Below are positions 1-64,000 of a stretch of 64,000 nt of DNA, one piece after another. The notes beneath the pieces are model-generated. The model was given only the letters and a program-made list of their open reading frames with translations. It had not been told where the DNA came from and searched no databases. The position numbers and the translations under genes were made by a program. The DNA is from a virus: positions 36,023 through 100,022 of IMG/VR virus record IMGVR_UViG_3300033149_004116; one strand, given 5' to 3'. Each line of letters opens with the position of its first letter. Within the stretch, counting starts at the first letter, position 1.

Positions 1-1598
1 TGTCCACATTTTTTACAAATAGAGAAGGAAGTTGCAAAATCATAATATGGAATTTTGGTATATTTTGCTATTCTCTCCGTCAACTTGATTAATCCTTCAG
101 GACTAGGATGGCGTTCGCCCAAGTAAACTCTAAATGCAGTTCCTCCAGTAAAGAGTGGCAATAGATCCTCCTCTATATTAATTCTCTCAAAAAGATCAAT
201 AAATCTATTTGATGGAGTAAGCATCGTTGTATAATAAGGACCATCATTATCTCCCTGTGTAATAATGTCTTTATACATACTTCTATCCACAAAAGCAAGC
301 CGCGTTGCCGACCCCTCGCCAGGAGTCATCTCAACATTCCATAGTTTGCCTGTCTCCATTTGCGCCCTTTTAGACCAATTTCTTATATACATCAGAACCT
401 TTTTAACAAAGAGTTTTCCTTCCTCCTCCCAGATTGGATATCCCATAAAATTTAAAACCATTTCGTGTAGCCCAATAACTCCTATAGTTCTGAAGTATCT
501 ATTAAAATCTATATTGTAATTTTTCGTAACTGGCATATATCCCTCATCCAGCATCTCCTGACACCATACATTTTTTAATAGTAATGATTCTTTAGCCTTT
601 TCTAGAAGATAATTTAGTCGCTCAAAGAAGTCCGCTTCATTTTTTGATAAATATCCCAATTTTGCCATATTCAAAGAAACTACTCCAATGCTTCCAGTTG
701 AACCTTGAAATGCCCATCTTCCACCTGCTGGGGGGAGTTCGGTTAAATCTAATCGAAGGCGGCAGCACATAGCTCTCGTACTATTAGCAGATATACCGCT
801 TCCATCGAAGTTCATAAAATAGTAAGATCCATATTTTTCCATCGTTTTCCCAATTTCATACCATAAATCCGTATCAAATTTTGTAGATTTAATTATATTA
901 ATTGTGGGAATTGGGAAGGCAAAAGGATTCTGCTTCCCGTCGCCTTCGAGGAGGATTTCATTAAAAGCTCTCAATATCATCAAACTTTCATCCTCGAAAT
1001 CTTCATAAGTATTGTTTGTGTCAAACCAAGGTGAAAATTCTTTCAGGTTTTCGGGACATTTTGTATTCAACATGATGTTTGAAAACGGGGTCTCATAGCC
1101 CGATCTTGATGGATAGTTCATATCAAAAACAAATCTCTGTATGCTCTGTTTAACATCATCATAGGAAAGACCATCTTTTGCTATAAAGGGAGCTAGTAAT
1201 GTATTAAAATCCCCCGCCGCCTGCGCGCCCGCCCATTCCTGCTGTTGAGTGCAAAGTCTGTTCACAAGTTGATTTAGAGCGGTATCTAAATGTTTGGCTG
1301 GCTTAGAAATTATCCTATCTGTGATAAGTCCTTTATCTAGAAGTTCCAAGAAGTCGATACCACAACAATATGGGATAATTCCATTTGAGAGATCATGGAG
1401 GTGAAAGTAGCCCTCATTATGTAATCTTTTTATTTCTTTGGGATATTTATTTAAAGTATATTTTTTAATTTCCTCTCCTGCTATAAATCCCTTCATCTGT
1501 GAATAAGATTTATTCTGATTGGCATTTTCTTTTATCAACCAATTCTTCTGCCCAAAATATGTGGGGATATATCCTTCATCGCCTATTTGTTCTGTCAT
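1..1598 (-). CDS. nrdD: Anaerobic (class III) ribonucleoside-triphosphate reductase; 3' end runs off the window
   Basis: Absent from the ORF track; translated by hand from ATG at 1598: MTEQIGDEGYIPTYF..KENANQ..HNEGYFHLHDL..PYCCG..PAKHLDTA..QEWAGAQA..ETPFSN..PFAFPIPT..RAMCCRLRLD..GSIGVVSLN..EMTPGEGSATRLA..FTGGT..SICKKCG. These are NrdD motifs. Confidence 0.95.
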   Translation of the reverse strand, partial: MTEQIGDEGYIPTYFGQKNWLIKENANQNKSYSQMKGFIAGEEIKKYTLNKYPKEIKRLHNEGYFHLHDLSNGIIPYCCGIDFLELLDKGLITDRIISKPAKHLDTALNQLVNRLCTQQQEWAGAQAAGDFNTLLAPFIAKDGLSYDDVKQSIQRFVFDMNYPSRSGYETPFSNIMLNTKCPENLKEFSPWFDTNNTYEDFEDESLMILRAFNEILLEGDGKQNPFAFPIPTINIIKSTKFDTDLWYEIGKTMEKYGSYYFMNFDGSGISANSTRAMCCRLRLDLTELPPAGGRWAFQGSTGSIGVVSLNMAKLGYLSKNEADFFERLNYLLEKAKESLLLKNVWCQEMLDEGYMPVTKNYNIDFNRYFRTIGVIGLHEMVLNFMGYPIWEEEGKLFVKKVLMYIRNWSKRAQMETGKLWNVEMTPGEGSATRLAFVDRSMYKDIITQGDNDGPYYTTMLTPSNRFIDLFERINIEEDLLPLFTGGTAFRVYLGERHPSPEGLIKLTERIAKYTKIPYYDFATSFSICKKCG

Positions 1599-1696
1599 AG
1601 ATAACGCCCTTCTTAGGGGCGATATCATATTTAAACTTTTCTAATTAAAAAAATTAAGGGACGATGAACAAACTATTTTTACTTTAAATTGAAGAA

Positions 1697-1894
1697 TTAA
1701 TTTTTAATTTCCTTCCACAGTTTATCAACACTTCTGCCCTCTAAATCTACCAATAAAAATCCATCTACAACATCTGATATGACATGATGAATTTCGCCCC
1801 GTTTGATGTTATAAGATTTAACTATATCTTCTGGAATTGTGATACCTAACGAATCCCCCACTTGGAGAATTTTTCTTTTAAACATTACAGGCAT
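1697..1894 (-). CDS. AbrB/MazE/SpoVT-family DNA-binding protein
   Basis: RKILQVGDSLGITIPEDIVKSYNIKRGE matches the AbrB swapped-hairpin pattern. Confidence 0.85.
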   Translation of the reverse strand: MPVMFKRKILQVGDSLGITIPEDIVKSYNIKRGEIHHVISDVVDGFLLVDLEGRSVDKLWKEIKN

Positions 1895-1989
1895 TTCTCT
1901 CTCCTCATCTTCTCTATTATATTAAGATGAGACATTATTAAAACTTTCTATATTTCATATAAAATTATAATATAAATTATTAATTTGTA

Positions 1990-2005
1990 GAAGGATTTAT
2001 TAATA
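1990..2005 (+). promoter_or_regulatory. Archaeal BRE-TATA promoter, candidate late promoter
   Basis: GAAGGATTTATTAATA lies about 30 nt before the ATG at 2033. Similar AA(A/G)G(A/T)TTTATTA boxes occur at about 3300, 8226 and 52650, each before a virion gene. Confidence 0.6.
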
Positions 2006-2032
2006 AGCACAAGTAAATATAGTTGAAGAAAT

Positions 2033-2338
2033 ATGAAGTTGAGAAACTTCTTAAATAGAATCCGAAAGGATAACCTCATAAAGGATATTAAAAACTTAGA
2101 AGCTACTACTGGAACTATAACCACTCTAACTTCAACGACTGCTACGATCACGACTGGAACTATTACAACTGCCACTCTCACGACCGCTACAGTTGCTACG
2201 GGAACATTTACGGGCAATCTAAACATTCCAGTTACTAACAGTCCAGTTACGGCAACGGGCAGTTTCTATGTTTCTGGCGACGGAAGTTATATGTTTGTTC
2301 GGGTTGCTGGTGCGTGGAAGTCTGGTGCATTAGCTTAA
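2033..2338 (+). CDS. Small Thr-rich putative virion/fibre protein
   Basis: Pentapeptide-like TxT(I/L)T repeats and a fibre-like C-terminal YMFVRVAGAWK; start of the head gene block. Confidence 0.55.
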   Translation: MKLRNFLNRIRKDNLIKDIKNLEATTGTITTLTSTTATITTGTITTATLTTATVATGTFTGNLNIPVTNSPVTATGSFYVSGDGSYMFVRVAGAWKSGALA

Positions 2339-2362
2339 GACCTATATCTGGGGCGATCTAAA

Positions 2363-2758
2363 ATGGGTAGTTACACCTCTGTAAATCTAGTTCGTAGTGC
2401 GACGGGATTAAGTGTTGCAAACGCCCCAAGTTATACGGTCAATTTCGCCATTCAACGTGGCGAAGCGGCGATGAAGAAATACCTCGGAGTTACCCCCGCC
2501 TCAAATAACGTGACTGGAACAAATATGTGGTGTCGAGATGCGGCAACATCCTTCGCGGCTCACTATCTTTTTATGCGCCTCGCCAGTCAGAATGCCCCTG
2601 CCGTTCAATATGCTCGCGGAACAAGGACTGCGGGGGGAGGACAGGGAGGTTCTGCATTTCAAGGATATGGAATAATGGGCGAGAGCTGGTGGAACGATGG
2701 CATTAGAATCTGTGATATGCATGGCAGAGACATAATCATTCAAAGGGTAGAACCATAA
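2363..2758 (+). CDS. Putative head-tail adaptor/connector protein
   Basis: Size, helical pattern (V..ATGL..AIQRGEA..RDAATSFAAHY) and position near the portal. Inference. Confidence 0.5.
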   Translation: MGSYTSVNLVRSATGLSVANAPSYTVNFAIQRGEAAMKKYLGVTPASNNVTGTNMWCRDAATSFAAHYLFMRLASQNAPAVQYARGTRTAGGGQGGSAFQGYGIMGESWWNDGIRICDMHGRDIIIQRVEP

Positions 2759-2810
2759 TTTCTATTTTTTGAGAAACTTTTAATAATCTGTTTAATAATA
2801 TTAATTTATA

Positions 2811-3296
2811 ATGAAAGAAAAATCAAAAGATTTCTTTTTTGAGACGTGGAATATTATTAAAAAATTCGACAAATACAAATCTCTATCTATAGATAAAAAA
2901 TTAAAATTATTATCCATTACGAAATCTTTTTTATATCAATCTCCTTTAATGGATGACAAAACTCCAGAAGATTATTCAAAAATAATAATTTCTAGTAAGG
3001 CATCTTTTCTTTTTAAATCTATAGGGAGGCAAAAAAGAAAAAGAACGAACATCGAATTGAATAAAATTCGTAGAGACAGGCTTCAAAATCTTATTTATAA
3101 TGTGATTCCTCATTATTCGTCTGGATACAATCATATAAATACAATTCGTGCCGATATAAGGGCATCAACGGGTTCTAATATGTTTAGTAGAAGAGAATGT
3201 TCTAGTGTAATAAGATGGATGCTTATTAATGATGATCGCGTTCTCTCCATAACATCACGCGCGGGACTTCCATTTAAATATGCTCGCAGTGGATGA
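2811..3296 (+). CDS. Hypothetical basic protein
   Basis: 161-aa ORF with an upstream TATA-like box. Confidence 0.5.
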   Translation: MKEKSKDFFFETWNIIKKFDKYKSLSIDKKLKLLSITKSFLYQSPLMDDKTPEDYSKIIISSKASFLFKSIGRQKRKRTNIELNKIRRDRLQNLIYNVIPHYSSGYNHINTIRADIRASTGSNMFSRRECSSVIRWMLINDDRVLSITSRAGLPFKYARSG

Positions 3297-3333
3297 TAAG
3301 AAAGATTTATTAGTATCTAATCTAATATATTGA

Positions 3334-4944
3334 ATGATAAGATTGACCAAGTGTAAAGCAATAAAGGCGGATGGAACTCCGTGTAAAGCTCAAGCTATGC
3401 ATGACTCCGAATATTGCTTTTTCCACAGCCCAAAAGTTGGAAATAAACGTTCAACTCTTTCAATAGATTTGGGAAGGGCAGTAATAGCCCAAAAGAGCGG
3501 ATATTCATATGAGAGACTTTTTGGCAAGGGCATTAGAGAGATGCCAAGAAAGGACAAATTGAGAGAATATGAGAAATTTTACGACGAAGGGGGGATAATA
3601 GCAAGAGCAATAGACTCTTATGTTCATGTGGCAATAGCGAATGGATATCAAATTATAGATACTGAAACGGGTGAGAGAGATACACCAAATACAAGAATAG
3701 TTAAAGAATTGGATGAACGTATCAACTTTCATGCTTGTTTTGAAAAAATGTTTCGTTCGACGCTTATTTATGGATTTGTATGGGGGGAGCAGGAAGTTGA
3801 TGCCAATAAAATAAAGAGACTTATTTTCCTTCCCCCATATGAATTAGAAATAGATAGAGTCAAAACTGGGAAAAATGTAGGAATAATAAAATCATTAACA
3901 CAAAAAAGGGGCAAGGATGTCGCTCAATGGAGAGGCAAAGAATTAAAAAACACGTTTTTCATACCAATTAATGTCAAACATTCAGAGCTGTTTGGAAGAG
4001 GTTTGATAGAGAGGATTTACACTCAAGCGGAGGAGAGAAAAACACAAGGAAAAAATCTCGACGCTGTAACGAAATTCATAGCTTATCCTTTTAGAGTTGT
4101 TAAAGTGGGAACCGACGAATTCCCCGCCAGCGAGGATTCTGTTACTAAAGTTGCTGATGCAGTTGAAAAATTAAATCCTGGAGACTGGTTTGCAACTAGA
4201 CACAATATAACATTTGAATTCCACTCTCCTAGAACTCCGGAGGCGTTGACAGAAGTTTATAAGGAAAAAACTCGCCAACTTATTGTAGCTTTGGGGGTTC
4301 CAAGTTTATATACGGCGTTAGAAGATATAGATGCACAAACATTAAAGGAAATAAGAAGTATATTCAATTCTACAGTTAGAAGTCTTCAAACAACCGTCGG
4401 CACCGAATTTGAAAATCAAATAATAAAAAGACAATTTGAACTGTTGGGAAAACTTAAAAAAAGAACGGATAGATGCCCCGTCAAGGTGGTGTGGAATCCT
4501 CTGACAGTTTCAGTTCTTAGTATCCTAGAATTAACACAGTTAGTACAAGCCGGAGTAGTAGGAATTGGGGAGGCAAGGAGGATAATAGAATCTATGGGAT
4601 ATGGAATGTTGAAGGGGGAAGGCAAAGAGATACAAGCTCCTCCTATAAAGAAAAGAAGACCTAAAGAATCTCATCCATCCGAGGAGAAACCAGAAACCCC
4701 TCCTATAAAGCCTCCCGTTCAAGAGCCAGACGTACCTCCAACCAAAAAGCCATCAACACAACCGATTATCAAAAGAAGACAGCCCAACGAACCACAACTA
4801 AACTTTAAAGAGTGGCTTGAAGGAATTAAAGTTCTCAAAGAAATAGATAAACACAGGGCATGGATGATATTGTCTGATACATTAAAAGCGGGATTTAATC
4901 AAGATAAAAAGTCGAACGGAGATGATATAGATGCCGATACATAA
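3334..4944 (+). CDS. Portal protein with N-terminal C3H zinc-finger-like extension and Pro-rich C-terminal tail
   Basis: IIARAID, TLIYGFVWGE, FGRGLIE, ALGVP and GVVGIGEARRI are portal-like motifs; lies upstream of the protease and capsid genes. Confidence 0.85.
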   Translation: MIRLTKCKAIKADGTPCKAQAMHDSEYCFFHSPKVGNKRSTLSIDLGRAVIAQKSGYSYERLFGKGIREMPRKDKLREYEKFYDEGGIIARAIDSYVHVAIANGYQIIDTETGERDTPNTRIVKELDERINFHACFEKMFRSTLIYGFVWGEQEVDANKIKRLIFLPPYELEIDRVKTGKNVGIIKSLTQKRGKDVAQWRGKELKNTFFIPINVKHSELFGRGLIERIYTQAEERKTQGKNLDAVTKFIAYPFRVVKVGTDEFPASEDSVTKVADAVEKLNPGDWFATRHNITFEFHSPRTPEALTEVYKEKTRQLIVALGVPSLYTALEDIDAQTLKEIRSIFNSTVRSLQTTVGTEFENQIIKRQFELLGKLKKRTDRCPVKVVWNPLTVSVLSILELTQLVQAGVVGIGEARRIIESMGYGMLKGEGKEIQAPPIKKRRPKESHPSEEKPETPPIKPPVQEPDVPPTKKPSTQPIIKRRQPNEPQLNFKEWLEGIKVLKEIDKHRAWMILSDTLKAGFNQDKKSNGDDIDADT

Positions 4945-5647
4945 AAGTTGGAGTAGTTTAATTAAAGGACTTAATAGCCAATATTGTGGAAAAAAAGCTG
5001 AAAATGATGTACCAGCGCCTTTTAAATGTAAAAAATCTAGGAGTATATTTTATGCAATAATGAGGAAAAATGGGTGGGATGAAACAAAACGTCGTCCCAC
5101 ATCATCGAAAAATGATGATGACAATTTAATTGTAAAATCAAAAGATTTATTAGACACAAAATATGATTTACAATATGATGATAGTAAAATGAGCGATGTG
5201 GACATGGGCAGATTAACCTATAAAGCCAGACAGAAACTTAAATCCTCTGAGTTCTGTGATCCAGAGAATAAAAGATATCCCGCACATGATGCGGCTCATG
5301 TAAGAAACGGTATCGCGAGAATCAGACAGCATCCGAATGATCCAAAATATAAGAGCATTCTCAAGTGTTTGATTAGAAGAGCTAAAAAGTTCGGTATCAA
5401 AGTTTCAGAAGATGTTAGAAAGAGCGCGCAATTTGAACCTTATCCCGATTCGGATTTCGTGCTAATAAGAGAGAACGGCGACAAATTCTTCCAGATAAGA
5501 AGAAACGGTTTGCTCGACCCTCAAATGCTCCTAGACTCCCTCAAAACCGTCGATTTCGTATGTGAATTGACAGACGATGAGTGGAAGGAAGCAAAAACAA
5601 AACTAATGGATACTGCTCGCCAATACATAGAAGTAATGTATGGGTGA
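4931..5647 (+). CDS. Head-associated protein (DUF6582-like)
   Basis: RQKLKSSEFCDPENKRYPAHDAAHVRNGIARI resembles the DUF6582 motif found in phage head modules. Confidence 0.6.
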   Translation: MPIHKSWSSLIKGLNSQYCGKKAENDVPAPFKCKKSRSIFYAIMRKNGWDETKRRPTSSKNDDDNLIVKSKDLLDTKYDLQYDDSKMSDVDMGRLTYKARQKLKSSEFCDPENKRYPAHDAAHVRNGIARIRQHPNDPKYKSILKCLIRRAKKFGIKVSEDVRKSAQFEPYPDSDFVLIRENGDKFFQIRRNGLLDPQMLLDSLKTVDFVCELTDDEWKEAKTKLMDTARQYIEVMYG

Positions 5648-5652
5648 TTATT

Positions 5653-6918
5653 ATGAATCTTGAACTGTATTCCTATGGAGCCACAATTGAACTCTCTCAA
5701 GAAGAGAAGGAGAAAAACGATCTTCCTCTAATGATTGGCGGAACGTCTGTAAAGGCTGGATATATTGCTTCTAAAAATTTTATAATTCCAGAAAATGAAT
5801 TGGATAATATCGCAAAGACTTTAAAAGAGGGGATAGATGGTGATGGAGCATATCTTTTAATAGATCATGGATATCAAGGAGCGGGCTTCTTGACATTTAA
5901 AAGTGTAGAAAAACTTGTCGGGAAAATTACAGATGCCTTTAAAACCGATAATGAAGTAAAATACGTTGCGAGAGTGGAAGATGAAGATTTGGCAAAGAAG
6001 ATAAGAAGGGGATTGATCTCCAGTTCCTCTGTAGGATTGAGAGTTTTAGATGCTTACTGTAGCATTTGCGGGAGAAAATATGGAGATCCAGAATGCTCAC
6101 ACATCTTGGGGAGAGAATATCCCGAAGAGAAATTAGACGAATCTGTATCACAATATCTTGATGATATGGGAGGAGTTCCCAAAGCCGCCCTCGTCGGTTC
6201 CAATATTTCTGGGATGGAACAGAGCATAGTATTATATCCCGCAATCAAGGGGGCAACAGCCAAGGCATTTGGTGCTGATTTTAGTGAGGAGACTAAAAAA
6301 ATGATTGATGAAATTGAATCGAGGAAAAAAACAGATGAAAATACAGACACCAATCTCGATGCTACCGATTTAATTGAAAAAATAGAAGAAAGACTTCCCA
6401 ACGATTTAGAATACAATTGTGATGAGGATATTGATGAAAAAGAGTTGGATTCAACGGAATTTATAGGAAAGTTATCCAAAATAATAGAAAGTTTTAATAA
6501 GGACTTATTATCCTCTTTAAATAGTGAACAACATATGGATGTGGATAATGATAAACTTGAAGAGATGACGGCATTAATGGAACAGTTAAAAACAGAAAAC
6601 GAGAACATAAAAAATGAACTGGAAACGGCAAAACAGGTAATTGCAAAATACAAAGAGGAGGAGGAAAAGAGACATCAGAAGTGGAGAGAGAACACCGTTT
6701 CTGAACTCGCTTCTCTCAGAAAGGAGAAGGGGCTTCCAGAGAAAGATTATTCAAATCTTTCGGATGACGTTTTAACAAACGAACTCGAACTTCTGAGCAA
6801 TTTGAGTATCAGTGGAACTCATGGAATGGTGGGCAAGGACGCAGATGAAATTGCCAAAGAGGAAAAAGAGAAGGAGAAGGAACTTTGGAGAGAGAGGATA
6901 TTTGGGAGGAAAAGGTGA
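5653..6918 (+). CDS. Prohead protease-scaffold fusion protein
   Basis: LLIDH, SSSVG, CSICG..C.H and EQSIVLYPA protease motifs, then an acidic coiled-coil scaffold region. Start moved to ATG 5653, which follows a GGTGA SD. Confidence 0.8.
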   Translation: MNLELYSYGATIELSQEEKEKNDLPLMIGGTSVKAGYIASKNFIIPENELDNIAKTLKEGIDGDGAYLLIDHGYQGAGFLTFKSVEKLVGKITDAFKTDNEVKYVARVEDEDLAKKIRRGLISSSSVGLRVLDAYCSICGRKYGDPECSHILGREYPEEKLDESVSQYLDDMGGVPKAALVGSNISGMEQSIVLYPAIKGATAKAFGADFSEETKKMIDEIESRKKTDENTDTNLDATDLIEKIEERLPNDLEYNCDEDIDEKELDSTEFIGKLSKIIESFNKDLLSSLNSEQHMDVDNDKLEEMTALMEQLKTENENIKNELETAKQVIAKYKEEEEKRHQKWRENTVSELASLRKEKGLPEKDYSNLSDDVLTNELELLSNLSISGTHGMVGKDADEIAKEEKEKEKELWRERIFGRKR

Positions 6919-6924
6919 TAAAGG

Positions 6925-7296
6925 ATGACACAGATTGAATACGGAGAAGGTAGGGTCTGGAGCTTTGAAGCTTCCGTGAACACGACCAGCGGGGTTGTGG
7001 TTTACATCGACGGCGGAAAGATTCGACCAACTACAGCAGCTTCTCAGAACGTGGTGGGCGTTTCTCTCATTCCTGCAAGCGCTGGAAAGCAGTGTGCGGT
7101 AATCATGGAGGGGATTGTGAAGATTCCCACGACTGGTGTCGGAACCGTTACCGCCGGAGACCTCTTTGGTGGAGGCGCTGGCGGAAAGGCAGCAGAGAGA
7201 GCGTGGTCACAGGATAACGAGAGACGGTATGACTTGGGCTTTGCACTTGAATCGGTAGCACGGAACGCCAGTTGTAAGATTAAGCTAACTTTGTGA
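6925..7296 (+). CDS. Capsid cement/decoration protein (DUF2190-like)
   Basis: Small Gly/Ala-rich beta protein between scaffold and capsid genes (VVGVS..AGKQCAVIMEGIVKI..VTAGD..LGFALE). Confidence 0.75.
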   Translation: MTQIEYGEGRVWSFEASVNTTSGVVVYIDGGKIRPTTAASQNVVGVSLIPASAGKQCAVIMEGIVKIPTTGVGTVTAGDLFGGGAGGKAAERAWSQDNERRYDLGFALESVARNASCKIKLTL

Positions 7297-7307
7297 GGTG
7301 ATATGAA

Positions 7308-8126
7308 ATGACTTTAACAACGGCTGAACAAGCCTTGATTGATGAGGTCGTTTTCGACCAGATTGTAGAATTCATGGAAGACGTGGATGTTAGCAGGCGC
7401 GTTTTCCCTGTAGTTTACAAGAACGAGGGCGATAGCATCAAAATAGTAAAAGAGGGCAGATGGCCAAAGGCAGTAGAGATAGGACAGGGCGCGGAAGTTC
7501 CGATATTCCAACCCACATATAAACAGGTTAGTGAAATTTACAAAAAGATTGGTTACAGGGCGCAGATAACCCACGAAATGATAGAGGATTCAAGATGGGA
7601 TTTGGTCGAGCGAGCGGCTCTAAACGCGGGTCAGCAACTCGGACTGAAGATGTCCATCGACGTTCTTCGAGAGGCGTGGGGAACTGCTGGTGTCCAGACA
7701 TTTACTGTATCTGGTAGATGGGGCGGAGCGAATAGCGACATTATAGGCGATCTTTCAGAATGCATGGGCAAATTGAGAAGTAAAAACTACATTCCCGATC
7801 TACTCGTACTTCATCCAGCAGATTACGCACATCTTGCAACTTTGGACGAGTTCGTTGACAGAAGTAAGGCTCCAGAGGGCAAGGATCTCAGAAGTTATGA
7901 GGTGGGGAGAGTTATGGGCATGGATGTCATAACTACCGCTCAGATGTCTGAGAACAACTTCCTCATGCTGGATACTCGACGTGCTGGAAATCTCTATATC
8001 AGAGAAGACTTGAGACGGGCATCTTATACGGACGTTCCAAGAGATGTTGAGGGACAGGTGTTCTTCATTCGCTACAAGGAAGCTGTAGTTGCCCCCTCGG
8101 CAATAGTATTTGCAACGGGCTATTAG
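7308..8126 (+). CDS. Major capsid protein (HK97 fold)
   Basis: EIGQGAEVP, KKIGYRAQITHEMIEDSRWD, PDLLVLHP, GRVMGMDVI and PSAIV; strong GAGGTGA SD; followed by an oligo-T terminator. Confidence 0.9.
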   Translation: MTLTTAEQALIDEVVFDQIVEFMEDVDVSRRVFPVVYKNEGDSIKIVKEGRWPKAVEIGQGAEVPIFQPTYKQVSEIYKKIGYRAQITHEMIEDSRWDLVERAALNAGQQLGLKMSIDVLREAWGTAGVQTFTVSGRWGGANSDIIGDLSECMGKLRSKNYIPDLLVLHPADYAHLATLDEFVDRSKAPEGKDLRSYEVGRVMGMDVITTAQMSENNFLMLDTRRAGNLYIREDLRRASYTDVPRDVEGQVFFIRYKEAVVAPSAIVFATGY

Positions 8127-8165
8127 TCTCTTCTCTTTTTTTAAATCCTTTCTTTTTTATTTTTA
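8127..8165 (+). terminator. Archaeal oligo-T terminator after the capsid gene
   Basis: TCTCTTCTCTTTTTTT..TTTCTTTTTTATTTT directly after the stop codon. Confidence 0.65.
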
Positions 8166-8266
8166 TATTATAATATCATACTTCTTGTAACATAGTAATA
8201 TAAATAACTTCTTCATACAATTTCAAAGGATTTATTAGATAGAAGTTATTATTTTTAAATGAATCT

Positions 8267-8779
8267 ATGTCATCAATTAATAGAGTCAGATTAGAAGTTA
8301 AAGTATCTACAAAGGATGTCTTATCCAGTCTTAATGATGTCGTTAAAGGCATAAAAAGCGCGGTAGAAGATGAGACTTTGAAGTGGCTTCAGGATTTGAC
8401 TGTTTATGCCCTCAATATCAAACCTTGGAAGGATAGAACTGGTATGTTGAGGGCTGGACATAGAATCGAGCAAAGAGAGGGCGGATGGCAATTGGCGGTG
8501 AATCCAGAAAATGTTGGAGCATCATATAACTACGGTCCAATTCTTGAATTTGGATGGGGGAGTTTGTCAAGAGCTTTCCCTTGGATTGGTCCAGCATATG
8601 ATGCGATGGAACCTCAATTGGATGGAAGGATAAGAAGTCGGATAAATGATGTCATTAGAGGTTCGGTTATAACGACAACTCATGTAATTAAAGGAAAAAC
8701 AAGAACGGTTCGGAGATGGGGCGCTGGAACGGTAATAGGTGGAAAGAGAGTTGGCGGAAGATTTGCACCAAAAGTATAG
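8267..8779 (+). CDS. HK97 gp10-like neck/tail-completion protein
   Basis: PWKDRTGMLRAG, YGPILEFG and FPWIGPAY motifs. Confidence 0.75.
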   Translation: MSSINRVRLEVKVSTKDVLSSLNDVVKGIKSAVEDETLKWLQDLTVYALNIKPWKDRTGMLRAGHRIEQREGGWQLAVNPENVGASYNYGPILEFGWGSLSRAFPWIGPAYDAMEPQLDGRIRSRINDVIRGSVITTTHVIKGKTRTVRRWGAGTVIGGKRVGGRFAPKV

Positions 8780-8822
8780 ATAAATTTATATACTTCGTTG
8801 AATAATAATGGATGGGAGATAA

Positions 8823-9296
8823 ATGCCTACGACGACGAGCGCGATGAACGCTTTTATTAATGCTCTTCGAGTGAATTGTTCTGACTATAATCGAAAGGAT
8901 ATAGATAATAACTCCATCGGAGCGAGAGCTTCTAAATCTTATTGGATTGCTGAAGGTTGGATAAGCGATAGATGGGAGAGTTATGGACTCCCACAAATAG
9001 GGGTATTTTCTATTGGAGGAGGGGTAATTTCTGAGGGGGATTTGGGAGAGAGATACGAGCAGCAGAGAATTCTGGTCGATATTTTTACTTCTGGTATCAA
9101 TCAGAGAAAAGATTTAACCGAACAAGTCAAAAACGCTCTCCTCCTCAAAGATCGGAGGAATAGTTTAAACGATTCTGGCGTTAAGATAGATCGCCTCCTC
9201 TCTGATATTGATATAGTCGCAGATGATATAATTCCTCAAGACGTTTATAGGAGACAACTGGTTTTTGGTATAATCTATAAGGCAAGTGGAACTTGA
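8823..9296 (+). CDS. Putative tail terminator protein
   Basis: LPQIGV, ILVDIF..R..L.EQVKNAL and YRRQL pattern; follows the gp10-like gene. Confidence 0.6.
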   Translation: MPTTTSAMNAFINALRVNCSDYNRKDIDNNSIGARASKSYWIAEGWISDRWESYGLPQIGVFSIGGGVISEGDLGERYEQQRILVDIFTSGINQRKDLTEQVKNALLLKDRRNSLNDSGVKIDRLLSDIDIVADDIIPQDVYRRQLVFGIIYKASGT

Positions 9297-9992
9297 ATGT
9301 CTTCTATTGATATTGGGATAGATACTAGAGAGCAACATTCAGGATTTTTTGTTGCCCAAATAATAGATGCTGGATACAGACCGAAAGTTGAAAAACTCCC
9401 CGCTGGAGATTTCATCATCTATGGAAGAGATGAGAACGATTCGACTCTAATAGAGCGGAAAGATGATAGCGATTTTCTAAGTTCGTTGGAGGGGAAAAAG
9501 AATTCAGATGGAACTTGGGAGAAAGGAAGGCTGTGGGATCAATTAAAGAGAATGAAGGAGACGGGAATTAAGGACAGATGGGTATTAATTGAGGGCAATC
9601 CCTTCAGTAAGAGATTGTCGGCGTATAGAAGAAAGGGATTCAATAAACACAGAATATGGGGCAGTTTTATCGGAATCTCCAAGTGGGGAACGAGTATAAT
9701 CATTTTAAAAAATAAACAAGAAACTGTCGATTTCATCCTCTATTTGATTAAGAAAAAGAAGAATCCAAAAAAAGAGTTTACGCTTCGATCAAGTCCCCCG
9801 AATAGTATGACTCTGCGAGAGAAGAGATTGTATTTCCTTCAAGGTCTTCCCAAAATTGGAGCGAAGGCATCGAAGGAAATATTAAAGTATTATGGTTCAA
9901 TTAGAAAATTTATAAATGGAATAGATGAACTCGACAAACTATCTGGAATTGGAGAAAAAACAAAGAGGGAAATCAAGAAAATAGTTGGATAA
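9297..9992 (+). CDS. ERCC4 (XPF/Mus81/Hef-type) nuclease with C-terminal (HhH)2
   Basis: IDTRE, LPAGDF, IERK..DF..S and LIEG; HhH motifs LPKIGAK and LSGIGEK. Confidence 0.9.
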   Translation: MSSIDIGIDTREQHSGFFVAQIIDAGYRPKVEKLPAGDFIIYGRDENDSTLIERKDDSDFLSSLEGKKNSDGTWEKGRLWDQLKRMKETGIKDRWVLIEGNPFSKRLSAYRRKGFNKHRIWGSFIGISKWGTSIIILKNKQETVDFILYLIKKKKNPKKEFTLRSSPPNSMTLREKRLYFLQGLPKIGAKASKEILKYYGSIRKFINGIDELDKLSGIGEKTKREIKKIVG

Positions 9993-10385
9993 TCATTTAT
10001 TATTTTTTAAATATTCCTTAACTGCTGGTAGCAATAGGAGTGCGGCAACTCTCTCGCCACCATTAGATTTCTTATTTTCGGTTATTTTTTTCAAACATCC
10101 CCGCAACTCTTCTCCCTCTTTCGGAGTTAAAGTATTAATTCCTTTTAAAACTTTTTGAAGCAGATAATCCCTTCGTGGGGTTTCTGGGTGTATCAATATT
10201 TTTGGAAGTTCATTTATTATAACATTCCAGATGGGATCGAGGCGATCTTCCAATTTCTGCTCAATTGTAGAAAGTCTGCGTTCTATTTTTCTAGTATTCT
10301 TGGTTACATATATGTAGAAGGTTAATCCTAAACTAACCAAGCCGATTGCGGTTCCCACATCCATCGGAATCATAATCGCGCTCAT
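9993..10385 (-). CDS. Membrane-anchored hypothetical protein
   Basis: N-terminal hydrophobic helix followed by a coiled coil. Confidence 0.55.
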   Translation of the reverse strand: MSAIMIPMDVGTAIGLVSLGLTFYIYVTKNTRKIERRLSTIEQKLEDRLDPIWNVIINELPKILIHPETPRRDYLLQKVLKGINTLTPKEGEELRGCLKKITENKKSNGGERVAALLLLPAVKEYLKNNK

Positions 10386-10396
10386 ATCTCCGCCAC

Positions 10397-10576
10397 CTAA
10401 ATTTTACTAGCACTAACTCCAAATAGGAAGCCTACAGAGGCGTACATCAATCCTTTTGCCATTTCATCATTTTTTGTATAAAAGGCAAATATCCAAGCGA
10501 GAAGATATCCCGCTCCAGCAATTACAATTTTTAACTTATTTTCGGTAAGCCATTCTTGAATTTTTATGAGAGACAT
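10397..10576 (-). CDS. Small two-TM membrane protein (holin-like), 59 aa
   Basis: Hand translation: MSLIKIQEWLTENKLKIVIAGAGYLLAWIFAFYTKNDEMAKGLMYASVGFLFGVSASKI. Confidence 0.55.
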   Translation of the reverse strand: MSLIKIQEWLTENKLKIVIAGAGYLLAWIFAFYTKNDEMAKGLMYASVGFLFGVSASKI

Positions 10577-10649
10577 TACTATCTAATATTGTATTGAATA
10601 AATACCTTATTAAGTTTTTCTATTAATTTATAATTAAATTATTTAAATT

Positions 10650-10889
10650 TTAATCAACTTCAGTAAAGGATGTGATGTGATATAAATCTGAAAAAGTAAT
10701 TTTATGGTTGTTAAGAAGAGTTAATAATTTTTGTTTTTCTGCCTTAGTTAAGTTTGGTTCGACAATTAAAGTTATTCTATTCATAGATGAAATACCAATA
10801 GTTACTTTTTTTCCTAAAGATTTGAGATACCGTTTTATAATTTCTGTAAATGTTTTATTTTTAAATTCTATTATATTCATATGAATCAC
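10650..10889 (-). CDS. Hypothetical protein at the end of the tail operon
   Basis: ORF overlapping the stop of the upstream tail gene. Confidence 0.45.
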   Translation of the reverse strand: MIHMNIIEFKNKTFTEIIKRYLKSLGKKVTIGISSMNRITLIVEPNLTKAEKQKLLTLLNNHKITFSDLYHITSFTEVD

Positions 10890-12259
10890 TTATACCCTAA
10901 ATGTAATTCTGCAATTGTTGTTTTAGAAGCAAAAGGAGAATCTCTTGAGTCTTCTTTAGTACATACAATTTTAAGATGTTGTGCAATTATTGCTCCAACC
11001 GAGGGATAAATCCAAGAAGTCCACCACCACCAATTCCCTGTCGAAATATTAGTTTTCCAATCATTCCACTGATTTTTTTTGATATCCAACCACTGTATTT
11101 TCCATCGCCCATCTCCAATTGATCCAGTTCCTGAAACATATCTAAATCGATTCATTGCGTATGGTTTTTGTAGTTCTATATGGATGTATTCAGATGTGTC
11201 AAAAACGACATAAGATGTTATAAGATTATCATTAATATAAGTTGGATTTTGAGCATTTCCACTTGCTACTCCAGACTGAATAGTTGTGCTTTTAATAGTC
11301 GGAGCTAGTTGAGTGGGATTATATATATAAATGCCGTAATCTTCATAGCCTCTCATTTTATCAAAATAATTTTGTAATGTAGTTTCTTCTCTATCAATTT
11401 CTATTTCTGCTACAGTAGGCTTTTTTGTTATTTTTCTAATGGTATAACTTCCAGACATATTTAATTTTGGTTTATTTATTGTGATAGTATCTCCAGGAGA
11501 GAACGTATAAGCATTAATGATATTAGTTTTGAGTTTGACTCCTTGTGTATCCTTATTGAGGAGATTTTTATAATATGAGGCTATTCTATTGAGAGTTGGT
11601 TGATCCATCGCCTTTCTCTCAGTAAAAGTAATTATATTTGTTCCATTTCCAGCACTCCCATAGATTAAATTTCCCCCAGCATCAATTCCTCTTACTAGAA
11701 CTTTATCCCTCCTCCTAAAAGGACTAATAGTTCGTCTTGATATTAATAAGTCTGATAGTCTCCCCTGATTTGATCCTCGAATACCAATATTAAAAGAAGA
11801 TCCGCCAGTTGTCCAATAATCCGAATTTAAGGTTTTTGCTAGAAATTTGGCAGCTTCAAGACAGGAAGTGTGGTCGTAACTAACTGAAACTTTGCTTGTG
11901 GGACAAATTCCAGATCCCACTCCAGCAACTTCATCTACTATCTGATTTAAAACATAATTTCCGACGGCTCCAAAATAATCTCCTGTATGAACCTTTTTAT
12001 CCATCTTATCATAAACTTTGTTATATACTATACAATCCAAATTTGCATCATCATATCCAACTTTGCCTAAAACTCCTTGGAAAAGAGTGCTACCGCCGAA
12101 CTTTATTGTTATATTTAAATCGGATGTGGCAACTATGTCTCTAAATTGAGGCGTATTGGGCAGAATAAAATTGGCTTTTTCGTCTCCATTCAATTCTTCC
12201 TGTATGTATTTGAAAGTCGCAGGAACTCTTTCATCAGATGCTATTACTTCCCAAGACAT
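10886..12259 (-). CDS. Tail hub/baseplate (Tal-like) protein with C-terminal discoidin-like carbohydrate-binding domain
   Basis: Position after tape measure and Dit; LFQGVL, FSPGDTITI..SGSYTIRKI hub pattern; Trp-rich beta-sandwich C-terminus. Confidence 0.65.
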   Translation of the reverse strand: MSWEVIASDERVPATFKYIQEELNGDEKANFILPNTPQFRDIVATSDLNITIKFGGSTLFQGVLGKVGYDDANLDCIVYNKVYDKMDKKVHTGDYFGAVGNYVLNQIVDEVAGVGSGICPTSKVSVSYDHTSCLEAAKFLAKTLNSDYWTTGGSSFNIGIRGSNQGRLSDLLISRRTISPFRRRDKVLVRGIDAGGNLIYGSAGNGTNIITFTERKAMDQPTLNRIASYYKNLLNKDTQGVKLKTNIINAYTFSPGDTITINKPKLNMSGSYTIRKITKKPTVAEIEIDREETTLQNYFDKMRGYEDYGIYIYNPTQLAPTIKSTTIQSGVASGNAQNPTYINDNLITSYVVFDTSEYIHIELQKPYAMNRFRYVSGTGSIGDGRWKIQWLDIKKNQWNDWKTNISTGNWWWWTSWIYPSVGAIIAQHLKIVCTKEDSRDSPFASKTTIAELHLGYK

Positions 12260-12260
12260 T

Positions 12261-13127
12261 TTAAATCTCCCCGAACTGTGGACTCTTATTCATCAAAGTC
12301 AATCTGTATCTGAAACTCCTTATATTTCCATCCCCCTCTTCTACTTGAAAGTCCTGTATGGCATATATTCCATCGTATCTCGTTCCTGGAGCATTCAATT
12401 TCCATCCTTGCCCAGCGCCGAAAGCATCAAATCGGTATCCCTGTGATACTGGATTGAAATTTGATGGAGCAATTTCTATCGATCTGATTTTGTCCCACCC
12501 AGTTGGAGTACCCGTCGTATTTGTAATATAATCGCTGTAATCTGCCGAGGAAATGGAGACAAAAGTTTGATTCCAGCCAGCACTTGAACACTGTGCATAA
12601 AATCTATATCCATTTGCTTTACTGGCATTTACCTCATTATAGAATGATACTTTGAACTTTTCGCTTCCAGTTCCTTTGATCCACAAACTAATAAGATTTC
12701 TATCTGACAAATCTTTATTTTCCGAGAAATCTCTATATATCAATCCGTTTGCATTACTAAACTCGACATATAAACTGTCATTCAGTCTTACTACATCATC
12801 TCCAGTATTTTTACAAACCGCACCAACGCCAGCAAGTGTCCAATATGTGGCTGGGGCTTCATCCAAATACAATTCATCTACAACTTGTTTTTGTTCTGCA
12901 TAATCTTCTATTGGTTTACAGTAAGATTTATAAATTGTTGAGAGAGAATCGTTCCCCTCAAAAAATTCCCCTTCCAGAGATAAAATCTTCGTATCAGTAC
13001 CTAGAGACATTAGCATAGGTCCTTCAAAAAATTGAGGAACCTTCAAAATAGATGTATTCATTTTATATATGATTCTTCTAGGTGCCTTGGGCAGGGAAAT
13101 TTTTCCGAATGTCCACCCACTAGCCAT
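12261..13127 (-). CDS. Distal tail (Dit-like) protein with inserted carbohydrate-binding module
   Basis: Dit-like termini (LSLEGEF; YDGIYAIQDF..FRYRLTL) flank a CBM-like insert (DLSDRNLISLWIKG..GWN..GWDKIRSIEI). Confidence 0.6.
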   Translation of the reverse strand: MASGWTFGKISLPKAPRRIIYKMNTSILKVPQFFEGPMLMSLGTDTKILSLEGEFFEGNDSLSTIYKSYCKPIEDYAEQKQVVDELYLDEAPATYWTLAGVGAVCKNTGDDVVRLNDSLYVEFSNANGLIYRDFSENKDLSDRNLISLWIKGTGSEKFKVSFYNEVNASKANGYRFYAQCSSAGWNQTFVSISSADYSDYITNTTGTPTGWDKIRSIEIAPSNFNPVSQGYRFDAFGAGQGWKLNAPGTRYDGIYAIQDFQVEEGDGNIRSFRYRLTLMNKSPQFGEI

Positions 13128-15518
13128 CTATCCCACCACCACCAATCCTTCTATTTTATCTGCCAACTTTCTACTTATTTCATCTATTGTCTCATCCAAG
13201 TCCATATTAGAGGCTAAATTCACTCCGCCCATATCAATTGTAATTGTGATGTTCTGTGATGGTCTTGGTCTTGCTCCACCAGTAGAAACATCAATTCCGG
13301 AGGAAAATTCCTTAGCGCTTTCAGTAGCAATTTTGTATCCTTCTGCGGCAGCGATCATATTTCTCTTAATGTCGTCTCCAATACTGCTTCCATATAGTAT
13401 TTTTGTTATTCTATCAATCTCGTTTTGTATTCGTATCCAATCTTCCTGAATCTGCATTAAATCGTCAAAATTCCCTTGGCAGGTGTTCATTTCTTCGTCA
13501 AGCTTTTTTAATTCCTCTCGCAATCTTGCCAATTTTTTTTTCAATTCCTCTTTATATATTAAATCTGAAACATCTACAGTACCGCCAATTCCTGATTGCA
13601 TCTCATCTAAAACATCTTCTAATTCGCTTGTTTCATCCACAATTTCATCCACTCCTGTATCTTCACCCCCTGTCCATTTCTTAATTTTATTCCATATACC
13701 TTTTACATAATCTTTCAATCCACTCCATACTTTGTCCCAATTTATATCACTAAGCCAATCCTTTAAGGGATTTTCTTTGTCTCCATAAGACCAAGCTATC
13801 ATATTTGGGAAAAAATCGCTTGCCCAGTCTTGCATGGGAGCTTGTGTTTCCCCCCAATCTATATCATCCAATAAATCTTCCATCGGCGCATTATTTCCCT
13901 CTTTCGCCCACGTTACAATATTATCATAAATATTACTTGCCCATTCTTTGATAGCATCGCTCCAATCTTCTAAGAATCCCCCACTATATGCCAGAGGATG
14001 GAAAAATCTGTCCATGTTTGCCCAAGCTCTCGCTGTAACTTCTATATCATATTCGTCAAAAAGTTTCTGAATATCTTTTAATATTGCTTCTTGAGTCTTC
14101 AATAATGTTACTCGCTTAGTTTCAGGAATATTGCTCTTATTTAATTCTCTTGTAACATTTCTATATTGTTCTCTTAATTTCGCAAGTTTGTTTTCTATAA
14201 TAGGAATATCCCATGCTGGTATCACTTTCCACATATCTTCAAATATTTTTTCAGTTAATTTGCCCCAATCGATTTCATCAATACCTTCTATCGCCCATTC
14301 AAATATTTTCCCACCTAAATTTACAGAATAAGATTCGAGAGAACTCCACACTTCATCCCAATCAATTAAATCAAGTTCTTTTTTCATTTCGTCGGCAAAG
14401 GATGCCATTTCTAAATCCAATCCCTCTAATCCTCTCAATTCGTCCCCCAAACCACTTCTTTTCAATATGGAACTCATTATAGCGAAACCTACTATTACCG
14501 TTGCAAGAAGGGCTAAAATGCCCAAGCCCCCGCTCAAGGTTCCCAATATACTTACTAATCCGCCTATCAATCCAATAACTGCCTGAATTGGAACGCTAAT
14601 GAAATAGAAGCCAAATCCTACTGCTACGAGGAGGGGAGAAAGTGCCATCATTATTCCAGCAAACTTTGCCATCATCGGAAGGAACGGTCGCATAACTTTG
14701 AAAATTTTCAAGATCAGGGGAATGGCGAATTTGAACCCCTTGACGATACTAGTCATAATAAGGGGTCCCACCTCTTTGATTAAATCTATAAATTTGGGTA
14801 GAACACTATCAATCATATCCTTTAAAATTTTGACCACTCTTCCACTATTAACTTGCCAGACCTCATAAAGCGCCTTAATTAAATCGAGAAGTGCTTTCGT
14901 CATCATAGGCAGAATGTCCGCCCCAATATTTGCCGTTAATGCTGACAATTGAGCGAATACGCCCTGAACCATCATTCCAACTCGCGGAAGAGCAGACATG
15001 GCATTTATCATCATATTCTGCCCCTCGGCAGTTAGCATTCCCTGTGCTGCCAACATCCCCATGCCCGTTCCTATTTGTTTGATAGTTCTTTGCCAATTCT
15101 GAAATAAAGAAATGGCGTTTCTAAGAGGTTTTGTAAGATATCTGCTCATTATTCTTCCTATTATCACAAGCCTGAAGCCGAACCATGTAAGTTGTCTTCC
15201 AATACTGCTTATTCTCCTTAAGAAAGGAACGTCTCTAGTTCCTAAATGCTCTTTTTGCCAATCCCTAGCCTTCTTGGCAAACTCTGCCGTTTTCCTTGAA
15301 AAAAGAGCTAAACGTTTAAAACGACCCACTTCTCCTCTTAAAGTTACACCCGTAATTCGACCTTTTCCTTTGATTGGTATATATGTTTTACTTCTAAAGA
15401 CTTTTTCTGTATCTGTTAAAAACGTTTTAATAAAATTGCCCGCCTCTTTAATACTTCCCTTTAATCCTTCAATATTTCCTTTAATATTTATTATTATATC
15501 TTTAACATTAGCACTCAT
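13128..15518 (-). CDS. Tail tape measure protein
   Basis: 796 aa, helical, hydrophobic middle region, recurring IDW/W repeats; follows the chaperone genes. Confidence 0.85.
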   Translation of the reverse strand: MSANVKDIIINIKGNIEGLKGSIKEAGNFIKTFLTDTEKVFRSKTYIPIKGKGRITGVTLRGEVGRFKRLALFSRKTAEFAKKARDWQKEHLGTRDVPFLRRISSIGRQLTWFGFRLVIIGRIMSRYLTKPLRNAISLFQNWQRTIKQIGTGMGMLAAQGMLTAEGQNMMINAMSALPRVGMMVQGVFAQLSALTANIGADILPMMTKALLDLIKALYEVWQVNSGRVVKILKDMIDSVLPKFIDLIKEVGPLIMTSIVKGFKFAIPLILKIFKVMRPFLPMMAKFAGIMMALSPLLVAVGFGFYFISVPIQAVIGLIGGLVSILGTLSGGLGILALLATVIVGFAIMSSILKRSGLGDELRGLEGLDLEMASFADEMKKELDLIDWDEVWSSLESYSVNLGGKIFEWAIEGIDEIDWGKLTEKIFEDMWKVIPAWDIPIIENKLAKLREQYRNVTRELNKSNIPETKRVTLLKTQEAILKDIQKLFDEYDIEVTARAWANMDRFFHPLAYSGGFLEDWSDAIKEWASNIYDNIVTWAKEGNNAPMEDLLDDIDWGETQAPMQDWASDFFPNMIAWSYGDKENPLKDWLSDINWDKVWSGLKDYVKGIWNKIKKWTGGEDTGVDEIVDETSELEDVLDEMQSGIGGTVDVSDLIYKEELKKKLARLREELKKLDEEMNTCQGNFDDLMQIQEDWIRIQNEIDRITKILYGSSIGDDIKRNMIAAAEGYKIATESAKEFSSGIDVSTGGARPRPSQNITITIDMGGVNLASNMDLDETIDEISRKLADKIEGLVVVG

Positions 15519-15742
15519 CTTCTCATCCTCGCCTTCCTCTCAGCCCTTTTTGCCATTCTCTCCTCCTCCTTCGCCTTGATATTTCGAGCCAGTATGTAGG
15601 CATATATCTGTCTTCTCGTCATCTGGGAAATGGGTCTTCCATCTAAGGAATGCCCCTCCAACATCAAGATGGTATAGGGCATTCCCATATCACTGCGCAA
15701 GAAAGGATTCTGTCTCTTTCTCCACGTTTCTTCCGAAGCCAC
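15515..15742 (-). CDS. Tail assembly chaperone, downstream (T-like) frame
   Basis: Overlaps the end of the upstream chaperone in the +1 frame and directly precedes the tape measure gene. Confidence 0.6.
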   Translation of the reverse strand: MASEETWRKRQNPFLRSDMGMPYTILMLEGHSLDGRPISQMTRRQIYAYILARNIKAKEEERMAKRAERKARMRR

Positions 15743-16136
15743 TGATTTCTAGTATTCTCATTCCAACTATGGGCGATTCTCCGATAGCAAAATTTGTCTT
15801 GATTGCTTTTTTGGGCAATCCACTAGATGCTTCAATCAAATTCCAGAAAAACTCAAAGTTTTCGATATTAATATCATCCTCACCCATTTTAGATAATCTG
15901 CCTATGCCAAATTTATTCATAATATCAAGAACTTCTCCTTCTCCTAATGCACTTATAGTGAGAACTCCATAGCTATCATCTTTTAACTTTACGACTACAT
16001 CTTCTTTATATTCTATGCCCTTCAATAATTGCTGTGTTATCTTTGGTGCTTTCTTTTTGAATTCTTCTCTTTCTGCCATTATTTTCTTTCTAGCTTCCTC
16101 TACCCTAGAAGCCATTTCCTTCTGCTTGTCAGACAT
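15690..16136 (-). CDS. Tail assembly chaperone (G-like)
   Basis: Lies between tail tube and tape measure genes; GGTGA SD. Confidence 0.7.
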   Translation of the reverse strand: MSDKQKEMASRVEEARKKIMAEREEFKKKAPKITQQLLKGIEYKEDVVVKLKDDSYGVLTISALGEGEVLDIMNKFGIGRLSKMGEDDINIENFEFFWNLIEASSGLPKKAIKTNFAIGESPIVGMRILEISGFGRNVEKETESFLAQ

Positions 16137-16145
16137 TTATATCAC

Positions 16146-16574
16146 CTACTTTATTACTAGAGCGGGAATATCTATCGTATCGGTTGCCCATCCATCTGAA
16201 TCGAAGTTCACGTCAAAGGTTCCAACTCTACAGCCACTGAAGACTACACCCTTATCCGATCCGCTAAATCCAAGAGCGAAAGCTGTTAGCGCGCCTGTCT
16301 TTGAAGATTCACCCAAGAAGAACGAATGTGCTCCAGAATCGATCCACAATCCCTCAAGATGAGTTGTGAGATCGTATCTTCCAGCCTTAATGCCCCATCC
16401 TTCTCTTTTTCCAGCACCGTAATAAACCTCAACATTATGTTCTGCCGTATATGTTAAGTTATTTACCAATCCAACTCTTATTCCGCTTGCAAATTGATGA
16501 TTCACCAAAGAGGCTATATTAGTTCCTGTCTGAAAGTAAACAATCATGTCTTGCCCAACTTGAACACTTACCAT
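16146..16574 (-). CDS. Tail tube protein (paralogue 2)
   Basis: VGLVNNLT, YYGAG, L.GLWID and VVFSGC.V.TFD beta-strand tube pattern; GAGGTGA SD. Confidence 0.7.
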   Translation of the reverse strand: MVSVQVGQDMIVYFQTGTNIASLVNHQFASGIRVGLVNNLTYTAEHNVEVYYGAGKREGWGIKAGRYDLTTHLEGLWIDSGAHSFFLGESSKTGALTAFALGFSGSDKGVVFSGCRVGTFDVNFDSDGWATDTIDIPALVIK

Positions 16575-16586
16575 TTCATATCACCT

Positions 16587-16964
16587 CTAATATGATTTGA
16601 CAGTTTTTGCCCTCCAATTTACCGTCTCTCTGATCCATCCATCATCAGGAATCTCGAAGTCCCAAGTTTCTATTGAACACCCACTGAGAACTATTGCATT
16701 AGTTGCCATAGACGCTTGAATATCAAAGGTTGTAAGCTGTGTAGTTCCTAAAGCGGCGGTAGCAAATAAAGTAACATCTATGAAGCCTCTCTCTATTGTT
16801 CCAGTAATTTCCCTTCTTGCCTCCCTTCTCGCCGCCAGATCGTAATTTCCAAGCTCGAAGAAGGTTTGAAGACCTCTATCTATCGTTATGGTTCCATTCG
16901 CGAATCCCACTTCCGTTCCGCCTTTATAGATATGTCCTTCCCAATGTCTTTTTGCAACAGACAT
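16587..16964 (-). CDS. Tail tube protein (paralogue 1)
   Basis: VGFANGT, FFELG, ITGTIERGFID and IVLSGC.I.TWDF, visibly similar to 16146-16574. Confidence 0.7.
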   Translation of the reverse strand: MSVAKRHWEGHIYKGGTEVGFANGTITIDRGLQTFFELGNYDLAARREARREITGTIERGFIDVTLFATAALGTTQLTTFDIQASMATNAIVLSGCSIETWDFEIPDDGWIRETVNWRAKTVKSY

Positions 16965-17085
16965 TTTCTATCGTTCTCTATTTTATCTTTACTCATTATT
17001 AAATGTTTCTCGTAAAGCATATTTATTCAATTAACCATACAAAAGATTTATATTGATCTTTGAGTGAAATATAATTGAAATCTGA

Positions 17086-17478
17086 ATGAATGACGAAAGA
17101 GTGAAATCCCTCTTAAATTCTGGTATTAAATGTATTGGAGATATTGACAGATGTAATGATTGTGGTAGTAGAACTAATCTCTTATTTCATCATATATCTT
17201 ATGACCCCGAAATTGTTCAGGTTCTCTGCGAAAGTTGTAATATCAAATTTCATAAAAAACACCCAGATATTAAAATTTCAAGCACATATAAAAGAAGAAT
17301 AAAGGGGAAGCCAGCATACACCACAATCACGTTAAAAAAACAATTGAAGCGAGACATGGAAGATTTTTGTGATGAAATGCGCATTCCTAGACATTACAGT
17401 TGGGGGGATGTCATAGAAATGTTAATGAAAGAATACAGAAAATATCAAATGATTAAAAATAGATATAAATTAAGATAA
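17086..17478 (+). CDS. HNH-like Zn domain fused to a ribbon-helix-helix domain; putative regulator
   Basis: CNDCG..HHISY..LCESCN..H at the N-terminus; YTTITL..SWGDVIEML at the C-terminus. Confidence 0.55.
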   Translation: MNDERVKSLLNSGIKCIGDIDRCNDCGSRTNLLFHHISYDPEIVQVLCESCNIKFHKKHPDIKISSTYKRRIKGKPAYTTITLKKQLKRDMEDFCDEMRIPRHYSWGDVIEMLMKEYRKYQMIKNRYKLR

Positions 17479-18528
17479 TTCTTTAATGAATTTTATATAT
17501 TCTTTTTCATATCTCTCCCAAGGAAAAGCTTCTATCACTTTTCTTGCATTCGCTCCCATCCTCTTTGCTTGATTCCTATTATCATACAACCATTGAAGCT
17601 TTTCTGCTATTGCTATGTAATTTTTTGGTGGAACAATAAACCCGTTCATTCCATTATAGACGTGTTGATATGTCCCCATATTTTCAGATATTATCACGGG
17701 CAATCCGCAAGACATGGCTTCTAACGCCGCCAGAGGGTTGCCATCTTCAATAGCTGGAAGACAAAAAACGTCAGAATTTTGATAAGATTTAACCAAGTCA
17801 GGAACCCACCCCCATTTCACATTTTTAATATCTTCAAAATATTTAGCTACACTTTTATCTACTCCAGCAACTATTAGTTCTGCATTTTTAAAATCCAATT
17901 TTTTCCAAGTAGCAAGTAGATAAACCAATCCTTTTCTAATCCAATTGCTTCCAACATAAATCACTCTGAATTTATCATCTTCCACATCATCGCTTTTCGG
18001 TTTAAATTTATTCAAATCGACTCCAAATGGGATTATTTTTGCTTTATATTCCAATCCATATTTTTTTAAAGATTTATATATCCATTCTGAGGGTATTAAA
18101 ATATGATCTGCTATTTCCATTTCTTTTATTATTTTTTTCTCCAACGTTGGGTTAATCATATTCGTTCCCATCTCTCCTTGGAGAAGCTCTTTTTGTAGAG
18201 AAATATGCGCACTGTAAAGATTGATTAATTTGATCGACTTGGGAAATTCTCTCATAGTAAAGAGTGAGTGAGAACACCACGATTGAAGAATTTCTGGCGG
18301 AGATTTCATATTTAATGCAACATATCCATCGAAAAATATATCCTGTTGTTCATAACTTCCTACCGACTGAGGGACTTTGTGAAATTTTTCTTTTGGAATC
18401 CCTATTAATTCCGTAGCATAAATTTTATCAATCAGTTTCTCATCATATAATGGTTTTACTTGGTGAAATGCCGTTCTTCCAATTCCTCCCGCTCCAATAT
18501 CCATTTTTCCAGAATAAGTTACTTTCAT
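17470..18528 (-). CDS. Glycosyltransferase, GT4 family
   Basis: IPFGVDLNKF, VGSNWIRKG and DVFCLPAIEDGNPLAALEAMSCGLPVI. Confidence 0.92.
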   Translation of the reverse strand: MKVTYSGKMDIGAGGIGRTAFHQVKPLYDEKLIDKIYATELIGIPKEKFHKVPQSVGSYEQQDIFFDGYVALNMKSPPEILQSWCSHSLFTMREFPKSIKLINLYSAHISLQKELLQGEMGTNMINPTLEKKIIKEMEIADHILIPSEWIYKSLKKYGLEYKAKIIPFGVDLNKFKPKSDDVEDDKFRVIYVGSNWIRKGLVYLLATWKKLDFKNAELIVAGVDKSVAKYFEDIKNVKWGWVPDLVKSYQNSDVFCLPAIEDGNPLAALEAMSCGLPVIISENMGTYQHVYNGMNGFIVPPKNYIAIAEKLQWLYDNRNQAKRMGANARKVIEAFPWERYEKEYIKFIKELS

Positions 18529-18732
18529 TTAAATCATCCTTTTATGTAGAAAAATTCTATGAGCATAAGGCAGGATACAAGTATATTGTCTTATGATGGT
18601 TCCCTTCTGAGTTGAGTCCGGAAGAAAATCTACATCTGCTTGATAACATTCCATACAGAAACCATAGCAGGCATTTCTCCGCCCCGCTCTGGGATGTATT
18701 CTTTCCTTTATCCTCCCTCTTTTTTCCCTCAT
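18529..18732 (-). CDS. Small Cys/His-rich hypothetical protein
   Basis: Coupled to its neighbours in the operon; C..C..C..C..H pattern. Confidence 0.45.
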   Translation of the reverse strand: MREKRGRIKERIHPRAGRRNACYGFCMECYQADVDFLPDSTQKGTIIRQYTCILPYAHRIFLHKRMI

Positions 18733-19610
18733 TTCAATAACTCCACAAGTTTATCTTTAAGGAGGTGGCGCTTATATACTTTTTGTTGTCCCGCTCTTGC
18801 AATTTCCTCCCTTTCCTCCTCATCCTCCAAATATTTCAATATCAATCTCTTTGCCTCTTTAATTGTGTCATAAGCAATATATTCCTTTCCTTTAACCAAA
18901 CATTTTTCTAGCCCAGTTCCAGTATCAGATATTAAGGCAGTTCTACTTGCTGGGGCTTCTATAGAACGCATATTTGGAGTTTTTCCCCTTACATAATGAG
19001 CATTAAGAATTAATTTTGATGAAGAATATGCTTTATATAATTCATCCCAATAAATGGCATTTCCCGCCCAATTGGGAGTCTTTTTGCTCCAAGAATTTCC
19101 CCATATTTTTGAAGTCCAAGGCATATTTCGCATAATATTAATTATTCTTTTGCTCCTCTCTGGATGTGATGTGCCACAAAAAACCAAATCTGACTTATAT
19201 TTTTCATCTGTAGTTTCTATTCTTCTATGAATATCCGAATCGATTCCAGTAGCCATCCAAGGATGACCCCATCCTTCTTCAACTACATAATATTTATCAT
19301 ATACATCAATATAATCATCAAAGTCTGAATATCTAAGAGGGGAATCAAACCACCACAAGACTTTTTTTGCTGGAATATCTTTAATAACATTAGGATATAA
19401 TCCCCTTCCTTTGATAGATAGAATATAATCAAAATCTATTGCCTTGGTTATTTCTTCTAGATATTCATTTGTATATTTTGCTCCATAATTATATATTAAA
19501 GCTCTATGATCGAATCTATATATCATAAATCCCATTTTTTGGAGAACGTGATAAATAACATGAGAATATGCGCCCATTTGATAAGTAGAAATCAATAATA
19601 TATTTTTCAT
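18729..19610 (-). CDS. CgeB/Glyco_trans_1_2-type glycosyltransferase
   Basis: WWFDSP, DLVFCGT, YSSSKLILN, PNMRSIE and EIARAGQ..H. Confidence 0.85.
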   Translation of the reverse strand: MKNILLISTYQMGAYSHVIYHVLQKMGFMIYRFDHRALIYNYGAKYTNEYLEEITKAIDFDYILSIKGRGLYPNVIKDIPAKKVLWWFDSPLRYSDFDDYIDVYDKYYVVEEGWGHPWMATGIDSDIHRRIETTDEKYKSDLVFCGTSHPERSKRIINIMRNMPWTSKIWGNSWSKKTPNWAGNAIYWDELYKAYSSSKLILNAHYVRGKTPNMRSIEAPASRTALISDTGTGLEKCLVKGKEYIAYDTIKEAKRLILKYLEDEEEREEIARAGQQKVYKRHLLKDKLVELLK

Positions 19611-19623
19611 TTTTGTTCTCTCC

Positions 19624-20025
19624 TTAAATTTTATACCTTTTTGGATAATTAAAATCTTTTATTATTTTTTCACATTTTTCTTCTATCATAAGGTCAAACC
19701 CTCTCACAGCTTAATCTCGATGTTGATTGATTAATGTTTCCTATTGGTGGAAATCTTTTTCTGTTAAATGATGTTCTTTTATATTTTCCTTCCATCCATA
19801 GCTCCAACAAGCTCCCTTCCAGCTTTCTGGATTTCTCAGAGATCGTGGCAGAATGTGATATAAACCATTCATAGCTTCATCCTCTTGATACTTGTCTCTT
19901 CCGGAATAACAATAAATTTTATCGTGTCGTCTCAACATATTACAGAAAAGCGTAAGTCCGCCGTGAGGATAGCCAATTATATATATAGGCTTGAAAGGTA
20001 TAAAATCTGCTTTTAGACTTCTAAT
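19624..20025 (-). pseudogene. Internally deleted sulfotransferase-like remnant
   Basis: Frame upstream of the listed ORF reads PIYIIGYPHGGLTLFCNMLRRHDKI, resembling the PAPS-binding loop IFIxGxPRSGTTLL..L..HP. Stop at 19741; a short C-terminal-like piece MIEEKCEKIIKDFNY follows. Confidence 0.5.
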
Positions 20026-20026
20026 C

Positions 20027-20530
20027 TTATTGCTCCCTCCAAATGAAATCTTGATAAATTCCTCGTCCAGTTTTGATGACTTCTAATATTTCCTCAAAAC
20101 TAACTGGATATCCTCGCCAGACATCAACACCTACATTAATTACAATTTTCGACCCCCTTCTTCGCACCTTCCATTTTTCGTGAATATGACCACAGAGATT
20201 GTATTTAAATCTAAAATCTGGCTCGTGACTTATATGCCAATCAATTCCTCCATAATTTATAGTTGCCGAATTGATGACTGCATATTTATTTAATCGATCA
20301 TGACTGCCTTTAATAAAGATAATATAACCATTAAGCGAATCAATAAAGTGTTGAACGTTCTTAAATGCAAAATCACCAAGATGAATAACCAAGTCGTCTT
20401 TGGCGACTCTTTCGTTCCATCGTCGTATCAGTTCTTGATTCATATGTTCGACACTTTTAAACGGTCTTTTACAGTAGGTAATAATATTTTTATGTGAGAA
20501 ATGATGATCTGATGTCACAAATTTCCTCAT
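20027..20530 (-). CDS. Calcineurin-like metallophosphoesterase
   Basis: SDHHFSH, HLGDF, GSHD and CGHIH. Confidence 0.9.
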   Translation of the reverse strand: MRKFVTSDHHFSHKNIITYCKRPFKSVEHMNQELIRRWNERVAKDDLVIHLGDFAFKNVQHFIDSLNGYIIFIKGSHDRLNKYAVINSATINYGGIDWHISHEPDFRFKYNLCGHIHEKWKVRRRGSKIVINVGVDVWRGYPVSFEEILEVIKTGRGIYQDFIWREQ

Positions 20531-20554
20531 ATTATCTCACAATTTCTTATAATT

Positions 20555-21241
20555 TTAATCGTCACTTCTTTCTCCAATTACCAATAGATTTCCAAACCAG
20601 TCCAAACCCATAGCCAAGCAAATTCTTTCCTGAAATTCATTAATTGATCTCATTTCGTCAGCTTTGTTGGGTTCTCTCCTCATTCTATCTTCTCTCAAAG
20701 CATGATAACCCTTCCCCCGCCATATCTGGACTTTTTCAAAGTCAAAATGTTTGCAAAGTCCATATAGAAATTCATAAGAGTAAAAGGTAGTATGTTGAGG
20801 ATCAACAAACATATAATCAAAACACAAAGGATTTGGAGTCATTATTATGATTTTATTATCAATATAAGGATTTAAAGTTTTAATAGTGGTATATGCCTCC
20901 TCCAATTTCATATGTTCCATAATATTTAACATTATTAAAGCATCAAATTCTCTTATTCTCCTTCCTATGATAAATTCATCTACGTCTTTAAAGAGGGGGA
21001 AGTTAGTTACGAGCGATGGGTCATTATCTATCCCCACATACTCCCCCGAAAAATTATTGGGCAATAGTGCCTCATTATACAGGTTTCCTCTGCCACATCC
21101 AAAATCTACTATCTTCATTTTCGGAGCCAACTCAGACAAAATTAGAGGATATTCGTGTTTGAATGACGGATATGAATAAATAGGCTGTAACTTATTTCTA
21201 TATTTCATTAGTTCCCCATATGGGACTTTAGTGATGTTCAT
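20555..21241 (-). CDS. Class I SAM-dependent methyltransferase
   Basis: IVDFGCGRG, EH, TPNP and DPQH. Confidence 0.85.
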   Translation of the reverse strand: MNITKVPYGELMKYRNKLQPIYSYPSFKHEYPLILSELAPKMKIVDFGCGRGNLYNEALLPNNFSGEYVGIDNDPSLVTNFPLFKDVDEFIIGRRIREFDALIMLNIMEHMKLEEAYTTIKTLNPYIDNKIIIMTPNPLCFDYMFVDPQHTTFYSYEFLYGLCKHFDFEKVQIWRGKGYHALREDRMRREPNKADEMRSINEFQERICLAMGLDWFGNLLVIGERSDD

Positions 21242-21242
21242 A

Positions 21243-22247
21243 TTATTTTACCTTTACAGAATTGTATTTTAAGTTGAAAAATGCTTTGAGGCGCTTAATT
21301 CCCTCTTCAACCAAAATTGTCGGCTCCCAATCAAAAGCCTCCCTTGCTTTTTGAATATTTGAAATATAAATCTTCTGATCTGCGAGTCTCCAATTATGAT
21401 ATTTTATATTCTTGAATTCTTTATTGAAAAGTTTAATGAGTTCCAATACGGATATAGTATTTTTAAATCCCCCGCCAATGTTGAAAACTCCTCGTTCCTC
21501 GCTTTCAATAGCTTTATCAAACAAATTGACTAAATCATCTATGTATAGAATGTCTCTTACCTGCTTACCGTCACCAAAAATTTTTACAGTTCCTCCGCCT
21601 ATTATCAAATTTCCGAGATGATAAATCCATCCTTGATCTTCAGTTCCGCTCTGATCTGCTCCATATATACAGCTACATCTAAATACTTTATTATTTAAAC
21701 CATATATTTTCTCATAATCTTGAACGTATAAATCGCCCACGAGTTTGCTAACTCCATAAGGACTATGAATGCAACGATCTATTGGAAAATCTTCTCCGAT
21801 TGAAAACGTCTTATCAATAAATTCATATCTTGTTGATGTTTCTTCTATGGGAATCTTATTTACGTTATCTCCATAAACTTTATTTGTTGACATATAAATT
21901 ATCCCCGAATCGTTCTCTCTCGCGTATTCACACAATTCAAAAGTCCCCCTCGCATTATTTATAAAATCATATCTTGGATTCTTTAGGGAACGAGTTACAG
22001 CAGTTTGAGCGGCACAATGCAAAATTGTATCTATATCTCTCCCCATCTCCTTCCCCATCAAACCATTTATCCATCCAATATATTCTTTATGAATACATCT
22101 AATTCCGTTCTCGGCTAGAATTGAAGTTCTGTGGTTTCCGACATCATCTCGTCTATTATCTATAACTGCGACTTCATAGCCCTCCCCTTTAAAATGTAAA
22201 GCCAAATTAGAGCCTATAAATCCAAGCCCTCCAGTTATGAATATCAT
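21243..22247 (-). CDS. NAD-dependent epimerase/dehydratase (CDP-paratose 2-epimerase-like SDR)
   Basis: TGGLGFIG, STNKVYG, SPYGVSK, EDQGW and GDGKQVRD. Confidence 0.9.
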   Translation of the reverse strand: MIFITGGLGFIGSNLALHFKGEGYEVAVIDNRRDDVGNHRTSILAENGIRCIHKEYIGWINGLMGKEMGRDIDTILHCAAQTAVTRSLKNPRYDFINNARGTFELCEYARENDSGIIYMSTNKVYGDNVNKIPIEETSTRYEFIDKTFSIGEDFPIDRCIHSPYGVSKLVGDLYVQDYEKIYGLNNKVFRCSCIYGADQSGTEDQGWIYHLGNLIIGGGTVKIFGDGKQVRDILYIDDLVNLFDKAIESEERGVFNIGGGFKNTISVLELIKLFNKEFKNIKYHNWRLADQKIYISNIQKAREAFDWEPTILVEEGIKRLKAFFNLKYNSVKVK

Positions 22248-23219
22248 CTAAATCTCCTCCAACAATCTGGAGAGAACATCCTTTCCTTTTTCATTCCTTC
22301 TTTCAGCCTCTTCTTGCATAAAAGAGAAGCATTTCATATTTAAGTCTTTTCTTTTAGTCTCAGATAGATTAACAATTTTCTTGATTTTTTCTGCCACTTC
22401 AAGAGGATTGTCCAAATTTTTGACTAAAAGATATTTCCACAACTTTTTATCTACCCATGATGTCATAACTGTAGATATTAAGCAAGGTCTTTCCATCGCA
22501 AAATGTTCTGCAACAACGTAATCAAAAGTTTCGGCATAGGTAACTTGAAGCCCTAATTTCATGGTTTGAATTGACTTGAAATAATTTTCTTGACTCATCC
22601 ATCCCATATCAGTAAAACGCAACTTTATTAATTGTGCAAAAAATTTATATCTCGGCTGAAGACCACTAAAATGTAGATGAACATCTGCTTTTTGCGCCCC
22701 GTGAATTTGTACCAGAGGGTTTTTTCTTGTATCTAGAGGACAAAATATGTCCACCCAATCCTTCCCCATTTCTAATGTATTGTCTTTAAATTTTTGTATA
22801 TTATTCCAATCAAAAGCATAAGGCAGATAAATCAGCTTCTCTTTTGGAATGAATTGTTTGAATAAATCAAAGTTTTGAGGAGTGCCTAAAACAACATAAT
22901 CTAGCAATTTGCTCATAACTATGTCCTTAATTAGGTGAATATAAGAAATTTCCATTCCGTTATTGGAGAAATCCATCTGACCGACGCTCGAAGTCCAGAA
23001 AAGCGCTGTAGGAATATTATGAATATAAAGTCTTTGTAATGCCTCGTAATAGATTGGATGCCACCCTCCCAATATCACCAATTTTCTGCCATCTACAGTT
23101 TCTTTGGATATTTCATCCGTATGTTGTGTTAATCCAGTTACATCATAGTGTTTTAATACCGAAGTAACCCCAGGATAGCTTTTAGGACACACGGTTATTA
23201 TCGGTTTGATTTCTCCCAT
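22248..23219 (-). CDS. Divergent GT-B glycosyltransferase
   Basis: RKNPL, GWM and LQVTYAETFDYVVAEH..PCL. Confidence 0.7.
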   Translation of the reverse strand: MGEIKPIITVCPKSYPGVTSVLKHYDVTGLTQHTDEISKETVDGRKLVILGGWHPIYYEALQRLYIHNIPTALFWTSSVGQMDFSNNGMEISYIHLIKDIVMSKLLDYVVLGTPQNFDLFKQFIPKEKLIYLPYAFDWNNIQKFKDNTLEMGKDWVDIFCPLDTRKNPLVQIHGAQKADVHLHFSGLQPRYKFFAQLIKLRFTDMGWMSQENYFKSIQTMKLGLQVTYAETFDYVVAEHFAMERPCLISTVMTSWVDKKLWKYLLVKNLDNPLEVAEKIKKIVNLSETKRKDLNMKCFSFMQEEAERRNEKGKDVLSRLLEEI

Positions 23220-23543
23220 CTATTTAGCCTCATAAACCAATATTTCTCTCAAGTGAGGGACTATGTAAACTCTATTTTTTAAATAGAAGATTGGATATGT
23301 AAAATTCTTTATTTTTCTTTTAATCATTTTTTGGGGAATTAAAATTACAAATGGTTCTGTTTTAGCTTCTCCCCTCGCCTTTGCTATTTCATATATTATT
23401 TTCTTTTTAACGCCTTTTGATAGAACAAAATAGTTAAATTTGACAGTATAAATTACGTTGTCCGTCTCTTTGCCCTCACAAGTGGATATTTTATCATAAT
23501 AATAAATTTTACTATCCTCATATGCGTCGATATTTACAGCCAA
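23220..23543 (-). CDS. Hypothetical protein
   Basis: In-operon ORF with a TTG start after a GAGGT SD. Confidence 0.5.
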   Translation of the reverse strand: MAVNIDAYEDSKIYYYDKISTCEGKETDNVIYTVKFNYFVLSKGVKKKIIYEIAKARGEAKTEPFVILIPQKMIKRKIKNFTYPIFYLKNRVYIVPHLREILVYEAK

Positions 23544-23544
23544 T

Positions 23545-24618
23545 TTATATTACCTCCTCAAAAGCTTCAATATATTTATCTCCAATTTTTTCTACTGAAT
23601 AATTTTCAACAACCCATTCTCTTCCCTTCTTTGCCTCTTTATAAGAATCTTCATTTTTAAGGACAGAAACAATTGCATCAATATCGCCCTGCTGAACAAA
23701 TGTAATGTCTGGACTTTGCCCCCACATTTCCATCAAAGATTTGCTCGTGCTTGCTAATACAGGTTTGTAACAAAGTAATGCTTCCCCAGCACAATATCCC
23801 ATTTGTTCTTTCCACACGGGAGTGTCTAGACTGTGGAATATGAATATATCAGCCCAATTATATATTTTTGGGAGTCTTTCGTATTCAGTCCAAGATTCTA
23901 ATAGTACCCTCTTGCCGTATTCGGGATGCTGCAAAATGATTTCATTCATATTCCCCCTGCCCCCAACAAACTTCAATATATAATTTTCACCCAATTTATC
24001 AAAGGCTCTTAAAATCACTTCTATTCCTTTTTCTTTTACAAGTCTTCCAACGTATAGTATTTTCTTCGGTTCCTTCCTCTCCTCAAAATGAATTTTAGGT
24101 TCTGGAACAAAAAGTTCTACATCCAAGCCTGTTTGTGGAAGTTGTATGACTCGTTTTGCTCCCTTTTCCAACAATATTCTTGATGCATCCTTATTGCCTC
24201 CAATTGCCAAATTTGCCTCTTTGATGACACAACTCTCCATCGTTCTCCAAGGCTGTGGATACGCCTTTCTGATATTTTCCCAAGTAAAAAAGGAGAAAGG
24301 TATATCAAAAAGTTTAGATACACCAAGTGCATTATATGCACAATAAGTAAATGGTTCTTGCATACAATAAATAATGTCTGGACTAAAATCTTTAATAATT
24401 TCGTGTAACTGAGGGAAATACCAAAAATTGGATATACTAGAGAAATAAGGGGGAAATAATTTTAATTCAAATCCGTTCCTTTTAATGGGATGATAGGTTT
24501 CCCCCGCATAATTTGGAATACATATAGAGAGAACTTTATGCCCGCGATTGGCTATATATTCCCACATTTTTCTTTGCCTATAATGCGCTCCAGAGTGGGA
24601 AATGAGAAGTATTCTCAT
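23545..24618 (-). CDS. Glycosyltransferase, GT4 family
   Basis: YVGRLVKEKG and WKEQMGY..GEA. Confidence 0.9.
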   Translation of the reverse strand: MRILLISHSGAHYRQRKMWEYIANRGHKVLSICIPNYAGETYHPIKRNGFELKLFPPYFSSISNFWYFPQLHEIIKDFSPDIIYCMQEPFTYCAYNALGVSKLFDIPFSFFTWENIRKAYPQPWRTMESCVIKEANLAIGGNKDASRILLEKGAKRVIQLPQTGLDVELFVPEPKIHFEERKEPKKILYVGRLVKEKGIEVILRAFDKLGENYILKFVGGRGNMNEIILQHPEYGKRVLLESWTEYERLPKIYNWADIFIFHSLDTPVWKEQMGYCAGEALLCYKPVLASTSKSLMEMWGQSPDITFVQQGDIDAIVSVLKNEDSYKEAKKGREWVVENYSVEKIGDKYIEAFEEVI

Positions 24619-24619
24619 A

Positions 24620-25030
24620 TTACTGCGCCACCCACAGCCCCTCGCCGCGAGGTATTGAAGTTATTTCGTCCTTTTTTGCGCCCACAACATCTTCCAATTT
24701 AAACCATCCTTTTATATAAGTTTCCTCTCCTAGTGGCAATGCTTTAATATAAATTTTGTCGGGGTTAATCATTTTTCTTCTCCTTCTAGCCGCGTCTTGT
24801 AATATATTAATTATCTGAGACTTATATTTAATAACTATTGACTCCTTTGTTAAGTTGCTTGTTTCAACTTGAAAGCATACAGCAACTATTTCATCATCTG
24901 ACTTTAGAAAGTCGGATAGTCTATTAAGACTGTATTCTATCAGGGGATATCTTGTCTTTAGAACCTCCCTCTCCTCCTTTTTATCTTTTATTTTCATCCC
25001 TCTTTTCTTCTTCTTTTTTCCTCTTGCCAT
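24620..25030 (-). CDS. Hypothetical protein (true start possibly 24997)
   Basis: In-operon ORF. Confidence 0.5.
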   Translation of the reverse strand: MARGKKKKKRGMKIKDKKEEREVLKTRYPLIEYSLNRLSDFLKSDDEIVAVCFQVETSNLTKESIVIKYKSQIINILQDAARRRRKMINPDKIYIKALPLGEETYIKGWFKLEDVVGAKKDEITSIPRGEGLWVAQ

Positions 25031-25127
25031 TTTTGGGCATCCTCCACATTTATTTCAATTGTCTTGTTCCCACTATTTATTACCAAAATAATGCTTGGGT
25101 CGAAAACGTTTAAAAATATTTTTCTTT

Positions 25128-26291
25128 TCATATATCATTCCTCAAATCAAGTTCATAATACAATTTGGTAAAATCATCTCCCGCTCTTCTGGAATCAAAA
25201 TTTCTTCTGACATAATCGTATCCTTCCTTTGCCATTTTATATCTTTTTTTGGGCAATAATAACATATCTACAATCTTCTCTGCAAGTTCTACGTGATTTC
25301 TTGGTTCAAACATTTCTCCACCATATTTTAAAAGTTCTGGAATTGAACCCGTTCTCGAACAAATTACAGGCGTTCCGCACGCTAAAGCTTCGAGCCATAT
25401 GAGACCAACAGTTTCCTCCCATATCGAGGGAAAAACTACAATTGCAGATTCATTATAAGTTCCCCTGAGACTTTCTGGTGGCATACGTTCTACAAAGTGA
25501 ACATTCATTAAATTTAAACTTTTCGCTAGATTAACTACCAAATCCAAACTTCTATAATCGCCCTGAGCCACTAGATGTGCCATAGGAAGTCTCTTATTAA
25601 CCATCTTCCACGCTTTAAGCAAAACTTGAATGCCTTTGTGAGCAATATAATTTCCCGCAAAAAATACCTGCCAAGGATTTTTATTAACATTTTTCATTAT
25701 ATTAAAAAATTCCAAATCAATCCAAGGTTTAATAATTTTCCATTTCCCAACCAATAAATTGTTGTCCTCGAATATCTTGATGTGTCGTTCTGATGGGACG
25801 ATTCCAGCATCACATTTGTTAATTATTTCTCTTTGTCTTCTCGTCATCTCATAATTATATCTTCCAACACATTTTATACACTTGTCAGCATTAATCTTAT
25901 AGCACGCGTCATAATCCATTGCTTGCCATACTCTTATCATAAATCTTTGTGGGCAAAGTGTCCAAAAATCGTGAAAGACCCATACTGTAGGAATTCCCAT
26001 TTTCTGGGCTTCCTCAATCCCCCTCGTTCCGATAAATTGGTTGTTATGGAGTTGGACAACATTTATATCAAAATCTTCTATTATCTTCCTCGTTAGAGGT
26101 TTTATTTTTCCCTTTTCTACCTGCCATAGATGTAATTTTCCATCTCCTCTCAATTCGTGTTTGGGGTGTCCAACAAACATAAAGTGAATGGAGTTTATAT
26201 CATTTCTCTTAACTAATGCATCCAATAATCCTCTAATCCGATTTTCAGCGCCTCCCGCCGTCAAAAATGGGTTTTGAAGCAACACATTCAA
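25128..26291 (-). CDS. Glycosyltransferase, GT4 family
   Basis: GGAE, HDFW.LCP, HKG and PSIWEETVGL..LEALACGTPVI. Confidence 0.92.
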   Translation of the reverse strand: MNVLLQNPFLTAGGAENRIRGLLDALVKRNDINSIHFMFVGHPKHELRGDGKLHLWQVEKGKIKPLTRKIIEDFDINVVQLHNNQFIGTRGIEEAQKMGIPTVWVFHDFWTLCPQRFMIRVWQAMDYDACYKINADKCIKCVGRYNYEMTRRQREIINKCDAGIVPSERHIKIFEDNNLLVGKWKIIKPWIDLEFFNIMKNVNKNPWQVFFAGNYIAHKGIQVLLKAWKMVNKRLPMAHLVAQGDYRSLDLVVNLAKSLNLMNVHFVERMPPESLRGTYNESAIVVFPSIWEETVGLIWLEALACGTPVICSRTGSIPELLKYGGEMFEPRNHVELAEKIVDMLLLPKKRYKMAKEGYDYVRRNFDSRRAGDDFTKLYYELDLRNDI

Positions 26292-26542
26292 GACTTATCG
26301 CCCCATTTGTTTTTCCTCACCAATAACATTTTCAAACAATTGGCTAAGTCTTCCATTGCAGGTCTTTGATATTCCGTCACCAATTCGTATTCCTCAAAAT
26401 ATTTTTTGAAGTCCTCGTCATTCACATCATCAGGAAAGAGATCAAGCAAAAACGTCAACGATAAAACGTCAACTTTTGATTGCATGAAGACCATCGTTAT
26501 GTCAATCAAATCTGACATTTTCACACTTACTTCTCTACTCAA
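26288..26542 (-). CDS. Hypothetical protein
   Basis: In-operon ORF. Confidence 0.45.
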   Translation of the reverse strand: MSREVSVKMSDLIDITMVFMQSKVDVLSLTFLLDLFPDDVNDEDFKKYFEEYELVTEYQRPAMEDLANCLKMLLVRKNKWGDKS

Positions 26543-27734
26543 TACGATCCCTCAAATATTCGTCAAATTGTTTAACAATAATGTTTATATCATATACTTC
26601 TCTCGCTCTTTTTACTCCTCTCTCGGACATTGCCTTCTTCTCGTCTGGATTTTCTATCAACCATTTCATTTGTTCATAAGCATGATCAACATCGGCTAAT
26701 GCTCTATCAACTCCCGCGCTTCCAGTTTCAAACGTTTCAACCTTGACGGGGAGTCCACAAGTCCAATTCCCAAGTATTTCTTTCGAAGTTGTATATGTCG
26801 TTGCAACGTTAGCACAGCCACACGAGAGAGATTCGGTTAAAGTTAGCCCCCACCCCTCCCCGCCAGTTAAGTAACAAAATATATCTATACAGTTATAGAC
26901 CTCCGCTAATGTTTCCTCAGAAACTCCATACATAAAATTTGCCATCATATCGGGCGAGGGGAATATAACATCTTTCCCTTCCTGCAAGCCAAATCTCTTG
27001 ACTATAAAAGATAAATCCCATCCCTCCTTGTCAACTTTATCCATCCATAGAAGAAGAACAGTATTTGGATAATCTTTATGAAGTTTGACGAATGATTTGA
27101 TAGTTCTGGGGATTTTCTTTCGAGTTTGGTTTCGATCCACCCGTCCAATTACAATTTTGGATGGGGGTATTCCAAGTTTCTGTCTCATTTCTCCAATAGT
27201 TTGCTCATCCAAAGGTTTAAAGATATTTGTCTTGACTCCATGAGGAATTTGATCGGTTTGTATTCCCTCCGCTTTAATCAAGTCCGCGCCGTATTTTGAA
27301 ATACACACCTTATAATCCACTCTTTTCAATATCTCTTTTATTTGATCTGTTACTGGATATCCATCGATAGGAAACCAATACAACCAAGGGACGGGAATCT
27401 CTGTTTTATATAAATAAGAGATCATCCAGAAATCAGCAAGCGTTATCAGAACATCTGGATTTTCCTTTGGAAGCCAATATTTGATTGCTCTCTCCCCGAA
27501 TCTGTCTCCATAAATATTTGGAAGAATCCTATAACCCAAGACATCCTTATGAAAGGAGGCAACCATTTCCTGACCAAAGGATTGCCATCCTATGTGAGCA
27601 ACATCATGTCCAACTTTATGAAGATATGTATCCAAATTTCTTAATGCAGTTCCAAAGCCAGATATGGTGTGTGATGATTGGTGTCCAAGAAGGGGATTCC
27701 TTACTTAGATATCACCCATCGTTAATATCTTCAT
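26535..27734 (-). CDS. GT4 glycosyltransferase in two exons (27711-27734 and 26535-27677) separated by a 33-nt BHB intron; 388 aa after splicing
   Basis: AAGGTGA SD and ATG at 27734 give MKILTMGD. Removing 27678-27710 joins it in frame to SSHTISGFGTALRNLDTYLHKVGHDV, restoring a typical GT4 N-terminus. RNQTRK and GEGWGL..E motifs downstream. Confidence 0.88.
27678..27710 (-). other. Archaeal bulge-helix-bulge micro-intron in an mRNA
   Basis: Minus strand GATG-GGTG-AT^A-TCTAAG..CTTGGA-CACC-AA^T-CATC: outer helix GATG/CATC, 4-bp central helix GGTG/CACC, 3-nt bulges ATA and AAT, inner helix TCTAAG/CTTGGA. Contains an in-frame TAA. Confidence 0.85.
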
Positions 27735-28522
27735 TTTTTCACCTTATCCCTCCTATATTGTCTTCTATTCCAATATCCCTTTTCTTTTAATTTCATATAT
27801 TTTTTCCACTTCCTCTCTCCATATATTGTAGCATCATTATATATCCAATCTAGTAGTTTTCTTGCTTCTCTAGTTGCATATTTTATTTTATAAACACCTA
27901 TTTGTTTGTGACACGTTTTCAATCTTAATCCCAACAATTTGTTTATCATCGCTGAAATCCACGTTAAAAATTCTTTAGTTCCTATAATTTCTACTATCGT
28001 CCTATTTTGAACGTCATAAACTCCACCATCCCCATCAAAAACTCCTCGAAAGAAGTGCTTAAACATATTATTTGGAACGTCAATAATTCCTTGAGTTGAT
28101 GTTTTTCTCGGATGGACTCCTAGTTTTTCTAAGTCCTTATACATTTTAACGCTACCAATAGACAAGCGATAATAGAAATCTCCTAGTGTGTTTTTTGATT
28201 GTTTTGCATATTTTATCGGATGTTCTGAATCCATAGCCTTCCTTATTTTTTCTAAAATGTCTTTGTCAACAATATTTATTTGAATTTTTCGTCCCTCAAC
28301 TAAACATCCATCTGCTACTATAAATCCCAAACAATAGTAAGTGGACTCGGAAGACTTTTTAAAGAAGTCTTCATTTATAGCATATTTTCTATTATGGTGT
28401 GTCATTAACATACTATTTGTTTTAGTCTTATATAAATGTTTCCTTATCCACGTTTCTTGTTGAGTCAAAACGTTTCGAGAAGAGTTATCTTGCGAACTAT
28501 CACCAAGGGTTAAAATCTTCAT
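27731..28522 (-). mobile_element. Two-motif LAGLIDADG homing endonuclease, free-standing, beginning with a copy of the GT exon 1
   Basis: YCLGFIVADG and FFRGVFDGDG motifs; N-terminus MKILTLGDSSQ versus GT MKILTMGDSSH. Confidence 0.9.
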
Positions 28523-28575
28523 GTATTTTCTTATAATTAAAAGGAGAACTTATATAAAAAGATATTGGTTTTTAA

Positions 28576-28791
28576 TTATTTAATTTGATAATCTCTGCTC
28601 CATAATCTCTTTATTATGCCCTCCCTCAAACAAATATTTAAATGTTTTCTAACTGTTGATCTGTTTCTCCCGCTCTCCTCAACAACTCTATTAATATTGA
28701 TTTTTCCGCTTGGATAACTATTTTTAAATGCTAATATTAAAATTCTTCTAGTTTCATCTTTTAGTTTCATTATTTTTTTTCGATTGCTCAT
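28576..28791 (-). CDS. Winged-HTH protein, possibly the frameshifted C-terminus of the JAB protein
   Basis: INRVVEESGRNRSTVRKHL..EGII. Confidence 0.6.
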   Translation of the reverse strand: MSNRKKIMKLKDETRRILILAFKNSYPSGKININRVVEESGRNRSTVRKHLNICLREGIIKRLWSRDYQIK

Positions 28792-29296
28792 CCAACTCTA
28801 TTTTGCCTAAAAAATTAACAATGGGGATTCCTAAATAAAATTTTTCACCAACAAAATGAGGAGTAAAAATTGCCTCTTCTGGTTGTTTTAAATAAACAAT
28901 CTCTCTATTTTGAGAGTTTCTAGCAGCTATAAAAGTATGTTGTCCCATTTTATGATGAATTACCCATATCCACAAATCGGAGCAGGCATCTATATCTCTC
29001 ACAGAGGGAATGGTTCCATTTGGATGGCTATGAAATTTTCCTTGTTTATATAAACCAATACTGGAAGCATAAAGATTACACCAATATCCGCCCCAAGAAT
29101 GTTCTCTATACGTTCTATATTTTTTATTTCCCTCTTCTACATTTGGAACAGGGAAAATGTCTCTAATAATTGTATCTTCAAGATATTTATATCCTAAAAG
29201 ATATCCTCCCACCTCTTCTGGATGTTTCGCATCACACAAAGTTTCAAGTTTTAGTTTTGCCTTAGAATCTAGTAATATTTTTTCCATAAACATCAT
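28754..29296 (-). CDS. JAB/MPN+ (JAMM) metalloprotease
   Basis: EVGGYLLG..FHSHPNGTIPSVRD is a complete E..HxHx6SxxD motif. Confidence 0.85.
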   Translation of the reverse strand: MMFMEKILLDSKAKLKLETLCDAKHPEEVGGYLLGYKYLEDTIIRDIFPVPNVEEGNKKYRTYREHSWGGYWCNLYASSIGLYKQGKFHSHPNGTIPSVRDIDACSDLWIWVIHHKMGQHTFIAARNSQNREIVYLKQPEEAIFTPHFVGEKFYLGIPIVNFLGKIELDEQSKKNNETKR

Positions 29297-29319
29297 TTCT
29301 TCAAACCAGTATAAAAATC

Positions 29320-29904
29320 TTATGATATGTCTTCAATCGGAGTTTCAATATAAATTTTATAAAAGTTCTTGGGGGGAGCAAAATTGTGTTCTCTCGCCTC
29401 AGTTGCAATATGCCGAGCTATAGCGGGCATAGTTATCCTTTTATCGCTCCAATTTTCTATTCCTACTTGATCTAGAGCGTGTTGTAATGCTCGCATAATT
29501 CGTTCTTTGGGCATAGGAGGATATTGAGGTCTAACCTCCTTTCTAGGAAGTCTGGGAAGTTTTGGAAGATCGATCTTCTCTTTCGCAAATATCTGATGTT
29601 TATAATTTTTTAGAACTACTCCTTCCCTTCGATGGCGACGACACCAAGTTAACGATTTCTGAATTCGTTCATTTAATTCTTCTAATGATGCTGGTATAAA
29701 TCTATCAATAACTCTGACTATAGGTATTTTAAATTGATATGCTCTTTGATATACATACTCGTATGGTAAAAATCTTTCAGCATTTACGTCATATATGTCG
29801 AAAATTATCCAATGAATATTTGAAATTGCTGATTCTATTCTAGTTGGCGATCCGCTTCTTTTTTTAATGTGATAACTTCCACATTTAGGACATTTTATTG
29901 TCAT
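29320..29904 (-). CDS. ATP-dependent RNA ligase, C-terminal half of a split gene
   Basis: IFDIYD (motif IIIa), REGVVLK (IV) and FAKEK (V); begins with CPKC. Confidence 0.75.
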   Translation of the reverse strand: MTIKCPKCGSYHIKKRSGSPTRIESAISNIHWIIFDIYDVNAERFLPYEYVYQRAYQFKIPIVRVIDRFIPASLEELNERIQKSLTWCRRHRREGVVLKNYKHQIFAKEKIDLPKLPRLPRKEVRPQYPPMPKERIMRALQHALDQVGIENWSDKRITMPAIARHIATEAREHNFAPPKNFYKIYIETPIEDIS

Positions 29905-30464
29905 TTTTTCTTAATTCTCCATTTTCATATCTTTTTATCCATTGACAATTCATACATAATACTTGATATCCCTCTGGATAATTATTATCTTGTAACCAGC
30001 GATAAAAATGTCTTCCACCTTTTCTATTTTTTCCAAATAACTCTCTTCTATGATCTCCACCGCCTCCCTTGATATGATCTATTGAAAGAGTTCTTATATC
30101 GCTCATACCACATTGACGACAAACAGGTGTTGAGAGATGGGAATAATGAGATAAAACTTCATATTTTATTTTCTGACTCCATATCTTACTTCTTTCGTTG
30201 CTTGCCTTTATTAGTTTTATTCTGTTTTTCTCATAATACTCCTTTTGTTTTTGTCTTATTTTATCTTTATTCTCTTCTCTATATTTTTTATTATATATCC
30301 TCCTCCTCTCTCTGTTCTTGATATAATATTCATGTTTATATTTTTTTATACATTCTTTACACTCAGTTCGTCTATTCTTTTTTTCCCCTTTCTTTTCTTT
30401 CATAAAAATCTGAAACGGGTTTAATTTGATGACATATTCGACATTCGCGGAGTTCCATAATCAT
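29885..30464 (-). mobile_element. HNH homing endonuclease inserted in the RNA ligase gene; frameshift at a G4A7 run near 30378-30388
   Basis: N-part MIMELRECRICHQIKPVSDFY (from 30464) continues in the +1 frame as RTECKEC..CRQCG..LSIDHI..YQVLCMNCQ; own TATA box near 30485. Confidence 0.8.
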
Positions 30465-30502
30465 TATAGGTTCACTTCTAAAATATAAAGGTTTTGTTCA
30501 AC

Positions 30503-30838
30503 TCACCATTTATATCTACAATCTTTACATATGAAACGACCTTTCTTAAGCAACTCGCCATATAAAATGAATTTATTATCATAATTTAATTCATTCTTTA
30601 ATAATTCAATTGCTCTGGAATATTCTGGGGTTGATCTCAATCGAGCCCGAATGCTCTTATCAGCTTCTTTCATTCTCCTACTAGAGATTTGGGGGATTTC
30701 GTCCTCATCAAACCAAATTGATGTATTTTCTCCGTCGCGCTTAACAGTAAAAAGAACAACCTTTCCTAATAATTCTCTCCCCTCATTTCTCAATCTTTTA
30801 ACTGGTTCTAAATCGGGATATTTTTTCCAAATAGACAT
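30503..30838 (-). CDS. ATP-dependent RNA ligase, N-terminal half of a split gene
   Basis: KYP, TVKRDGEN (motif I KxDG), SSRR (Ia) and ILYGEL (III); ends with FICKDCRYKW. Confidence 0.78.
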   Translation of the reverse strand: MSIWKKYPDLEPVKRLRNEGRELLGKVVLFTVKRDGENTSIWFDEDEIPQISSRRMKEADKSIRARLRSTPEYSRAIELLKNELNYDNKFILYGELLKKGRFICKDCRYKW

Positions 30839-31047
30839 TACATTTTCCACCAATCATTTGGAATATATATTTTAATTCCTCGCTTTTGCATAAATTCTAG
30901 TCGAATATAAAATGCCACATTTATCAAAGCAAGGTCTATTTCTTTAATCGCAAATCCTCTCCCTCTAATTTCAGAATTAAAAAATTTTATTAATTTTTCT
31001 GTGAGGAGGGCAACATTATCTTCTTTCATTTTTTTCACACACCTCAT
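30838..31047 (-). CDS. Hypothetical protein
   Basis: In-operon small ORF. Confidence 0.4.
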   Translation of the reverse strand: MRCVKKMKEDNVALLTEKLIKFFNSEIRGRGFAIKEIDLALINVAFYIRLEFMQKRGIKIYIPNDWWKM

Positions 31048-31297
31048 TCTGTTGCTTGAACTTCGCTCTCTGTTTGATTATTTCGGCAAAAAATGTGTTG
31101 ATATAATCCATCGCCGTCTCAAGATAGTGGTTTGGAACTTCTAATGGTTCCTCCTCACGATAGAGTCCCATCTTTTTTCTCCTTTCTACGTCGGTTTTCA
31201 AGATTTTCAAATAACCTTCCCAGCTTTCCACTTTCTTTATAAGTTCTAGGAGCGCATCAAATTTAACAATCACACTCGAATTATCATAAGTTTGCAA
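31016..31297 (-). CDS. Hypothetical protein
   Basis: The open frame extends to about 31345 without an ATG. Confidence 0.45.
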   Translation of the reverse strand: MQTYDNSSVIVKFDALLELIKKVESWEGYLKILKTDVERRKKMGLYREEEPLEVPNHYLETAMDYINTFFAEIIKQRAKFKQQNEVCEKNERR

Positions 31298-31345
31298 TCC
31301 ATACTTATCTTCAAGTTCTTCAAACGTTCTTTCTTTTTTACGTAT

Positions 31346-32278
31346 TCATCTCTCCTCCTCGACGACGCCCAAGACAGCATAAAGCTTCTCTTTCCATCTC
31401 AGTAATCGATCAAGTGATTTTCTCGTCAACCAAATCCAATCCATATTGAGAATCTCAACCAGTTCGGGCATGAGTTTCTTGATGGCTTCAAGACTGCGCT
31501 CAAGTTCAATTTTCTTCTTCATGGTCTTCTCAAGGAGAGGCGTGTCACTCCAATCTATACAATCCCAGTTTCGTGCTTTCTCCCATATCGGCTTAAGCTT
31601 CTCCCTTAACGCATCTATGTCGGCGCAAATTTCGCTTATTAGCTCATCAAAAGAATCATGGCTCTTCTGCTGACAGGGCTTTTCTGCATCTGGAACAACA
31701 ATCTTAGGCTTTCCTTTCTTTACTTTCGTTACTTCAAGTTCCACGTTGTATCGCTTTGGATTCATCCTAACATACACATTCTTTTCGATCTCCTCCTCGG
31801 CGGCTCCCAATATTCTCTTTAATTCGTCTAGGTCTTTCCCAGAACAACATAGATATTTCATCCCTGCCGTTTCACAAATCTCTACCCTTTCTGAAAACCA
31901 AGTCTTGACGGCTTCGAGGCGACTTTTGGCATTATAGGCGTCTAAAACTTCTTTATCATCAGCTCTGAGCCATTTGTTGAACCCATCCCACATCTCTTCC
32001 TTTCCACGCGTCCTTTTGAAGCATTCCCCGCACATCGTCATCGATGTCTCTGGATCGATGAACCCACCACATATCGGGCATCGTATCCGCAGGTCGAGAT
32101 CGTTTAAGGGGTTGTGGCTCTCCCGCTGCTTCGATAATAGATTGGGAGAATCTCTATCAGTGGCATGTTGGGTCGCGCGCGTTTCCGTCCTTACACTCGC
32201 GAGCTTTGACGACCCTATGCCTACAGCAGTTTCGGGTGCCGATATCCTCCCTTTCTTATTCTTTTCTTTCTCTTCCAT
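31346..32278 (-). CDS. Hypothetical protein with Zn ribbon and coiled coil
   Basis: CPICGG..CGEC; visibly more GC-rich than its neighbours. Confidence 0.5.
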   Translation of the reverse strand: MEEKEKNKKGRISAPETAVGIGSSKLASVRTETRATQHATDRDSPNLLSKQRESHNPLNDLDLRIRCPICGGFIDPETSMTMCGECFKRTRGKEEMWDGFNKWLRADDKEVLDAYNAKSRLEAVKTWFSERVEICETAGMKYLCCSGKDLDELKRILGAAEEEIEKNVYVRMNPKRYNVELEVTKVKKGKPKIVVPDAEKPCQQKSHDSFDELISEICADIDALREKLKPIWEKARNWDCIDWSDTPLLEKTMKKKIELERSLEAIKKLMPELVEILNMDWIWLTRKSLDRLLRWKEKLYAVLGVVEEER

Positions 32279-33068
32279 TTATAAAATCCTCGTCTCTTAT
32301 TTCGTTAATAACACTCCACCTAGTTTCGAGATATTCTTGTTTTAAAAATTCAGTTGGATTGATATTTAGCATACATTGTTGAACAAATGGACAGTAACCC
32401 TTCACACACATCCATCTAACAGACATATCTCTTGGAGGCAAAGTTCTTGTATTTAAGTAAAGAGACAATTTAGAAGATCGTTCCAGCATCTCCTCCTTAA
32501 TGGCTTCTAATTCCCTAGCAAATAAATCTCCTATTCCAGCCATTATACTGGCATCATCCACATTAATATAGAGAATGCCTCCAACATCAACATTATAATT
32601 ATTTTCCTCTAAAAGAACACGATAATATTCGAGTTGTCTCAAATGATGTTCTCTAATTTTTACAACATATGCCCCCCGTTTTCTGTCATAATATGTAGGT
32701 ATGTTTCTGGTACTTTTTTTATCAAAAAACAATCCATTCTCATATTCATCTACGGTTCCATTTATTCCTCTCCAAGACAAAGATAGTTCGTGTTGTTTAC
32801 ACAGAGGCATTTTATGAAGTTCTATGCCAGTCCAAATTCTTATCGCGCCTTTAATATCTAAATTGAGGGGGGGCATTAAAGCATTATAATATCCCTTTCT
32901 CGCGCAAGGATAAATAATATCCGAAACGTGAACACCTTTAACTCTTCCTTCTCCAGATTCTTGAAGATATTGGAAGAGTCTTTCAAGAAATCTTTCTTCT
33001 ATTTTAGTTTCCATTTTTTGTTCAAAAAGAGGGGAACTATCTTTATTCGCCCAGCTCAAATAACTCAA
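32256..33068 (-). CDS. Cas4-like PD-(D/E)xK exonuclease
   Basis: HVSDII.PC.RK, G..LH, GTVD..DKKS, QLEYY and C-terminal C..YCPF..C cluster ligands. Confidence 0.8.
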   Translation of the reverse strand: MSYLSWANKDSSPLFEQKMETKIEERFLERLFQYLQESGEGRVKGVHVSDIIYPCARKGYYNALMPPLNLDIKGAIRIWTGIELHKMPLCKQHELSLSWRGINGTVDEYENGLFFDKKSTRNIPTYYDRKRGAYVVKIREHHLRQLEYYRVLLEENNYNVDVGGILYINVDDASIMAGIGDLFARELEAIKEEMLERSSKLSLYLNTRTLPPRDMSVRWMCVKGYCPFVQQCMLNINPTEFLKQEYLETRWSVINEIRDEDFINGRERKE

Positions 33069-33718
33069 CTCTCTTTATAAGAGATGTGCGTTGAATCTAC
33101 TGTAACAAGTTGAAGTTCTACCATCCGCTTAGTGATTTTATCTGCATCTACGCCCCTCGTGTTACAATAATTTTTCCAAGTTGCCAAATCTACCTTTTTT
33201 ATATTTTTCAACGAACCTGCCAACTGTAGCGCGATTCCATCCAAATCTTCTGCTTTATCAGGTTTGGGGGAGGGAGGAGTTACTGTTGTTTGGGAGGTTT
33301 CAATTGCTTTAGTTCCCGCCAAAAGTTCCGCATCATATATTCTATTTCCTCCCCTCCTCTCCTGGCTTCTCCATATCTTCCATTTACTTCCAGAAAGTAG
33401 CGGATCTGGTTGCCCCTCCTGCCAGTTCAATACTTCTAATATTTTTCCAGTAAGAGTTGTTGACATCCATAGAGTATATTCTTCTCCTGCTACTGCTGGA
33501 TAACTGTCCTCGCTCCCCACTTTGGCTCTTGCCGTCCCCTCAAGGTATCTTACCTGAGCGAAGGTTCTAATATCATCTACCTCTTCGCCACGTCTAGTTT
33601 TTTTCTTTCCAAAACTTCTAGTTTTTGGTTCCGACAGAAACACGACGATTGCGTGATTATCGTCGGTAATTTTCAAGTTGGGCGGATAATCCCTTCTTGC
33701 TCCTTTCGTCCAAGACAT
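33065..33718 (-). CDS. Putative ssDNA-binding (OB-fold-like) protein
   Basis: Beta-rich N-domain plus Pro linker, adjacent to the exonuclease. Inference. Confidence 0.4.
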   Translation of the reverse strand: MSWTKGARRDYPPNLKITDDNHAIVVFLSEPKTRSFGKKKTRRGEEVDDIRTFAQVRYLEGTARAKVGSEDSYPAVAGEEYTLWMSTTLTGKILEVLNWQEGQPDPLLSGSKWKIWRSQERRGGNRIYDAELLAGTKAIETSQTTVTPPSPKPDKAEDLDGIALQLAGSLKNIKKVDLATWKNYCNTRGVDADKITKRMVELQLVTVDSTHISYKES

Positions 33719-33793
33719 AGTTTTATAGATTATTTGGTAATATTTAAGCATTTCGCTTATAAATATAGTATTAGTATATGCTTCAAATTAAAA

Positions 33794-34060
33794 TTAAAGA
33801 AGATTATTTTTGATAGAACCATTTAAATTGAAGTTGGATTCTGGTAAAGGCAAAACGCCACCGTTAAGAAGCAGAAGAGCATCCTTATAAGAATGATAAT
33901 TCCGCCCTCTACGATGAATTATACATGGAACAAAATAATCTTTCTCTCTAAAAACGATTCCCGCTTTCCCCGCTCTCGCGCCCATACAAAAAGCTATAAT
34001 ACAACATAATGGATATTTTTCAGATAAACCTCTTCTGAAATGATTTATCCACGCCATCAT
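33794..34060 (-). CDS. Hypothetical Cys-rich protein
   Basis: YPLCCI..F and VPC..H. Confidence 0.45.
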   Translation of the reverse strand: MMAWINHFRRGLSEKYPLCCIIAFCMGARAGKAGIVFREKDYFVPCIIHRRGRNYHSYKDALLLLNGGVLPLPESNFNLNGSIKNNLL

Positions 34061-34188
34061 TTCAACATAATATGAGATTTCTCCAATATAAAAGTTTATA
34101 TAGAGGGGAATTGCCCTCTTAATTGATGAAAATTTTCAAGATTAGACATTTATGCTCTAAACACGTCTGGAATCGTTCGAGAAGTATA

Positions 34189-35349
34189 ATGGGGAGAGTA
34201 ATAGATGTCAGAGTTGGACATTTTAGAATTTCAGGACTTGTGCTAAATTCCGACGGAACTTATTATTACAATCCCACGCTTGCTGCAGACGGAACTATGT
34301 TCTGTGATTGTCAAGGATTCAAGGAAAATCTGATATGTAGTCACGTTCTTGCACTTTTGCGCAAAGCCGAATTTGAAGGATTTAATATAGAAAAGTTTAT
34401 AAACGGTCTGAGAGGTGAGTATATCGAGGACGAATACGTGAAAATATATGAAACTAGCTTGAAAGGTTATAACGATCTATTTGGAGGACTTCAAGGCGGG
34501 CGACACCCCAATATGCTCTTTTCTGAAGCAGAAATTGGCAAAAGTTATCTAAATGCTCAGTTTTGTGTAGATATGTTATTGAAATATAATCTTAATGCTT
34601 TAATCAACGATACCGAGGGAGGAGTTGCTCCAGAATGGTTCTACAATATTGCTAAACATAAAGGCAAGGAAATAGATGTTAAATTTATTGATTGGAGAGT
34701 TAGAGATAAAATTAAAAAATCGAAAGATACAGAAACTCATATGCCTGAATATGATTATTCAAAACTGAAAATAGAGAAGCCCGATAAACCAACAATATAT
34801 ATCTATGATGCTAGGCATATAGTTCAGGTTTTGCCATTTTTCGGAAGACCCATAAGTTTTAAAATTAAAGGAGGAGTTATGGAACCGATAGATGCTGGCG
34901 GAACGGTATCAATATGGGAAAGCCCCATTGGAACTATCGTAGAGAAATGCAATATTGGATATGTTGCTAATGACTCATTATCCGCTCCACTTGAAAAATT
35001 CTTTGTTGGGGGGCAAATAAATTACAGAACACGAACCAAAACAACGCAAGTATGGCTTGGGAGATCACAGGACTTGATCGACGAATATAAAATAGTTCTT
35101 ATGAATATCGCCCATGCCACGATAAATCATTCAAATCCTTATGCCGTTCCCGTTCCCGTCGGTGGCAAAGCAGTTCTCCACAATAATAAATATATTGCCT
35201 TTATGGAAAAATACAAAAATAAGAAATTAAAAAATTGGAGAAACCTACGAAAGATGAGAATATTCAGACATATGACAAAACCATCTTGGTCTGAAGAATG
35301 TATATTTGAAATTTCAGAACATGGATTTGAGGATTTCTCGATGAATTAA
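34189..35349 (+). CDS. SWIM zinc finger plus RecA/RadA-family ATPase
   Basis: CDCQGF..CSH (SWIM); LFGGL, SEAEIGKS (Walker A), DTEGG, NDSLS and PVGG..V.H. Confidence 0.8.
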   Translation: MGRVIDVRVGHFRISGLVLNSDGTYYYNPTLAADGTMFCDCQGFKENLICSHVLALLRKAEFEGFNIEKFINGLRGEYIEDEYVKIYETSLKGYNDLFGGLQGGRHPNMLFSEAEIGKSYLNAQFCVDMLLKYNLNALINDTEGGVAPEWFYNIAKHKGKEIDVKFIDWRVRDKIKKSKDTETHMPEYDYSKLKIEKPDKPTIYIYDARHIVQVLPFFGRPISFKIKGGVMEPIDAGGTVSIWESPIGTIVEKCNIGYVANDSLSAPLEKFFVGGQINYRTRTKTTQVWLGRSQDLIDEYKIVLMNIAHATINHSNPYAVPVPVGGKAVLHNNKYIAFMEKYKNKKLKNWRNLRKMRIFRHMTKPSWSEECIFEISEHGFEDFSMN

Positions 35350-36338
35350 TTTTGCCAAGGCATATTCTTTCTCTTTTTATAATTACAGGAATTATCACAA
35401 AATCCCCATTTTATCAAAGTATCACAACTAATAGGTTTGAGATTTCTATCTTTTATGGAATTTCTAGAATAATTTATTTGATACTGTGTTTTGCTCTCAT
35501 CATAATCTGAAAATTGACTCATAAACCAGTGTATCTTTTCATCTGTCATTTCTGAATAAATAGCATCCATCAAAAATGCCAGCCTAGCATTATGTGATGG
35601 ATCTTTTTTTAGCGCCGAAATTATACATTTTCTTATCTCCCAATTGCCTATCTCCATTTTTTTGCTAGATCTTTTTATTTTTTTATTCATCATTATTTCC
35701 TGCAAAATCTTAGTGGTATATTTTATCGGAATTGGATTTTCTTTAAAGGAATTGATATCTGGAATGTATGGTTCTCTGTCAATAGTTAAAGGTATTACTT
35801 GATTGCCAGTTTTCTGATGATATGAGAATGGCAAGCGAGCTAGAGCGTTTATATGCGTGGGAAGTTTATCAAAGTTTGGGTAAAGGGAAAAATCTCCAAG
35901 GATGTCGAAGAGTATTTTCTTGTAAAATTCTCTCGCCCCTCTCTCCTTTTCGGCTGTAAATTCTAATTCTCCTATATACGCCCACACATGATAACCACGT
36001 TTTCCGCTATAAGTAATTATAGGTTCTGCATTCATATTTTTTATCTTTCCGGCTATAATTAGTGCTTGAAACCACACATCATCCAATTCTTTTGCATCAT
36101 AAGAATACTTACTTAATTCTTTTTTGGTATCGAATTCATAAAACAATTTTTCAATACGCAAAACTGGTTGTACTGAATGGAATGCGGGCTTCCTATATAA
36201 CCAACATTCCCTAATGAATTGTTTATATCCCTCTAATGAATTATAAAATTTGTTTCTAAATTGCCCAAATTGATGATTCCCATAAGCGAGCCACCTCTCA
36301 AGAAATGTCTCGACCTTCGAATCATCTAAGTCAAACAT
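35346..36338 (-). CDS. Archaeo-eukaryotic primase with fused C-terminal Cys-cluster domain
   Basis: LFYEFD, YSGKRGYH and D..ARLP.S.H.KT; C-terminal CI..HNARL..ISC.....FC..C. Confidence 0.85.
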   Translation of the reverse strand: MFDLDDSKVETFLERWLAYGNHQFGQFRNKFYNSLEGYKQFIRECWLYRKPAFHSVQPVLRIEKLFYEFDTKKELSKYSYDAKELDDVWFQALIIAGKIKNMNAEPIITYSGKRGYHVWAYIGELEFTAEKERGAREFYKKILFDILGDFSLYPNFDKLPTHINALARLPFSYHQKTGNQVIPLTIDREPYIPDINSFKENPIPIKYTTKILQEIMMNKKIKRSSKKMEIGNWEIRKCIISALKKDPSHNARLAFLMDAIYSEMTDEKIHWFMSQFSDYDESKTQYQINYSRNSIKDRNLKPISCDTLIKWGFCDNSCNYKKRKNMPWQN

Positions 36339-36374
36339 ACGAGAGATTGAGTGAAGCTGTATATTTAAACTTTT

Positions 36375-36671
36375 TTATTTGTATAAGCGAAGTTTTACTG
36401 GAATTGGTTGCTGAAACAAACATTTGGAATTGATATTTTGTATCCTATCGCTCCATATACTGATCATCCAACATTCTCTCTGCCGACGCTCTGTATCTTC
36501 CAATTCTACCTTCCCCCTATTATAAACAAACAAATCGTTTATTCTTATGTTTGAAGCAACAGGTATTGTCCTTACGAATTTGCATATTGATGGTATAGAT
36601 ACTCCAGACCAGTTCAATAGATCATTTATTTCAATACGATCTAATTCCAATCTTGGTTCTCTGAGTGGCAT
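36375..36671 (-). CDS. Hypothetical protein
   Basis: ORF with an upstream TATA-like box. Confidence 0.45.
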   Translation of the reverse strand: MPLREPRLELDRIEINDLLNWSGVSIPSICKFVRTIPVASNIRINDLFVYNRGKVELEDTERRQRECWMISIWSDRIQNINSKCLFQQPIPVKLRLYK

Positions 36672-36744
36672 ATTACATTAGTAATGGTCTTTTCTTTTAT
36701 TTAAACCTTACTCTTTTTATATATTATTTAGCTAATTTTAGTCT

Positions 36745-36781
36745 CTTGAAGTCGCCACAAAACCTTCGGTGGTGAAAAAAA
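36745..36781. repeat. Dispersed ~35-bp element, copy 1
   Basis: CTTGAAGTCGCCACAAAACCTTCGGTGGTGAAAAAA; near-identical copies at 52146-52181 (inverted) and 52221-52253. Confidence 0.85.
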
Positions 36782-37288
36782 TTAAACTCCCTCTTTTTGA
36801 TAAATCCCCTTATATATTTCCTTTGCCTCGTTAATAGGGATAAAAAGCATTTGTGCTATTTTTGCGTTAGAAGTTAGAACAAGTCCATACTCATTATGAA
36901 CTACCAATAATGTCTTTCCCCGACCTTCATATCCCGCGTCCCAAACTCCAGTTTCAACGGTAATGCCACATCGTAACATTGAACTACGATGAATTGATAA
37001 TGCACAAAGATTTTTTGGTAATTTGATTATTTCATTATATTCAACTTTATAACTGCCTTGTTTAAGATAATAAACTTCATTCACAGGATTTAATTTAATA
37101 GTTTCTGTTTCTGGTATTCTTCTGTCCAAATTGGAGAAATCTATTATTCCTCCCTCGCTAAATTTGAATATTTGACCTACTGTTAAATCGAAACCGTTTG
37201 GCTGTATTTGTTTGCTTAAATCTCTATAGTTCCGAATCAAATCTTTTTCTCTAATTAATTTTAGAATCTCTTTGTCATTTAAAAACAT
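36782..37288 (-). CDS. dut: Archaeal-type trimeric dUTPase (dCTP deaminase/dUTPase family)
   Basis: QIQPNGFDLT, RSSMLRCG, GVWDAGYEG, IAQM and YKGIYQ. Confidence 0.85.
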   Translation of the reverse strand: MFLNDKEILKLIREKDLIRNYRDLSKQIQPNGFDLTVGQIFKFSEGGIIDFSNLDRRIPETETIKLNPVNEVYYLKQGSYKVEYNEIIKLPKNLCALSIHRSSMLRCGITVETGVWDAGYEGRGKTLLVVHNEYGLVLTSNAKIAQMLFIPINEAKEIYKGIYQKEGV

Positions 37289-37629
37289 TATCGCCCTCCC
37301 CTCCTCGGTTTTAATTCTTGCTCTTTTTTCATTCTCTTTTTAATCATTTTATCTATATTGCCAAGAATTTTAGTCCAAAACATCCCAAAAAGGGCAAATC
37401 CAAGTAATGGCATATTCGCACCATATGGAGGTTCACCAAGTTGGAGACAGCCCCTCATTTGTCCGTTATCCCAATAAATATAGGAACCCTCTCTCCGCAG
37501 AATCATCGGCTTGATGACATCTGGAATTTCTCCGTCTCGAAGTTGAAAAAGATAATCAACAAAGCAAGATTTTAATGTGTTGCTCATATTCTCACCAATC
37601 ATATCAATCTTGTTCAACATAATTATCAA
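37288..37629 (-). CDS. Hypothetical protein
   Basis: In-operon ORF. Confidence 0.45.
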   Translation of the reverse strand: MIIMLNKIDMIGENMSNTLKSCFVDYLFQLRDGEIPDVIKPMILRREGSYIYWDNGQMRGCLQLGEPPYGANMPLLGFALFGMFWTKILGNIDKMIKKRMKKEQELKPRRGGR

Positions 37630-39364
37630 CTTTTATATCACTAAATTGAAAGTTTATTCCTCGACTCTTGAAATATTCATTACCCTCTTCGACCATTCTC
37701 TGTTTTAATTTGTTAAGTTCATCTTCATCTTTCAAAACAGAATATCCAGAAAGATCCGTTTCTATTTCCTCAACTGTCTTTTTTAATTCATATATTTTTG
37801 GTCTAAAATTCGTCTCCATTATATATCCTCTCCCCTCAAAATCCTTCAGCCATTTCAATACAGTTCCTCTACTTTTCTTTAATTGATCTGCTATTCTAAT
37901 TTGCATGGAGGGGTTAATAGGCGTTCCAGCATCATCATTAGTAGGAGGTCTTAATTTTAACTCCCTAAAAACTTTAACGAGATCATAATCTCTCCCCTCA
38001 ACGTCTTTTGCCATATAAATAAGACTTTCGCGAGCTATTTGTAAAATTTCTATTGCCTTTTCAGGTGTTAAAATATAAACAATTTTATTATTCAAATTTA
38101 TTCTTGGAAGAGTTCTACAATTTAAAACTCCATACATCTGAAGTAATAATTTTATTTTGTCATAATCCCCTCTAATTCTCAGCTTGCTTTTATCCAAAAT
38201 GGAGAAAACACTCTTATAAAATGAAATTAAAACGTCCACATCTTCTATATGATTAACCAAACAAGTCAATACCTCTTTTGAGTAATCATAATCTGTATAT
38301 GCTTTAACTCCCAATAAAACGTCGTTTTCTTGATTGTTTCTCCAAACCTTGAATTTTTCTATTCTCCGTGTTTGTTCTACAGAGCCATCTGGAGAAAAAA
38401 TCCAATATCGTCTGACAAATTGAGCGTCTATATCTCTTCTAGTCGTGCTTGTAAAAACCGTTATTGGATCTGTTTTTATTGTCTCTGTTGTATATCTTCC
38501 TGTATCTGGGTCTTTCACAGTATATGTAGTTACGAGTCCCTCATCCTCTACGGAGAGCATTTTAATGCTTGCATTTCCATAAGAATCATTCTCTTGGTCC
38601 AGTCTTCCCAATTCTTTGATAAACAATATTTCTTTTTCGTTTAGTTGTTGTCCCATATAATTTAATGCCCTTTTTGTCAAATGTGATACTGTATGGCTTT
38701 TATAAAAGGAAGCGATAGTTTTCAATATCCAAGTTTTTCCCGCCCCAGCTTCGTGTTTTGCACAAATTATCGTCTTCTTCTCTGGATTCTTACATTTACC
38801 GGTTATTGCCAAATTAAATATGAGCAATTTATTCGATCTTTCGCCCGCAATTAAATTATCCAAATGTTTCTCAATTAACACGATTGGAGACGGATGAGAT
38901 AAGATTTTTTCTGCTTCGGTCTCTATTTCATCTTTAAATTGAAAATCTATTGCAGAAGTATCATCAATTTTTTCCTCTTCTGTCTTTCCAAATTTTCTAA
39001 TATTCCAAACATTTATTGTTTTCGTTATTATCGCTCGGATTCGTTGAATGATTGGAAGTGGCAAAGGCTCTCCTTGAAAAATATCAATAAGAGCGGAATA
39101 TATCAATCCTGCTGGTTTTGTTTTTGTTTCCTTCTTCATTATACTTTTCCATATATTTTCTATTTTTATATTTTCCTCTATGCCTAGAACTTCATCATTA
39201 AAAGCGTTAATAAGAAATATTCGGCATCTTTTATCGTTCATTCTCTCCAATTTTAATTGATATACTACGTTTTCAGCCGATCCTATAACCTTATTGGGGT
39301 CAATTTCGTTTAAATTCCCAGATACGACTTCCCCCTCAATTTTTATAAAATCGTTTTCAGTCAT
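37604..39364 (-). CDS. Putative replicative helicase (AAA+ P-loop ATPase with C-terminal wHTH)
   Basis: EAGAGKT Walker A, ILFIKE Walker B-like, TSTT, QFVRR and R.R.D; start follows a GGTGA SD. Confidence 0.7.
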   Translation of the reverse strand: MTENDFIKIEGEVVSGNLNEIDPNKVIGSAENVVYQLKLERMNDKRCRIFLINAFNDEVLGIEENIKIENIWKSIMKKETKTKPAGLIYSALIDIFQGEPLPLPIIQRIRAIITKTINVWNIRKFGKTEEEKIDDTSAIDFQFKDEIETEAEKILSHPSPIVLIEKHLDNLIAGERSNKLLIFNLAITGKCKNPEKKTIICAKHEAGAGKTWILKTIASFYKSHTVSHLTKRALNYMGQQLNEKEILFIKELGRLDQENDSYGNASIKMLSVEDEGLVTTYTVKDPDTGRYTTETIKTDPITVFTSTTRRDIDAQFVRRYWIFSPDGSVEQTRRIEKFKVWRNNQENDVLLGVKAYTDYDYSKEVLTCLVNHIEDVDVLISFYKSVFSILDKSKLRIRGDYDKIKLLLQMYGVLNCRTLPRINLNNKIVYILTPEKAIEILQIARESLIYMAKDVEGRDYDLVKVFRELKLRPPTNDDAGTPINPSMQIRIADQLKKSRGTVLKWLKDFEGRGYIMETNFRPKIYELKKTVEEIETDLSGYSVLKDEDELNKLKQRMVEEGNEYFKSRGINFQFSDIKVDNYVEQD

Positions 39365-39393
39365 ATTATCACCTTTAATGGAGAAGTTGTATT

Positions 39394-40887
39394 TTAACCT
39401 TTTCTTTTTCGTATCGTGAAAAAAGGAGTCAAGGAACCCGCCAATACTGACGACCAAGCATAAGCAAGTGCATCGACCATATGATCTCTTCCAACAGTAG
39501 AATCAAAAGTATAATAACCAGTTCCTCCCAATTTGCCAATATAGCCAGATAATTCAAATCTAAGTTCTTGAGCTTGAATATCATTTATATTTTTATTAAT
39601 CCACAATTTTTCGCTCATAAATGCTTCGTCTAGCCCCATTCTTCCCCCACTGCCAACCATTAATTCGTTTTTTTGTTTGGATTTTACCCTCAATCCTCTT
39701 ACTGGAAGGTTTTCCTCAATCATATGAGACATAAGTTCATCTCCATGCCCTCCTGTTGCATCTATAGTATATAATCTCACAGAATATCTCGGTTGGACGC
39801 TTGTCATAATATATTTAGCAATTGATCGCATCTGTTCTCTTTCCCAAGATTTAATATAAACCACTCTATAAGGGATTTCAACGTTCTTTGTTACATTATT
39901 TATTATGACATCCATGTTTCCCAAAAATTCTTCAATTATTATTAATACTGTTGGATCGTTTATTTTCCCAACATCAATTCCTGCATAACAGGGTCTTTTG
40001 CTTCTTGTTGGTAACTTTCTCAAATTAAACACGGGGATTTTAGTAAATACTTGATTTGCAGTTCCATACCACTGTGCAAGATATTCTCTGTTGAATCTAA
40101 TTTCCCCAAGGCTTGCTTTCTCCTTTTCTAAATCTTTTTCGGTAAGAGCAGGGCATTCAGTAGATGGAATAGTATAAGATTTAATAGGTTGAATTTCCTC
40201 TGCGGGTATATCTATCTTAATTCCTTTTTTAACTTTATTTCTCAATTCTTCTGCTTTATTTCCTTCTATCCACTTTCTATAGAAAAAACTTCCTATAGAT
40301 CCAGCAGTTGATAACCATACAGTTTTTCCACCCGTATGAATCGTGAGAGGAGTGATGGATGGAAACATTCTATCATATATCAAACAAGCCTCATCAACAA
40401 ATAATAAATCAGCGTGATAGCCTCTTATATTATGAGCTTCTGGAACTGTGGTTCCATGTGCCTCCACAATACTGTTGTTATTCCATCGAATATTGGTTCC
40501 TCTCTCCCCATCAATAAATAAATCATACCAACCTTTACGTTTTAATCTTGAAACAAACGTTTTGGCGAAACTTAAAATTCTCTGTGCTTGATTCAAGTTG
40601 AATGAAATGATTCTAACTTTTGATCCTTCATGCATAGTAGCATACCAATCTGCAATTGAGCCACAAATCCAAGACGCTCCAATCTGTCTCCCCTTCAAAA
40701 TAACAAGTTCTTTTAAATTTGGATTTGCCACGTCCCTTGCGATCATTTTTTGATAATCATAAGGCTCCTCCCCAGGTATCTTGAAAAATTTATTGTGAAA
40801 ATATATTGGATCTGTTTGAAGTCTCTTATATTCTTCATATGCTTCTGGAGAGAGTTCATTCTCATCTATAAATGCCATCTCTACCAC
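39394..40887 (-). CDS. terL: Terminase large subunit
   Basis: YDYQ, KGRQIGAS, LFVDEA, LST, REY.A.W, GIDVG..D, IDATG and DHMVDALAYA. Confidence 0.93.
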   Translation of the reverse strand: MVEMAFIDENELSPEAYEEYKRLQTDPIYFHNKFFKIPGEEPYDYQKMIARDVANPNLKELVILKGRQIGASWICGSIADWYATMHEGSKVRIISFNLNQAQRILSFAKTFVSRLKRKGWYDLFIDGERGTNIRWNNNSIVEAHGTTVPEAHNIRGYHADLLFVDEACLIYDRMFPSITPLTIHTGGKTVWLSTAGSIGSFFYRKWIEGNKAEELRNKVKKGIKIDIPAEEIQPIKSYTIPSTECPALTEKDLEKEKASLGEIRFNREYLAQWYGTANQVFTKIPVFNLRKLPTRSKRPCYAGIDVGKINDPTVLIIIEEFLGNMDVIINNVTKNVEIPYRVVYIKSWEREQMRSIAKYIMTSVQPRYSVRLYTIDATGGHGDELMSHMIEENLPVRGLRVKSKQKNELMVGSGGRMGLDEAFMSEKLWINKNINDIQAQELRFELSGYIGKLGGTGYYTFDSTVGRDHMVDALAYAWSSVLAGSLTPFFTIRKRKG

Positions 40888-41855
40888 GTTTCTGGAGTTC
40901 TATAAATTAAATCCATACCAGAATTATCCATTTTGTTTACAATCATATATCCCACTTGAGATGTTATACCGCGAGAAATAAGTAGAGAATTCTCCCTTTG
41001 CATAGTTCCGCCCATAGCATAATATCTATGCCCTGCTTGGGGTATCATATATAATTGATGGAGATGTCCAGTAAGAAGAATATTCGGTCTTTCAATGAGA
41101 TTTCTATCTATTTTTTGAAGCATATAAGTTAAGGAATAACTCATTCCCCCAGCACCGTGCATCATTAAAATGTTGTATTTCTGATTATCGATTCCAAGAT
41201 TGGCTACGTGTCCATAATATCTAAAATTTAAATTTTTCTTTATTTTCGGCATTAACGCTTTATAACAATCAAGCCCCACAAGTATGTTGCCCTTTATTTT
41301 TTCTTCGTGATTGCCTATTACAGTATGTAAAACCGTTCCCTTCGGAAACATATTGAAGAGTCTTGCTACCTCCGCTATCTGATCTGAAATTGATAACAAT
41401 TTAACATCTTGAAGTTCCATTCGATGAACTCCTCTCCCCTGAAATGTATCTCCAGGTATTAAGACATCCTTTATTGAATATTCTTCAACATCCGAGATCA
41501 AATTATCAAAAGCCATTCGAGAAAAGGTTCTTGAGCCAATATGATGATCGGAACTTATGATAAATGGAACTTCTATTTCACCTAATATTCTGTAATACTT
41601 TTCTTGAGAATCTACAGAATATCTTACCAAAACTATTTCATCGGCAATATCTTTAATATCATATCCATCTGATATTAAATCTTGTATATATCTATCTAAT
41701 ATTTTTCTTGAAATATTCCATCCACAATTTTCCTCCAGCTCGGATAAAAATAAATCCTTTAAAATTGGTAGTTTTTTTCCTCTCAATAATTTAAGAATAT
41801 CTTCTTGAGGTGTTACTATATCCTCTTCCGTTTTTATTATTTTTAATGATTTCAT
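40881..41855 (-). CDS. Metallophosphoesterase with N-terminal wHTH
   Basis: SDHHIG, GD, GNHE, HG and GHLH. Confidence 0.85.
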   Translation of the reverse strand: MKSLKIIKTEEDIVTPQEDILKLLRGKKLPILKDLFLSELEENCGWNISRKILDRYIQDLISDGYDIKDIADEIVLVRYSVDSQEKYYRILGEIEVPFIISSDHHIGSRTFSRMAFDNLISDVEEYSIKDVLIPGDTFQGRGVHRMELQDVKLLSISDQIAEVARLFNMFPKGTVLHTVIGNHEEKIKGNILVGLDCYKALMPKIKKNLNFRYYGHVANLGIDNQKYNILMMHGAGGMSYSLTYMLQKIDRNLIERPNILLTGHLHQLYMIPQAGHRYYAMGGTMQRENSLLISRGITSQVGYMIVNKMDNSGMDLIYRTPETW

Positions 41856-42118
41856 ATTTTTTCACCATCCGTTCTAATTAAATATATTATATTTTTATCT
41901 TGTATAACTTTTATCGGTTCGCCTTTAGATATCCACCCTCTTAAACGCCGAGCAGTATGTTTGGCACGAACTGGGAAAGTCAGTTCAATTTTTCCTTTTT
42001 TGATTTTTGAATTTAGGAAGTTTATTATAGTTTGTCGATAAATGCCTCTCGACGGGGGTTTTATATCAACAATCTCCTCAATTCTCAAATTCTCCTTCCC
42101 CACCATCTGCCCCACCAA
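41852..42118 (-). CDS. Hypothetical protein
   Basis: In-operon ORF. Confidence 0.45.
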   Translation of the reverse strand: MVGQMVGKENLRIEEIVDIKPPSRGIYRQTIINFLNSKIKKGKIELTFPVRAKHTARRLRGWISKGEPIKVIQDKNIIYLIRTDGEKI

Positions 42119-42196
42119 TATACTTCCCTCCTATTAAAATCTTTCTTATTTAAATTTCCATCTTTTAAAATTAATTTTAACAAAAAGACATCCTCC

Positions 42197-44740
42197 TCAA
42201 AGGAACTGATCCATTGATATTTTTCGTTCTTTTATTAATTTAATCTTATTAATCTCTTTATCATTTAGAACCAGTCTTAGAAATGGTTCAACGTTGTTCC
42301 ATATTCTATTTTTCCAGTAAAAATCCAAAGCCCTTTTAGTCAATTTTGGGAGCTTTTTAACGGCTTCCTCTGGCGTTAAATTTTCATCAATCGGCTCTGC
42401 TATTTTTTTATTTTTATCAACATCAATAACTATATAAGCCATTTTCTCTCCGGGTCTAATTTTCCCTCCTCTAGCAACCAGCTTCTTTGCTGCTTGAATT
42501 ACTGGCGTTTCTTTCTCGTATTCGTCCAGTCTCTTTTTAATTCCTATTTTGAGGATTAGCATATGATCATATTTATTATCATAATAATCTTTAATAATCT
42601 TCGACCACATCTCATCTAATTTTTCTGGAGAATCTAGAATCATATTCAAAGTTTTCATTTGAAATTTCCTCAAGAATTGTGTTCTATCTGAGCGCACGAG
42701 CGGGAGTCCTCGACTGTATGGATACCATGACAAATTACTATTTTCATCCCTTTGCCATCCATTATTGTCATCATAAATTACTCTCCAGAAATATTGTTTT
42801 TTAACCTTTCCAAAAACTCCTCTATCTATTATTTTTTCAAGTTTAATTTCAATTCCGCTTTCAAATTTGTCTTTATAAAACTCTTCCAATTTTTTACTAT
42901 AATTATTTCCAAAATCGAGTAATTTTTTCATATCATCCCTTGTCAAGTTTTTATAAGTTTTATTAACATTTATCAAGTTTGGAGATTTAATTACTACACT
43001 ATCAGAATCTCCATAGACAACTAAAACATTTTTCTCCCCCTCAAAAAAGGATTTTGTTTTTAATAATGCTGTCCTTGCTAAATATGTTACCATTCCAACA
43101 AATTTCTCTCTTGGTTGATCTGGAATTCTAAAATCGACTTCCTCCTCGTTGTCTTTTATATGAAGCATCATATTTTCTGGTATTTCTTTTTCCACCTTCC
43201 ATCTGCTTGATGACATACCTAGCACCCCATAATGAGCCAAAAGAATTACTTTTACAGAATATTGCTTTCTATAATATTCTTCATATTCGGCGGAATTATG
43301 AGAATATTTTTTCATTTCTTCTTTTAATTCATTTCTTCTCCCCTCCAATTTGTGGAGAATAGATGGAAATAGAGGAAGACCTTCCTTTCCATAAAATTCT
43401 CCGAAAGCTCTAGCAAATTTCATATATTCTTCTATACCATTTTCAGTAAAAGTTCCATTCCATTTGTAATATGCTATTGGATCGAGAAGATAGGATTGAA
43501 TAATTCTATTATAAAGACTTAAAAAGTCATAAACAAACATAAACGAGTGAATGCCTCTTTTCGGGGGGAAAACAATAGCACCTTTAAAAGATTTCTTCTT
43601 TTCTTCATATTTTCTAGTTGAGGGAACTACCCACTTCTTCCCTTCCTCAGTAAGAAGTCTTAAAGCAGAAGTATCTACAATGTGTGATGACCACACTGCA
43701 AAATCTATAAATATTCCAACTTCATCCGCTACTGAAGAATAAAGATTTATAATATCCATAGCCTTTTCCATTACATATAAAGCATAACTATGCGAAATAT
43801 TAATATCTTTCATTTTTTGGGGGTTGTTTTTCCATGCTTTATAATAACTTGGCAGATGTCTTATTCTTCTATCTCTTATCTTTATGCCATTTTTTATTAA
43901 TTTTGTTTCATATTTTTTAAGCATTTTTTCATACGCGGTTGTTAATTTATCATAATACGTTTTTTGATGAAAAATTCGATGAAACTCTGCAAGATCGACA
44001 AATCTCCATATTCTCCATTCAAGCCATAACCCTAACGCTTTACATCTCTTAGATAACTGTTTTTGTTCAAAATCTTTATTCCATACAACTATATAATCAT
44101 AATCCATCAAGAAATCAAAGAGATTCTGTAACATTTTGCTTTCTGATGTCTTTCCATATTCCCAAGTAAAGTAGTGAATTTCTCCATCGTCTGTTGTAGC
44201 CGAGGCACATAAAATGGAATATTGACCAGCCTCCTCTGGAAATCCACGAGAATCATCCGTTTCTATATCTAGGAAAACAAGTTTGGGCGGAGGAAGTTTG
44301 CCATTATAAGCAGATATTTTATTATTTTTAAGAATTAGTCCTGCTTTAATCCCCCCATCAATTCTAATTCTTCTAATAAACGGTATATCTGCCTCCGAAA
44401 GTTCTACGCCCATTTGTTGAAAGTGTTTTCTTAATTGCCCGACTCTCCAAGGCTCCCATAAATCGCATCGCATCGGTTTTCCATCTTGAAGCGCAAACTC
44501 CAAATTTGTCGTGTGAAATTCATAATCCCTCCCCTCCACAAGATTCATCATTTCTAATTCTTGCTTAATCACTTCTCTATCTTTTTCATCGAAATAAAAA
44601 TACGGTCTTATAGGGCTTCGTATCGGTTCGGGAAATATCTTTTTTCCATTATTTGTTCTAATAGCCATATAGATTAATGGAGGCTTGCCCTTTTCAGTTT
44701 TATAAAAAGCTGATACTAATCTGCCTTTAATTTCGCTCAT
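42197..44740 (-). CDS. polB: Family B DNA polymerase with divergent motifs
   Basis: PYFY, EADIPF..R, FLDIET, DFLSLY, K....YG, YGDSDS, KKQY and RGL..VRSD. Confidence 0.93.
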   Translation of the reverse strand: MSEIKGRLVSAFYKTEKGKPPLIYMAIRTNNGKKIFPEPIRSPIRPYFYFDEKDREVIKQELEMMNLVEGRDYEFHTTNLEFALQDGKPMRCDLWEPWRVGQLRKHFQQMGVELSEADIPFIRRIRIDGGIKAGLILKNNKISAYNGKLPPPKLVFLDIETDDSRGFPEEAGQYSILCASATTDDGEIHYFTWEYGKTSESKMLQNLFDFLMDYDYIVVWNKDFEQKQLSKRCKALGLWLEWRIWRFVDLAEFHRIFHQKTYYDKLTTAYEKMLKKYETKLIKNGIKIRDRRIRHLPSYYKAWKNNPQKMKDINISHSYALYVMEKAMDIINLYSSVADEVGIFIDFAVWSSHIVDTSALRLLTEEGKKWVVPSTRKYEEKKKSFKGAIVFPPKRGIHSFMFVYDFLSLYNRIIQSYLLDPIAYYKWNGTFTENGIEEYMKFARAFGEFYGKEGLPLFPSILHKLEGRRNELKEEMKKYSHNSAEYEEYYRKQYSVKVILLAHYGVLGMSSSRWKVEKEIPENMMLHIKDNEEEVDFRIPDQPREKFVGMVTYLARTALLKTKSFFEGEKNVLVVYGDSDSVVIKSPNLINVNKTYKNLTRDDMKKLLDFGNNYSKKLEEFYKDKFESGIEIKLEKIIDRGVFGKVKKQYFWRVIYDDNNGWQRDENSNLSWYPYSRGLPLVRSDRTQFLRKFQMKTLNMILDSPEKLDEMWSKIIKDYYDNKYDHMLILKIGIKKRLDEYEKETPVIQAAKKLVARGGKIRPGEKMAYIVIDVDKNKKIAEPIDENLTPEEAVKKLPKLTKRALDFYWKNRIWNNVEPFLRLVLNDKEINKIKLIKERKISMDQFL

Positions 44741-44810
44741 CCAATCACCTAATATTTAGATAAGAGGCAGTATAAAAATATAACGTTTTGACTTTACTAG
44801 AAAGATTTAA

Positions 44811-45536
44811 TTAAAAATTCCACTCTTTGTTGGCTTTGACGTAAGATTTCCAATTTCCAATGTCTAAGAAAGGCTCGGTATCGTGATAAGCTATAATATT
44901 ATATTCGGCTCCTAGCATTTCTCTAAAAACGTTATTCACGACATCCTTCCCGACGGCGCAGAACAATTTGTAGAAGTCTTCGTTTGTAACATAAAATATG
45001 GGGAGAATGCCACCAGAATCTACCACTCTTTTAACGTTTAATTCGGACAGAGCTGGTTTTTCTTTAATTAATGTAACAAGTCCTGATAAATCCTCGACAT
45101 ATCCAACTGGTATTTTTATATTGTCATTAACTGTTATGGAAATATCTCCTTTTTGGAGGAAATGATTCATAGTCAAATCATATATATCTGTTGATGCCAA
45201 TGTGTCCCCATAATAAATTAGAGATGGAAGTTTGATGAGTCCCTGTGACCATGCCATCTTCAATTCGCCAGCAGTACCCAAAGGATGATCCGATAATGAA
45301 TATTTTATATCTACTCCAAATCTACTTCCATTTCCAAAATAGTTAATAACCTGCTTGCCCTTCCTCCGATTGAGACAGAAGACGAATTCTTCAATATCAA
45401 AATCGAGACAGTGATTAATTATGTGCTGACCTACAGGTTTTTGATCATCGCCTATTGGTAACATTATTTTTGGAATAACATCTGAAAAAGGATAAAGTCG
45501 CGAGCCGAGTCCAGCAGCAAGTATCACAGCCTGCAT
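44811..45536 (-). CDS. Sugar-1-phosphate nucleotidyltransferase
   Basis: AVILAAGLGSRL.P....PK.MLP, PLGTAG, YGD and DIG. Confidence 0.9.
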   Translation of the reverse strand: MQAVILAAGLGSRLYPFSDVIPKIMLPIGDDQKPVGQHIINHCLDFDIEEFVFCLNRRKGKQVINYFGNGSRFGVDIKYSLSDHPLGTAGELKMAWSQGLIKLPSLIYYGDTLASTDIYDLTMNHFLQKGDISITVNDNIKIPVGYVEDLSGLVTLIKEKPALSELNVKRVVDSGGILPIFYVTNEDFYKLFCAVGKDVVNNVFREMLGAEYNIIAYHDTEPFLDIGNWKSYVKANKEWNF

Positions 45537-45541
45537 CTAAC

Positions 45542-45793
45542 TTATTCCTCTTCTTTAGATTTCTTTTTGGCGACCTTTCTTTTTCTTTTTTCGAGAGTTG
45601 TAATTCTCTTCTCAAGTTCGGCAATTACAGCAATTTTTCTCTTCTGTTCGGAAAGAAGTTCAACAAGTTCGTTTATTCTCTCTGCTGATTCGTCCACTCT
45701 TTGAGATAGTTTTACCATTTCACTATGTAATGCGAAAGCCACTCTTGAAAATTCTTTTTTAGTTCCTCTTCTCACTTTGAATCGATTAGACAT
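45542..45793 (-). CDS. Small coiled-coil protein
   Basis: Heptad pattern; upstream TATA-like box. Confidence 0.5.
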   Translation of the reverse strand: MSNRFKVRRGTKKEFSRVAFALHSEMVKLSQRVDESAERINELVELLSEQKRKIAVIAELEKRITTLEKRKRKVAKKKSKEEE

Positions 45794-45899
45794 ACTTTAT
45801 AATTTATCTTAGGATATATTTAAACCTTCCGTTTTTTACAAAACAACAAGAAATAAAAGAACGAAAAGTTTAATAAATAGAAGCATTATTGAATAATAT

Positions 45900-46460
45900 A
45901 TGTCGAGAAATCCAAGGAAATATTTACCTGACGACAGATATTGTGAGTATGTCTATCCCCCAGATCATGTTAGAGCAGGAGAGCGATGTAGAGCAGTAAA
46001 AATGAGGGGGAGTAAATATTGTTATTATCATCAGCCAGATAAAGAAAAGGTATTAAAACAACTTGCCGAGGCGCGAGAGAATATTGGTAAAAGAAATGTG
46101 AAACACGGTATTTATTCAAAAACGGGTAGGAAATGTGATAATTGTAGTTTGGCAGACGTGTGTAAATATTATGAGAAGGGGAAAAATGTCTGTGATTTCG
46201 ACCTGAATCCCAACGTAGATTTAGCCTCGTTAGAGAGTATTAGAAAATTTGTTGAAGAATTGGTGCAATCTGAGATGAAAAGATACAGGAAACTCGAACC
46301 CTATTTCATGGTCGATGGAGATATCAATATGGAACTACACGACCTCAGTTCGAGAGTAGCAAAAAGGCTTTCGGCAGTTCTAAAGGATTATTCAGCAATA
46401 ATGGGCGAATACCAGAAAAGAAGAAAAATATCGGGATGGAAGGATGTCCTCCTATCTTAA
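45900..46460 (+). CDS. Putative terminase small subunit
   Basis: N-terminal C..C..CYYH finger, then N.KHGIYS (TerS-like) and a helical C-terminus. Confidence 0.55.
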   Translation: MSRNPRKYLPDDRYCEYVYPPDHVRAGERCRAVKMRGSKYCYYHQPDKEKVLKQLAEARENIGKRNVKHGIYSKTGRKCDNCSLADVCKYYEKGKNVCDFDLNPNVDLASLESIRKFVEELVQSEMKRYRKLEPYFMVDGDINMELHDLSSRVAKRLSAVLKDYSAIMGEYQKRRKISGWKDVLLS

Positions 46461-47212
46461 TATTCTTTTTTATATTCTTCCAAATAATATTTTTCATATT
46501 GCTCTTTGTGTTGCATTATCTCCGTTTTTATATCTTTTACAAAATTATTAATAATCTTATTTATAATTTTATTTATTGCTCTCTCTTCTTCACGGAAATC
46601 TCTAGAATCGTCGTTAAGAATCCGAGGGTTCTTTTGGGAGAATATTAAAAAATCTTCACCAAATTTTGCCTTTATAATTATATCCTCTAAATCTCTAAGT
46701 TCTTCATCACATAAAAAAGAAATTCTATAATCTCTCTTTAAATATTTTAAATATTTTAAAAAAATCATATCAAGACATTCAATAAAATAATTCAACATCT
46801 TCTTTATAAATTGTTCCTCTAATTTTGGTTGTAATCGCTCTTTCTCTCTCTTTAATTGCTCTCTCTCTCCCCTTAATTTTTCAATTTCTTCCCATAATTT
46901 GCTTCTCTTTTGATATAATACTTTGAGTTCGCCCTCAGCTAGTTGAAGTTTCTTCTCAAGACTTAATTCTCTCTTCTCAACAGATTTTAATCGTTTTAAA
47001 AGTTTTTTATCTTTTATAAGATTGTTCAATTCTTTCTTTATTTTTAAAATTTTTTGTTGATATATTCGATCTTTTTTTATTTTCTCCCACAAATCAATAA
47101 TTTCATATTTATCAATTTTCCCACTAAATTTATTCATCACATTTTCAAAGGAAAGATTTTCTACGAAAATTGCTTTTTCAAGAGCCGCTAGTAAAATATC
47201 TTCTTGTATCAT
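46457..47212 (-). CDS. Coiled-coil hypothetical protein
   Basis: Long Lys/Glu-rich heptad region. Confidence 0.55.
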   Translation of the reverse strand: MIQEDILLAALEKAIFVENLSFENVMNKFSGKIDKYEIIDLWEKIKKDRIYQQKILKIKKELNNLIKDKKLLKRLKSVEKRELSLEKKLQLAEGELKVLYQKRSKLWEEIEKLRGEREQLKREKERLQPKLEEQFIKKMLNYFIECLDMIFLKYLKYLKRDYRISFLCDEELRDLEDIIIKAKFGEDFLIFSQKNPRILNDDSRDFREEERAINKIINKIINNFVKDIKTEIMQHKEQYEKYYLEEYKKEY

Positions 47213-48105
47213 AATATTCTCTCCATTAATCGTTCTACAATTATTTGCTTTCGGTCGCTTCTAAATTTAACAATTACATTAGAAGGGAAATTTGATGTGT
47301 AAAGTTTCTTCTCAGAATAGGCTAACCAAGGAACGGTCGTCCCCGTTCTTATCCCCCATCTAAATTTTCTTATAGGATATTTGCCTCGTGAAACAGCTAG
47401 AATTGGAAAGTTTCTTTTATAAGCTAAATGAATATGTGCTAATGCCACAAAATCAAGATTCTCAAAAATCCCGAACGCTCTCTTAAGATAATAATCTGGA
47501 GTTGAAGAATTTCCCGTTCCATGTGCAACATATCCATTATAATAAATATCGCCCACCTTCAATTGAAGAATAAGCCCGCGCTCTGGTTCAGCTAGAATAC
47601 ATCTTGGACTTTCTTTAATTATTTTATCATCTACAATAGGAATACCTGAGAATCCATATTCTTCTAAATCCCTAGTTATTCTAAGTTCGTGATTTCCCAC
47701 AACTCTTGCTATAAATTGATAAAAAATATTCTCCCAGAAATTACAATAAATTTCCGCCTCTTCCCGAATAAGCGTCTCTCGTGTAGAATGTCTTAAATGA
47801 TTTTTTGGTCTTTTTGAAAGCATTTCCATATCATCCCCCATGCCAATAACTCTAATATAAGGATGTTTTTCAATATATTCTATTTGAGATTGTATAACTT
47901 TTTGGGGTATGATGGTTTGATTATAAACGGGATTTCCAATATGATTATCACCATTTAAAACGACCTCAGCAATTCCGTCTGTATTTAATGGAAGTTCAAT
48001 TCTATGAACTTCAATTGCATCCTCTTTTAGATAATCTTTCCATGTTAATTTCATTAAGTTGACCCTCACTTTATAATTTGAGAATCTCCTATCATTCCTT
48101 CTCAC
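47209..48105 (-). CDS. Metallophosphoesterase
   Basis: GDNHIG, MGD, GNHE, AHG and AHIH. Confidence 0.85.
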   Translation of the reverse strand: MRRNDRRFSNYKVRVNLMKLTWKDYLKEDAIEVHRIELPLNTDGIAEVVLNGDNHIGNPVYNQTIIPQKVIQSQIEYIEKHPYIRVIGMGDDMEMLSKRPKNHLRHSTRETLIREEAEIYCNFWENIFYQFIARVVGNHELRITRDLEEYGFSGIPIVDDKIIKESPRCILAEPERGLILQLKVGDIYYNGYVAHGTGNSSTPDYYLKRAFGIFENLDFVALAHIHLAYKRNFPILAVSRGKYPIRKFRWGIRTGTTVPWLAYSEKKLYTSNFPSNVIVKFRSDRKQIIVERLMERIL

Positions 48106-48195
48106 TCTATCTGCCCAATTTGGGGCATTTTAACCAAGTTCTATGAGGCGGGGCGGCATATAAAGATTTTCCATTTAAAAAAATATAAAAGAAGA

Positions 48196-48798
48196 TTATT
48201 TTACAAAAATTGAATGAAGAGGTCTACAAGCTTCCTCCCATGTTTTTAATGGAGGAAAAGTTGCAATTTTCACCTTCGTTGTTGGTAATCTTTTCTTAAA
48301 CCAGAAGATTATTCTAACCTTTTCATAACTTGCTTTTTTCATGCTCTCAGTAGTATAATCCTCAAATATATCATCTGGAAGTTTAACAAACTTGCTTGCT
48401 AAATATTCCATTGATTTAAATAAAGCTCCCCATCTCAAGGAAATAAGCTCTCTTGGAGTAAAATAAACAAATTTTTTCCAATCATAAAATTTTTTATCCC
48501 AATATTTATATTCTTTAATTTCTTTTAATGAGAGCCAATATTGATCAAATATTTCTTCATCTTTTCCTAATATTTCATTTTTTACAGCTAAAGACACATC
48601 TTTTGGTATTTCTTTATATTTAGAGGAAGCTATTGGTACTATATGTGAAGTAGTTGTAGTATATTTAGAAGGTTTACTAATTAAATGGAAAAAATATCTA
48701 TTTGATTCGTTAGGTATCCTACATATATCAATCCATTTCTTACCACGTTTTACTTCTAAAAACCCATCAATTACTATTTCTTTATGAGATACGTCCAT
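48196..48798 (-). CDS. Hypothetical phage protein
   Basis: GGAGG SD; W.SLKEI..Y.W and VRIIFWF pattern. Confidence 0.55.
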   Translation of the reverse strand: MDVSHKEIVIDGFLEVKRGKKWIDICRIPNESNRYFFHLISKPSKYTTTTSHIVPIASSKYKEIPKDVSLAVKNEILGKDEEIFDQYWLSLKEIKEYKYWDKKFYDWKKFVYFTPRELISLRWGALFKSMEYLASKFVKLPDDIFEDYTTESMKKASYEKVRIIFWFKKRLPTTKVKIATFPPLKTWEEACRPLHSIFVK

Positions 48799-48870
48799 TC
48801 AATTTCCTCCAAAAAGGGATTGCCTTGGAGACGCCCTTCTCCTCAGCCCGCGACTTTAAAGTTTTCACCC

Positions 48871-49095
48871 TCATTCTCCGCTTTTTATTTGAATATTTAA
48901 AAATTTTATTAACGCTGCTAATATTAAATCGTTTTTAAAAATATTGTATCTAATTTTAATGTTTTCAGAAATATCCGTGCCTCTCTCGACCTCTCCCTCG
49001 TCCATAAGTTTGCCATACTTTTTTAGTAAAGATTCGTGCAATTTCTTCCAATTGTCATAAATTTCCTGTGGTGACTTCTCCCAAGATTCCATCAT
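48871..49095 (-). CDS. Hypothetical protein
   Basis: Small ORF with an upstream TATA-like box. Confidence 0.45.
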   Translation of the reverse strand: MMESWEKSPQEIYDNWKKLHESLLKKYGKLMDEGEVERGTDISENIKIRYNIFKNDLILAALIKFLNIQIKSGE

Positions 49096-49153
49096 ATTAT
49101 TCGTCCCGTCCTAAACTTATAAAAAGCAATCTTATATTTAAGGATTGTGGTTG

Positions 49154-49287
49154 AACCACAAATGTCGCGTGGGCGAACCAAGAGGGGGTATCAGGAGAAT
49201 GCTCCTCTGGCGACAAACCCCTATCACGCAAGACGATAACCCCACACCGTCTCCGCTTGGCTATTGTCCCATTTCGCGTTTGTGGTT
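49154..49287 (-). ncRNA. BHB-flanked structured RNA precursor; predicted excised product 49164-49272 (109 nt)
   Basis: Minus strand AACCACAAA-CGCG-AA^A-TGGG...CCCA-CGCG-AC^A-TTTGTGGTT is a canonical BHB. GC-rich and intergenic, with a TATA box near 49311-49320. Confidence 0.75.
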
Positions 49288-49353
49288 ATCAATTCTAATT
49301 GAAGAAATTCTTATATAAAAACTTTTTCCTTTCAATTTTTTATGATACATAAA

Positions 49354-49701
49354 CTATTTATCAAGAAGATAGGAGAAGTATTTTCTAAATCTTGGCGGGA
49401 TGTCTGGAGCATCGTCAATAACCCATCCATAGCCTATCCAGTAGGGGGCAATCTGCAACCTTCCTATAATGATTATTTCCGAACTTCCATACATAATCAT
49501 AATCAACAATCCAAGCCAAAGATGATGGGTGAAATCAAGTAAGCGTTTAATGAAATTTTTCTTCCACTCTTCGTTGAGATTATTAAACCACGATGAATTC
49601 TGTATATCTTGATCTAATTGCTTGCCAAAAGCGCGCGCGAAGAAGAATCCAATTAAAGCCCACACGATCTGAACAAATGTAGTTGGAGCAGGAATATTCA
49701 T
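49354..49701 (-). CDS. Membrane protein
   Basis: Hydrophobic helices with HH and DD motifs; likely start MNIPAP. Confidence 0.6.
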   Translation of the reverse strand: MNIPAPTTFVQIVWALIGFFFARAFGKQLDQDIQNSSWFNNLNEEWKKNFIKRLLDFTHHLWLGLLIMIMYGSSEIIIIGRLQIAPYWIGYGWVIDDAPDIPPRFRKYFSYLLDK

Positions 49702-49718
49702 TCTAATCGTCCTTAAAA

Positions 49719-49841
49719 TTATTTGCGATTTCTGCCTTTCCCTTTCGATTTGGTCTTGGAACATCCTCCGCGACCTTTATTTGCTCTGCGACCCTTCCCA
49801 GAACCGTCCCGTTTTGGACTGCCCTTTCGTGCTTTTTTCAT
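49719..49841 (-). CDS. 40-aa very basic Gly/Lys/Arg-rich peptide
   Basis: Hand translation MKKARKGSPKRDGSGKGRRANKGRGGCSKTKSKGKGRNRK; TATA-like box upstream. Confidence 0.6.
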   Translation of the reverse strand: MKKARKGSPKRDGSGKGRRANKGRGGCSKTKSKGKGRNRK

Positions 49842-49880
49842 ATCTTATATATTTTATTTTCTTTCCTATTAAATGTTTTG

Positions 49881-51233
49881 TTATTCCCTCAAAGGCTTCA
49901 TATCAAAATCGTTTGGAATTTTAATTCCCAAAACATCAAGAATTGTGGGAGCCATTTCTAAAGAATGTGCCGTTCTTTCTTCCGCCGATCTCGTATTAGT
50001 AGCATAGAATCCGTCTTTATGATTATGGTCGGCATAATTATCGTGCGTTCTCATCAATCCCCCCGTGACGCTTGTCCAATGAATTTCAAAACCGTCTGCT
50101 GGTATTGCAAGCATATCAGGCATCCATTTCAAATATTTCCCCTTCCACAATTTCTCTCTCCATTTAAAATCTTTAAAGACATGATTTTGAGATATTGGAT
50201 CAACAAAGTTAATTAACTCATTAGATATTTTTTTAAGCAGTTCTCTTCTCTCCGAGGTTGATAACAATCCGTCAATTCTATCATCATTTGCTACTATGCC
50301 TCCAAGTCCTATCGTCCATAATTTTGTTTTACTAAAATTTATTTTAGGTAATATTACTCCCCCATCAATATATACATTAATAATTCTTCTAATAGAATTA
50401 TTCAAGGATAATAATCCCCTCCTGTAAAAATAACTATTCATATAAAATCCAGAATTTGTCCTCCTCATACCGTGATCGCATACTACAAAAATTTTTACAT
50501 CTTCTTTTATATTTTCTTGAACGCTCTTCCATATATTCATACAAGTTCTTCCTACAGAATCATATATTTGTTTTAAATATATTTTTCTTAATGGATCATC
50601 TGAATTGAGAAATCTATGTTGAATCCTATCTAACTCTAAGAAGCCTATAATTGCACAATCCCAATCGGACTGTAAAAGAAGATTCTGTGCTATTATTTCT
50701 TCGTTCATCAATCTCCGAATGAAGTAGGAAAAGAATTGTTCATCATTCTGTGAGAGAAATTCTTCAGGTCTCCAAAATTGAGAAATTTGAGATTTTATTT
50801 GTTCTGGATAACACCAATTCCCTCCTGTAGAATCAAAACTTGATATCATAACTCCATTTATAGGTTTGACGGGATAAGTTAGTGGAATGTTGAATATGAC
50901 TGATTTCAATCCCTCTCTATCTAAAATATCCCACAAACAGTCCCCTTTAATTAGTCTCGAACCTGCCGAGAACGAATCTACCAGAGAATTTTTTTGATTA
51001 ATCATGTAGTTACCCGTCTTTCCAGGATTCTTCCCCGTGAAAAATGCTGGCCATCCTATGCTCGTAGTTGCAGGAAGGGGAACTTCTAATTCTCCATATC
51101 TACATTCCTCAAATAATTTTGAAAAGAAAATATTATCTCTAGCAACCTCCTTAATTACTGAGAACGTAGCTCCATCCAATCCAAAAACTAGAACTTTAGT
51201 CATTATTTTTCCTCCACACGTCTCTTTTAGCAT
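49881..51233 (-). CDS. Alkaline phosphatase superfamily protein (nucleotide pyrophosphatase/phosphodiesterase type)
   Basis: GLDGAT, T..GW..F.TGKNPG, PLTYP, DRIQH, CDHG and APTIL..LG. Confidence 0.88.
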   Translation of the reverse strand: MLKETCGGKIMTKVLVFGLDGATFSVIKEVARDNIFFSKLFEECRYGELEVPLPATTSIGWPAFFTGKNPGKTGNYMINQKNSLVDSFSAGSRLIKGDCLWDILDREGLKSVIFNIPLTYPVKPINGVMISSFDSTGGNWCYPEQIKSQISQFWRPEEFLSQNDEQFFSYFIRRLMNEEIIAQNLLLQSDWDCAIIGFLELDRIQHRFLNSDDPLRKIYLKQIYDSVGRTCMNIWKSVQENIKEDVKIFVVCDHGMRRTNSGFYMNSYFYRRGLLSLNNSIRRIINVYIDGGVILPKINFSKTKLWTIGLGGIVANDDRIDGLLSTSERRELLKKISNELINFVDPISQNHVFKDFKWREKLWKGKYLKWMPDMLAIPADGFEIHWTSVTGGLMRTHDNYADHNHKDGFYATNTRSAEERTAHSLEMAPTILDVLGIKIPNDFDMKPLRE

Positions 51234-51855
51234 TTTTAGCTAGGAAAATCATAGCCCATAATTGTTTTGTATCTTTTTGAATAATCCCTTGAAGCAATAC
51301 CTGTCCAGATATTTTAAATTCGTCACATATTAATTTTATTTCATTTAGGGCATCTTCTGGAGATTCGTAGTAATGTTCGTCCTCCTCCTTTGTTTTTATT
51401 GGAACTGTATATATCACAACACCATAAAATTTGGCTTTATCAATCATATTTTTAATTACCTTTCTTCGGACGTTCTCATCCAAAAAATGTTCGACCAAAC
51501 CATCTGAAAAGATGATGGAGAATTTTTCATTCTCTATTTTTTCCAGAGTTCTAGCATCATCATTTATAAGGTTGAATTTGAATTGAGGGAAGTTATTGTG
51601 GACTTTTAACAGCATCTCTGGAAGAATATCAACGACTGTAACATTACAACCATAAAGTGCAAAACAAGCCGACCACTTCCCTCCGCCCGATCCCACCTCT
51701 AGAACATCATCATATTTTTCAAGCTCTATATAAGTTCTAATTGCTTCAAACCAAGGAGTCTGAATGAAGTTTATGAGACTTTCTGGAGTTTCCTCATAGG
51801 TGGCGGGATTCCATCTTTCTCTTATTTTTTCAAGATATTTTGAGGAATCTTCCAT
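51196..51855 (-). CDS. Class I SAM-dependent methyltransferase
   Basis: VLEVGSGGG, DAR and GLVEHF. Confidence 0.85.
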   Translation of the reverse strand: MEDSSKYLEKIRERWNPATYEETPESLINFIQTPWFEAIRTYIELEKYDDVLEVGSGGGKWSACFALYGCNVTVVDILPEMLLKVHNNFPQFKFNLINDDARTLEKIENEKFSIIFSDGLVEHFLDENVRRKVIKNMIDKAKFYGVVIYTVPIKTKEEDEHYYESPEDALNEIKLICDEFKISGQVLLQGIIQKDTKQLWAMIFLAKNAKRDVWRKNND

Positions 51856-52145
51856 ATTTTATAATAACGAAACCTTCATATATAAGGATTTTGATTTTTC
51901 CGCCTGACCCAAAAAATCTTATCCTTTCAATTAAAAAATAATATAATACCTCGAACTCTTTAGATTTAATTTTAATATTTAATTTTAATTGATCCGTAAC
52001 ATTTAAATATGCGAATTTTTATATATTATATAGTATATGCTCGCGCGTAGGTAGTTGAAACCATAATAATCCTTCTTACTATTATTCCTATAGGAATATT
52101 TTAAATGAAGTTTTTAAATCCTCCCTAATTTCTGCTCTTATAAAA

Positions 52146-52253
52146 TTTTTTCACCACCGAAGGTTCTACGGCGACTTCAAGCATCTAATTTTATATCATA
52201 ATTAGCTAAACTTAGCGTGGTGAAGTCGCCACAGAACCCTCGGTGGATAAAAA
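52146..52253. repeat. Inverted pair of the ~35-bp element (copies 2 and 3) in an AT-rich intergenic region; origin candidate
   Basis: TTTTTTCACCACCGAAGGTTCTACGGCGACTTCAAG, a ~40-bp spacer, then TGAAGTCGCCACAGAACCCTCGGTGGATAAAAA. Confidence 0.8.
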
Positions 52254-52393
52254 TTTTTTATTTGACAGCCTTTTAATGAAATATTATAAAAAATTGGAGT
52301 ATCATCAACTTCTTGAGGAATATTCGTTAAGGAATTTTATTGAGCAAGGAAACTTTTATTAACAAGATATTATGTAAAATATTATGAAAAGAT

Positions 52394-52552
52394 ATGAAGA
52401 GAACAAGAAAATATACGACGATATCTGTCGATAAAGAGATCAAGGTAATTCTTAATTCCGTCAAGAATAGCTTGGAACTGGAGAGAGAAGAATTCGTTGA
52501 TATGAATGAGACGATTAAATACCTCCTTGAGCAGACAGGGTGGATCATCTAA
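52394..52552 (+). CDS. Small ribbon-helix-helix DNA-binding protein (52 aa)
   Basis: Hand translation MKRTRKYTTISVDKEIKVILNSVKNSLELEREEFVDMNETIKYLLEQTGWII. Confidence 0.65.
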   Translation: MKRTRKYTTISVDKEIKVILNSVKNSLELEREEFVDMNETIKYLLEQTGWII

Positions 52553-52713
52553 GTATATATTTGCCAACGAATTCAATTTTTTGAAATTCTGTTCAATTTT
52601 TAATATATTAATTTTTAATATAATTATGTAATATTCTATAAAACAATAGAAGGTTTTATTAGATACTTCAATTATTAACTTTATTTGATACAATTGAAAG
52701 GATGTGATAAATA

Positions 52714-53076
52714 ATGGGAAACATTCTTAGAAAACCTTACGCGAGGCAACTATCAAGATTCGTTCATAAGTTCTCTGGAAGTGGATGTCTTAATGCATCA
52801 TCTACAGTAGATCAGGTGATTACTTATCCAAGAACGGGATATGACTATGCTTGGCTGAGAACTGATCTTTCATTCACGGCGACAGATTCAAGGCTTGTGG
52901 AGCTATACATCTCTGGTTCTCGGCAGAATAAGATTTATTCCAATACTGAATCTGGTAACGATCTCATATTGCTCGGAGGATGGGAATACACCATCAATAG
53001 ATACGATCTTGTCAGACTCAAAGTTGGTGCAGCATCGGGATACGTTCATTATAAAATATTCACAGAGGAAATATAA
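52714..53076 (+). CDS. Putative virion protein
   Basis: Beta-rich; late-type promoter near 52650; precedes the fibre gene. Confidence 0.5.
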   Translation: MGNILRKPYARQLSRFVHKFSGSGCLNASSTVDQVITYPRTGYDYAWLRTDLSFTATDSRLVELYISGSRQNKIYSNTESGNDLILLGGWEYTINRYDLVRLKVGAASGYVHYKIFTEEI

Positions 53077-53092
53077 ACTTGGGTGAGGAAAT

Positions 53093-54541
53093 GTGAAGAT
53101 TTCACGAGTAATCAGGAATGGAAGATACTACCTCATCTTCGATGGCGGAATAGATGTAGGAACCATCTCAACGACGGGAAACGTTACCATCGGTGGAGAT
53201 CTAACAGTTCAGGGCAATTTCATAGAACAATTAGATGAGTCTCTCCTTGGCGATCTCACTATGGGAACCGCCACACAGGCAGGCGGGGATATCACAGTTT
53301 ATAAAGATGGCTCTGGAAACAAAGCCTTCTTCCTAGATGCCTCTACGGGTCAGCTTCAGCTTCCGACGACGGGTTCAGGCGGAGGACTCAAGATTGGAGA
53401 TGTGGAAATATATGAGAGTACTTCTGGTGTTCTTGTTTTAGGCTCTGGCGATAGTTTCGGGGCGACGACATTCAGCGGCGATATCAACGTTGGTGCAAAC
53501 GCCATTCTTGATCTCGACTATATAAAAGGTAAGGACGCGGGTTCATTTACGATACAGTCCGAATATACAACTGGTGGAGCTACGGGAACCGACATTAAAC
53601 TTACTGTTCGTGACGTGGACGCCGCAAGCTGGGTCGATGTTATCACTATAAAGGGCGAGCCTACAGGAGCGGGGATTGATCCTTATGTGTTGCTAGGTGG
53701 AAATCTGGATATGTCTAATGCTTCCTACGACATTCTCATCCCAGATAATCAAGCAACGGCATTGGAAATAAAGGAAGGAACTAATGCTTACATAACTTTT
53801 AATAGCACCGATGGGAGCGAGCGGGTTACCATTAATAAGAACATGACCGCCGCATTAAACTTGACGGTTTCGAGTAGCTTTTACTTAGACGGACAAGCCT
53901 TATGGGGACTACAAGCCGATGGTAACAGCCTAACCATAAAAGGAAGAACGGCGTCGGCCGCACAGACAGACACCATAGTAATTCAAACAAGTAACGCATC
54001 TCACGGAGTGAACTTCTCCGACAGGATTCATATCGGTGGTGGAGCAGCAACTGTTGATATTGACATCTTAAATGCAAACCTCGACCTCGGCGGGAACCTG
54101 CTGAAGACGACAACTTACTATCTGAATGAAGTTGCTGGCGGCATCGGGGTACAGAAAATCTCTGATGATAGTTATGTTACACTCAAAGCTGGTGATTTAA
54201 ACATTCAGAATGCTGAAAACGCCATAAAGCTCGAAGCTAATGCGGCGAAGATCAAGGCGACAAATACGGATGGCTATTACGCGACTATCTGGGCAAGAGA
54301 TACAGGCGTCGGTCTTGTTGAGGTTGCAAGATTCGCGGGTGCGGCTGATCCATATTTCAGCATGGGCGGAAGTCAGGAGTTCAAGTTCACAAATGGCGGA
54401 TTGATGGGTTTATTCGGCGCAACTCCTGTAGCACAGCAGGCACATATAGCTGACGCGGATGGAACTTTGGCAGACATCACGACGAAGTTTAATTCATTAC
54501 TTGACAAATTAGAAGCATATGGATTGTTAGCAACTTCGTAG
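53093..54541 (+). CDS. Tail/head fibre protein
   Basis: Gly/Thr/Asp-rich beta repeats; C-terminal GATPVAQQAHIAD..TKFNSLLDKLEAYGLLA trimeric fibre-type motif. Confidence 0.75.
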   Translation: MKISRVIRNGRYYLIFDGGIDVGTISTTGNVTIGGDLTVQGNFIEQLDESLLGDLTMGTATQAGGDITVYKDGSGNKAFFLDASTGQLQLPTTGSGGGLKIGDVEIYESTSGVLVLGSGDSFGATTFSGDINVGANAILDLDYIKGKDAGSFTIQSEYTTGGATGTDIKLTVRDVDAASWVDVITIKGEPTGAGIDPYVLLGGNLDMSNASYDILIPDNQATALEIKEGTNAYITFNSTDGSERVTINKNMTAALNLTVSSSFYLDGQALWGLQADGNSLTIKGRTASAAQTDTIVIQTSNASHGVNFSDRIHIGGGAATVDIDILNANLDLGGNLLKTTTYYLNEVAGGIGVQKISDDSYVTLKAGDLNIQNAENAIKLEANAAKIKATNTDGYYATIWARDTGVGLVEVARFAGAADPYFSMGGSQEFKFTNGGLMGLFGATPVAQQAHIADADGTLADITTKFNSLLDKLEAYGLLATS

Positions 54542-54549
54542 GTGATCTA

Positions 54550-54900
54550 ATGCTCGTAAGACGAGAACCAGACTTGAAGGCAAATCCAAATGCACCATTT
54601 GAGATCCGACTCGATTCCAAGCCATTCCTTGAGTCCACTCTAAAAGGTCTGCCTAAGATCTCTGGTATTCTCAAGTACATCAAATACGCCTTTGTTGTCA
54701 TAGACAGAAGAGAGAATAAAGTATTAGTGTGGAAATTCGGAAATAAAATAACTCAAGTCTCTAAGTATTTCGATATTGCCTGCAAGCGCAGACTTGGAAT
54801 GACGGCAAAACAGATATACGAAAGGAATTGGAACCTTCGCAAGCGGGGCAAGAGAAATAGAAAATTCTTAAAGCGACGATTGGAGGCAATTTCCTTTTAA
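54550..54900 (+). CDS. Hypothetical basic protein
   Basis: GGTGA SD; coupled to the fibre gene. Confidence 0.5.
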   Translation: MLVRREPDLKANPNAPFEIRLDSKPFLESTLKGLPKISGILKYIKYAFVVIDRRENKVLVWKFGNKITQVSKYFDIACKRRLGMTAKQIYERNWNLRKRGKRNRKFLKRRLEAISF

Positions 54901-54954
54901 TTTTTTATAGATATATTTAAATACTTGATTGAATATGAAATAGGTGAGAAATAA

Positions 54955-55212
54955 ATGATAAAATGTAGATGTGGGAGCATCACTTTCAGACTTTATTATT
55001 ACACTCCCACTTCCATAATGCTTGTCTGCTCTGAATGTGGAACACAATACAGACGAATTGGTGTTATTCCCTTTCCATTAGAAATTCAAGGTATATCAAC
55101 TCCAAAAGTTACAAAAGAATTAAAATTTAATGAGTCGGACATAGCAATTACCATAGCTAAATTGGAGGACAAAATAGACAAAATTGCAGAGAAGGTAGAA
55201 ATGGAGAAGTGA
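54955..55212 (+). CDS. Zn-ribbon protein
   Basis: CRCGS..CSECG; GGTGA SD. Confidence 0.6.
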   Translation: MIKCRCGSITFRLYYYTPTSIMLVCSECGTQYRRIGVIPFPLEIQGISTPKVTKELKFNESDIAITIAKLEDKIDKIAEKVEMEK

Positions 55213-55216
55213 TTTA

Positions 55217-55567
55217 ATGAGCAAAAAGAAAACAAAAGAGAAAATAAAAGAGGAAGTTTCTGAGGTTGAGGAGGAGAAGGAGATAAAAGAAATTTCTCTC
55301 TCCAAAAAAGAAATAAAGAAGATTGAACTTTCAATTAAAAGCAGAGAAAGATATATGAAGGATTTGGGGCAGTTGTATATGTCCCGTCTAAGTCTAATAC
55401 AGAATTTGAATTTGAGGGAGCAACAAGTTCTCTCTCAATTAAATAAGGCAAATGGAAAGTATGCTCTGTTAATTTCAAATTACAAATTCAAATACGGCTT
55501 GGATGATGATGAAAACTGGTTCTACAGAGACGGGAAGTTGGTTAAGGGAGAAGAGAGAGTTTTCTAA
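55217..55567 (+). CDS. Hypothetical coiled-coil protein
   Basis: In-operon ORF. Confidence 0.5.
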   Translation: MSKKKTKEKIKEEVSEVEEEKEIKEISLSKKEIKKIELSIKSRERYMKDLGQLYMSRLSLIQNLNLREQQVLSQLNKANGKYALLISNYKFKYGLDDDENWFYRDGKLVKGEERVF

Positions 55568-55713
55568 TTTCGTCGATATGATTTCAAGAGATGATCAATC
55601 ACCTCGCTTAAATCCACGAAGCGATTATATCTCATCTCCAAATCTTTTTTAATATCTCCAAGTTCCCTTCTCGACTTGAGACTGATTGCAATTGTAGTTT
55701 TCTTTTCTTTCAA
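55564..55713 (-). CDS. Small ribbon-helix-helix protein (49 aa), paralogue of 52394-52552
   Basis: Hand translation from TTG: MKEKKTTIAISLKSRRELGDIKKDLEMRYNRFVDLSEVIDHLLKSYRRN; shares TTI.(I/V)..K..LE....FVD..E.I..LL. Confidence 0.6.
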   Translation of the reverse strand: MKEKKTTIAISLKSRRELGDIKKDLEMRYNRFVDLSEVIDHLLKSYRRN

Positions 55714-55834
55714 TTTTATCTTGTAATAAGAATCTCCCCTCTTTTATAAAAGTTTCCATTTGTGTTATTTTTCATTAAAATTTTGTGGTTATAACCAATA
55801 AACTTATTAACTCCTTTGCCCGTATTTTAGGAGT

Positions 55835-56167
55835 ATGTCGTCGATGGATTTTATAAATTGTATGAAAAGCCTAATCAACATCCCCATTAAATTGCATTTT
55901 TGGCTTGGAGGAAGGGAGAATTCAATAGATGATGATCAAGTTTATGAATTCGTAGGAAAAATTAAAAGCATTGAGAGAGGAATAATAAAATTTGAACACA
56001 TTTTTAAACATTCGAAGGATATGGGAATTATTGAAACATACTTGAATATGAATTTTATAGTGATATGGTCTATTGATTTATTATCAGAAAATTACGATTT
56101 GACGAAATTGATTGTGAAATGCCCCCACTGCAAGAAGCCTCTCCGAATTGATAGAGCTAGGGGATAG
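55835..56167 (+). CDS. Hypothetical protein
   Basis: GGAG SD; C-terminal CPHC. Confidence 0.5.
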   Translation: MSSMDFINCMKSLINIPIKLHFWLGGRENSIDDDQVYEFVGKIKSIERGIIKFEHIFKHSKDMGIIETYLNMNFIVIWSIDLLSENYDLTKLIVKCPHCKKPLRIDRARG

Positions 56168-56173
56168 TTCTAT

Positions 56174-56428
56174 ATGAATAGATGTCGGCACGATACTGTT
56201 TATCAAATTCTTCGCGAACTTCTTTTAAGCGATGGAATTAAAAAACACGACATATTTACCAAACTTAAATTGAATTATCAGTGGGGGAACAAATTCCTCA
56301 GACTTCTATATGATAATGGATTGATAATATCGCTGGGAGAGTTTAATAAAAAACACACCAGATATGATATAACTCCAGAAGGGGCATTATGGTTAAATTT
56401 TTACACACAAATAGAGGAAATGATGTAA
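56174..56428 (+). CDS. Archaeal winged-helix transcription regulator
   Basis: R.R..VYQIL, KKHDI..KLKLNY, L...GLI and Y.ITPEG pattern. Confidence 0.75.
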   Translation: MNRCRHDTVYQILRELLLSDGIKKHDIFTKLKLNYQWGNKFLRLLYDNGLIISLGEFNKKHTRYDITPEGALWLNFYTQIEEMM

Positions 56429-56490
56429 TCTATTTTTGACTTGGTTATTTTGGTTATTTTATTCATCATAATTTTGAATTCTTGATTATT

Positions 56491-58380
56491 TTAATTGCCA
56501 TAAATTAACTTAACTATCGTATCCTTTTCTACTGTTTCTGGAGACAAATCTATATCACATTCTTCCTTACTATCGACCATCTCTGCCCCCGCCAATTTTA
56601 GTATCTCATTAAGACTGATACTATCTACATAGAAATTAAAAAGATAATTTCTAGCATTTTCTGCAAAATTGTTTGCAGAGCTTGTTATTGAATTGCCTAA
56701 ATAAGTTTCTGCAAAATAAAATCTGCACTCATCTGGATTTGTTACGACAAGCCCCAATATTTTTTGCCTATTATTCATCCTAGATTTGGCAATTGATATT
56801 ACATTATTTGGATTGACCATATAATTTTTTACAAATCCATTCGCCTCATCCTGGGCGACAATTATCTTGAATGGAACTTCTATTTCTCTGTCATAATTGA
56901 AATAATTAACGAATAATACGTTTCTTCCGAATTTTTGATTTTTGATGTAGAACAGTTCCGATGCGCCCTTGCTTGCGTCCGTCATATCTCCAGAAAATAA
57001 AATATCTCTGTCTTCCGATCTGTAAAGTCCATCCCATCCAATCTTTCTATCATCGCCAATCAAAGATAGGTCGAGATCAATTCTAACTCCTCTGACATTA
57101 TCCCAATAAATGCCAAATATCATATCTTTAGGAACAGAAATGTATGTCCCAGAAGGGAACTCCCCCGTAAATTGCTTCTCAGTAGTGGGGAGAGCATAAT
57201 TTATATTCTGAGGAATGTAGATTTTCTTTCCCCTTACATTATTTCTTATATCATTTATTATTGAATCTTCTACAATGTGATAAATATCTTCTGCGACATT
57301 TTTAGGTTCAAAAGAGAATTTTGTAGCATAGCCCCTTCCGTTTCTCACCTTATAGAGAATAGAATTAACATCTTTCATTCTGTATTTTAAAGCGTAAGCC
57401 AGCCTAATTTTTCTAAAAATGTTGACTCTTGCCAATTCAAATTTTAATTTTCTCTCATCAATAGTTCCATCTTTAATTCTTGCAGTAACTTCGTTAAGAT
57501 AATCCTCCCTCATTGGTTGGTGGTATTTTTTAGCCAATTTTCTTATTTTGTTGATATAGTTATTTATTTGACTGTTTGATTTAAGAGCCAAAAAGAGAGG
57601 TTTGAATCTATAGAAAATAGTTGCGAGATTCTCAAGTCCGTATTGATTTTTATATTGAGCAAATAGTCTCGTTACACTTAATTTATTTGCCTCTTTTATC
57701 TTGTTTATTGTAACCTTGTTTTTTATTAGAAGAGAACTATTTGTCATTTTGAATACAATATATCTCAAAAACTCTGTGGGACGCTCAGGGACTATTCCCA
57801 AATAATCATAAAATGTTATTTTTGTCTCTCGATTTTTAATTTTTTCAATATCCTTTTCAGTTACACCTATAAATATAGAAATATTAACTATATCCTTTAT
57901 TGTTTTTTCCTCTAAGGCGATTCCCGTCTGGAGCAAATCAAAAATTTTCTTCCTCAATTCGTCTTTGGTGTATCCTCTGATGACCACAAAGTTGAATCCT
58001 TCAATAGCTTCTGGAATATTTAATTCCTCTCTTGGAATATATATGGAAGATTCATCATATATGCCTAAGCGTTCAAATCCATAAGTTGTAAAGTAATGAA
58101 CTAATTGCTCCATAACCAACTGCTCAATATTTGCCTCCGCAACCTTCTTCCAAGATTTGTGAAAGGAGGCGTTCATCTGTTCTCCAGTTAGACCAATCTC
58201 TTCTTCGATGATCTCAATTAATTCATCATAATTTGAGTAATTAAAAACGACCTCTGGAGAGAGAATAAATCCTCTCTTTAATATTTTCTTCAGCAGTTCC
58301 TCGGTTGGTTTCCTATACTTCTTATACTTTATGGGAACTGCTTTAAACAATCTTACTGTCGATTTTATTGTTTCTTTCAT
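56491..58380 (-). CDS. Large helical protein with C-terminal TerD-like domain
   Basis: IYW..RIDLDLS, IGWD..Y and FSGDMTDA..GASE resemble TerD-type motifs. Confidence 0.55.
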   Translation of the reverse strand: MKETIKSTVRLFKAVPIKYKKYRKPTEELLKKILKRGFILSPEVVFNYSNYDELIEIIEEEIGLTGEQMNASFHKSWKKVAEANIEQLVMEQLVHYFTTYGFERLGIYDESSIYIPREELNIPEAIEGFNFVVIRGYTKDELRKKIFDLLQTGIALEEKTIKDIVNISIFIGVTEKDIEKIKNRETKITFYDYLGIVPERPTEFLRYIVFKMTNSSLLIKNKVTINKIKEANKLSVTRLFAQYKNQYGLENLATIFYRFKPLFLALKSNSQINNYINKIRKLAKKYHQPMREDYLNEVTARIKDGTIDERKLKFELARVNIFRKIRLAYALKYRMKDVNSILYKVRNGRGYATKFSFEPKNVAEDIYHIVEDSIINDIRNNVRGKKIYIPQNINYALPTTEKQFTGEFPSGTYISVPKDMIFGIYWDNVRGVRIDLDLSLIGDDRKIGWDGLYRSEDRDILFSGDMTDASKGASELFYIKNQKFGRNVLFVNYFNYDREIEVPFKIIVAQDEANGFVKNYMVNPNNVISIAKSRMNNRQKILGLVVTNPDECRFYFAETYLGNSITSSANNFAENARNYLFNFYVDSISLNEILKLAGAEMVDSKEECDIDLSPETVEKDTIVKLIYGN

Positions 58381-58399
58381 TCGTCTCTCTCCAGAGGAC

Positions 58400-58454
58400 G
58401 GGCGGGAGGTAATTATCGTAGCCGATTAAGCTTTAATAGGAACCTCCTTTGCCC
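58400..58454 (-). promoter_or_regulatory. Structured 5' leader (bulged GC-rich stem) of the 629-aa gene
   Basis: GGGC-AAA-GGAGGT...ACCTCC-C-GCCC lies between a TATA box near 58478 and the start codon. Confidence 0.55.
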
Positions 58455-58499
58455 AAGAATAGAAGAAGCCACCTAATATAAAAAGATTTCGGTTATTTG

Positions 58500-59756
58500 T
58501 TATTTGCCTGTTTTAGAAAAAAATGATAGATTATAGCTACCGAGAGCCGTAAGCGCGTATTTATTCCCCTCGCCATTATATTTTTTCTCTATCAATCCGA
58601 GTTCCTTCCCCTCCTTAATTCCCCTCGAAACGGTTTTCGTGGACATCCCTGTTTGGTTTGTTAGATCGGTAAAGGATAATGTTTGAGTTTTTAAGGCGTT
58701 TAGAGTATTAGAACCTCTCTTTGATGTAATGTAGTCGATAACAGGTTCTGACCATGAATATGTATATTGTAAAGGAACATATTTTGGCGGAGCAATAGGA
58801 ATATATTGCCAATTTCTTTCTCGCTCTTCGTGTCTTTTATATTTATTTTTCTCTTTCTCAGTTCTAGTGACTAATATATGAATACATTCCTCGTCTAATG
58901 TAGTAAATTCCCCGACCATTTTCCCATCATCAAATATATATGTTTCAGTATTCTTTCCCTCAAACACCAAAGTTCCATTCATATTTGTCAATTTTCTTAG
59001 GAAGTCAAACACGCGTGCTTTTACTACATCCATTTTTATTTCATACATTTCTGGAAGTTCCTTTTTAAGAATATCAGAGTAGTTTTTTATTACTGTTTTT
59101 GAAAGAGCCATCCAAGATTCTGGACTATCAAACATCTCTAGCCCTACAACTCCGCCCAAATCGAGAATCACAAGCCCCACTTGCATTAAGTGATCTGCTG
59201 GAATATTCTTTAGATACTCCTCTATATCATCTTTAAATTTGTTTATCTCCTCCATCGTTCCCGCCAAATCGTCCCATCTTTGAATTGAAATATTATAATT
59301 GTTTTTCACAGTAGTTGAAAATGTGGATATGGAATTCCACACGTAACCTTGATCATAGTTTAAGGTAGATTCTATCTGTCGAGGAACATATCCAGTATGG
59401 GACAGAGCAACTCCACCAGTAATTCCCTTGGAAGCGAATATGCATCTAACTTCTGGTTGAGATACTGTATTTGGAGCTACCACGACACTCGCAGAAAATG
59501 CTCGACTCTGTGTTTTCCCCTTTAACATAGTTCCCCGTCGAAGGAAAACGTTTTTGTCAGATTTATTATCAACCTTAACTTTGGATATACTGCCACTATC
59601 CAAAATTCTTACCTGATCGGGAACCTCTTCGAGGAGGACGTAATCTCTCCCCTCTTTTATATGTTTTCGGAGAATTGGAACGGCAACCCCCATTGCCCTA
59701 TTGTGCAATCTCCAAGGTTCGCCCAACTCTACTTCAAACAGTTCTGGTATTTTCAT
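58500..59756 (-). CDS. ARPP-1/DUF6569-like protein with C-terminal wHTH
   Basis: DSGSISKV.V.N....VFL..G..L.G.TQSR, V.C, QG.VW, QVG and GLEMFDSP. Confidence 0.65.
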   Translation of the reverse strand: MKIPELFEVELGEPWRLHNRAMGVAVPILRKHIKEGRDYVLLEEVPDQVRILDSGSISKVKVDNKSDKNVFLRRGTMLKGKTQSRAFSASVVVAPNTVSQPEVRCIFASKGITGGVALSHTGYVPRQIESTLNYDQGYVWNSISTFSTTVKNNYNISIQRWDDLAGTMEEINKFKDDIEEYLKNIPADHLMQVGLVILDLGGVVGLEMFDSPESWMALSKTVIKNYSDILKKELPEMYEIKMDVVKARVFDFLRKLTNMNGTLVFEGKNTETYIFDDGKMVGEFTTLDEECIHILVTRTEKEKNKYKRHEERERNWQYIPIAPPKYVPLQYTYSWSEPVIDYITSKRGSNTLNALKTQTLSFTDLTNQTGMSTKTVSRGIKEGKELGLIEKKYNGEGNKYALTALGSYNLSFFSKTGK

Positions 59757-59805
59757 ACTTTACCATCAAGTAAAGTCCTTTATAAATGTTTCTATTTATT
59801 TTAAT

Positions 59806-60372
59806 CTATATGATTTTTTCGGCGCAAATCCAAATGTATTCGCGTTGCCCCTCAGTAGTATATTCTAATACTTTAAAATTTAAAACTTTGAACATTCCTA
59901 ATATGATATTTGTCGGATAGAAACGAACCGCTCCCCTTACTAACTTTGTATTTTCCGTTGAAAGTAGAAATCTTCCCCCGTTCTTGAGATAATGCCACGC
60001 TCGATATATGAAATTCTCATCAAAAACGAGATGTTGTAAAATTTCCCCCGCAATAATAGCATCAAATTCCCCCACCCAGTTCCGCTTTAAATCGCTTGAG
60101 TCAATTCCGTCCAAATTCGCTCCAACATATTCGATCTTTGAATTTTTATTTTTTATTTTTTCGATTACGATGGGGAAATCTACTGCTGTACAATCATAAC
60201 CAAAACTTGCAATCCAATTGATGGCTTCTCCAGAACTACATCCCATCTCCATAATCTTTGCTGGTGGCGGAGGGAGACGATCTTTGAACCACTTATATCT
60301 CTTAAATTTTGGCTTACCCTCTCTCCCAACCTTAAATGCCTCTTGCATTTTATTCCACCATTTTATGTTCAT
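59806..60372 (-). CDS. Class I SAM-dependent methyltransferase
   Basis: IMEMGCSSG, FDAIIAGEILQH and LKNGG. Confidence 0.85.
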   Translation of the reverse strand: MNIKWWNKMQEAFKVGREGKPKFKRYKWFKDRLPPPPAKIMEMGCSSGEAINWIASFGYDCTAVDFPIVIEKIKNKNSKIEYVGANLDGIDSSDLKRNWVGEFDAIIAGEILQHLVFDENFIYRAWHYLKNGGRFLLSTENTKLVRGAVRFYPTNIILGMFKVLNFKVLEYTTEGQREYIWICAEKII

Positions 60373-60393
60373 TTCTTCCCCACGTTCTCTCTC

Positions 60394-60606
60394 TTATGCA
60401 TAACCTTTAAATATTATTCCGCCGTGATTTTTGTGTTTATTAATCCACTCTAGGAGAAGTGTTGCGTTTTTTGAATTCTCATCCCTTATTATATAAAGAG
60501 GAAATGTCGCATCAAGACACTCAGCAGCCTCTTCTTGTTTAAGTTCAAAAAGCAAATCTCTCATCTTAACACATTTGATACATTCAAGAACCCAACTAAC
60601 CATCAT
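60394..60606 (-). CDS. Hypothetical protein
   Basis: Coupled ORF beginning MMVSWVLECIKC after a GGAGGTGA SD. Confidence 0.45.
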   Translation of the reverse strand: MMVSWVLECIKCVKMRDLLFELKQEEAAECLDATFPLYIIRDENSKNATLLLEWINKHKNHGGIIFKGYA

Positions 60607-61592
60607 ATCACCTCCATTAATTCTCTCAGCCCCTCTTTTAAAGAAACAGTAGGACACCATCCAAGATATTTCTTGGCTTTTTTGATATTAGGCAATCTCC
60701 TCCTCGGGTCATTTGGAATAGCGGGGAGGGATCGAATGTTTGATTTACTATCGCTCATTTTAATCATCATTTGTGCCAATTCATATATCGAAATCTCGTC
60801 CGTACTTCCAATATTAAATGCTTCACCGCTTATATGATTTGCGCTCAATATTCTTATCAAAGCGTCTATTAAATCATCAATATAGAGGAACGATCTGGTC
60901 TGTTTCCCGTCTCCATAAATCATCAAATTCTGCTCCCATTTAATGGCATTTAAAAAGTTTGGGATCACCCTCCCATCATCATCTCTCATATATGATCCGT
61001 AAGTATTGTGAATTCGTGCTATTCTCACATCAACATTATATTTTCGATGGTAAATCATAGCTATAGTTTCAGCCACGCGCTTCCCTTCGGAATAGCAGGC
61101 TCTCAAACTTAGAGGGTTTACATTGCCATTATAATTCTCATTTACTGGAAAAACATCACCATCTGGATTGCCATATATCTCGCTACTGCTTCCGAGAAGA
61201 TAAATCGCATTATTTCTCCTCGCCATTTCTAAGAGATTGAAACTTCCTAAAGTTAGAGATTTCACAATTTCAAGAGAATTCTTCTCAAAAAACTTCGGAG
61301 ATGCCAGAGTTGCAAGATTGACTATCACATCTATTCCTAAAAGTGAGAAATCTTTGATTATTTCAGGATTGCATATATCATAATAGAAAGCACTAAAATT
61401 TGGATTAAATTTGAACTCTTCAATATTTTTCCAAGTTCCCGAAGAAAAATTGTCTATAACTACTACAGTAGCATTTCTTTCCAATAATGTTTTACATAAA
61501 TGTCTCCCTATAAATCCTGCCCCGCCACACACAAATATGTTTTTGCCCTCAAAACTTGTCCCTTCAAAACTTGTCTGCCGATTCATTTTCAA
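60603..61592 (-). CDS. UDP-glucuronate decarboxylase-like SDR
   Basis: GGAGFIG, ASP, SSEIYG, GNVNP..RACYSEGKR, DDGRVIPNF and DPRRRLP. Confidence 0.9.
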   Translation of the reverse strand: MKMNRQTSFEGTSFEGKNIFVCGGAGFIGRHLCKTLLERNATVVVIDNFSSGTWKNIEEFKFNPNFSAFYYDICNPEIIKDFSLLGIDVIVNLATLASPKFFEKNSLEIVKSLTLGSFNLLEMARRNNAIYLLGSSSEIYGNPDGDVFPVNENYNGNVNPLSLRACYSEGKRVAETIAMIYHRKYNVDVRIARIHNTYGSYMRDDDGRVIPNFLNAIKWEQNLMIYGDGKQTRSFLYIDDLIDALIRILSANHISGEAFNIGSTDEISIYELAQMMIKMSDSKSNIRSLPAIPNDPRRRLPNIKKAKKYLGWCPTVSLKEGLRELMEVI

Positions 61593-61796
61593 TCTATTTG
61601 TAATTGGAGAAGAAATATTTAAATCTATCTATCGTGCGTGTTTTTCGTTAATAGCGAAACTATTTAAAGTCGAGCGACCCATCATTTTTTACATATATTT
61701 TTAGTAAAGTACTATTTAAGTAGTTTACTTTTTCTATATGCTTTTTCTATATGCGAGAACGAGGAAGAAGTGGAAGTCCTCTCCAATCCATTTCGC

Positions 61797-62075
61797 TCAT
61801 CTCCCAAAAGAATTACTCTTCTCTGGGATTTTATAATGGAATATTTTGGCAAAAATTATTGCTTTCTCTAGTACATCCAAAGCCTTCTCATCTCTCGCGT
61901 CCTCCATATGTGAATACAAATGATTTATTATTGGTTTACAATAATCCTCCAAAAGGCGAATAATATAAGAATCATATACAAGAGCTTCAAAATTTCTCTT
62001 TACAAATGTTTCAAAAGAACAACTAAATGGTGCGGTAGAAATATATATAGCGCGTCTTAAATGAGCTACATCCAA
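61797..62075 (-). CDS. Hypothetical protein
   Basis: ORF with uncertain start. Confidence 0.35.
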   Translation of the reverse strand: MDVAHLRRAIYISTAPFSCSFETFVKRNFEALVYDSYIIRLLEDYCKPIINHLYSHMEDARDEKALDVLEKAIIFAKIFHYKIPEKSNSFGR

Positions 62076-62504
62076 CTCCCCATTTGGTAATAAGCCGAGT
62101 CTGATGGCAAATCAACCATTTTATACATCATTCCATTTCTTTTCCATCAAAGAAAACGTTTTGCAATTTCTCCACCATTGAACATCAACATCCCAATAAT
62201 AAAGATCACCATTCCTCGTCTCAAAGAAAATTGGTGCTTGAGATGTTTTTGTCTCCCGTCTAAATAATTTTTTAAGAAAGCCGAACACCACGATCGCCGT
62301 ATGTTACCCAACATTAAGGTCATATTTAAGGGTTGTGGTCCCGTTTGAACAGATTTGTTCCCACCAATCATAGGGTTTTTCTCCATACCACGATGCCTCA
62401 AATTCCCAACATTTATTTCTATTGCTAAAAAATTGCCAAAGTCCCCAGATGATAGAAGTCCATATAAGGAGGAAAATTAACATTTCATTTCATTTCATCA
62501 TTTT

Positions 62505-62658
62505 GGGAGAGACAGGAAGCCCCAAGAATGTTTGGGGGGATTTCTTGGGATGGGGAGAATGATACTCCTATGGTGGGACTCAAGGTTGCCCCCTCACCCA
62601 CACCCTTAACTTCCCTTTCGTAGTTCCCCAACTACAGCGTCTCTCCCGCTCCAGGAGC
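62505..62658 (-). ncRNA. Candidate structured ncRNA
   Basis: GC-rich island closed by GGGAGAGAC/GTCTCTCCC with several internal hairpins; TATA box TTTATATA at 62681-62688. Confidence 0.6.
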
Positions 62659-62706
62659 AGAAATGTTATAACAGAAGAGATATATAAATGTTGCTCTGCC
62701 TTATTT

Positions 62707-63201
62707 TTAAATGGGCAGGGGCAGAAAAAATCGATCTCTCTTCTTAATGAGAATTGAGCCATCTGGATGAATGATAAACCAAATGACCTCTTTCCCCTGC
62801 GCGTCCGCTTTCCAACCAGTCCAGCAGGCTCCAGATTTAATGTGAGATGTTGAATGACAATGATAACACTCTTTAAAACGCATCCCTTTATATTCTGGGG
62901 GATATTCCGATACAACTATGACATAAACAACATCAGCATCATTTGCAATTTTCAAATTTCTCTCTTTATATCCTCCGTTCCATCTACGAATTTTTGGATA
63001 ATGAATAATTTTATTTTCTCCTATCTTATTTGCTATTTTATCTGCCCACTCTTCCGCCCAAATATCAACTCCTCCAAGATGGCATCCTCCAGACACTAAA
63101 ACGTCTTTTTTAGTAAGTAATCTCTTAATAAGATTCTTTGTAGCCTCTCCAGTTATTGACGTGAATTTGTCTCTCGCGCTACCAATAATTGCTTTTTTCA
63201 T
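62707..63201 (-). CDS. SLOG superfamily (YspA/DprA-like) protein
   Basis: AIIGSA, VSGGC..GVD.WAE, RN..IA..AD and SGACWT. Confidence 0.7.
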   Translation of the reverse strand: MKKAIIGSARDKFTSITGEATKNLIKRLLTKKDVLVSGGCHLGGVDIWAEEWADKIANKIGENKIIHYPKIRRWNGGYKERNLKIANDADVVYVIVVSEYPPEYKGMRFKECYHCHSTSHIKSGACWTGWKADAQGKEVIWFIIHPDGSILIKKRDRFFLPLPI

Positions 63202-63358
63202 TATTCTTCTCTTCCAAATTTCTTAAATGAGCGTTAAGCTCACATTCTACCTCTTTACCATAAGGGCATTTATGGCTCTTAATCACATCTGGATTGACAC
63301 AAAAAATAATAATTTCCCTCCCCTCATAGTATTCTCCCTCCAAATATTTACATCTCAT
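63179..63358 (-). CDS. Small Cys-rich hypothetical protein
   Basis: MRCKY..FC..CPY..C after a GGAGGTGA SD. Confidence 0.4.
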   Translation of the reverse strand: MRCKYLEGEYYEGREIIIFCVNPDVIKSHKCPYGKEVECELNAHLRNLEEKNNEKSNYW

Positions 63359-63574
63359 CCTTCCCTTCTCACCTCCTATTTTTCTTTCAAAAAACGTTTT
63401 TGTCTTCTCTATAAAGAGCATTACATTCACTACAAATATAGAATTTTGGATATTTTTTAAATTCAAGTGCAGTTAATAGGCGATAAAGCTTGCCTCCACA
63501 TTTCCTACAACACATTTTCATATCTCTCTCTCGTTTTTCACATAGAAATTTCCACATTGCCCTGACAAAAAATG

Positions 63575-63691
63575 TTGGTGCGTAGAGCGACAGGGCATGA
63601 GTCTCGCCCTGAAGATTGCTTACCTCCCCCGCTCAGGGGAACGCCACGACGGGTAAGCCATGCCTCCGCGACCGAGGACACTACGCGCCAA
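63575..63691 (-). ncRNA. Candidate structured ncRNA with a multi-way junction
   Basis: TTGG-C-GCGTAG/CTACGC-A-CCAA closing stem with three arms; TATA box near 63712-63720; T6 terminator at 63567-63572. Confidence 0.62.
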
Positions 63692-63711
63692 ATTATAGTT
63701 ATATATGAGAA

Positions 63712-63915
63712 CTATTTAAGTCTTTCGGCTTTCTCCGCGATCCAAGCGTTCCAATATTCCCGCCACTTATCACCGTATATACGTTGATAGTCATCTGGTG
63801 TGGGTTCTCGTCTCTCGACTTCACTCCATGATTTTTCATCAATATCCCAGAATCTACCAAATTCGATGGGGGGTTCATAACTCCTATTTCCGAGGAATAG
63901 ATGATCGGACTCCAT
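63712..63915 (-). CDS. Hypothetical Trp-rich protein
   Basis: Small ORF. Confidence 0.4.
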   Translation of the reverse strand: MESDHLFLGNRSYEPPIEFGRFWDIDEKSWSEVERREPTPDDYQRIYGDKWREYWNAWIAEKAERLK

Positions 63916-64000
63916 GATTAACTTATGCAGTTTCCTCTGACACTCTTCGCATGGCGTGAAGTGTTGTCCTAAGAAGCGAAGAAAAAACCGATACCTACCC

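What the first reader, a model, noticed from the sequence alone, without database searches (positions are those of the whole stretch)
27670..27734. Canonical bulge-helix-bulge micro-intron in a viral protein-coding gene
Seen: the GT4 gene starts (AAGGTGA SD, ATG 27734) as MKILTMGD and then reaches TAA. The next 33 nt fold with the flanks into a canonical BHB: GATG/CATC outer helix, GGTG/CACC 4-bp central helix, 3-nt bulges ATA and AAT each 3' of the central helix, and a TCTAAG/CTTGGA plus AAGG/CCTT inner stem. Cutting after the second base of each bulge removes exactly 27678-27710 and gives MKILTMGD-SSHTISGFG, a normal GT4 N-terminus. Established: archaeal tRNA splicing endonuclease (EndA) with RtcB processes BHB introns in tRNA and rRNA; the best-known mRNA case is crenarchaeal cbf5. 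Inference: this virus makes expression of a glycosyltransferase depend on host tRNA splicing. I know of no described viral example. ORF callers miss it and give a truncated TTG start.
Basis: partly seen in the sequence, partly recalled or inferred. Interest (0 to 1): 0.95.

Follow-up and report, generated by a model that had tools for sequence, protein, structure and literature searches.

The report
tRNA-type mini-intron in viral glycosyltransferase gene
A sugar-transferase gene of a tailed archaeal virus is interrupted after its eighth codon by a 33-base insert shaped like the introns that archaea cut out of tRNAs. It sits beside a selfish DNA-cutting enzyme gene, so the virus very probably needs its host's tRNA-splicing enzymes to make this protein.

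Summary
On the minus strand, 27678-27710 is a 33-nt in-frame insert carrying a TAA stop. With its flanks it folds as a strict helix-bulge-helix-bulge-helix (BHB) motif. Cutting at the canonical bulge positions gives MKILTMGD|SSHTISGFG, colinear without a gap with more than 30 homologues.

New evidence supports real splicing:
- The closest relative virus carries tRNA-Thr and tRNA-Met genes with 94- and 99-nt BHB introns at position 37/38, so the lineage infects archaea.
- A second clade of the same glycosyltransferase family has a different 30/31-nt BHB intron at the same codon junction. The 31-nt form shifts the frame, and two intron-bearing alleles differ by 92 synonymous and 7 non-synonymous changes (dN/dS 0.014).
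- Relative G002 has the same cassette in its tail-tube gene: a 263-aa LAGLIDADG endonuclease that begins with the target gene's own first codons, then a Shine-Dalgarno site, a re-created 5' exon and a 31-nt BHB intron.
- Across the four introns, 50 of 52 anchored pair cells are paired, and 11 of 13 pair positions change on both sides.

No RNA data could be obtained, so splicing remains inferred. I found nothing like this in print for a viral coding gene. This scan's own earlier notes report similar endonuclease plus mini-intron cassettes on other DNA.

The parts
28551..28558 (-). TATA-like box TTTATATA, 36 nt upstream of the endonuclease ATG. It is the probable archaeal promoter of the endonuclease-glycosyltransferase transcript.
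   Evidence: Sequence. TTTAWATA-like boxes peak 26-40 nt upstream of ATGs across the genome. Sigma-70-like sites in this region are at chance level.
27731..28522 (-). LAGLIDADG homing endonuclease ORF, 263 aa, with two LAGLIDADG motifs. Its stop codon TGA overlaps the glycosyltransferase ATG (ATGA).
   Evidence: ORF. PF14528 7.5e-6. phrog_4645 1.2e-49. 32% identical to the G002 cassette endonuclease.
28493..28522 (-). Copy A of the glycosyltransferase 5' end (MKILTLGDSS, no intron), fused in frame to the endonuclease. It runs 6 nt past the intron insertion site.
   Evidence: The automated duplicate-start search scores 13 of 15 nt identity with copy B.
27739..27745 (-). Shine-Dalgarno sequence AAGGTGA, 4 nt before the glycosyltransferase ATG.
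27711..27734 (-). Glycosyltransferase exon 1 (MKILTMGD), which encodes strand beta-1 of the N-terminal Rossmann domain.
   Evidence: In the AlphaFold model of the 73%-identical homologue P0002, residues 2-7 form a strand.
27678..27710 (-). 33-nt BHB mini-intron, containing the in-frame TAA at 27705-27707.
   Evidence: There is no second copy in any DNA fetched.
27673..27720 (-). The complete BHB motif. Outer helix 27720-27717 with 27676-27673. Central helix 27716-27713 with 27683-27680. Bulges 27712-27710 and 27679-27677. Inner helix 27709-27704 with 27689-27684. Apical stem 27702-27699 with 27693-27690.
26535..27677 (-). Glycosyltransferase exon 2 (SSHTISGFG... to the stop codon). With exon 1 it gives a 388-aa GT4/GT-B enzyme.
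   Evidence: PF00534 1e-13. 36 homologues, best 73% identity. Spliced translation.

Best explanation
The 33 nt at 27678-27710 are an archaeal bulge-helix-bulge intron in the coding sequence of a viral GT4 glycosyltransferase. The proposed pathway is as follows.
1. The endonuclease and the glycosyltransferase are transcribed together from the TATA box upstream of the endonuclease (inferred).
2. The RNA folds into a strict BHB motif (computed).
3. The host splicing endonuclease EndA cuts after the second base of each bulge, and the host ligase RtcB joins GAU to UCA and circularises the 33-mer (inferred; the virus encodes neither enzyme).
4. Ribosomes starting at the Shine-Dalgarno site and ATG 27734 then make a full 388-aa enzyme. 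Unspliced RNA yields only MKILTMGDI.

At the DNA level the intron is half of a selfish cassette. A LAGLIDADG homing endonuclease has taken over the gene's original promoter, start codon and first ten codons. The cassette supplies a new Shine-Dalgarno site, a replacement 5' exon and the intron. The intron most likely interrupts the endonuclease's own target site, protecting the carrier genome. Intron-less alleles in co-infecting relatives would be cut and converted (inferred by analogy).
For: Insert boundaries match the BHB cut sites:
- Strict BHB as the minimum-free-energy fold, stable in long contexts.
- The cut sites coincide with an insert defined independently by more than 30 homologues. 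The chance of this is about 2e-5.

Archaeal host:
- Relative G001 shares 34 ORFs at 49% mean identity.
- It has a tRNA-Thr with a strict BHB intron and a tRNA-Met with a looser one whose inner helix is only 1 bp. The spliced forms are called as normal tRNAs, and no group I intron is present.
- The B-family DNA polymerase is nearest to those of haloarchaeal tailed viruses.
- TATA boxes lie 26-40 nt before start codons.

Recurrence:
- L113, L116 and L114 carry 30- and 31-nt BHB introns at the same D8|S9 junction. The close relatives L115 and G002 lack an intron there.
- Exon 2 of L113 and L114 differs by 92 synonymous and 7 non-synonymous changes, dN/dS 0.014.

Second cassette:
- In G002 the tail-tube gene has an endonuclease starting MSVAKRAW, then exon 1 (MSVAK), a 31-nt intron, and exon 2 (RAWEGH...). 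The spliced product is colinear with the G000 and G001 homologues.

Structure conservation and other checks:
- 50 of 52 anchored pair cells are paired, and 11 of 13 positions change on both sides.
- Exon 1 encodes strand beta-1 of the fold.
- TAA is the commonest stop codon, used by 36 of 71 long ORFs.
- A proteome-wide comparison finds this as the only in-gene stop in a real gene.
Against: - There is no RNA evidence, and no sequencing run could be listed.
- This exact intron and this endonuclease occur in one genome only, so selection on this copy cannot be measured.
- The outer helix is only 4 bp, with pair probability about 0.4.
- A covariance model built from the sister-clade intron finds the window's intron at only 9 bits, E about 7. 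Common ancestry of the introns is therefore not shown.
- The host species is unknown.
- The endonuclease's target site and activity are untested.
- Its nearest cultured relatives are group-I-intron endonucleases of Firmicutes phages.
Confidence: 0.82

Rival explanations
1. The insert is a scar left by endonuclease activity, or a random insertion, that has simply inactivated one of several redundant glycosyltransferase genes. On this reading the gene is a young pseudogene and the BHB shape is fortuitous or inherited but unused.
For: The insert carries an in-frame stop. The cassette is unique to this genome and probably recent. The virus has several other GT4 genes nearby. One relative (L007) has a frameshifted copy of this gene.
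Against: The chance of a BHB exactly on the insert boundaries is about 2e-5. The same architecture recurs in a sister clade under dN/dS 0.014, and in a tail-tube gene that a tailed virus is unlikely to do without. The rest of the ORF is intact and 73% identical to its nearest homologue over its full length. The exon flanks (TCAT) are adapted to the outer helix in all intron-bearing alleles and in 0 of 54 intron-less ones.
Confidence: 0.1
2. The gap is handled at translation rather than in the RNA. Either ribosomes hop over it, as in phage T4 gene 60, or they read through the TAA and make a protein with 11 extra residues.
For: A stop codon follows immediately after a possible take-off codon, with a hairpin behind it, next to a homing endonuclease. 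This is the layout of the T4 MobA/gene 60 cassette (bioRxiv 10.1101/2022.08.31.505936). The insert is a multiple of three.
Against: The only downstream ATC codons (27678-27676 and 27675-27673) are out of frame, and resuming there leads to an early stop. There is no downstream GAT (read). TAA is the main stop codon of this genome. The sister introns are 31 nt and shift the frame, so neither read-through nor in-frame hopping can be the general mechanism. Bypassing is not known in archaea (my own knowledge).
Confidence: 0.03
3. The real product is the N-terminally truncated protein from the TTG at 27635 (the ORF callers' model). On this reading the upstream region is only leader sequence.
For: Gene callers chose this start (P0001).
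Against: Such a product would lack strand beta-1, the conserved DS.HTISGFG loop and half of helix alpha-1 of the Rossmann domain. All homologues keep these residues. A Shine-Dalgarno site and ATG precede the eight conserved codons.
Confidence: 0.03
4. The endonuclease lies inside a self-splicing group I intron, or the interruption is an intein. This would be the usual situation for LAGLIDADG enzymes in phages.
For: The nearest cultured relatives of the endonuclease are intron-encoded enzymes such as I-MsaII in Staphylococcus and Bacillus phages. A homologue of this glycosyltransferase (P0027) does carry a true intein at another site.
Against: Rfam finds no group I intron in the window. The endonuclease ORF fills all but about 55 nt of the interval, so there is no room for a ribozyme core. 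No U / omega-G splice-site pair restores the frame (read). The insert has a stop codon and no Hint domain. Group I introns have not been found in archaeal genomes (PMC3984707).
Confidence: 0.02

Closest known systems
BHB intron in cbf5 pre-mRNA of Crenarchaeota (Watanabe 2002; Yokobori 2009, PMC2738675)
   Same: A short tRNA-type BHB intron inside a protein-coding sequence, removed by the tRNA splicing endonuclease. It is gained and lost among relatives.
   Different: cbf5 is a cellular gene and no homing endonuclease is reported with it. Here the gene is viral, the intron lies 24 nt after the start codon, and it travels with a LAGLIDADG endonuclease and a duplicated 5' exon. According to PMC7714728, cbf5 and the Haloferax HVO_1309 5' UTR were the only mRNA substrates known in 2020.
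Archaeal rRNA and tRNA BHB introns that encode LAGLIDADG homing endonucleases (e.g. I-DmoI, I-PorI; my own knowledge, and PMC3984707 for the association)
   Same: A BHB intron and a LAGLIDADG endonuclease form one mobile unit, and splicing is done by host EndA.
   Different: In those introns the endonuclease ORF lies inside the intron, in a stable RNA gene. Here the intron has no ORF (33 nt). The endonuclease is outside and upstream, translated from the target gene's own start codon, and the target encodes a protein.
MobA / gene 60 cassette of T4-like phages (bioRxiv 10.1101/2022.08.31.505936)
   Same: A homing endonuclease is inserted into an ORF. The element carries a replacement copy of the displaced coding segment, followed by a short non-coding insert with a stop codon and a hairpin. 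In T4 that insert protects the carrier DNA from the endonuclease and is skipped during expression.
   Different: T4 skips the insert by ribosomal bypassing, its endonuclease is of the HNH type, and its host is a bacterium. Here the insert has the geometry of an EndA substrate and would be removed from the RNA.
[quoted passage not shown] F-CphI with cyanophage psbA (PMC3984707, PMC6083498)
   Same: A free-standing endonuclease sits next to a gene whose ORF-less intron occupies the presumed cleavage site.
   Different: The intron there is a self-splicing ribozyme, not a protein-spliced BHB intron, and no 5' exon duplication is described.

Membership tests
Archaeal BHB (hBHBh') intron, substrate of EndA | Two 3-nt bulges on opposite strands, separated by a 4-bp helix and flanked by an outer and an inner helix | tested here: met
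   The minimum-free-energy structure has exactly this geometry.
Archaeal BHB (hBHBh') intron, substrate of EndA | Cutting after the second base of each bulge yields a functional, colinear product | tested here: met
   The spliced N-terminus aligns without a gap to more than 30 homologues. Exon 1 encodes strand beta-1.
Archaeal BHB (hBHBh') intron, substrate of EndA | The structure is conserved through compensatory change among related introns | tested here: met
   Over four introns anchored on homologue-defined cut sites, 50 of 52 cells are paired and 11 of 13 positions change on both sides. Common ancestry of the four is not proven.
Archaeal BHB (hBHBh') intron, substrate of EndA | The host has EndA and RtcB, i.e. 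is an archaeon | tested here: inconclusive
   The host is not identified. Indirect support: a relative virus carries BHB-intron tRNA genes, and promoter spacing and polymerase affinities point to archaea. The virus records contain no EndA or RtcB.
Archaeal BHB (hBHBh') intron, substrate of EndA | Spliced RNA and a circular intron are observed, or EndA cleaves the transcript in vitro | not testable with these tools
   No sequencing run was listed.
LAGLIDADG homing endonuclease | Two LAGLIDADG motifs in one chain and matches to the family profiles | tested here: met
   PF14528 and phrog_4645 1.2e-49. Motifs LGFIVADG and FRGVFDGDGG are visible.
LAGLIDADG homing endonuclease | Site-specific cleavage of the allele that lacks the element | not testable with these tools
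   This needs a biochemical assay.
Group I intron | Ribozyme core (P3-P9) and U / omega-G splice sites | tested here: not met
   Rfam finds no match in the window. There is no space outside the ORF, and no frame-restoring U/G pair.
Programmed translational bypass (T4 gene 60 type) | Matched take-off and landing codons that restore the frame | tested here: not met
   The ATC landing sites are out of frame and there is no GAT downstream. The sister introns shift the frame.
Intein | An in-frame Hint domain with no stop codon | tested here: not met
   The insert is 11 codons long and includes TAA.
GT4 / GT-B glycosyltransferase (the host gene) | Glycos_transf_1 domain and a two-Rossmann-domain fold | tested here: met
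   PF00534 1e-13. The homologue model has pLDDT 90.

The most novel reading that the evidence does not exclude
Tailed archaeal viruses carry a self-contained mobile cassette. It consists of a LAGLIDADG endonuclease that hijacks a gene's own promoter and start codon, a replacement 5' exon, and an ORF-less 30-33-nt BHB intron that both masks the endonuclease's target site and is erased from the mRNA by host tRNA-splicing enzymes. Such cassettes move between co-infecting viruses and into different genes (glycosyltransferase, tail tube). This makes expression of viral structural and glycosylation genes depend on host EndA and RtcB, and it offers a concrete route by which BHB introns invade protein-coding genes.
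Probability: 0.55. Interest if true: 0.85.

Novelty: new variant of a known kind. Interest (0 to 1): 0.8.

Why it matters
In print, protein-spliced BHB introns in coding sequence rest on a single cellular gene, cbf5. How such introns enter genes is an open question.

Here three separate occurrences, at two different gene sites, are seen in one group of archaeal viruses. Two of them are physically coupled to a homing endonuclease in the same unusual architecture. That gives a testable invasion mechanism, an archaeal counterpart of the T4 MobA/gene 60 cassette and of collaborative homing.

It also shows that gene callers systematically truncate such genes. In addition, these viruses would depend on host EndA and RtcB for messenger RNAs as well as for tRNAs, which could bear on host range and on virus-host conflict.

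Tried and rejected
- Sequencing runs: none was listed for 25000-30500, and no RNA holder was listed.
P0023's clade was reached instead through the metagenome scan. P0024, which has an odd N-terminus, could not be examined.
- An exact search for the 33-mer in viral contigs found nothing.
- A single-protein search with the endonuclease in viral contigs found nothing. Its nearest database relatives are only 36-38% identical.
- 80 loci holding endonuclease homologues were screened for a duplicated start codon plus a BHB. Only the two known cassettes passed.
- A loose genome-wide search for BHBs that join ORFs produced only noise and was abandoned.
- Raw BHB counts equal the simulated expectation.
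- Homologues of the large terminase subunit carry no organism names. Cellular matches to the glycosyltransferase are mixed, from DPANN archaea and from bacterial metagenome-assembled genomes, and do not identify the host.
- A BLAST search for the 49164 RNA in relatives matched only its promoter region.
- A large BHB joining copy A at 28499 to exon 2 is not supported: the outer and inner helices do not pair (read).
- No convincing BHB surrounds the HNH insertion in the RNA ligase gene.
- MAFFT could not align the divergent introns by structure, so pair counts were made by a script anchored on the cut sites.

Full report
**What is there.** The window is the right-hand 64 kb of a 100,022-bp IMG/VR virus record. 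It is a tailed virus with a portal protein, large terminase subunit, tape-measure protein and B-family DNA polymerase. The finding lies on the minus strand.

- A 263-aa ORF at 28522-27731 is a LAGLIDADG homing endonuclease (PF14528; phrog_4645 at 1.2e-49).
- Its TGA stop overlaps an ATG at 27734, which is preceded by the Shine-Dalgarno site AAGGTGA.
- From that ATG the frame reads MKILTMGD, then I, then TAA. It stays in the same frame through 11 codons into the 366-aa ORF that gene callers start at the TTG at 27635.

**The fold.** RNAfold gives exactly the proposed helix-bulge-helix-bulge-helix as the minimum-free-energy structure.

- The inner and central helices keep pair probabilities of 0.9-1.0 in contexts up to 521 nt. 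The 4-bp outer helix has about 0.4.
- The bulges lie 3' of each strand of the central helix. As I recall it, this is the arrangement in pre-tRNA, where residues 32-35 pair with intron positions -6 to -3. Cutting after the second bulge base removes 27678-27710.
- Shape alone proves little here. A loose BHB definition matches 540 times in the genome, and a Watson-Crick-only scan matches simulations. The test that counts is position.

**Position.**

- Thirty-five database homologues (best 73% identity), and the gene in related viral contigs, begin MKI..[GS]DS.HTISGFG.
- The spliced product MKILTMGD|SSHTISGFG is colinear with them, with no gap. A DNA alignment shows a clean 33-column gap in four homologues.
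- With the boundaries fixed in this way, the chance of a BHB in register is about 2e-5 (540 matches in 2.8e7 position pairs).
- None of the other fetched viral loci holding this gene has an insert here.
- In an AlphaFold model of the closest intact homologue (pLDDT 90), residues 2-7 form strand beta-1 and residues 15-29 form helix alpha-1. The TTG-start protein would therefore lack the first strand, the conserved loop and half of the first helix.

**Is the host an archaeon?** The record has no EndA or RtcB gene, so splicing must be done by the host.

- The closest relative I could fetch, G001, shares 34 ORFs at 49% mean identity and carries 21 tRNA genes.
- Its tRNA-Thr has a 94-nt intron at 37/38 with a strict BHB: outer CGTCTCC/GGAGATG, central CTTG/CAAG, bulges TAG and ATA, inner CGG/CCG.
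- Its tRNA-Met has a 99-nt intron with a BHB whose inner helix is weak.
- Both are called as normal tRNAs once spliced in silico. Rfam sees no group I intron there. Such genes are useless without the archaeal splicing endonuclease.
- Supporting signs: the polymerase's best matches among cultured viruses are haloarchaeal tailed viruses. TTTAWATA-like boxes peak 26-40 nt upstream of start codons, and one lies 22 nt before the virus's own tRNA-His. Sigma-70-like sites are at chance level.
- The host species remains unknown.

**The same intron site in a second clade.**

- P0023 had a truncated N-terminus like the window's protein. A metagenome scan fetched its contigs.
- L113 and L116 have a 30-nt insert, and L114 a 31-nt insert, between the same codons D8 and S9. 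The sequence of these inserts is different from the window's.
- L115 (about 71% identical) and G002 (85% identical) are uninterrupted.
- All three inserts fold as strict BHBs whose cut sites equal the insert boundaries. The 31-nt form shifts the frame, so only exact removal can give a protein.
- Exon 2 of L113 and L114 differs by 92 synonymous and 7 non-synonymous changes (dS 0.60, dN/dS 0.014). The intron-bearing gene is under strong purifying selection.
- All intron-bearing alleles start exon 2 with TCAT, which forms the second bulge and the outer helix. None of 54 distinct intron-less homologues does.

**A second cassette in a different gene.**

- A covariance model built from the L113 clade introns matched G002 at L103:4906-4957 (18 bits, E 0.016-0.08).
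- A 263-aa LAGLIDADG endonuclease lies at L103:4078-4869. It matches phrog_4645 at 3.4e-47 and is 32% identical to the window's enzyme, with a blastp E-value of 4e-38. It begins MSVAKRAW.
- That is the N-terminus of the tail-tube-like protein (PF18906). The homologues in G000 and G001 begin MSVAKRHWEGH and MSVAKRTWEGH.
- After the endonuclease come the Shine-Dalgarno site GAGGTGA, exon 1 (MSVAK), a 31-nt frame-shifting insert, and exon 2 (RAWEGHIKK...).
- The BHB there has central helix GCCA/TGGT, bulges AAT and TAA, and inner helix GAGCTT/AAGCTC. Its cut sites restore a 121-aa protein colinear with the homologues.
- In strict register the outer helix is only 2 bp, although a longer helix closes the structure.
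- The layout is the same as in the window: 1 nt, a 5-6-bp helix, a bulged T, a 4-bp stem, a 3-5-nt loop, then the 4-nt central strand and 2 nt.
- Across the four introns, anchored only on homologue-defined cut sites, 50 of 52 pair cells are standard pairs and 11 of 13 positions change on both sides.

**The cassette model.** In both cassettes the endonuclease ORF starts with the target gene's own first 8-10 codons, running 6-9 nt past the intron site. An intact second copy of the 5' exon, interrupted by the intron, follows the endonuclease.

- The simplest reading is that the endonuclease is expressed from the target gene's promoter and start codon.
- The element brings a Shine-Dalgarno site and a replacement exon, so the target gene is still made.
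- The intron splits the endonuclease's recognition sequence.
- This parallels the T4 MobA/gene 60 element, where an element-encoded homologous segment is followed by a 50-nt insert that protects against MobA (10.1101/2022.08.31.505936). It also parallels collaborative homing (PMC3984707).
- Cleavage specificity and mobility are inferred, not shown.
- The L113 clade has the intron with no endonuclease gene within 2.4 kb upstream.

**Rivals.**

- Bypassing: the possible landing codons are out of frame, and the sister introns shift the frame.
- Read-through: TAA is the main stop codon, used by 36 of 71 long ORFs.
- Group I intron or intein: no Rfam match, no room for a ribozyme, and a stop codon in the insert.
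- Young pseudogene: this cannot be excluded for this single copy, but it does not explain the exact BHB or its recurrence under selection.
- A proteome-wide tblastn comparison with G001 and G002 finds this as the only stop inside a real gene of the virus. The only split gene it finds is the RNA ligase, which is interrupted by an HNH gene.

**Novelty.**

- My searches found only cbf5 (a coding sequence) and the Haloferax HVO_1309 5' UTR as mRNA substrates of the splicing endonuclease (PMC7714728, PMC2738675). They found nothing for viral coding genes.
- This scan's own earlier notes describe similar endonuclease plus mini-intron cassettes on other DNA. I did not check those notes. The kind is therefore recurrent within the scan, though not in print.
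- The decisive missing piece is RNA or enzymatic evidence.

Noticed in passing
window 49164-49272 (minus strand), with flanks 49135-49330: A GC-rich intergenic RNA (58% GC against 33% in the flanks) is closed by the strongest BHB in the genome: 9-bp outer helix, CGCG/CGCG central helix, bulges AAA and ACA, TGGG/CCCA inner helix. No comparable motif appeared in 15 simulations. A TATA box lies about 24 nt upstream. Processing would release a 109-nt circle. BLAST found no counterpart in relatives, and Rfam has no match.
   Followed up: partly
window 29320-30838 (minus strand): An RNA ligase gene (PF09414) is split into an N-terminal half (about 30838-30506) and a C-terminal half (29904-29320) by about 685 nt that hold an HNH-like ORF (29885-30403). 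The G002 homologue is uninterrupted. I found no convincing BHB at the boundaries.
   Followed up: partly
L103:4078-4960 (G002, contig IMGVR_UViG_3300033141_005269): Second endonuclease plus 31-nt BHB intron cassette, in the tail-tube-like gene of a relative with direct terminal repeats. It is used above as supporting evidence and deserves its own entry.
   Followed up: yes
L113:2438-2467, L116:57-86, L114:353-383: 30- and 31-nt BHB introns at the same D8|S9 junction of the glycosyltransferase in metagenome contigs closest to G002. No endonuclease gene is visible within 2.4 kb upstream.
   Followed up: yes
G001 (L099/L100): tRNA-Thr at G001:30258-30426, tRNA-Met at G001:40854-41041: The relative virus carries 21 tRNA genes. 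Two have 94- and 99-nt BHB introns at 37/38. A 166-nt tRNA-Ser has an insertion that I could not resolve into a BHB.
   Followed up: partly
G002:52016-52130 and 52721-53034 (minus strand; in L105): Two further strong, GC-rich BHB motifs (14 and 19 Watson-Crick pairs) lie in a non-coding region of G002. ARAGORN calls no tRNA there, so these may be unusual or permuted RNA genes.
   Followed up: no
protein P0027 (database homologue of the glycosyltransferase): This homologue carries a true intein with a LAGLIDADG domain, between TDYT and TCQEI. The glycosyltransferase family is thus hit by three kinds of selfish element.
   Followed up: partly
L007:2477-3470: The glycosyltransferase homologue in this viral contig is broken into three reading frames and looks like a decaying copy.
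   Followed up: no
genome-wide; e.g. window 28551-28558, and G000:29139-29170 upstream of tRNA-His: TTTAWATA-type boxes cluster 26-40 nt upstream of start codons, and one lies 22 nt before the tRNA-His gene. This is the spacing expected of archaeal promoters with very short leaders.
   Followed up: partly

Follow-up and report, generated by a model that had tools for sequence, protein, structure and literature searches.

A nuclease gene and an interrupted glycosyltransferase gene

In this work we describe a viral locus where a homing nuclease gene, a duplicated gene start and a BHB micro-intron all lie within 850 nt. The window, i.e. the whole stretch of DNA that was analysed, takes up the final 64 kb of a 100,022-bp IMG/VR virus record, whose completeness is estimated at 79%. 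It encodes a large terminase, a family B DNA polymerase, an archaeo-eukaryotic primase small-subunit-like protein and an anaerobic ribonucleotide reductase, as well as a protein with a haloarchaeal HVO_A0261-type domain, and its promoters are of the archaeal TATA type; the source is taken to be a tailed archaeal virus. Among cellular sequences, the glycosyltransferase (GT) encoded at the locus is best matched in DPANN MAGs (29–34% identity), and the top match in a scan of genome contigs, also a DPANN MAG (Iainarchaeum, 29%), does not point to a particular host. The order of the locus, all on the minus strand, is promoter, copy of the GT start, nuclease, GT exon 1, 33-nt intron and GT exon 2.

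The nuclease gene (27731..28522, minus strand) encodes a double-motif LAGLIDADG homing endonuclease of 263 aa, as identified from Pfam, homologues, motifs and predicted structure. The protein scores 26.6 bits against Pfam PF14528 (LAGLIDADG_3), for which the cut-off is 22.5; a PF14528 scan of the whole virus record gave no match at that scan's threshold. It has 48 homologues at 27–46% identity. Motif 1 reads ..GFIVADG.. and motif 2 reads ..GVFDGDGG.., and D71/G72 (the DG of motif 1) and D163–G166 (the DGDG of motif 2) are invariant in a 14-sequence alignment. The AlphaFold model has a pLDDT of 80 overall and near 90 in the core (residues ~48–250), and residues 1–19 are modelled as disordered, with a pLDDT below 50. 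The best match of a nuclease profile in the PDB is 2dch, the archaeal intron-encoded enzyme I-Tsp061I (E 1e-10), and Foldseek with the model also retrieves 2dch (E 3e-9), followed by inteins, I-AniI and I-DmoI. The part conserved among homologues begins near residue 45; many of these have an N-terminal HTH, of which the window nuclease may keep a part, and none has a GT-like start. From the motifs, the model and these properties of the homologues, the catalytic motifs are intact and the gene looks intact; it belongs to the monomeric double-motif LAGLIDADG class, with activity predicted, and its first 8–11 residues look like a foreign, unstructured tail.

Sequence searches indicate that this nuclease family is free-standing and common in viral contigs. 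A scan of viral contigs with the single nuclease sequence as query found no relative, and the same scan with the nuclease alignment found at least 486, at no more than 39% identity; none of the relatives listed adjoins a GT of the window GT's family. Around the nuclease gene an Rfam search at E<=1 gave only a chance snoRNA match, and a group I or group II ribozyme core is absent. An intein was rejected, as the ORF has its own stop and is out of frame with the GT, and so was an intron ORF of the I-DmoI type, as the ORF runs only to the exon 1 ATG and lies outside the BHB halves. A true intein is present in one relative (P0076) at another site, and its sequence is unrelated to the window nuclease.

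The GT gene begins MKILTMGDI at the ATG at 27734 and then meets a TAA, apart from which its frame is unbroken down to 26535. It is made up of exon 1 (MKILTMGD, 27711..27734), which is the working downstream copy of the gene start, a BHB micro-intron of 33 nt that contains the in-frame TAA (27678..27710, recognized from its fold and from relatives) and exon 2 (26535..27677), which encodes the body of a GT4 family glycosyltransferase (Pfam Glycos_transf_1, E 1e-13), all three on the minus strand. The full hBHBh' motif (27673..27720, minus strand) consists of an outer helix GAUG/CAUC, a central helix GGUG/CACC, the bulges AUA and AAU and an inner stem-loop. The MFE fold gives this geometry, with tRNA-intron polarity and z = -2.4, and a pair-by-pair check confirmed 14 pairs out of 14. 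Cuts after the second base of each bulge would yield the colinear product MKILTMGD|SSHTISGFG, which places the insert after codon 8 (D8|S9). GT homologues are 47–73% identical, and the full-length relatives read MKIxxxxDSxHTISGFG, without exactly the 33 nt that here separate D8 from S9; 13 relatives are colinear with the spliced form. As a lenient BHB scan (128 kb scanned) gives 106 matches in the window, geometry alone is weak evidence, and it is the exact placement of the insert and the relatives that carry the argument. The comparison with these sequences indicates that the 33-nt insert is a genuine BHB intron, putative as to splicing. EndA was not found in the virus record. Translational bypass and stop readthrough were rejected since relatives do not have the 11 codons and one relative has a 31-nt insert (L095, see below); in addition, another insert (in L093) contains two stops, and there are no matching take-off and landing codons.

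The duplicated gene start and its expression signals

The nuclease ORF begins MKILTLGDSS, and its first 8–11 codons are best read as the remnant of a GT start (28490..28522, minus strand), of which 24 nt are certain and up to 33 nt are indicated by a profile; pairwise comparison, shuffles and the profile all bear on this assignment. The sequence-only reading had pointed to the likeness of the MKILTLGD start of the nuclease to the MKILTMGD start of the GT, and the likeness is real: 20/24 nt are identical, the next-best start among the 434 ATG-led open frames (at least 60 codons) of the window has 8 mismatches (16/24), the next-best match to the start in a comparison with every 24-mer of either strand of the window has 6, and none of 2000 shuffles reaches the score of the duplicate. 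GGTG followed by ATA, which the same reading had reported for both copies, is indeed found in each. That reading also had the similarity ending at the intron insertion point. This is correct with respect to the window's own GT, against which the similarity stops at nt 24, but not with respect to a profile of GT 5' ends built from 13 intron-less relatives and the window's own spliced sequence: the upstream copy aligns with this profile over nt 1–33, in the intron-less register and 9 nt past the intron site, a match that is the second-best in the window and, with E 0.052, marginal alone. The end of the remnant (nt 24–33) falls 0–9 nt from the intron site (nt 24). Past nt 33, the profile search found no homology of the nuclease 5' region to the GT, and one gapped pairwise local match (p about 0.03) is not counted as homology. 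From codon 9 onward the nuclease has no similarity to the intron (p 0.48), and a search for a duplication of the 5' UTR gave no collinear match.

The two copies are as diverged from each other (20/24) as orthologous starts are. The best orthologue match of the upstream copy is in L083 (20/24) and that of the downstream copy in L091 (22/24), and copies that are no closer to each other than to orthologues fit the import of one of them. Start duplicates were also sought automatically after the stop codon in 80 nuclease loci, where the best candidate still had 6 mismatches.

An archaeal-type promoter (AACCAATATC and TTTTTATATAAG; 28549..28570, minus strand) precedes the nuclease, as indicated by the motif and by identity to the regions upstream of the GT in relatives. 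The end of the TATA box is 28 nt from the nuclease ATG, and in clade-B relatives the same promoter motif stands at the same spacing before the GT ATG; over the 60 nt 5' of the nuclease ATG, 37–45 positions are identical to the relatives' GT upstream regions. The motif recurs at two other promoters of the window, and is therefore of a generic viral promoter type. Directly before the ATG of the working GT copy there are only nuclease coding sequence and a Shine-Dalgarno (SD) motif, AAGGTGA, which lies inside the nuclease 3' end (27739..27745, minus strand), 4 nt before the ATG. SD-like motifs precede 14 of 67 ORFs, compared with a background of 2.6%. The nuclease stop (27733..27731) overlaps the GT start (27734..27732) in an ATGA (27731..27734, minus strand), in agreement with the overlap that had been noticed from the sequence.

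Intron and nuclease in related loci

BHB inserts occur at the same codon boundary in three metagenomic relatives, L093 and L101 (30 nt each) and L095 (31 nt, which breaks the frame). They belong to another GT clade and their sequences are unrelated to that of the window intron, and they fold to the same hBHBh' structure, with z values of -3.6 to -4.4. There are thus four intron sequences with one geometry and with compensatory changes (UCCG/CGGA versus GGUG/CACC); the two intron types could not be aligned by MAFFT, so the likeness of the folds stands without pair statistics. In a maximum-likelihood tree of the GT the two intron-bearing lineages fall in separate clades (100/99 support), each among intron-less relatives. 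This observation suggests that the codon boundary is a recurrent insertion point.

Thirteen related loci have neither nuclease nor intron, and in these empty sites the promoter stands directly on the GT ATG. Searches of 161 GT-related loci by tblastn and with a nuclease-family HMM detected the nuclease in none of them, nor is there a second filled allele among the related loci. The sequence-only reading had offered, as one of two origins, an intron that interrupts the nuclease target, so that the pair spreads together, and had proposed a comparison of the locus in related viruses, in which nuclease and intron occurring independently would count against this idea. The comparison finds such independence for the intron, which is present without the nuclease in L093, L095 and L101, and not for the nuclease, which is in none of the 161 loci; co-transfer of the two is thus unobserved, and the part of the claim that stands is that collaborative homing is compatible with the anatomy of the locus and draws indirect support from a remnant that ends 0–9 nt from the intron site. 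No co-conversion tract or mosaic structure is detectable in the GT, the relatives being too distant (47–73% identical in protein) for a tract to be resolved. A search of viral contigs with a degenerate DNA pattern for HTISGFGT matched only two relatives, both already known.

Proposed origin of the cassette and possible role of the intron

Fungal mitochondrial mobile endonuclease ORFs (mORFs) carry a foreign gene end with them, as at Allomyces atp6. A comparable arrangement is that of the WHO homing elements of Torulaspora and Lachancea yeasts, in which the nuclease carries along a diverged, resistant version of the gene end and displaces the resident one; according to the WHO model, one boundary of the displaced fragment is the cut site, and resistance comes from the replacement end (Coughlan et al., 2020; PMC7282813). 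The virus record contains a second locus of this kind. The end of a C5-methylase gene located 4.4 kb upstream of the window reads ..LGNAVSVPVITFLGKQILLSLGG..., an HNH gene starts inside the last codons of this methylase, and a start-less fragment, LGNATTVNVIEFLGYKILKCLEEN, lies one base past the HNH stop. The HNH gene is therefore flanked by two diverged copies of the methylase 3' end, LGNAVSVPVITFLG.. and LGNATTVNVIEFLG.., which share about half of their bases in a codon-by-codon count by hand, and the cassette is intron-free. By comparison of the sequences, the methylase/HNH locus has the layout of the fungal mORFs and yeast WHO elements, and the GT locus has the same layout, mirrored to the 5' end.

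We propose that the viral GT was invaded at its 5' end by a free-standing LAGLIDADG nuclease gene, which acted as a gene-end-replacing cassette. The upstream remnant, i.e. promoter, ATG, 8–11 codons and leaderless spacing, would now serve as the nuclease's own start, with the nuclease body in frame after it, and the cassette would have supplied the SD, a new ATG and diverged replacements for the 8 displaced codons, as a result of which the GT would be translated as a coupled second cistron. The replacement start carries the 33-nt BHB intron, which the host tRNA-splicing endonuclease and ligase would have to excise for a full-length GT to be made. This cassette anatomy, of the mORF/WHO type, is very probably correct.

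The link between the cassette and the intron is a further step. By analogy with the WHO elements and fungal mORFs, the end of the remnant would mark the site cleaved by the nuclease, and the intron would interrupt this target in the working copy, so that the virus's own genome is immune; in co-infecting relatives, GT alleles that have neither intron nor nuclease would be cut and then converted. A LAGLIDADG enzyme recognizes a site of about 22 bp, and a 33-nt insert anywhere inside it would abolish recognition. Together with a remnant boundary at or near the intron site, this property would make the working copy immune if the WHO model holds, and these hints suggest that the intron shields the GT from the nuclease. 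The layout of the locus, the existence of the intron and its repeated occurrence, and the lack of the nuclease in relatives are shown by the sequences; we infer the order of events, the cleavage site and the immunity, and we give the complete proposal, in which the remnant end is the cut site and the intron provides immunity, about an even chance (roughly 0.5). It is a modified form of the origin mentioned above in which the intron interrupts the nuclease target, and would resemble the collaborative homing of phages. The more specific version, in which the nuclease cuts intron-less D8|S9 and spreads with the replacement start, the micro-intron being the immunity determinant and the recurrent nuclease-free micro-introns being leftovers of, or defences against, such attack, is put forward more tentatively, as less likely than not.

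The closest competitor accepts that a cassette replaced the GT start and holds that the BHB intron is older and independent, the cut being elsewhere or resistance being due to substitutions, and the breakpoints lying close together by chance or trimming. It finds support in the occupation of the same site without a nuclease in L093, L095 and L101 and in the methylase/HNH cassette, which works without an intron. Moreover, cassettes sit at gene ends only, and it would not be very surprising to find a breakpoint 9 nt or less from an intron at codon 8; for the first ~70 nt we estimate the chance of such a near-coincidence at about 1 in 8. Later trimming may have shortened the remnant, in which case its end need not mark the cut, and resistance could rest on substitutions instead of on the intron. 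Against an independent intron stand the distance of only 0–9 nt between remnant end and intron site and the loss of recognition expected from a 33-nt insert within a LAGLIDADG site, and on balance we regard it as rather unlikely. Chance resemblance between starts of the MKIL type is a different matter: MKI(L) starts are frequent in this AT-rich genome, where MKIF and MKIV are also seen, but the gap between 20/24 and the 16/24 of the next-best ORF start, the shuffles, the immediate adjacency of the two copies and a promoter context that matches that of the relatives' GT effectively refute it.

Two other explanations keep the nuclease within an intron. The other origin considered in the sequence-only reading was that an endonuclease-encoding BHB intron had been resolved into a free-standing nuclease and a 33-nt intron, i.e. 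that a large BHB intron once contained the nuclease, which was in frame with exon 1, and that a rearrangement then added a further exon 1 and a mini-BHB 5' half downstream of the nuclease stop. The promoter, exon 1 copy and in-frame nuclease are what one expects of the 5' part of such an intron, GGTG and ATA are kept in both copies, and the best structural relative, I-Tsp061I, is an archaeal intron-encoded enzyme. However, this history needs an extra illegitimate recombination, the distal BHB is without outer and inner helices, and the nuclease lies outside the BHB and has free-standing homologues, many with an N-terminal HTH; the similarity of the upstream copy to intron-less GT starts, which may pass the intron site to nt 33, and the intron-free HNH cassette of the same layout in the same genome further disfavour it. 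The results thus speak against a resolved intron, which we consider improbable. Less probable still, indeed hardly credible, is that both 5' halves are in use and that an 821-nt intron containing the nuclease ORF (27678–28498) is sometimes removed, with the GT then translated from the leaderless start. Such a join of the upstream copy to 27677 is in frame, as the upstream copy is 8 whole codons, the central helix (4/4) and both bulges are kept, and some archaeal splicing endonucleases accept relaxed motifs (PMC2738675). But as had been said from the sequence, where an in-frame join with poor flanking helices was noticed, the outer helix has 1 pair of 4 and the inner helix begins with G-A and none of its first four positions forms a Watson-Crick pair; furthermore, cofolding favours a non-BHB structure. 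The gene-end-replacing cassette, with the intron in its replacement start, accounts for the locus better than either of these two.

The ingredients of this cassette are each known: LAGLIDADG nucleases, BHB introns in an archaeal coding gene, gene-end-replacing cassettes and collaborative homing. Two features are unusual, namely the recycling of the remnant as promoter and start codon of the nuclease, and a replacement start with a BHB intron. As in WHO elements and mORFs, a free-standing nuclease separates a displaced fragment of a gene end from the diverged copy that does the work, empty alleles occur in related genomes and the replacement end is thought to be resistant. In contrast with these elements, the cassette is at a 5' end and not at a 3' end, the displaced fragment is reused as nuclease promoter and start codon and is not dead, and the replacement end, in an archaeal virus, carries an RNA intron, with a single filled allele found. 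The known range of gene-end-replacing cassettes, which comes from fungal mitochondria and yeast WHO elements, would thereby grow to include archaeal viruses and 5' ends.

Collaborative homing of a free-standing endonuclease and an ORF-less group I intron has been described for F-CphI and psbA of cyanophage S-PM2, for T3/T7-like phages and for mobE and I-TevIII of T4 (PMC10448857, PMC2790892). Here too the nuclease gene is beside, and not inside, a short ORF-less intron of a neighbouring gene, and the enzyme is proposed to target the site where the intron is inserted, and the intron to provide immunity. In contrast with the phage systems, the intron is of the protein-spliced archaeal BHB type and not a ribozyme, the nuclease is fused to the exon 1 duplicate, cleavage at the intron site is inferred from the remnant, and the intron also occurs without the nuclease in relatives. 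The LAGLIDADG-encoding BHB introns of archaeal rRNA genes (I-DmoI, I-Tsp061I, Aeropyrum) combine the same nuclease class with the same kind of intron, but at the GT locus the nuclease ORF is outside the intron and the host gene is protein-coding and viral. In a limited literature search we found neither a homing cassette paired with a BHB intron nor a viral protein gene in which splicing of a BHB intron has been demonstrated; the one related case mentioned concerns putative 12-bp introns of an archaeal virus (PMC2738675). If the more specific version of the proposal is true, a protein-spliced archaeal BHB intron would for the first time be found to take part in collaborative homing.

How short BHB introns enter coding genes and persist there is an open question, and the published coding case, in the same limited search, is crenarchaeal cbf5, whose pre-mRNA has a BHB intron of 16–44 nt with gain and loss among relatives (PMC2738675). 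The GT intron (33 nt) resembles it in being short, of the BHB type and located in a gene for a protein, and in being gained and lost among relatives; it differs in that the gene is viral and beside a homing nuclease, and in that unrelated intron sequences fill the site in two separate clades. As the locus unites nuclease, duplicate and micro-intron, and as its relatives provide both empty sites and intron-bearing sites that are nuclease-free, it leads to a testable idea, that BHB introns spread with homing nucleases or protect against them, and if this is true short archaeal mRNA introns would gain a selective reason to exist. Imperfect exon duplications are also on record beside mitochondrial nuclease-bearing introns (PMC12308204).

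Introns and an intein in the glycosyltransferase family

Three relatives of the window's GT gene carry BHB (bulge-helix-bulge, the archaeal tRNA-type motif) micro-introns, two of 30 nt (L093:2971-3000 and L101:57-86) and one of 31 nt, a length not divisible by three (L095:353-383). All three interrupt the D8|S9 boundary, as does the intron of the window's gene, but they belong to a different GT clade. No nuclease was found near these three micro-introns. Outside the GT gene, the lenient, geometry-only BHB scan of the window also matched a 109-nt CGCG/CGCG BHB on the minus strand (49164-49272).

A true intein of the LAGLIDADG type interrupts P0076, a metagenomic GT relative of 543 aa, at ..TDYT|C...N|T... 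This site differs from that of the window's GT intron within the same GT family, and the nuclease domain of the intein shows no sequence relationship to the LAGLIDADG enzyme of the window. Several kinds of mobile element are drawn to the GT family.

The GT ORF of a further relative (L092, from 1733 onward) encodes 430 aa. Its last ~100 codons show 38-45% nucleotide identity to the window, compared with 55-75% in other relatives; its 3' end may have been replaced or extended.

HNH and HNH-like ORFs at the C5-methylase and RNA ligase genes

On the minus strand, 4.4 kb before the window (L163:2380-3120; G000:C1 about 30880-31620), an HNH endonuclease gene is flanked by two diverged versions of the C5-methylase 3' end, LGNAVSVPVITFLGKQ.., and the downstream copy lacks a start codon. 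The arrangement is that of a gene-end-replacing cassette.

The RNA ligase gene of the window (29320-30853, minus strand) is in two pieces, with an HNH-like ORF between them (29885-30403). The N part contains KRDGEN, and the C part matches positions 86-159 of Pfam RNA_ligase. Both pieces have a CxxC at the break; these may be the halves of one zinc ribbon or diverged duplicates.

A promoter motif

The promoter motif AACCRAWATCTTTWTATA is common to three minus-strand positions of the window, 28553-28570, 51879-51896 and 58477-58494, and is exact in two of these copies; it was matched 6 times, where 2.0 matches would be expected. The next ORF follows the copy at 58494 after about 100 nt, a gap that could hold a leader or a small RNA.

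Follow-up and report, generated by a model that had tools for sequence, protein, structure and literature searches.

A viral RNA ligase gene split by an HNH endonuclease gene, with one half of a predicted zinc ribbon at each broken end

In the window (the whole 64,000-nt stretch of viral DNA analysed here), an RNA ligase gene is present as two same-order open reading frames (ORFs) with an HNH endonuclease gene between them, and each ligase fragment carries a short cysteine-bearing extension at the break. Selfish endonuclease genes mostly spare the host gene in which they reside by means of self-splicing introns or inteins. We consider it probable that this ligase was instead split by a mobile cassette, and that its halves reassemble non-covalently with the help of a predicted zinc ribbon formed in trans. 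The gene is that of an ATP-dependent RNA ligase in a tailed and probably archaeal virus; the cassette would have landed in the loop that joins motif III to motif IIIa, bringing with it, in this order, a first zinc knuckle with its stop codon, the gene of a free-standing HNH homing endonuclease, and a start codon with a second knuckle. The ligase would then be made as polypeptides of 111 and 194 amino acids (aa), strand pairing between motifs III and IIIa would join the two chains into one nucleotidyltransferase fold, and C104 and C107 of the tail on the first chain, together with C5 and C8 of the head on the second, would hold one zinc ion at the break. The ribbon assembled in this way would be the counterpart of a ribbon that a relative carries within one chain, and would clamp the cut loop. 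A zinc clasp of this kind had been proposed in an original prediction made from the DNA letters; that interpretation is supported, and all of its computationally testable parts held. The ligase might, as was also suggested there, serve to repair or circularise viral RNAs.

The N fragment (30503-30838, minus strand, as are all features of the locus; 111 aa from its ATG) comprises a host-derived part, M1-G100 (30539..30838), bearing motif I (KRDG, with the lysine nucleophile), motif Ia and motif III (YGEL), and a tail, RFICKDCRYKW followed by a TGA stop (30503..30538), which carries the first CxxC knuckle of the candidate split ribbon; the end of the fragment thus reads ...YGELLKKG+RFICKDCRYKW-stop. 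The C fragment (29320-29904; 194 aa) starts MTIKCPKCGSYHIKKRSG+SPTRIE and comprises the head MTIKCPKCGSYHIKKRSG (29851..29904), with the second CxxC knuckle and the strand after it, and a host-derived part, S19-S194 plus stop (29320..29850), bearing motifs IIIa (FDIYD), IV (REGVVLK) and V (FAKEK) and a C-terminal helical domain. The insert between G100 and S19 measures 688 nt, just 38-99 nt of which are non-coding, and the start of the C fragment overlaps the final 20 nt of the main HNH ORF.

By sequence, both fragments are halves of a putatively active ATP-dependent RNA ligase of the PF09414 superfamily (Rnl2/Rnl3/Rnl5-like). PF09414 (RNA_ligase) matches the C fragment over profile positions 86-159 (E 2e-7, 31.7 bits) and the N fragment over positions 3-74 (E 1e-3, 19.7 bits), the latter falling below the 27-bit cut-off, which the C fragment exceeds, because it holds only 40% of the domain; when the genome of the virus itself was searched, the ligase scored 33.1 bits. 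Motifs I, III, IIIa, IV and V are all found across the two halves and coincide with invariant columns of the family (alignments A2 and A3). The predicted distribution of motifs I, Ia and III to the N fragment and of IIIa, IV and V to the C fragment is borne out. A profile of the family matches the sequences of solved Rnl3 and Naegleria RNA ligases (E 1e-9 to 1e-7). The fold was assessed by proxy on a model of an unsplit homologue, P0009 (pLDDT 91), for which Foldseek returned Naegleria RNA ligase, T4 Rnl2 and archaeal Rnl3 (E 8e-9 to 5e-7), the window's own halves being modelled as a complex only. Rnl3 (Pab1020, MthRnl), Rnl5 (Naegleria) and T4 Rnl2 have in common with the window ligase a nucleotidyltransferase domain with motifs I, Ia, III, IIIa, IV and V; unlike them, the window's viral family has a length of ~280 aa and a C-terminal helical domain of its own, and its identity to the solved ligases is merely 12-18%. 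L002, the other PF09414 match in the genome, was ruled out as a spare RNA ligase: at 324 aa and with an OB domain, it is an ATP-dependent DNA ligase.

Unsplit relatives with lengths of 270-320 aa run continuously across the break. In all, more than 150 relatives are unsplit at this point, and the closest of them read YGELLKxVSPTRIE, so the junction YGELLKKG-SPTRIE obtained by omitting the insert is smooth, as had been predicted. Homologues align to the C fragment only from about residue 16-19, and a CxxC pair at the window's break site is found in none of the 159 relatives of at least 240 aa; in the proposed comparison, the cysteine ends are absent from unsplit homologues at this position. The presence of one CxxC on each half was likewise confirmed (CKDC in the N tail, CPKC in the C head), and the two lie in ribbon-like context and spacing: the tail has the pattern F-x-CKDC-x-Y-x-W, the head CPKCGS-xx-I, and 8 residues (RYKW plus MTIK) separate the two cysteine pairs. 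The head gives weak matches to Pfam Zn_ribbon_3 and Zn_ribbon_Com (E 0.03-0.04). Among the ORFs of this genome, the share of segments with a CxxC is 0.8% at a length of 11 residues and 1.4% at 18 residues, which for both together gives ~1e-4. A MAFFT alignment that treated the tail as homologous to the SPTRIE..HW segment of unsplit proteins was judged forced, because CKDC..W is kept in the tails of other split copies. We also considered a target duplication of 4-5 codons (LKKG / IKK..SG) and dropped it, because the residues past the head knuckle match the post-knuckle strand in other heads.

A new observation is that the same cysteine ends are found on other ligases from metagenomes. P0152, which is split at the window's own site and is 58% identical to the window, has the tail KFKCKDCGHQW-stop, and P0131, split at a second site past motif IV, has KCRCKDCGNEW-stop. 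A head pattern M..C(P/E)KCGS opens four second-site fragments, reading MQCEKCGS.. in P0204 and P0036, MTCPKCGS.. in P0208 and ..CCPKCGS.. in P0149, beside MTIKCPKCGS.. in the window; all four heads lie directly ahead of motif V, and the consensus C(P/E)KCGSxx(I/V) is common to these and the window. The stop stands directly behind the conserved W of the tails, and the Met 1-4 residues ahead of the first Cys (12 in P0149). The ligase cores share only 36-58% identity and the insertions occupy two sites, yet this zinc-knuckle pattern is kept throughout. At the second site, moreover, the unsplit P0009 has a complete ribbon within one polypeptide (YKCLSC-8 residues-CERCGSEKV), with the same 8-residue gap between cysteine pairs as in the window, and the model shows this insert as short strands (pLDDT ~80-86). 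The zinc-clasp inference has gained comparative support, because tail and head recur at two sites and because P0009 has the ribbon in one chain. Two further proteins of the family, P0196 and P0201, have single-chain CxxC..CxxC inserts at a third site, for which no split is known, and P0019 is a Vsr-like nuclease fused to a second-site ligase fragment. Two copies only are known at the window's own split site (the window and P0152), and the window is the sole locus read with tail, HNH gene and head together. The tail pattern, searched as degenerate DNA, had 0 matches in viral_contigs and 0 in metagenome_contigs; blastn of the locus against a phage collection gave no match, GTDB genomes yielded no relative of the ligase, and IMG/VR contained no close protein relative; an alignment query returned four loci, all four unsplit. 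No other gene in the 100-kb record of the virus has such cysteine ends, and we found no paper describing split zinc ribbons of this kind.

The main ORF of the interrupting gene (29885..30403; 172 aa; ATG at 30403) matches the PHROG 2255 HNH endonuclease (E 2e-6), aligning only from profile position 47, and has no Pfam match at E up to 0.1; an HNH motif with CxxC pairs (CRQCG..SIDHI..LCMNCQWIK) can be read in its sequence. The N-terminal zinc-finger piece is separate, forming a 30-codon ORF in another frame (30372..30464; ..CRICHQIKPVSDFY..) that meets the main ORF at an A7 run (30378..30384), where one A fewer would fuse the two frames. BLAST of this piece gave no significant match, and its pattern is that of the intact N terminus of the HNH protein of L009 (MEFTCARCDKKKNIDEFF). 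The frame break may be a real frameshift, a slippage site or an assembly error, and the cassette in the window may no longer be mobile, because its HNH gene is out of frame near the start. The 38-nt spacer behind the N-fragment stop (30465..30502) contains the TATA-like TTTATATT (30482-30489), ~20 nt upstream of the ATG at 30464. The original prediction had placed an HNH gene with its own promoter between the halves; the HNH gene was upheld, and the promoter stands as a candidate that the TATA-like box fits without proving it.

An association between the endonuclease and the cysteine ends is also seen outside the window. L009, on the contig of P0149, encodes a 186-aa HNH protein 30% identical to that of the window (E 3e-10), and its gene lies directly upstream of, and overlaps, the head-bearing ligase fragment, as in the window. 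The window HNH has 27 relatives in IMG/VR viruses; at the 18 IMG/VR loci considered these are free-standing, with neighbours that have no cysteine ends, and the ribbon is therefore no general property of this HNH family. The core of P0152 is 81% identical to the unsplit P0197 vs 58% to the window, the N part of the window is 67% identical to the unsplit P0173, and in a quick tree the head-bearing copies fall in at least 4 separate places among unsplit relatives. Every split copy has closer unsplit relatives, and the ribbon halves and HNH gene therefore seem to travel together; we infer from these sequence relationships that the HNH endonuclease mobilises the cassette.

Three other accounts of the locus were weighed. 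Introns and inteins are a frequent home of homing endonucleases, and a canonical 33-nt BHB mini-intron lies 2 kb from the ligase in this same virus (exon 1 ends at 27711, exon 2 starts at 27677), both of which would favour removal of the insert by RNA splicing (BHB, group I/II) or by a split intein to give a continuous ligase. However, a purpose-written BHB scanner that recovered this known mini-intron as its positive control reached a best score of only 13 among 28,800 pairs of ligase junctions, which is chance level (200 random pairs scored 8-19, with a mode of 12), and no match restored the frame. Rfam found no group I/II intron or other family between positions 27000 and 32000 at E up to 1, just 38-99 nt of the insert are non-coding, and the ends are conserved as protein, with stop and Met at fixed places. 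For a split intein, tail and head are too short at 29 residues together, and have neither intein blocks nor a terminal His-Asn; the tail starts with Arg, not Cys/Ser, and the head ends Ser-Gly ahead of Ser. The predicted lack of BHB, intein and group I features is thus upheld by scan, Rfam and residue check alike, and we regard splicing as very improbable. A dead gene, in which the HNH insertion inactivated the ligase and the fragments are decaying or have no ligase function, is somewhat less remote and still quite unlikely. It would fit the broken HNH frame, from which it follows that the insertion is not brand new, and the separate DNA ligase of the virus. Decay, which the original prediction had named as a refutation, is nevertheless not seen: neither fragment has a stop or frameshift, the N fragment keeps 23/23 invariant columns of alignment A3, the motif I lysine included, and the C fragment keeps 50 invariant columns and is 55-63% identical to unsplit homologues. 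The window's terminal branch for the C fragment in the family tree is not lengthened (0.49 vs a median of 0.58, i.e. below median), and several lineages retain split copies that bear these ends.

The remaining alternative keeps the working halves: the core fold would assemble unaided, and the cysteine ends would be incidental, whether as a leftover of the cassette, as endonuclease recognition or regulatory DNA, or as a nucleic-acid-binding add-on. Three runs of a heterodimer-plus-zinc model gave ipSAE values of 0.90, 0.89 and 0.90 vs 0.00 for the best control (58 of 80 solved complexes and 2 of 110 mismatched pairs reach the ipSAE mark), high scores that are expected because the fragments are halves of one known fold and that may reflect likeness to solved single-chain ligases. 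The runs agreed in at least 90% of contacts, with partner pLDDT of at least 79. The modelled interface of ~250 contacts includes residues 99-107 and 109-111 at the tail and residues 3, 5-10 and 12-17 of the head; the heterodimer foreseen in the original prediction is thus returned with both ends at the interface. Core strand pairing (e.g. N 91-96 with C 32-38) nonetheless makes up most of the interface, and the halves might therefore assemble without the ribbon, as NrdA-a and NrdA-b of phage Aeh1 form their heterodimer without tails (PMC3045599). The one-chain inserts at the third site, where no split is known, likewise mean that such ribbons may have another role, and the invariant CKDC could reflect a DNA-level rather than a protein constraint. 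Against incidental ends stand the persistence of the knuckle pattern across such divergent cores and two sites, the fixed placement of stop and Met, and a spacing equal to that of the single-chain ribbon. We therefore consider incidental ends unlikely, and rank a ribbon in trans that clamps the reassembled ligase above them.

A broader reading, which we hold tentatively and at slightly less than even chances, is that the window represents a class of homing-endonuclease cassettes equipped with an antidote, namely a zinc ribbon that houses the endonuclease gene in the loop between its knuckles. If this is true, an in-frame landing would yield two chains with one knuckle each, re-joined around a zinc ion, and the element could settle in the catalytic loops of useful genes with no need of an intron or intein. 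Later deletion of the endonuclease gene would leave a small single-chain zinc ribbon as a scar; judged by sequence, a single-chain ribbon does appear to remain after loss of the endonuclease gene, and some small zinc-ribbon inserts in enzymes would be explained as scars of past invasions. The pair of ends, ~29 residues in all, would amount to a natural, tiny, metal-dependent split-protein tag, and adjacent "fragment" genes in viral metagenomes would be flagged as working split enzymes, not pseudogenes. The split ribbon would then be a third, very compact solution beside introns or inteins and tails of the Aeh1 type.

The closest precedent is nrdA/mobE of phage Aeh1, to our knowledge the sole case in which element-borne peptide tails have been shown to restore a fragmented enzyme. 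In the nrdA-a/mobE/nrdA-b arrangement, a ribonucleotide reductase is split by a free-standing HNH-family endonuclease, and the oppositely charged tails are needed for higher-order assembly, not for formation of the heterodimer (Friedrich 2007; Crona et al. 2011, PMC3045599). In both Aeh1 and the window, a free-standing endonuclease gene of HNH type divides a conserved enzyme gene into two genes of the same orientation, with no RNA or protein splicing, and the insertion brought tails that unsplit homologues do not have. They differ in that the ends in the window are halves of a predicted Cys4 zinc ribbon rather than charged peptides, that the end pattern recurs at two sites of the gene family and exists in a single-chain version, and that the setting is a virus of archaeal type with an RNA ligase as target. 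The "fractured gene" arrangement of split inteins (2009, PMC2677866) shows the same order of N part, endonuclease gene and C part, and the Vsr-like nuclease of P0019 is of the kind described there. In contrast to that arrangement, the window has no intein halves; its ends, of 11 and 18 residues, are short and have no splicing blocks, and covalent ligation of the halves is therefore impossible. The ShiLan domain, a hidden out-of-frame HNH insertion in a mycobacteriophage methylase (Arsenault et al. 2025, PMC11855218), is another HNH element that entered a conserved enzyme gene of a phage and shows neither intron nor intein features, and the ShiLan host protein tolerates the insert. However, the ShiLan host gene is still read as one polypeptide, its frame being open across the insert, and zinc fingers are described only inside the HNH protein (PMC11855218), with no ribbon in the host frame, whereas in the window a stop and a new start divide the ligase into two genes. 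Finally, intermolecular Zn(Cys)4 sites are known from the Rad50 zinc hook and the CD4/CD8-Lck zinc clasp (e.g. PMC5093744, PMC12198760), in which, as proposed for the window, two cysteines per polypeptide share one zinc and the chains are held together; those sites are long-standing and cellular, and neither is a ribbon cut by a mobile gene or the rescue of a fragmented enzyme.

On the minus strand, three consecutive ORFs encode the N fragment of an RNA ligase (111 aa; ATG at 30838, stop at 30503-30505), an HNH endonuclease (172 aa, 29885-30403; PHROG 2255, E 2e-6) and the C fragment of the ligase (194 aa, 29320-29904), the ligase ORFs not sharing a frame and the HNH ORF extending 20 nt into the start of the C fragment. 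The N fragment matches positions 3-74 of Pfam RNA_ligase and carries motifs I (KRDG), Ia and III (YGEL), while the C fragment matches positions 86-159 (31.7 bits, cut-off 27 bits) and carries motifs IIIa, IV and V; these matches bear out the original prediction of a ligase split by an HNH gene with its motifs divided between the pieces. Homology stops at G100 in the N fragment, which then ends RFICKDCRYKW-stop, and starts only at S19 in the C fragment, which opens MTIKCPKCGSYHIKKRSG. By alignment, this 11-residue tail and 18-residue head are additions relative to the unsplit family. Searching the C fragment against 1.8 billion representative proteins returned 149 relatives, most of 270-320 aa, with alignment starting at about query residue 16-19, and a second database supplied 56 more, mostly of 276-294 aa. 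The closest relatives (55-67% identical) read YGELLKxVSPTRIE uninterrupted at the break point, which confirms the smooth join YGELLKKG-SPTRIE predicted on omission of the ends, and the ligase gene is unsplit in the related IMG/VR viruses L005-L008. In one of these genes (L005:4700-5555) the expected start position lacks an ATG, GTG or TTG; the frame is open upstream through ..IKLIWVKYPDLEP, and an unusual start codon may be used. The family is one of ATP-dependent RNA ligases: the family profile matches Rnl3 and Naegleria RNA ligase sequences, and a homologue model matches the folds of Naegleria RNA ligase, T4 Rnl2 and archaeal Rnl3. A second PF09414 match in the genome (L002:1177-2151, equivalent to G000:C1:12284-13258, minus strand, outside the window) was ruled out as a spare RNA ligase; this 324-aa protein, with KYNGTR, DGE, EGIVLK and LKVK motifs and an OB domain, is an ordinary ATP-dependent DNA ligase.

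The main new result is the recurrence of these cysteine ends in other ligase fragments. One short relative of the N fragment, P0152 (130 aa), terminates in ...YGELLKIG+KFKCKDCGHQW-stop, with site and tail as in the window, and the more distant ligase P0131 (193 aa; P0209, from a second source, is a member of its 90% cluster) stops just past motif IV with ...EGMVIKTDPTK+KCRCKDCGNEW-stop. Heads of the window type are found on four C-terminal fragments, all starting just before motif V: P0204 and P0036 (MQCEKCGS...), P0208 (MTCPKCGS..., on a 108-kb contig) and P0149 (..CCPKCGS...). On L009, the contig encoding P0149 and the one head-bearing contig read, a 186-aa HNH ORF immediately precedes and overlaps the head-bearing fragment, its product being 30% identical to the window's HNH protein (E 3e-10). 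This layout, together with the recurrent tails and heads, therefore places the tail-stop, HNH, Met-head arrangement at two sites of the ligase family: the window's own, in the loop between motifs III and IIIa, where only two copies are known (window and P0152), and a second between motifs IV and V. Separately, P0019 (323 aa) carries a Vsr/DUF559-like C-terminal nuclease region fused in frame to a second-site ligase fragment (..FIAFKEKIDLPK); because this nuclease is a different one, the endonucleases that target the motif IV-V loop belong to more than one family.

Both halves of the proposed Cys4 ribbon also occur in a single chain. The unsplit P0009 (338 aa) holds YKCLSC, eight residues and CERCGSEKV at the second site, and in its AlphaFold2 model (pLDDT 91) the insert forms short strands (about 80-86). 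The window's cysteine pairs are likewise separated by eight residues (RYKW plus MTIK), so the HNH gene lies exactly in the loop between the two CxxC knuckles. P0196 has a partial ribbon at the second site, and in unsplit P0196 and P0201 a third site, located between the DE(V/M) helix and W.DK, holds a CxxC..CxxC insert that may be the scar of a further insertion site. As to whether unsplit homologues contain the ribbon, a check proposed with the original prediction, no CxxC..CxxC insert occurs at the window's own site in any of 159 relatives of at least 240 aa, and P0009 has one at the second site.

The core of P0152 shares 81% identity with unsplit P0197 and 58% with the window, and the window ligase is 67% identical to unsplit P0173. 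A quick maximum-likelihood tree built from the C-terminal region (101 rows, 93 columns), in which many of the forks are unresolved, scatters the head-bearing copies over at least four positions among their unsplit relatives; P0036, for example, is sister to P0197, and P0204 to P0158. Ribbon and HNH gene could have been gained jointly several times or lost jointly, and precisely, many times; of the two, joint gain is simpler. Within the window's HNH family the ribbon is not a general trait, since in other viruses 27 HNH relatives are free-standing, with no cysteine ends on HNH neighbours at the 18 best-matching loci checked; no other gene of the virus has such ends. HNH genes with the C-terminal motif YQTLCMNCQWIKR (IMG/VR loci L015-L031) are free-standing and widespread across many viral contigs, and at L026 the ORF just upstream of the HNH gene has at its end a small, complete zinc ribbon in the same style (CLRCNHKW...CPRCGTPYW).

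The source is a 100-kb IMG/VR virus record, of which the window covers bases 36023-100022. Genes for a large terminase and a family B DNA polymerase are present, and the virus's glycosyltransferase gene, beside a LAGLIDADG gene (27731-28522), contains a canonical 33-nt BHB mini-intron (27677-27711, minus strand; outer helix 4 bp, central helix 4 bp, inner helix 6 bp); on these grounds a tailed archaeal virus is the most likely identity. Directly downstream of the C fragment, also on the minus strand, lies the gene for a prokaryotic JAB/MPN-domain protein (28754-29296; PF14464, E 5e-7), and next comes a 71-aa ORF without family match (28576-28791), a neighbourhood not kept around the unsplit ligase genes of L005 and L007.

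Rejoining of the halves by splicing finds no support at the locus, in line with the lack of BHB, intein and group I features noted originally. Rfam gave no match in 27000-32000 at E up to 1, and there is no room for a group I core because the non-coding part of the insert comes to only 38-99 nt. A BHB scanner that independently recovered the known mini-intron (score 14) found no frame-restoring match at the ligase junctions, the best score with a full 4-bp central helix being 13, which falls in the middle of the scores of 200 random pairs of regions (8-19, with mode 12). The ends total 29 residues and have neither intein nucleophiles nor a terminal His-Asn, which excludes a split intein. Decay of the halves, which would have told against the prediction, is not seen either: both are free of stops and frameshifts, all invariant columns are kept (23/23 in the N alignment, 50/50 in the C alignment), and the terminal branch of the window is, at 0.49, shorter than the tree median of 0.58. 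The HNH gene itself occupies two frames, a 30-codon ORF (30372-30464, minus strand) encoding its N-terminal zinc-finger piece (..CRICHQIKPVSDFY..) and meeting the main ORF at an A7 run (30378-30384, minus strand) from which removal of one A yields a fusion; the homologous HNH gene of L009 has this piece in frame. The break could be decay, expression-limiting transcriptional or translational slippage, or an assembly error.

Modelling of the complex from both fragments with their alignments and a zinc ion, the heterodimer prediction originally proposed, gave ipSAE values of 0.90, 0.89 and 0.90 (best control 0.00), passing a mark that 58 of 80 solved complexes also attained, as did 2 of 110 mismatched pairs, with at least 90% contact agreement between runs and partner pLDDT of at least 79; because the fragments are halves of one known fold, this pass may reflect likeness to solved single-chain ligases. 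The firmest modelled contacts pair the motif III strand (residues 91-96) with the motif IIIa strand (32-38), and the interface includes tail residues 99-107 and 109-111 and head residues 3, 5-10 and 12-17. The model supports, short of demonstrating, binding of the two fragments. We infer that two separately translated polypeptides would together complete one nucleotidyltransferase domain with ligase activity, and that C104 and C107 of the tail and C5 and C8 of the head would bind one zinc ion, the ribbon formed in trans being equivalent to the single-chain ribbon of P0009 and clamping the cut loop. As far as computation can go, the original interpretation of the split ligase is supported.

The nearest precedent is nrdA-a/mobE/nrdA-b of phage Aeh1, in which tails arrived with the endonuclease and are essential for activity, and whose authors predicted possible tail-like sequences elsewhere (PMC3045599). 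The Aeh1 tails, however, are charged peptides dispensable for heterodimer formation (PMC3045599), whereas the ligase ends are putative zinc-ribbon halves. The "fractured genes" (PMC2677866) share this gene order but depend on split inteins, and the HNH insert of the ShiLan element, unlike that of the split ligase, is read through in one chain, with zinc fingers described only within the HNH protein (PMC11855218). Rad50 and CD4/CD8-Lck provide known cases of intermolecular Zn(Cys)4 sites, and full-text searches of the literature turned up no paper describing a zinc ribbon divided by a homing endonuclease. The split ligase is of a known kind, the gene in pieces putatively rescued by element-derived ends, and is set apart by its putative zinc-ribbon clasp.

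Follow-up and report, generated by a model that had tools for sequence, protein, structure and literature searches.

The RNA element described here lies on the minus strand of a virus, between two minus-strand ORFs at positions 49354-49764 and 48871-49095. Positions refer to the window, the whole stretch of 64,000 nucleotides that was analysed, which corresponds to bases 36023-100022 of the 100,022-bp IMG/VR record IMGVR_UViG_3300033149_004116; where a genome coordinate is given, it equals the window position plus 36022. The upstream ORF (49354-49764), 115 residues long from its likely start, encodes a membrane-type protein belonging to an uncharacterised conserved family, with relatives at approximately 50% identity and the shared motifs FGKQLDQDIQ, LDFTHHWW and DDxPDxPxR. 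Some 50 metagenomic or viral contigs and one Bathyarchaeia MAG carry members of this family. The downstream ORF (48871-49095, 74 residues) is on the same strand as the element, which ends 58 nt upstream of it, and is the candidate "host gene" should the element prove to be an intron; a Pfam search of its product gave no match and PHROG matches were faint. Between the two ORFs the GC content rises to a peak of 59%, against 35% for the genome, in an island (49139-49290) whose edges coincide with the ends of the helix described below. A TATA box, TTTATATA, is found at 49312-49319 on the minus strand, with a purine-rich GAAAAAG before it, which confirms the GC-rich intergenic island with its own TATA box that had been noted in an initial sequence-only reading of this DNA.

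The virus record has an estimated completeness of 79% and carries a T4-type large terminase, a family B DNA polymerase and many orphan ORFs. The nearest relatives of the polymerase among sequenced viruses are those of haloarchaeal tailed viruses, at approximately 22% identity, and by these terminase and polymerase relationships the virus is classed as a tailed archaeal virus without close sequenced kin. Genes for EndA and RtcB were sought in the virus genome and neither was found, so that any processing of the kind considered here would rely on the host. Two minus-strand genes of the RNA-ligase family PF09414 are present, at genome 12608-13120 and at window 29320-30838, the match in the latter being interrupted by stop codons; these might relate to RNA repair or to RNA circularisation.

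Positions 49154-49287 form, on the minus strand, a perfect hBHBh' motif, which was read directly and was also found independently by script. In minus-strand order the parts are AACCACAAA-CGCG-AAA-UGGG ... CCCA-CGCG-ACA-UUUGUGGUU. The outer 9-bp helix pairs AACCACAAA (49279-49287, part of the 5' "exon") with UUUGUGGUU (49154-49162, part of the 3' "exon"), the central 4-bp helix pairs CGCG (49275-49278) with a second CGCG (49166-49169) that lies within the RNA predicted to be excised, and the inner 4-bp helix pairs UGGG (49271-49268) with CCCA (49173-49170). The two bulges, AAA at 49272-49274 on the 5' side and ACA at 49163-49165 on the 3' side, are on opposite strands and 4 bp apart, and all 17 base pairs are Watson-Crick. 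As in sites of the splicing endonuclease, the central helix is exactly 4 bp long and each 3-nt bulge is positioned 3' of its own central-helix strand; the flanking helices, for which at least 2-3 bp are expected, comprise 9 bp on the outer and 4 bp on the inner side with zero mismatches. Only in the minus-strand RNA is this order of helix and bulge correct on both strands; the plus-strand RNA has the mirror image.

The MFE fold includes the motif. For the three helices, pair probabilities lie between 0.9 and 1.0 at 37°C and between 0.8 and 0.99 at 60°C, within a 331-nt precursor as well; the central CGCG/CGCG helix has pair probabilities of 0.98-0.99, and the terminal pair of the outer helix is an exception at 0.28-0.59. 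The three helices and two bulges named in the sequence-only reading were thus recovered by direct reading, by script and in the MFE fold, and its statement that the bulge geometry is right only on the strand the promoter would transcribe is borne out by the helix-bulge order. Together these data support, in silico, a canonical and strand-specific EndA-type motif.

The whole 100-kb genome was scanned on both strands for strict hBHBh' motifs, allowing Watson-Crick pairs only and spans of 12-300 nt. The element ranks top genome-wide, with a score of 44 against 36 for the next, and none of 20 dinucleotide-preserving shuffles reached this score (maxima of 31-39). An analytic estimate gives approximately 0.02-0.1 strict 17-bp BHBs per 100 kb by chance. 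For this genome the motif is therefore significant by itself, but it is less than overwhelming once very many windows are scanned, among which some chance cases are expected; the added weight comes from three independent features, namely the edges of the GC island, the promoter spacing and a second BHB element in the virus.

This second element is a mini-intron in a glycosyltransferase (GT) gene, at 27673-27720 on the minus strand. The gene, at approximately 27733, meets a TAA stop after nine codons, and the surrounding sequence has the form GAUG-GGUG-AUA-UCUAAG...CUUGGA-CACC-AAU-CAUC. An intron of this type is akin to that of crenarchaeal cbf5 mRNA. The cut rule applied to both elements states that the central-helix strand precedes the bulge in the 5' to 3' direction and that cutting occurs after the second base of the bulge; it was worked out from the tRNA 37/38 intron (PMC4090602). 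Applied to the GT gene it removes 33 nt (27710-27678), deleting the in-frame TAA and restoring a typical GT4 N-terminus, so that the mini-intron serves as an internal positive control for the rule. Because the frame is restored in this way, it is very probable that viral transcripts are already dependent on BHB splicing by the host. The second-best strict BHB-like site of the scan (59324-59394, minus strand) has an 8-bp outer helix, a TTCC/GGAA central helix, a 3-bp inner helix and a 48-nt in-frame insert. It has an AT-rich interior, lies inside an intact ARPP-1 ORF and is outside the local MFE structure, and was rejected as probably a chance occurrence. The proposal that the virus makes systematic use of BHB processing is based on two elements only, the RNA element and the GT intron.

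For the RNA element, the same rule places the cuts at 49273/49272 in the 5' bulge and at 49164/49163 in the 3' bulge and excises 49272 to 49164, a segment of 109 nt with 58% GC that is expected to be circular. Position 49164 joined to 49272 would give the circle junction ..CACGCGAC|AUGGGAC.. and 49273 joined to 49163 the ligated-flank junction ..ACGCGAA|AUUUGUGG.. In silico, both the length of the excised RNA and its junction reproduce those originally proposed.

The promoter of the element has a counterpart elsewhere in the genome. From the first T of the TTTATATA box to the predicted transcript start at approximately 49289 is 30 nt (the start lies 22 nt after the box), and this start is two bases before the outer helix. 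The tRNA-His gene has the same 30-nt spacing, with a TTTAAATA box at genome 29168 and the tRNA 5' end at 29138. Four further GC-rich small-RNA candidates share this box-to-start spacing, all of them on the minus strand and starting 22 nt after a TTTAAATA or TTTATATA box; they lie at genome 8635, 9053 and 35365 and at window 62658. These four have no sequence in common, either among themselves or with the BHB element, and none has a BHB frame; some of them end in TTTTTA. A fifth box with the same spacing, at genome 883, is followed by AT-rich sequence. On the opposite strand of the element, a plus-strand box would put the start of transcription inside the outer helix. A promoter belonging to the element itself, at the spacing used for tRNA-His and for other small RNAs, is supported in silico by these patterns.

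Downstream of the helix, two further signals precede the 74-aa ORF. A second promoter-like box, CTTAAATA, which is one mismatch from TTTAAATA, is found at 49135-49142 and would start an mRNA for this ORF at approximately 49112. A T5 run at 49121-49125, the likely archaeal terminator of a small-RNA transcript, begins 29 nt past the helix. As the run is this far beyond the helix, with the promoter-like box between them, read-through into the 74-aa ORF is possible. The 3' strand of the outer helix also forms, with a second copy of AACCACAA, a perfect 17-bp DNA palindrome, TTGTGGTT-C-AACCACAA (49145-49161), which occurs nowhere else in the genome and immediately precedes the CTTAAATA box. The 8-mer AACCACAA itself occurs seven times in the genome against approximately four expected, with three of the copies at the element. 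The palindrome may be a binding site for a regulator or other protein. A separate TTTAAATA box is located within the 3'-terminal part of the 74-aa ORF (48800-48901, minus strand) and is followed by a GC-rich leader of approximately 70 nt and a GGAGG Shine-Dalgarno sequence before a 200-aa ORF; this region may be a structured 5' UTR.

Four internal stems had been proposed for the 109-nt interior. All of the pairs exist, but only CCAAG (49260-49256) with CUUGG (49182-49178) is present in the MFE structure (-52.5 kcal/mol), the hairpins AGACG/CGUCU, GGGGU/ACCCC and AGGAG/CUCCU belonging instead to a near-optimal alternative (-50.7 kcal/mol). The predicted fold of the interior is no more stable than those of composition-matched shuffles (z = -0.4), and this score, together with the ambiguity of the fold, makes the modelling weak evidence for a dedicated structured RNA. 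Two further pairings had been suggested for the RNA. The complementarity of internal UGUCGC to GCGACA across the junction is real, but forcing this pairing costs approximately 7 kcal/mol; the second copy of AACCACAA is indeed present at 49152-49145, but the hairpin in which it would compete for the outer helix has a probability of approximately zero. Neither is energetically favoured, and both were rejected as structural switches.

The RNA was compared with known classes of non-coding RNA. Rfam searches, at the gathering threshold over the whole window and at E values up to 10 at the locus, gave no relevant family and no tRNA, and ARAGORN, applied to the window, to the doubled circle and, with the intron option, to the genome, returned only the tRNA-His elsewhere. 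With no tRNA body in either the linear RNA or the doubled circle, a tRNA intron and a permuted or split tRNA were rejected. A permuted form of a known RNA, of the SRP RNA type, was likewise rejected as no partial Rfam match was seen at E values up to 10, although a search in the unpermuted order is a weaker test. A box C/D sRNA is expected to have C (RUGAUGA) and D (CUGA) boxes close to its ends that form a k-turn, together with C'/D' boxes and guides of 10-12 nt. Inspection by eye identified one GUGAUAG and one CUGA, both internal and 26 nt apart; a second box pair is absent and the tandem G-A pairing is misaligned, and a box C/D sRNA was rejected. H/ACA and k-turn readings of the interior were also rejected by eye. 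The element interrupts no tRNA, rRNA or ORF. For a plus-strand ORF of 57 residues neither a homologue nor a family was identified, and gene calling placed no gene there. Within the virus there is no second copy of the element and no long antisense target, the best matches being 10-13 nt.

Homologues of the element were sought widely. A blastn search of a phage collection found none, and when the flanking small ORFs, the phosphodiesterase and TerL were each used as single-protein queries against IMG/VR, no close relatives were returned. Alignment of the 115-aa protein retrieved 52 loci (48 metagenomic and 4 viral) together with one Bathyarchaeia MAG contig, and in all 456 kb of viral and metagenomic loci were searched as related sequence. 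No blastn or nhmmer match to the element was found in the 52 loci, the MAG contig or three whole related virus records; in these loci there is no convincing BHB downstream of the 115-aa gene, and its neighbours are not conserved. A covariance model of the element, a check proposed together with the sequence-only reading, gave no match in the same loci or in the three virus records. Among Bathyarchaeia (401 genomes by BLAST, 151 by the covariance model) and Thermoproteota (401 genomes by BLAST) the only matches were short and at chance level. Pattern scans of IMG/VR with the BHB frame and with one interior 18-mer gave no match, and a scan with an interior 17-mer gave two chance matches in high-GC phage coding regions. 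Since no homologue was found, there is no covariation.

Two other GC-rich regions were observed in the course of these searches. In a distant relative with 44% GC, IMGVR_UViG_3300006409_000018, approximately 270 nt at 16600-16870 (minus strand) have approximately 70% GC and a two-domain fold, with a weak BHB-like closure, AUG-GGGG-AGA-CGGGU...ACCCG-CCCC-ACA-CAU, around a 115-nt interior; this closure is not in the MFE register, and the region has no Rfam match. In contig SDBV01119017.1 (43% GC) an island of 69% GC at 690-860 (plus strand) lies behind a TATA-like box, approximately 200 nt downstream of a homologue of the 115-aa gene. It is an unclassified structured-RNA candidate unlike the BHB element.

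The Bathyarchaeia MAG is the sole cellular genome found with a relative of the 115-aa gene, and is the sole clue to the host. It contains RtcB as well as two genes with EndA domains. A single gene with 41% identity weakly suggests Bathyarchaeia as the host lineage.

The explanation that best accommodates these observations is a separately transcribed viral small-RNA gene whose product would be cut by host EndA and circularised by host RtcB, an account for and against which we consider the balance to be about even. Transcription would start at approximately 49289, 22 nt past the TATA box, and would probably end at the T5 run at 49125-49121, giving a precursor of approximately 165 nt. By sequence and by predicted folding, the ends of this precursor would pair into the canonical hBHBh'. 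From the known pathway, host EndA would then cut after the second base of each 3-nt bulge and host RtcB would join the 2',3'-cyclic phosphate and 5'-OH ends, so that the virus would provide the substrate and the host the enzymes. The predicted products are the 109-nt GC-rich circle and a hairpin of the ligated flanks, with a 9-bp stem and a 7-nt loop, CGCGAAA. The circle would likely be the functional product, a structured RNA made in the course of infection and resistant to nucleases. The description of the element as free-standing is supported in that it has no tRNA, rRNA or ORF as host, but is not secure given the same-strand 74-aa ORF that follows.

That ORF provides the main rival explanation, in which the element would be an intron in the 5' UTR of the 74-aa gene. 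A read-through transcript from the promoter at 49319-49312 would have 109 nt spliced from its leader, leaving a spliced leader of 85 nt with a 5' hairpin; expression of the ORF would need host splicing, and the circle would be a by-product. The common strand and the short distance favour this, as does the BHB intron that the virus already has in the GT mRNA, and archaeal T5 terminators are often leaky. There is also an experimentally shown archaeal precedent in HVO_1309 (PMC7714728). Against it, the CTTAAATA box (49142-49135) and the T5 run (49125-49121), both located before the ORF, suggest two transcription units, the insert is long and has 58% GC like the other small RNAs of the virus, whereas the GT mini-intron has approximately 42%, and the surroundings of the start codon would be unaltered by splicing. 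We consider this explanation unlikely on balance. An ordinary linear structured small RNA, with accidental BHB-like bulges in its closing stem and no EndA cut in vivo, would fit with the presence of at least four other GC-rich candidates that share the promoter spacing and have no BHB. However, the exact 3-4-3 geometry, the correct handedness and the all-Watson-Crick flanks are very unlikely to arise by accident, and archaeal EndA recognises structure, not the surrounding gene (PMC4090602; PMC7714728), so that cutting would be expected wherever an expressed RNA carries a perfect motif. We judge a linear RNA to be quite unlikely.

The two remaining explanations are less probable again. The three copies of AACCACAA, including those in the palindrome, could be regulator sites or part of a terminator, with the RNA motif incidental. 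The uniqueness of the palindrome (49145-49161), its position directly upstream of CTTAAATA and the clustering here of three of the seven 8-mer copies are consistent with such a DNA-level role, but it leaves the 109-nt GC-rich interior, the CGCG and UGGG/CCCA helices and the exact bulges unexplained, and the 8-mer is not enriched elsewhere (seven copies against approximately four expected). As a complete explanation it is improbable, and it is compatible with an RNA-level function rather than exclusive of one. The element might instead be a functionless relic of a captured or mobile BHB element, derived from a host tRNA or rRNA processing stem or from an intron in which a homing endonuclease gene was formerly present. 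Selfish insertions are abundant in the virus, and stops are found within one of its RNA-ligase matches; yet the element has no similarity to Rfam families or to the 401 Bathyarchaeia and 401 Thermoproteota genomes, tRNA-like parts are absent, and there is no endonuclease ORF or remnant nearby. A flawless motif in a precise position behind a promoter is also unlike decay, and a relic seems very improbable indeed.

If a separately transcribed, circularised RNA is confirmed, viruses can borrow host tRNA splicing to make stable circular RNAs, beyond splicing a gene. The element would then be a compact natural cassette, consisting of a promoter, a 9-bp clamp, the BHB and a 109-nt cargo, a design that is shared by engineered BHB circRNA expression systems. 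A bolder form of this proposal, which we advance tentatively and think somewhat short of evenly balanced, is that this promoter-driven, gene-less cassette would yield the first virus-encoded RNA circularised by the host tRNA-splicing machinery. During infection the nuclease-resistant 109-nt circle would act as an effector, for instance as a decoy or sponge for some host factor that binds or processes RNA. On this view the circle, the GT intron and the two RNA-ligase genes together would indicate that the virus deliberately exploits the host pathway for cutting and joining RNA.

In cells, EndA and RtcB are known to process BHB motifs in tRNAs, rRNAs, one SRP RNA and two mRNAs. Stand-alone circular RNAs processed in this way are already known there, and a virus-encoded case appears to be unreported; the literature searched contained no report of an archaeal virus encoding a BHB-flanked RNA or a circular RNA. 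Within the virus itself, the element shares its strand, motif geometry and cut rule with the GT mini-intron, but that intron is only 33 nt long, interrupts a coding frame and is not GC-rich, whereas the BHB RNA element interrupts no gene. Archaeal pre-tRNA introns have identical hBHBh' geometry and cut positions, and they can be functional RNAs and are circularised, the archaeal tRNA-Trp intron carrying a box C/D sRNA (reviewed in PMC4090602). In contrast to these introns, the viral element has no tRNA, its "exons" amount to a 9-bp hairpin only, and it has no box C/D architecture.

Two experimentally characterised systems are more directly comparable. In Haloferax volcanii, the 5'-UTR BHB intron of HVO_1309 is 46 nt long and lies in a UTR that was mapped at 192 nt (Schwarz et al. 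2020, PMC7714728); recombinant endonuclease was shown to cleave at the BHB, and the excised segment was recovered as a circle, this 5'-UTR intron being one of the excised BHB segments so recovered in Haloferax (PMC7714728). In both cases the BHB is in non-coding sequence upstream of a protein gene, but the viral insert, at 109 nt, is longer as well as GC-rich, and before the ORF is reached it is followed by a promoter-like box and a T5 run. In Thermoproteus tenax, the ends of the SRP RNA transcript form a BHB, and cutting by the tRNA-splicing endonuclease followed by ligation produces a stable, functional circle (Plagens et al. 2015, PMC4731332). The SRP RNA is a cellular, permuted member of a known family, whereas the viral 109-nt RNA is a prediction and belongs to no known family; the SRP RNA gene is, and the viral gene would be, a stand-alone gene, neither tRNA nor rRNA, with transcript ends that form, or in the virus are predicted to form, a BHB.
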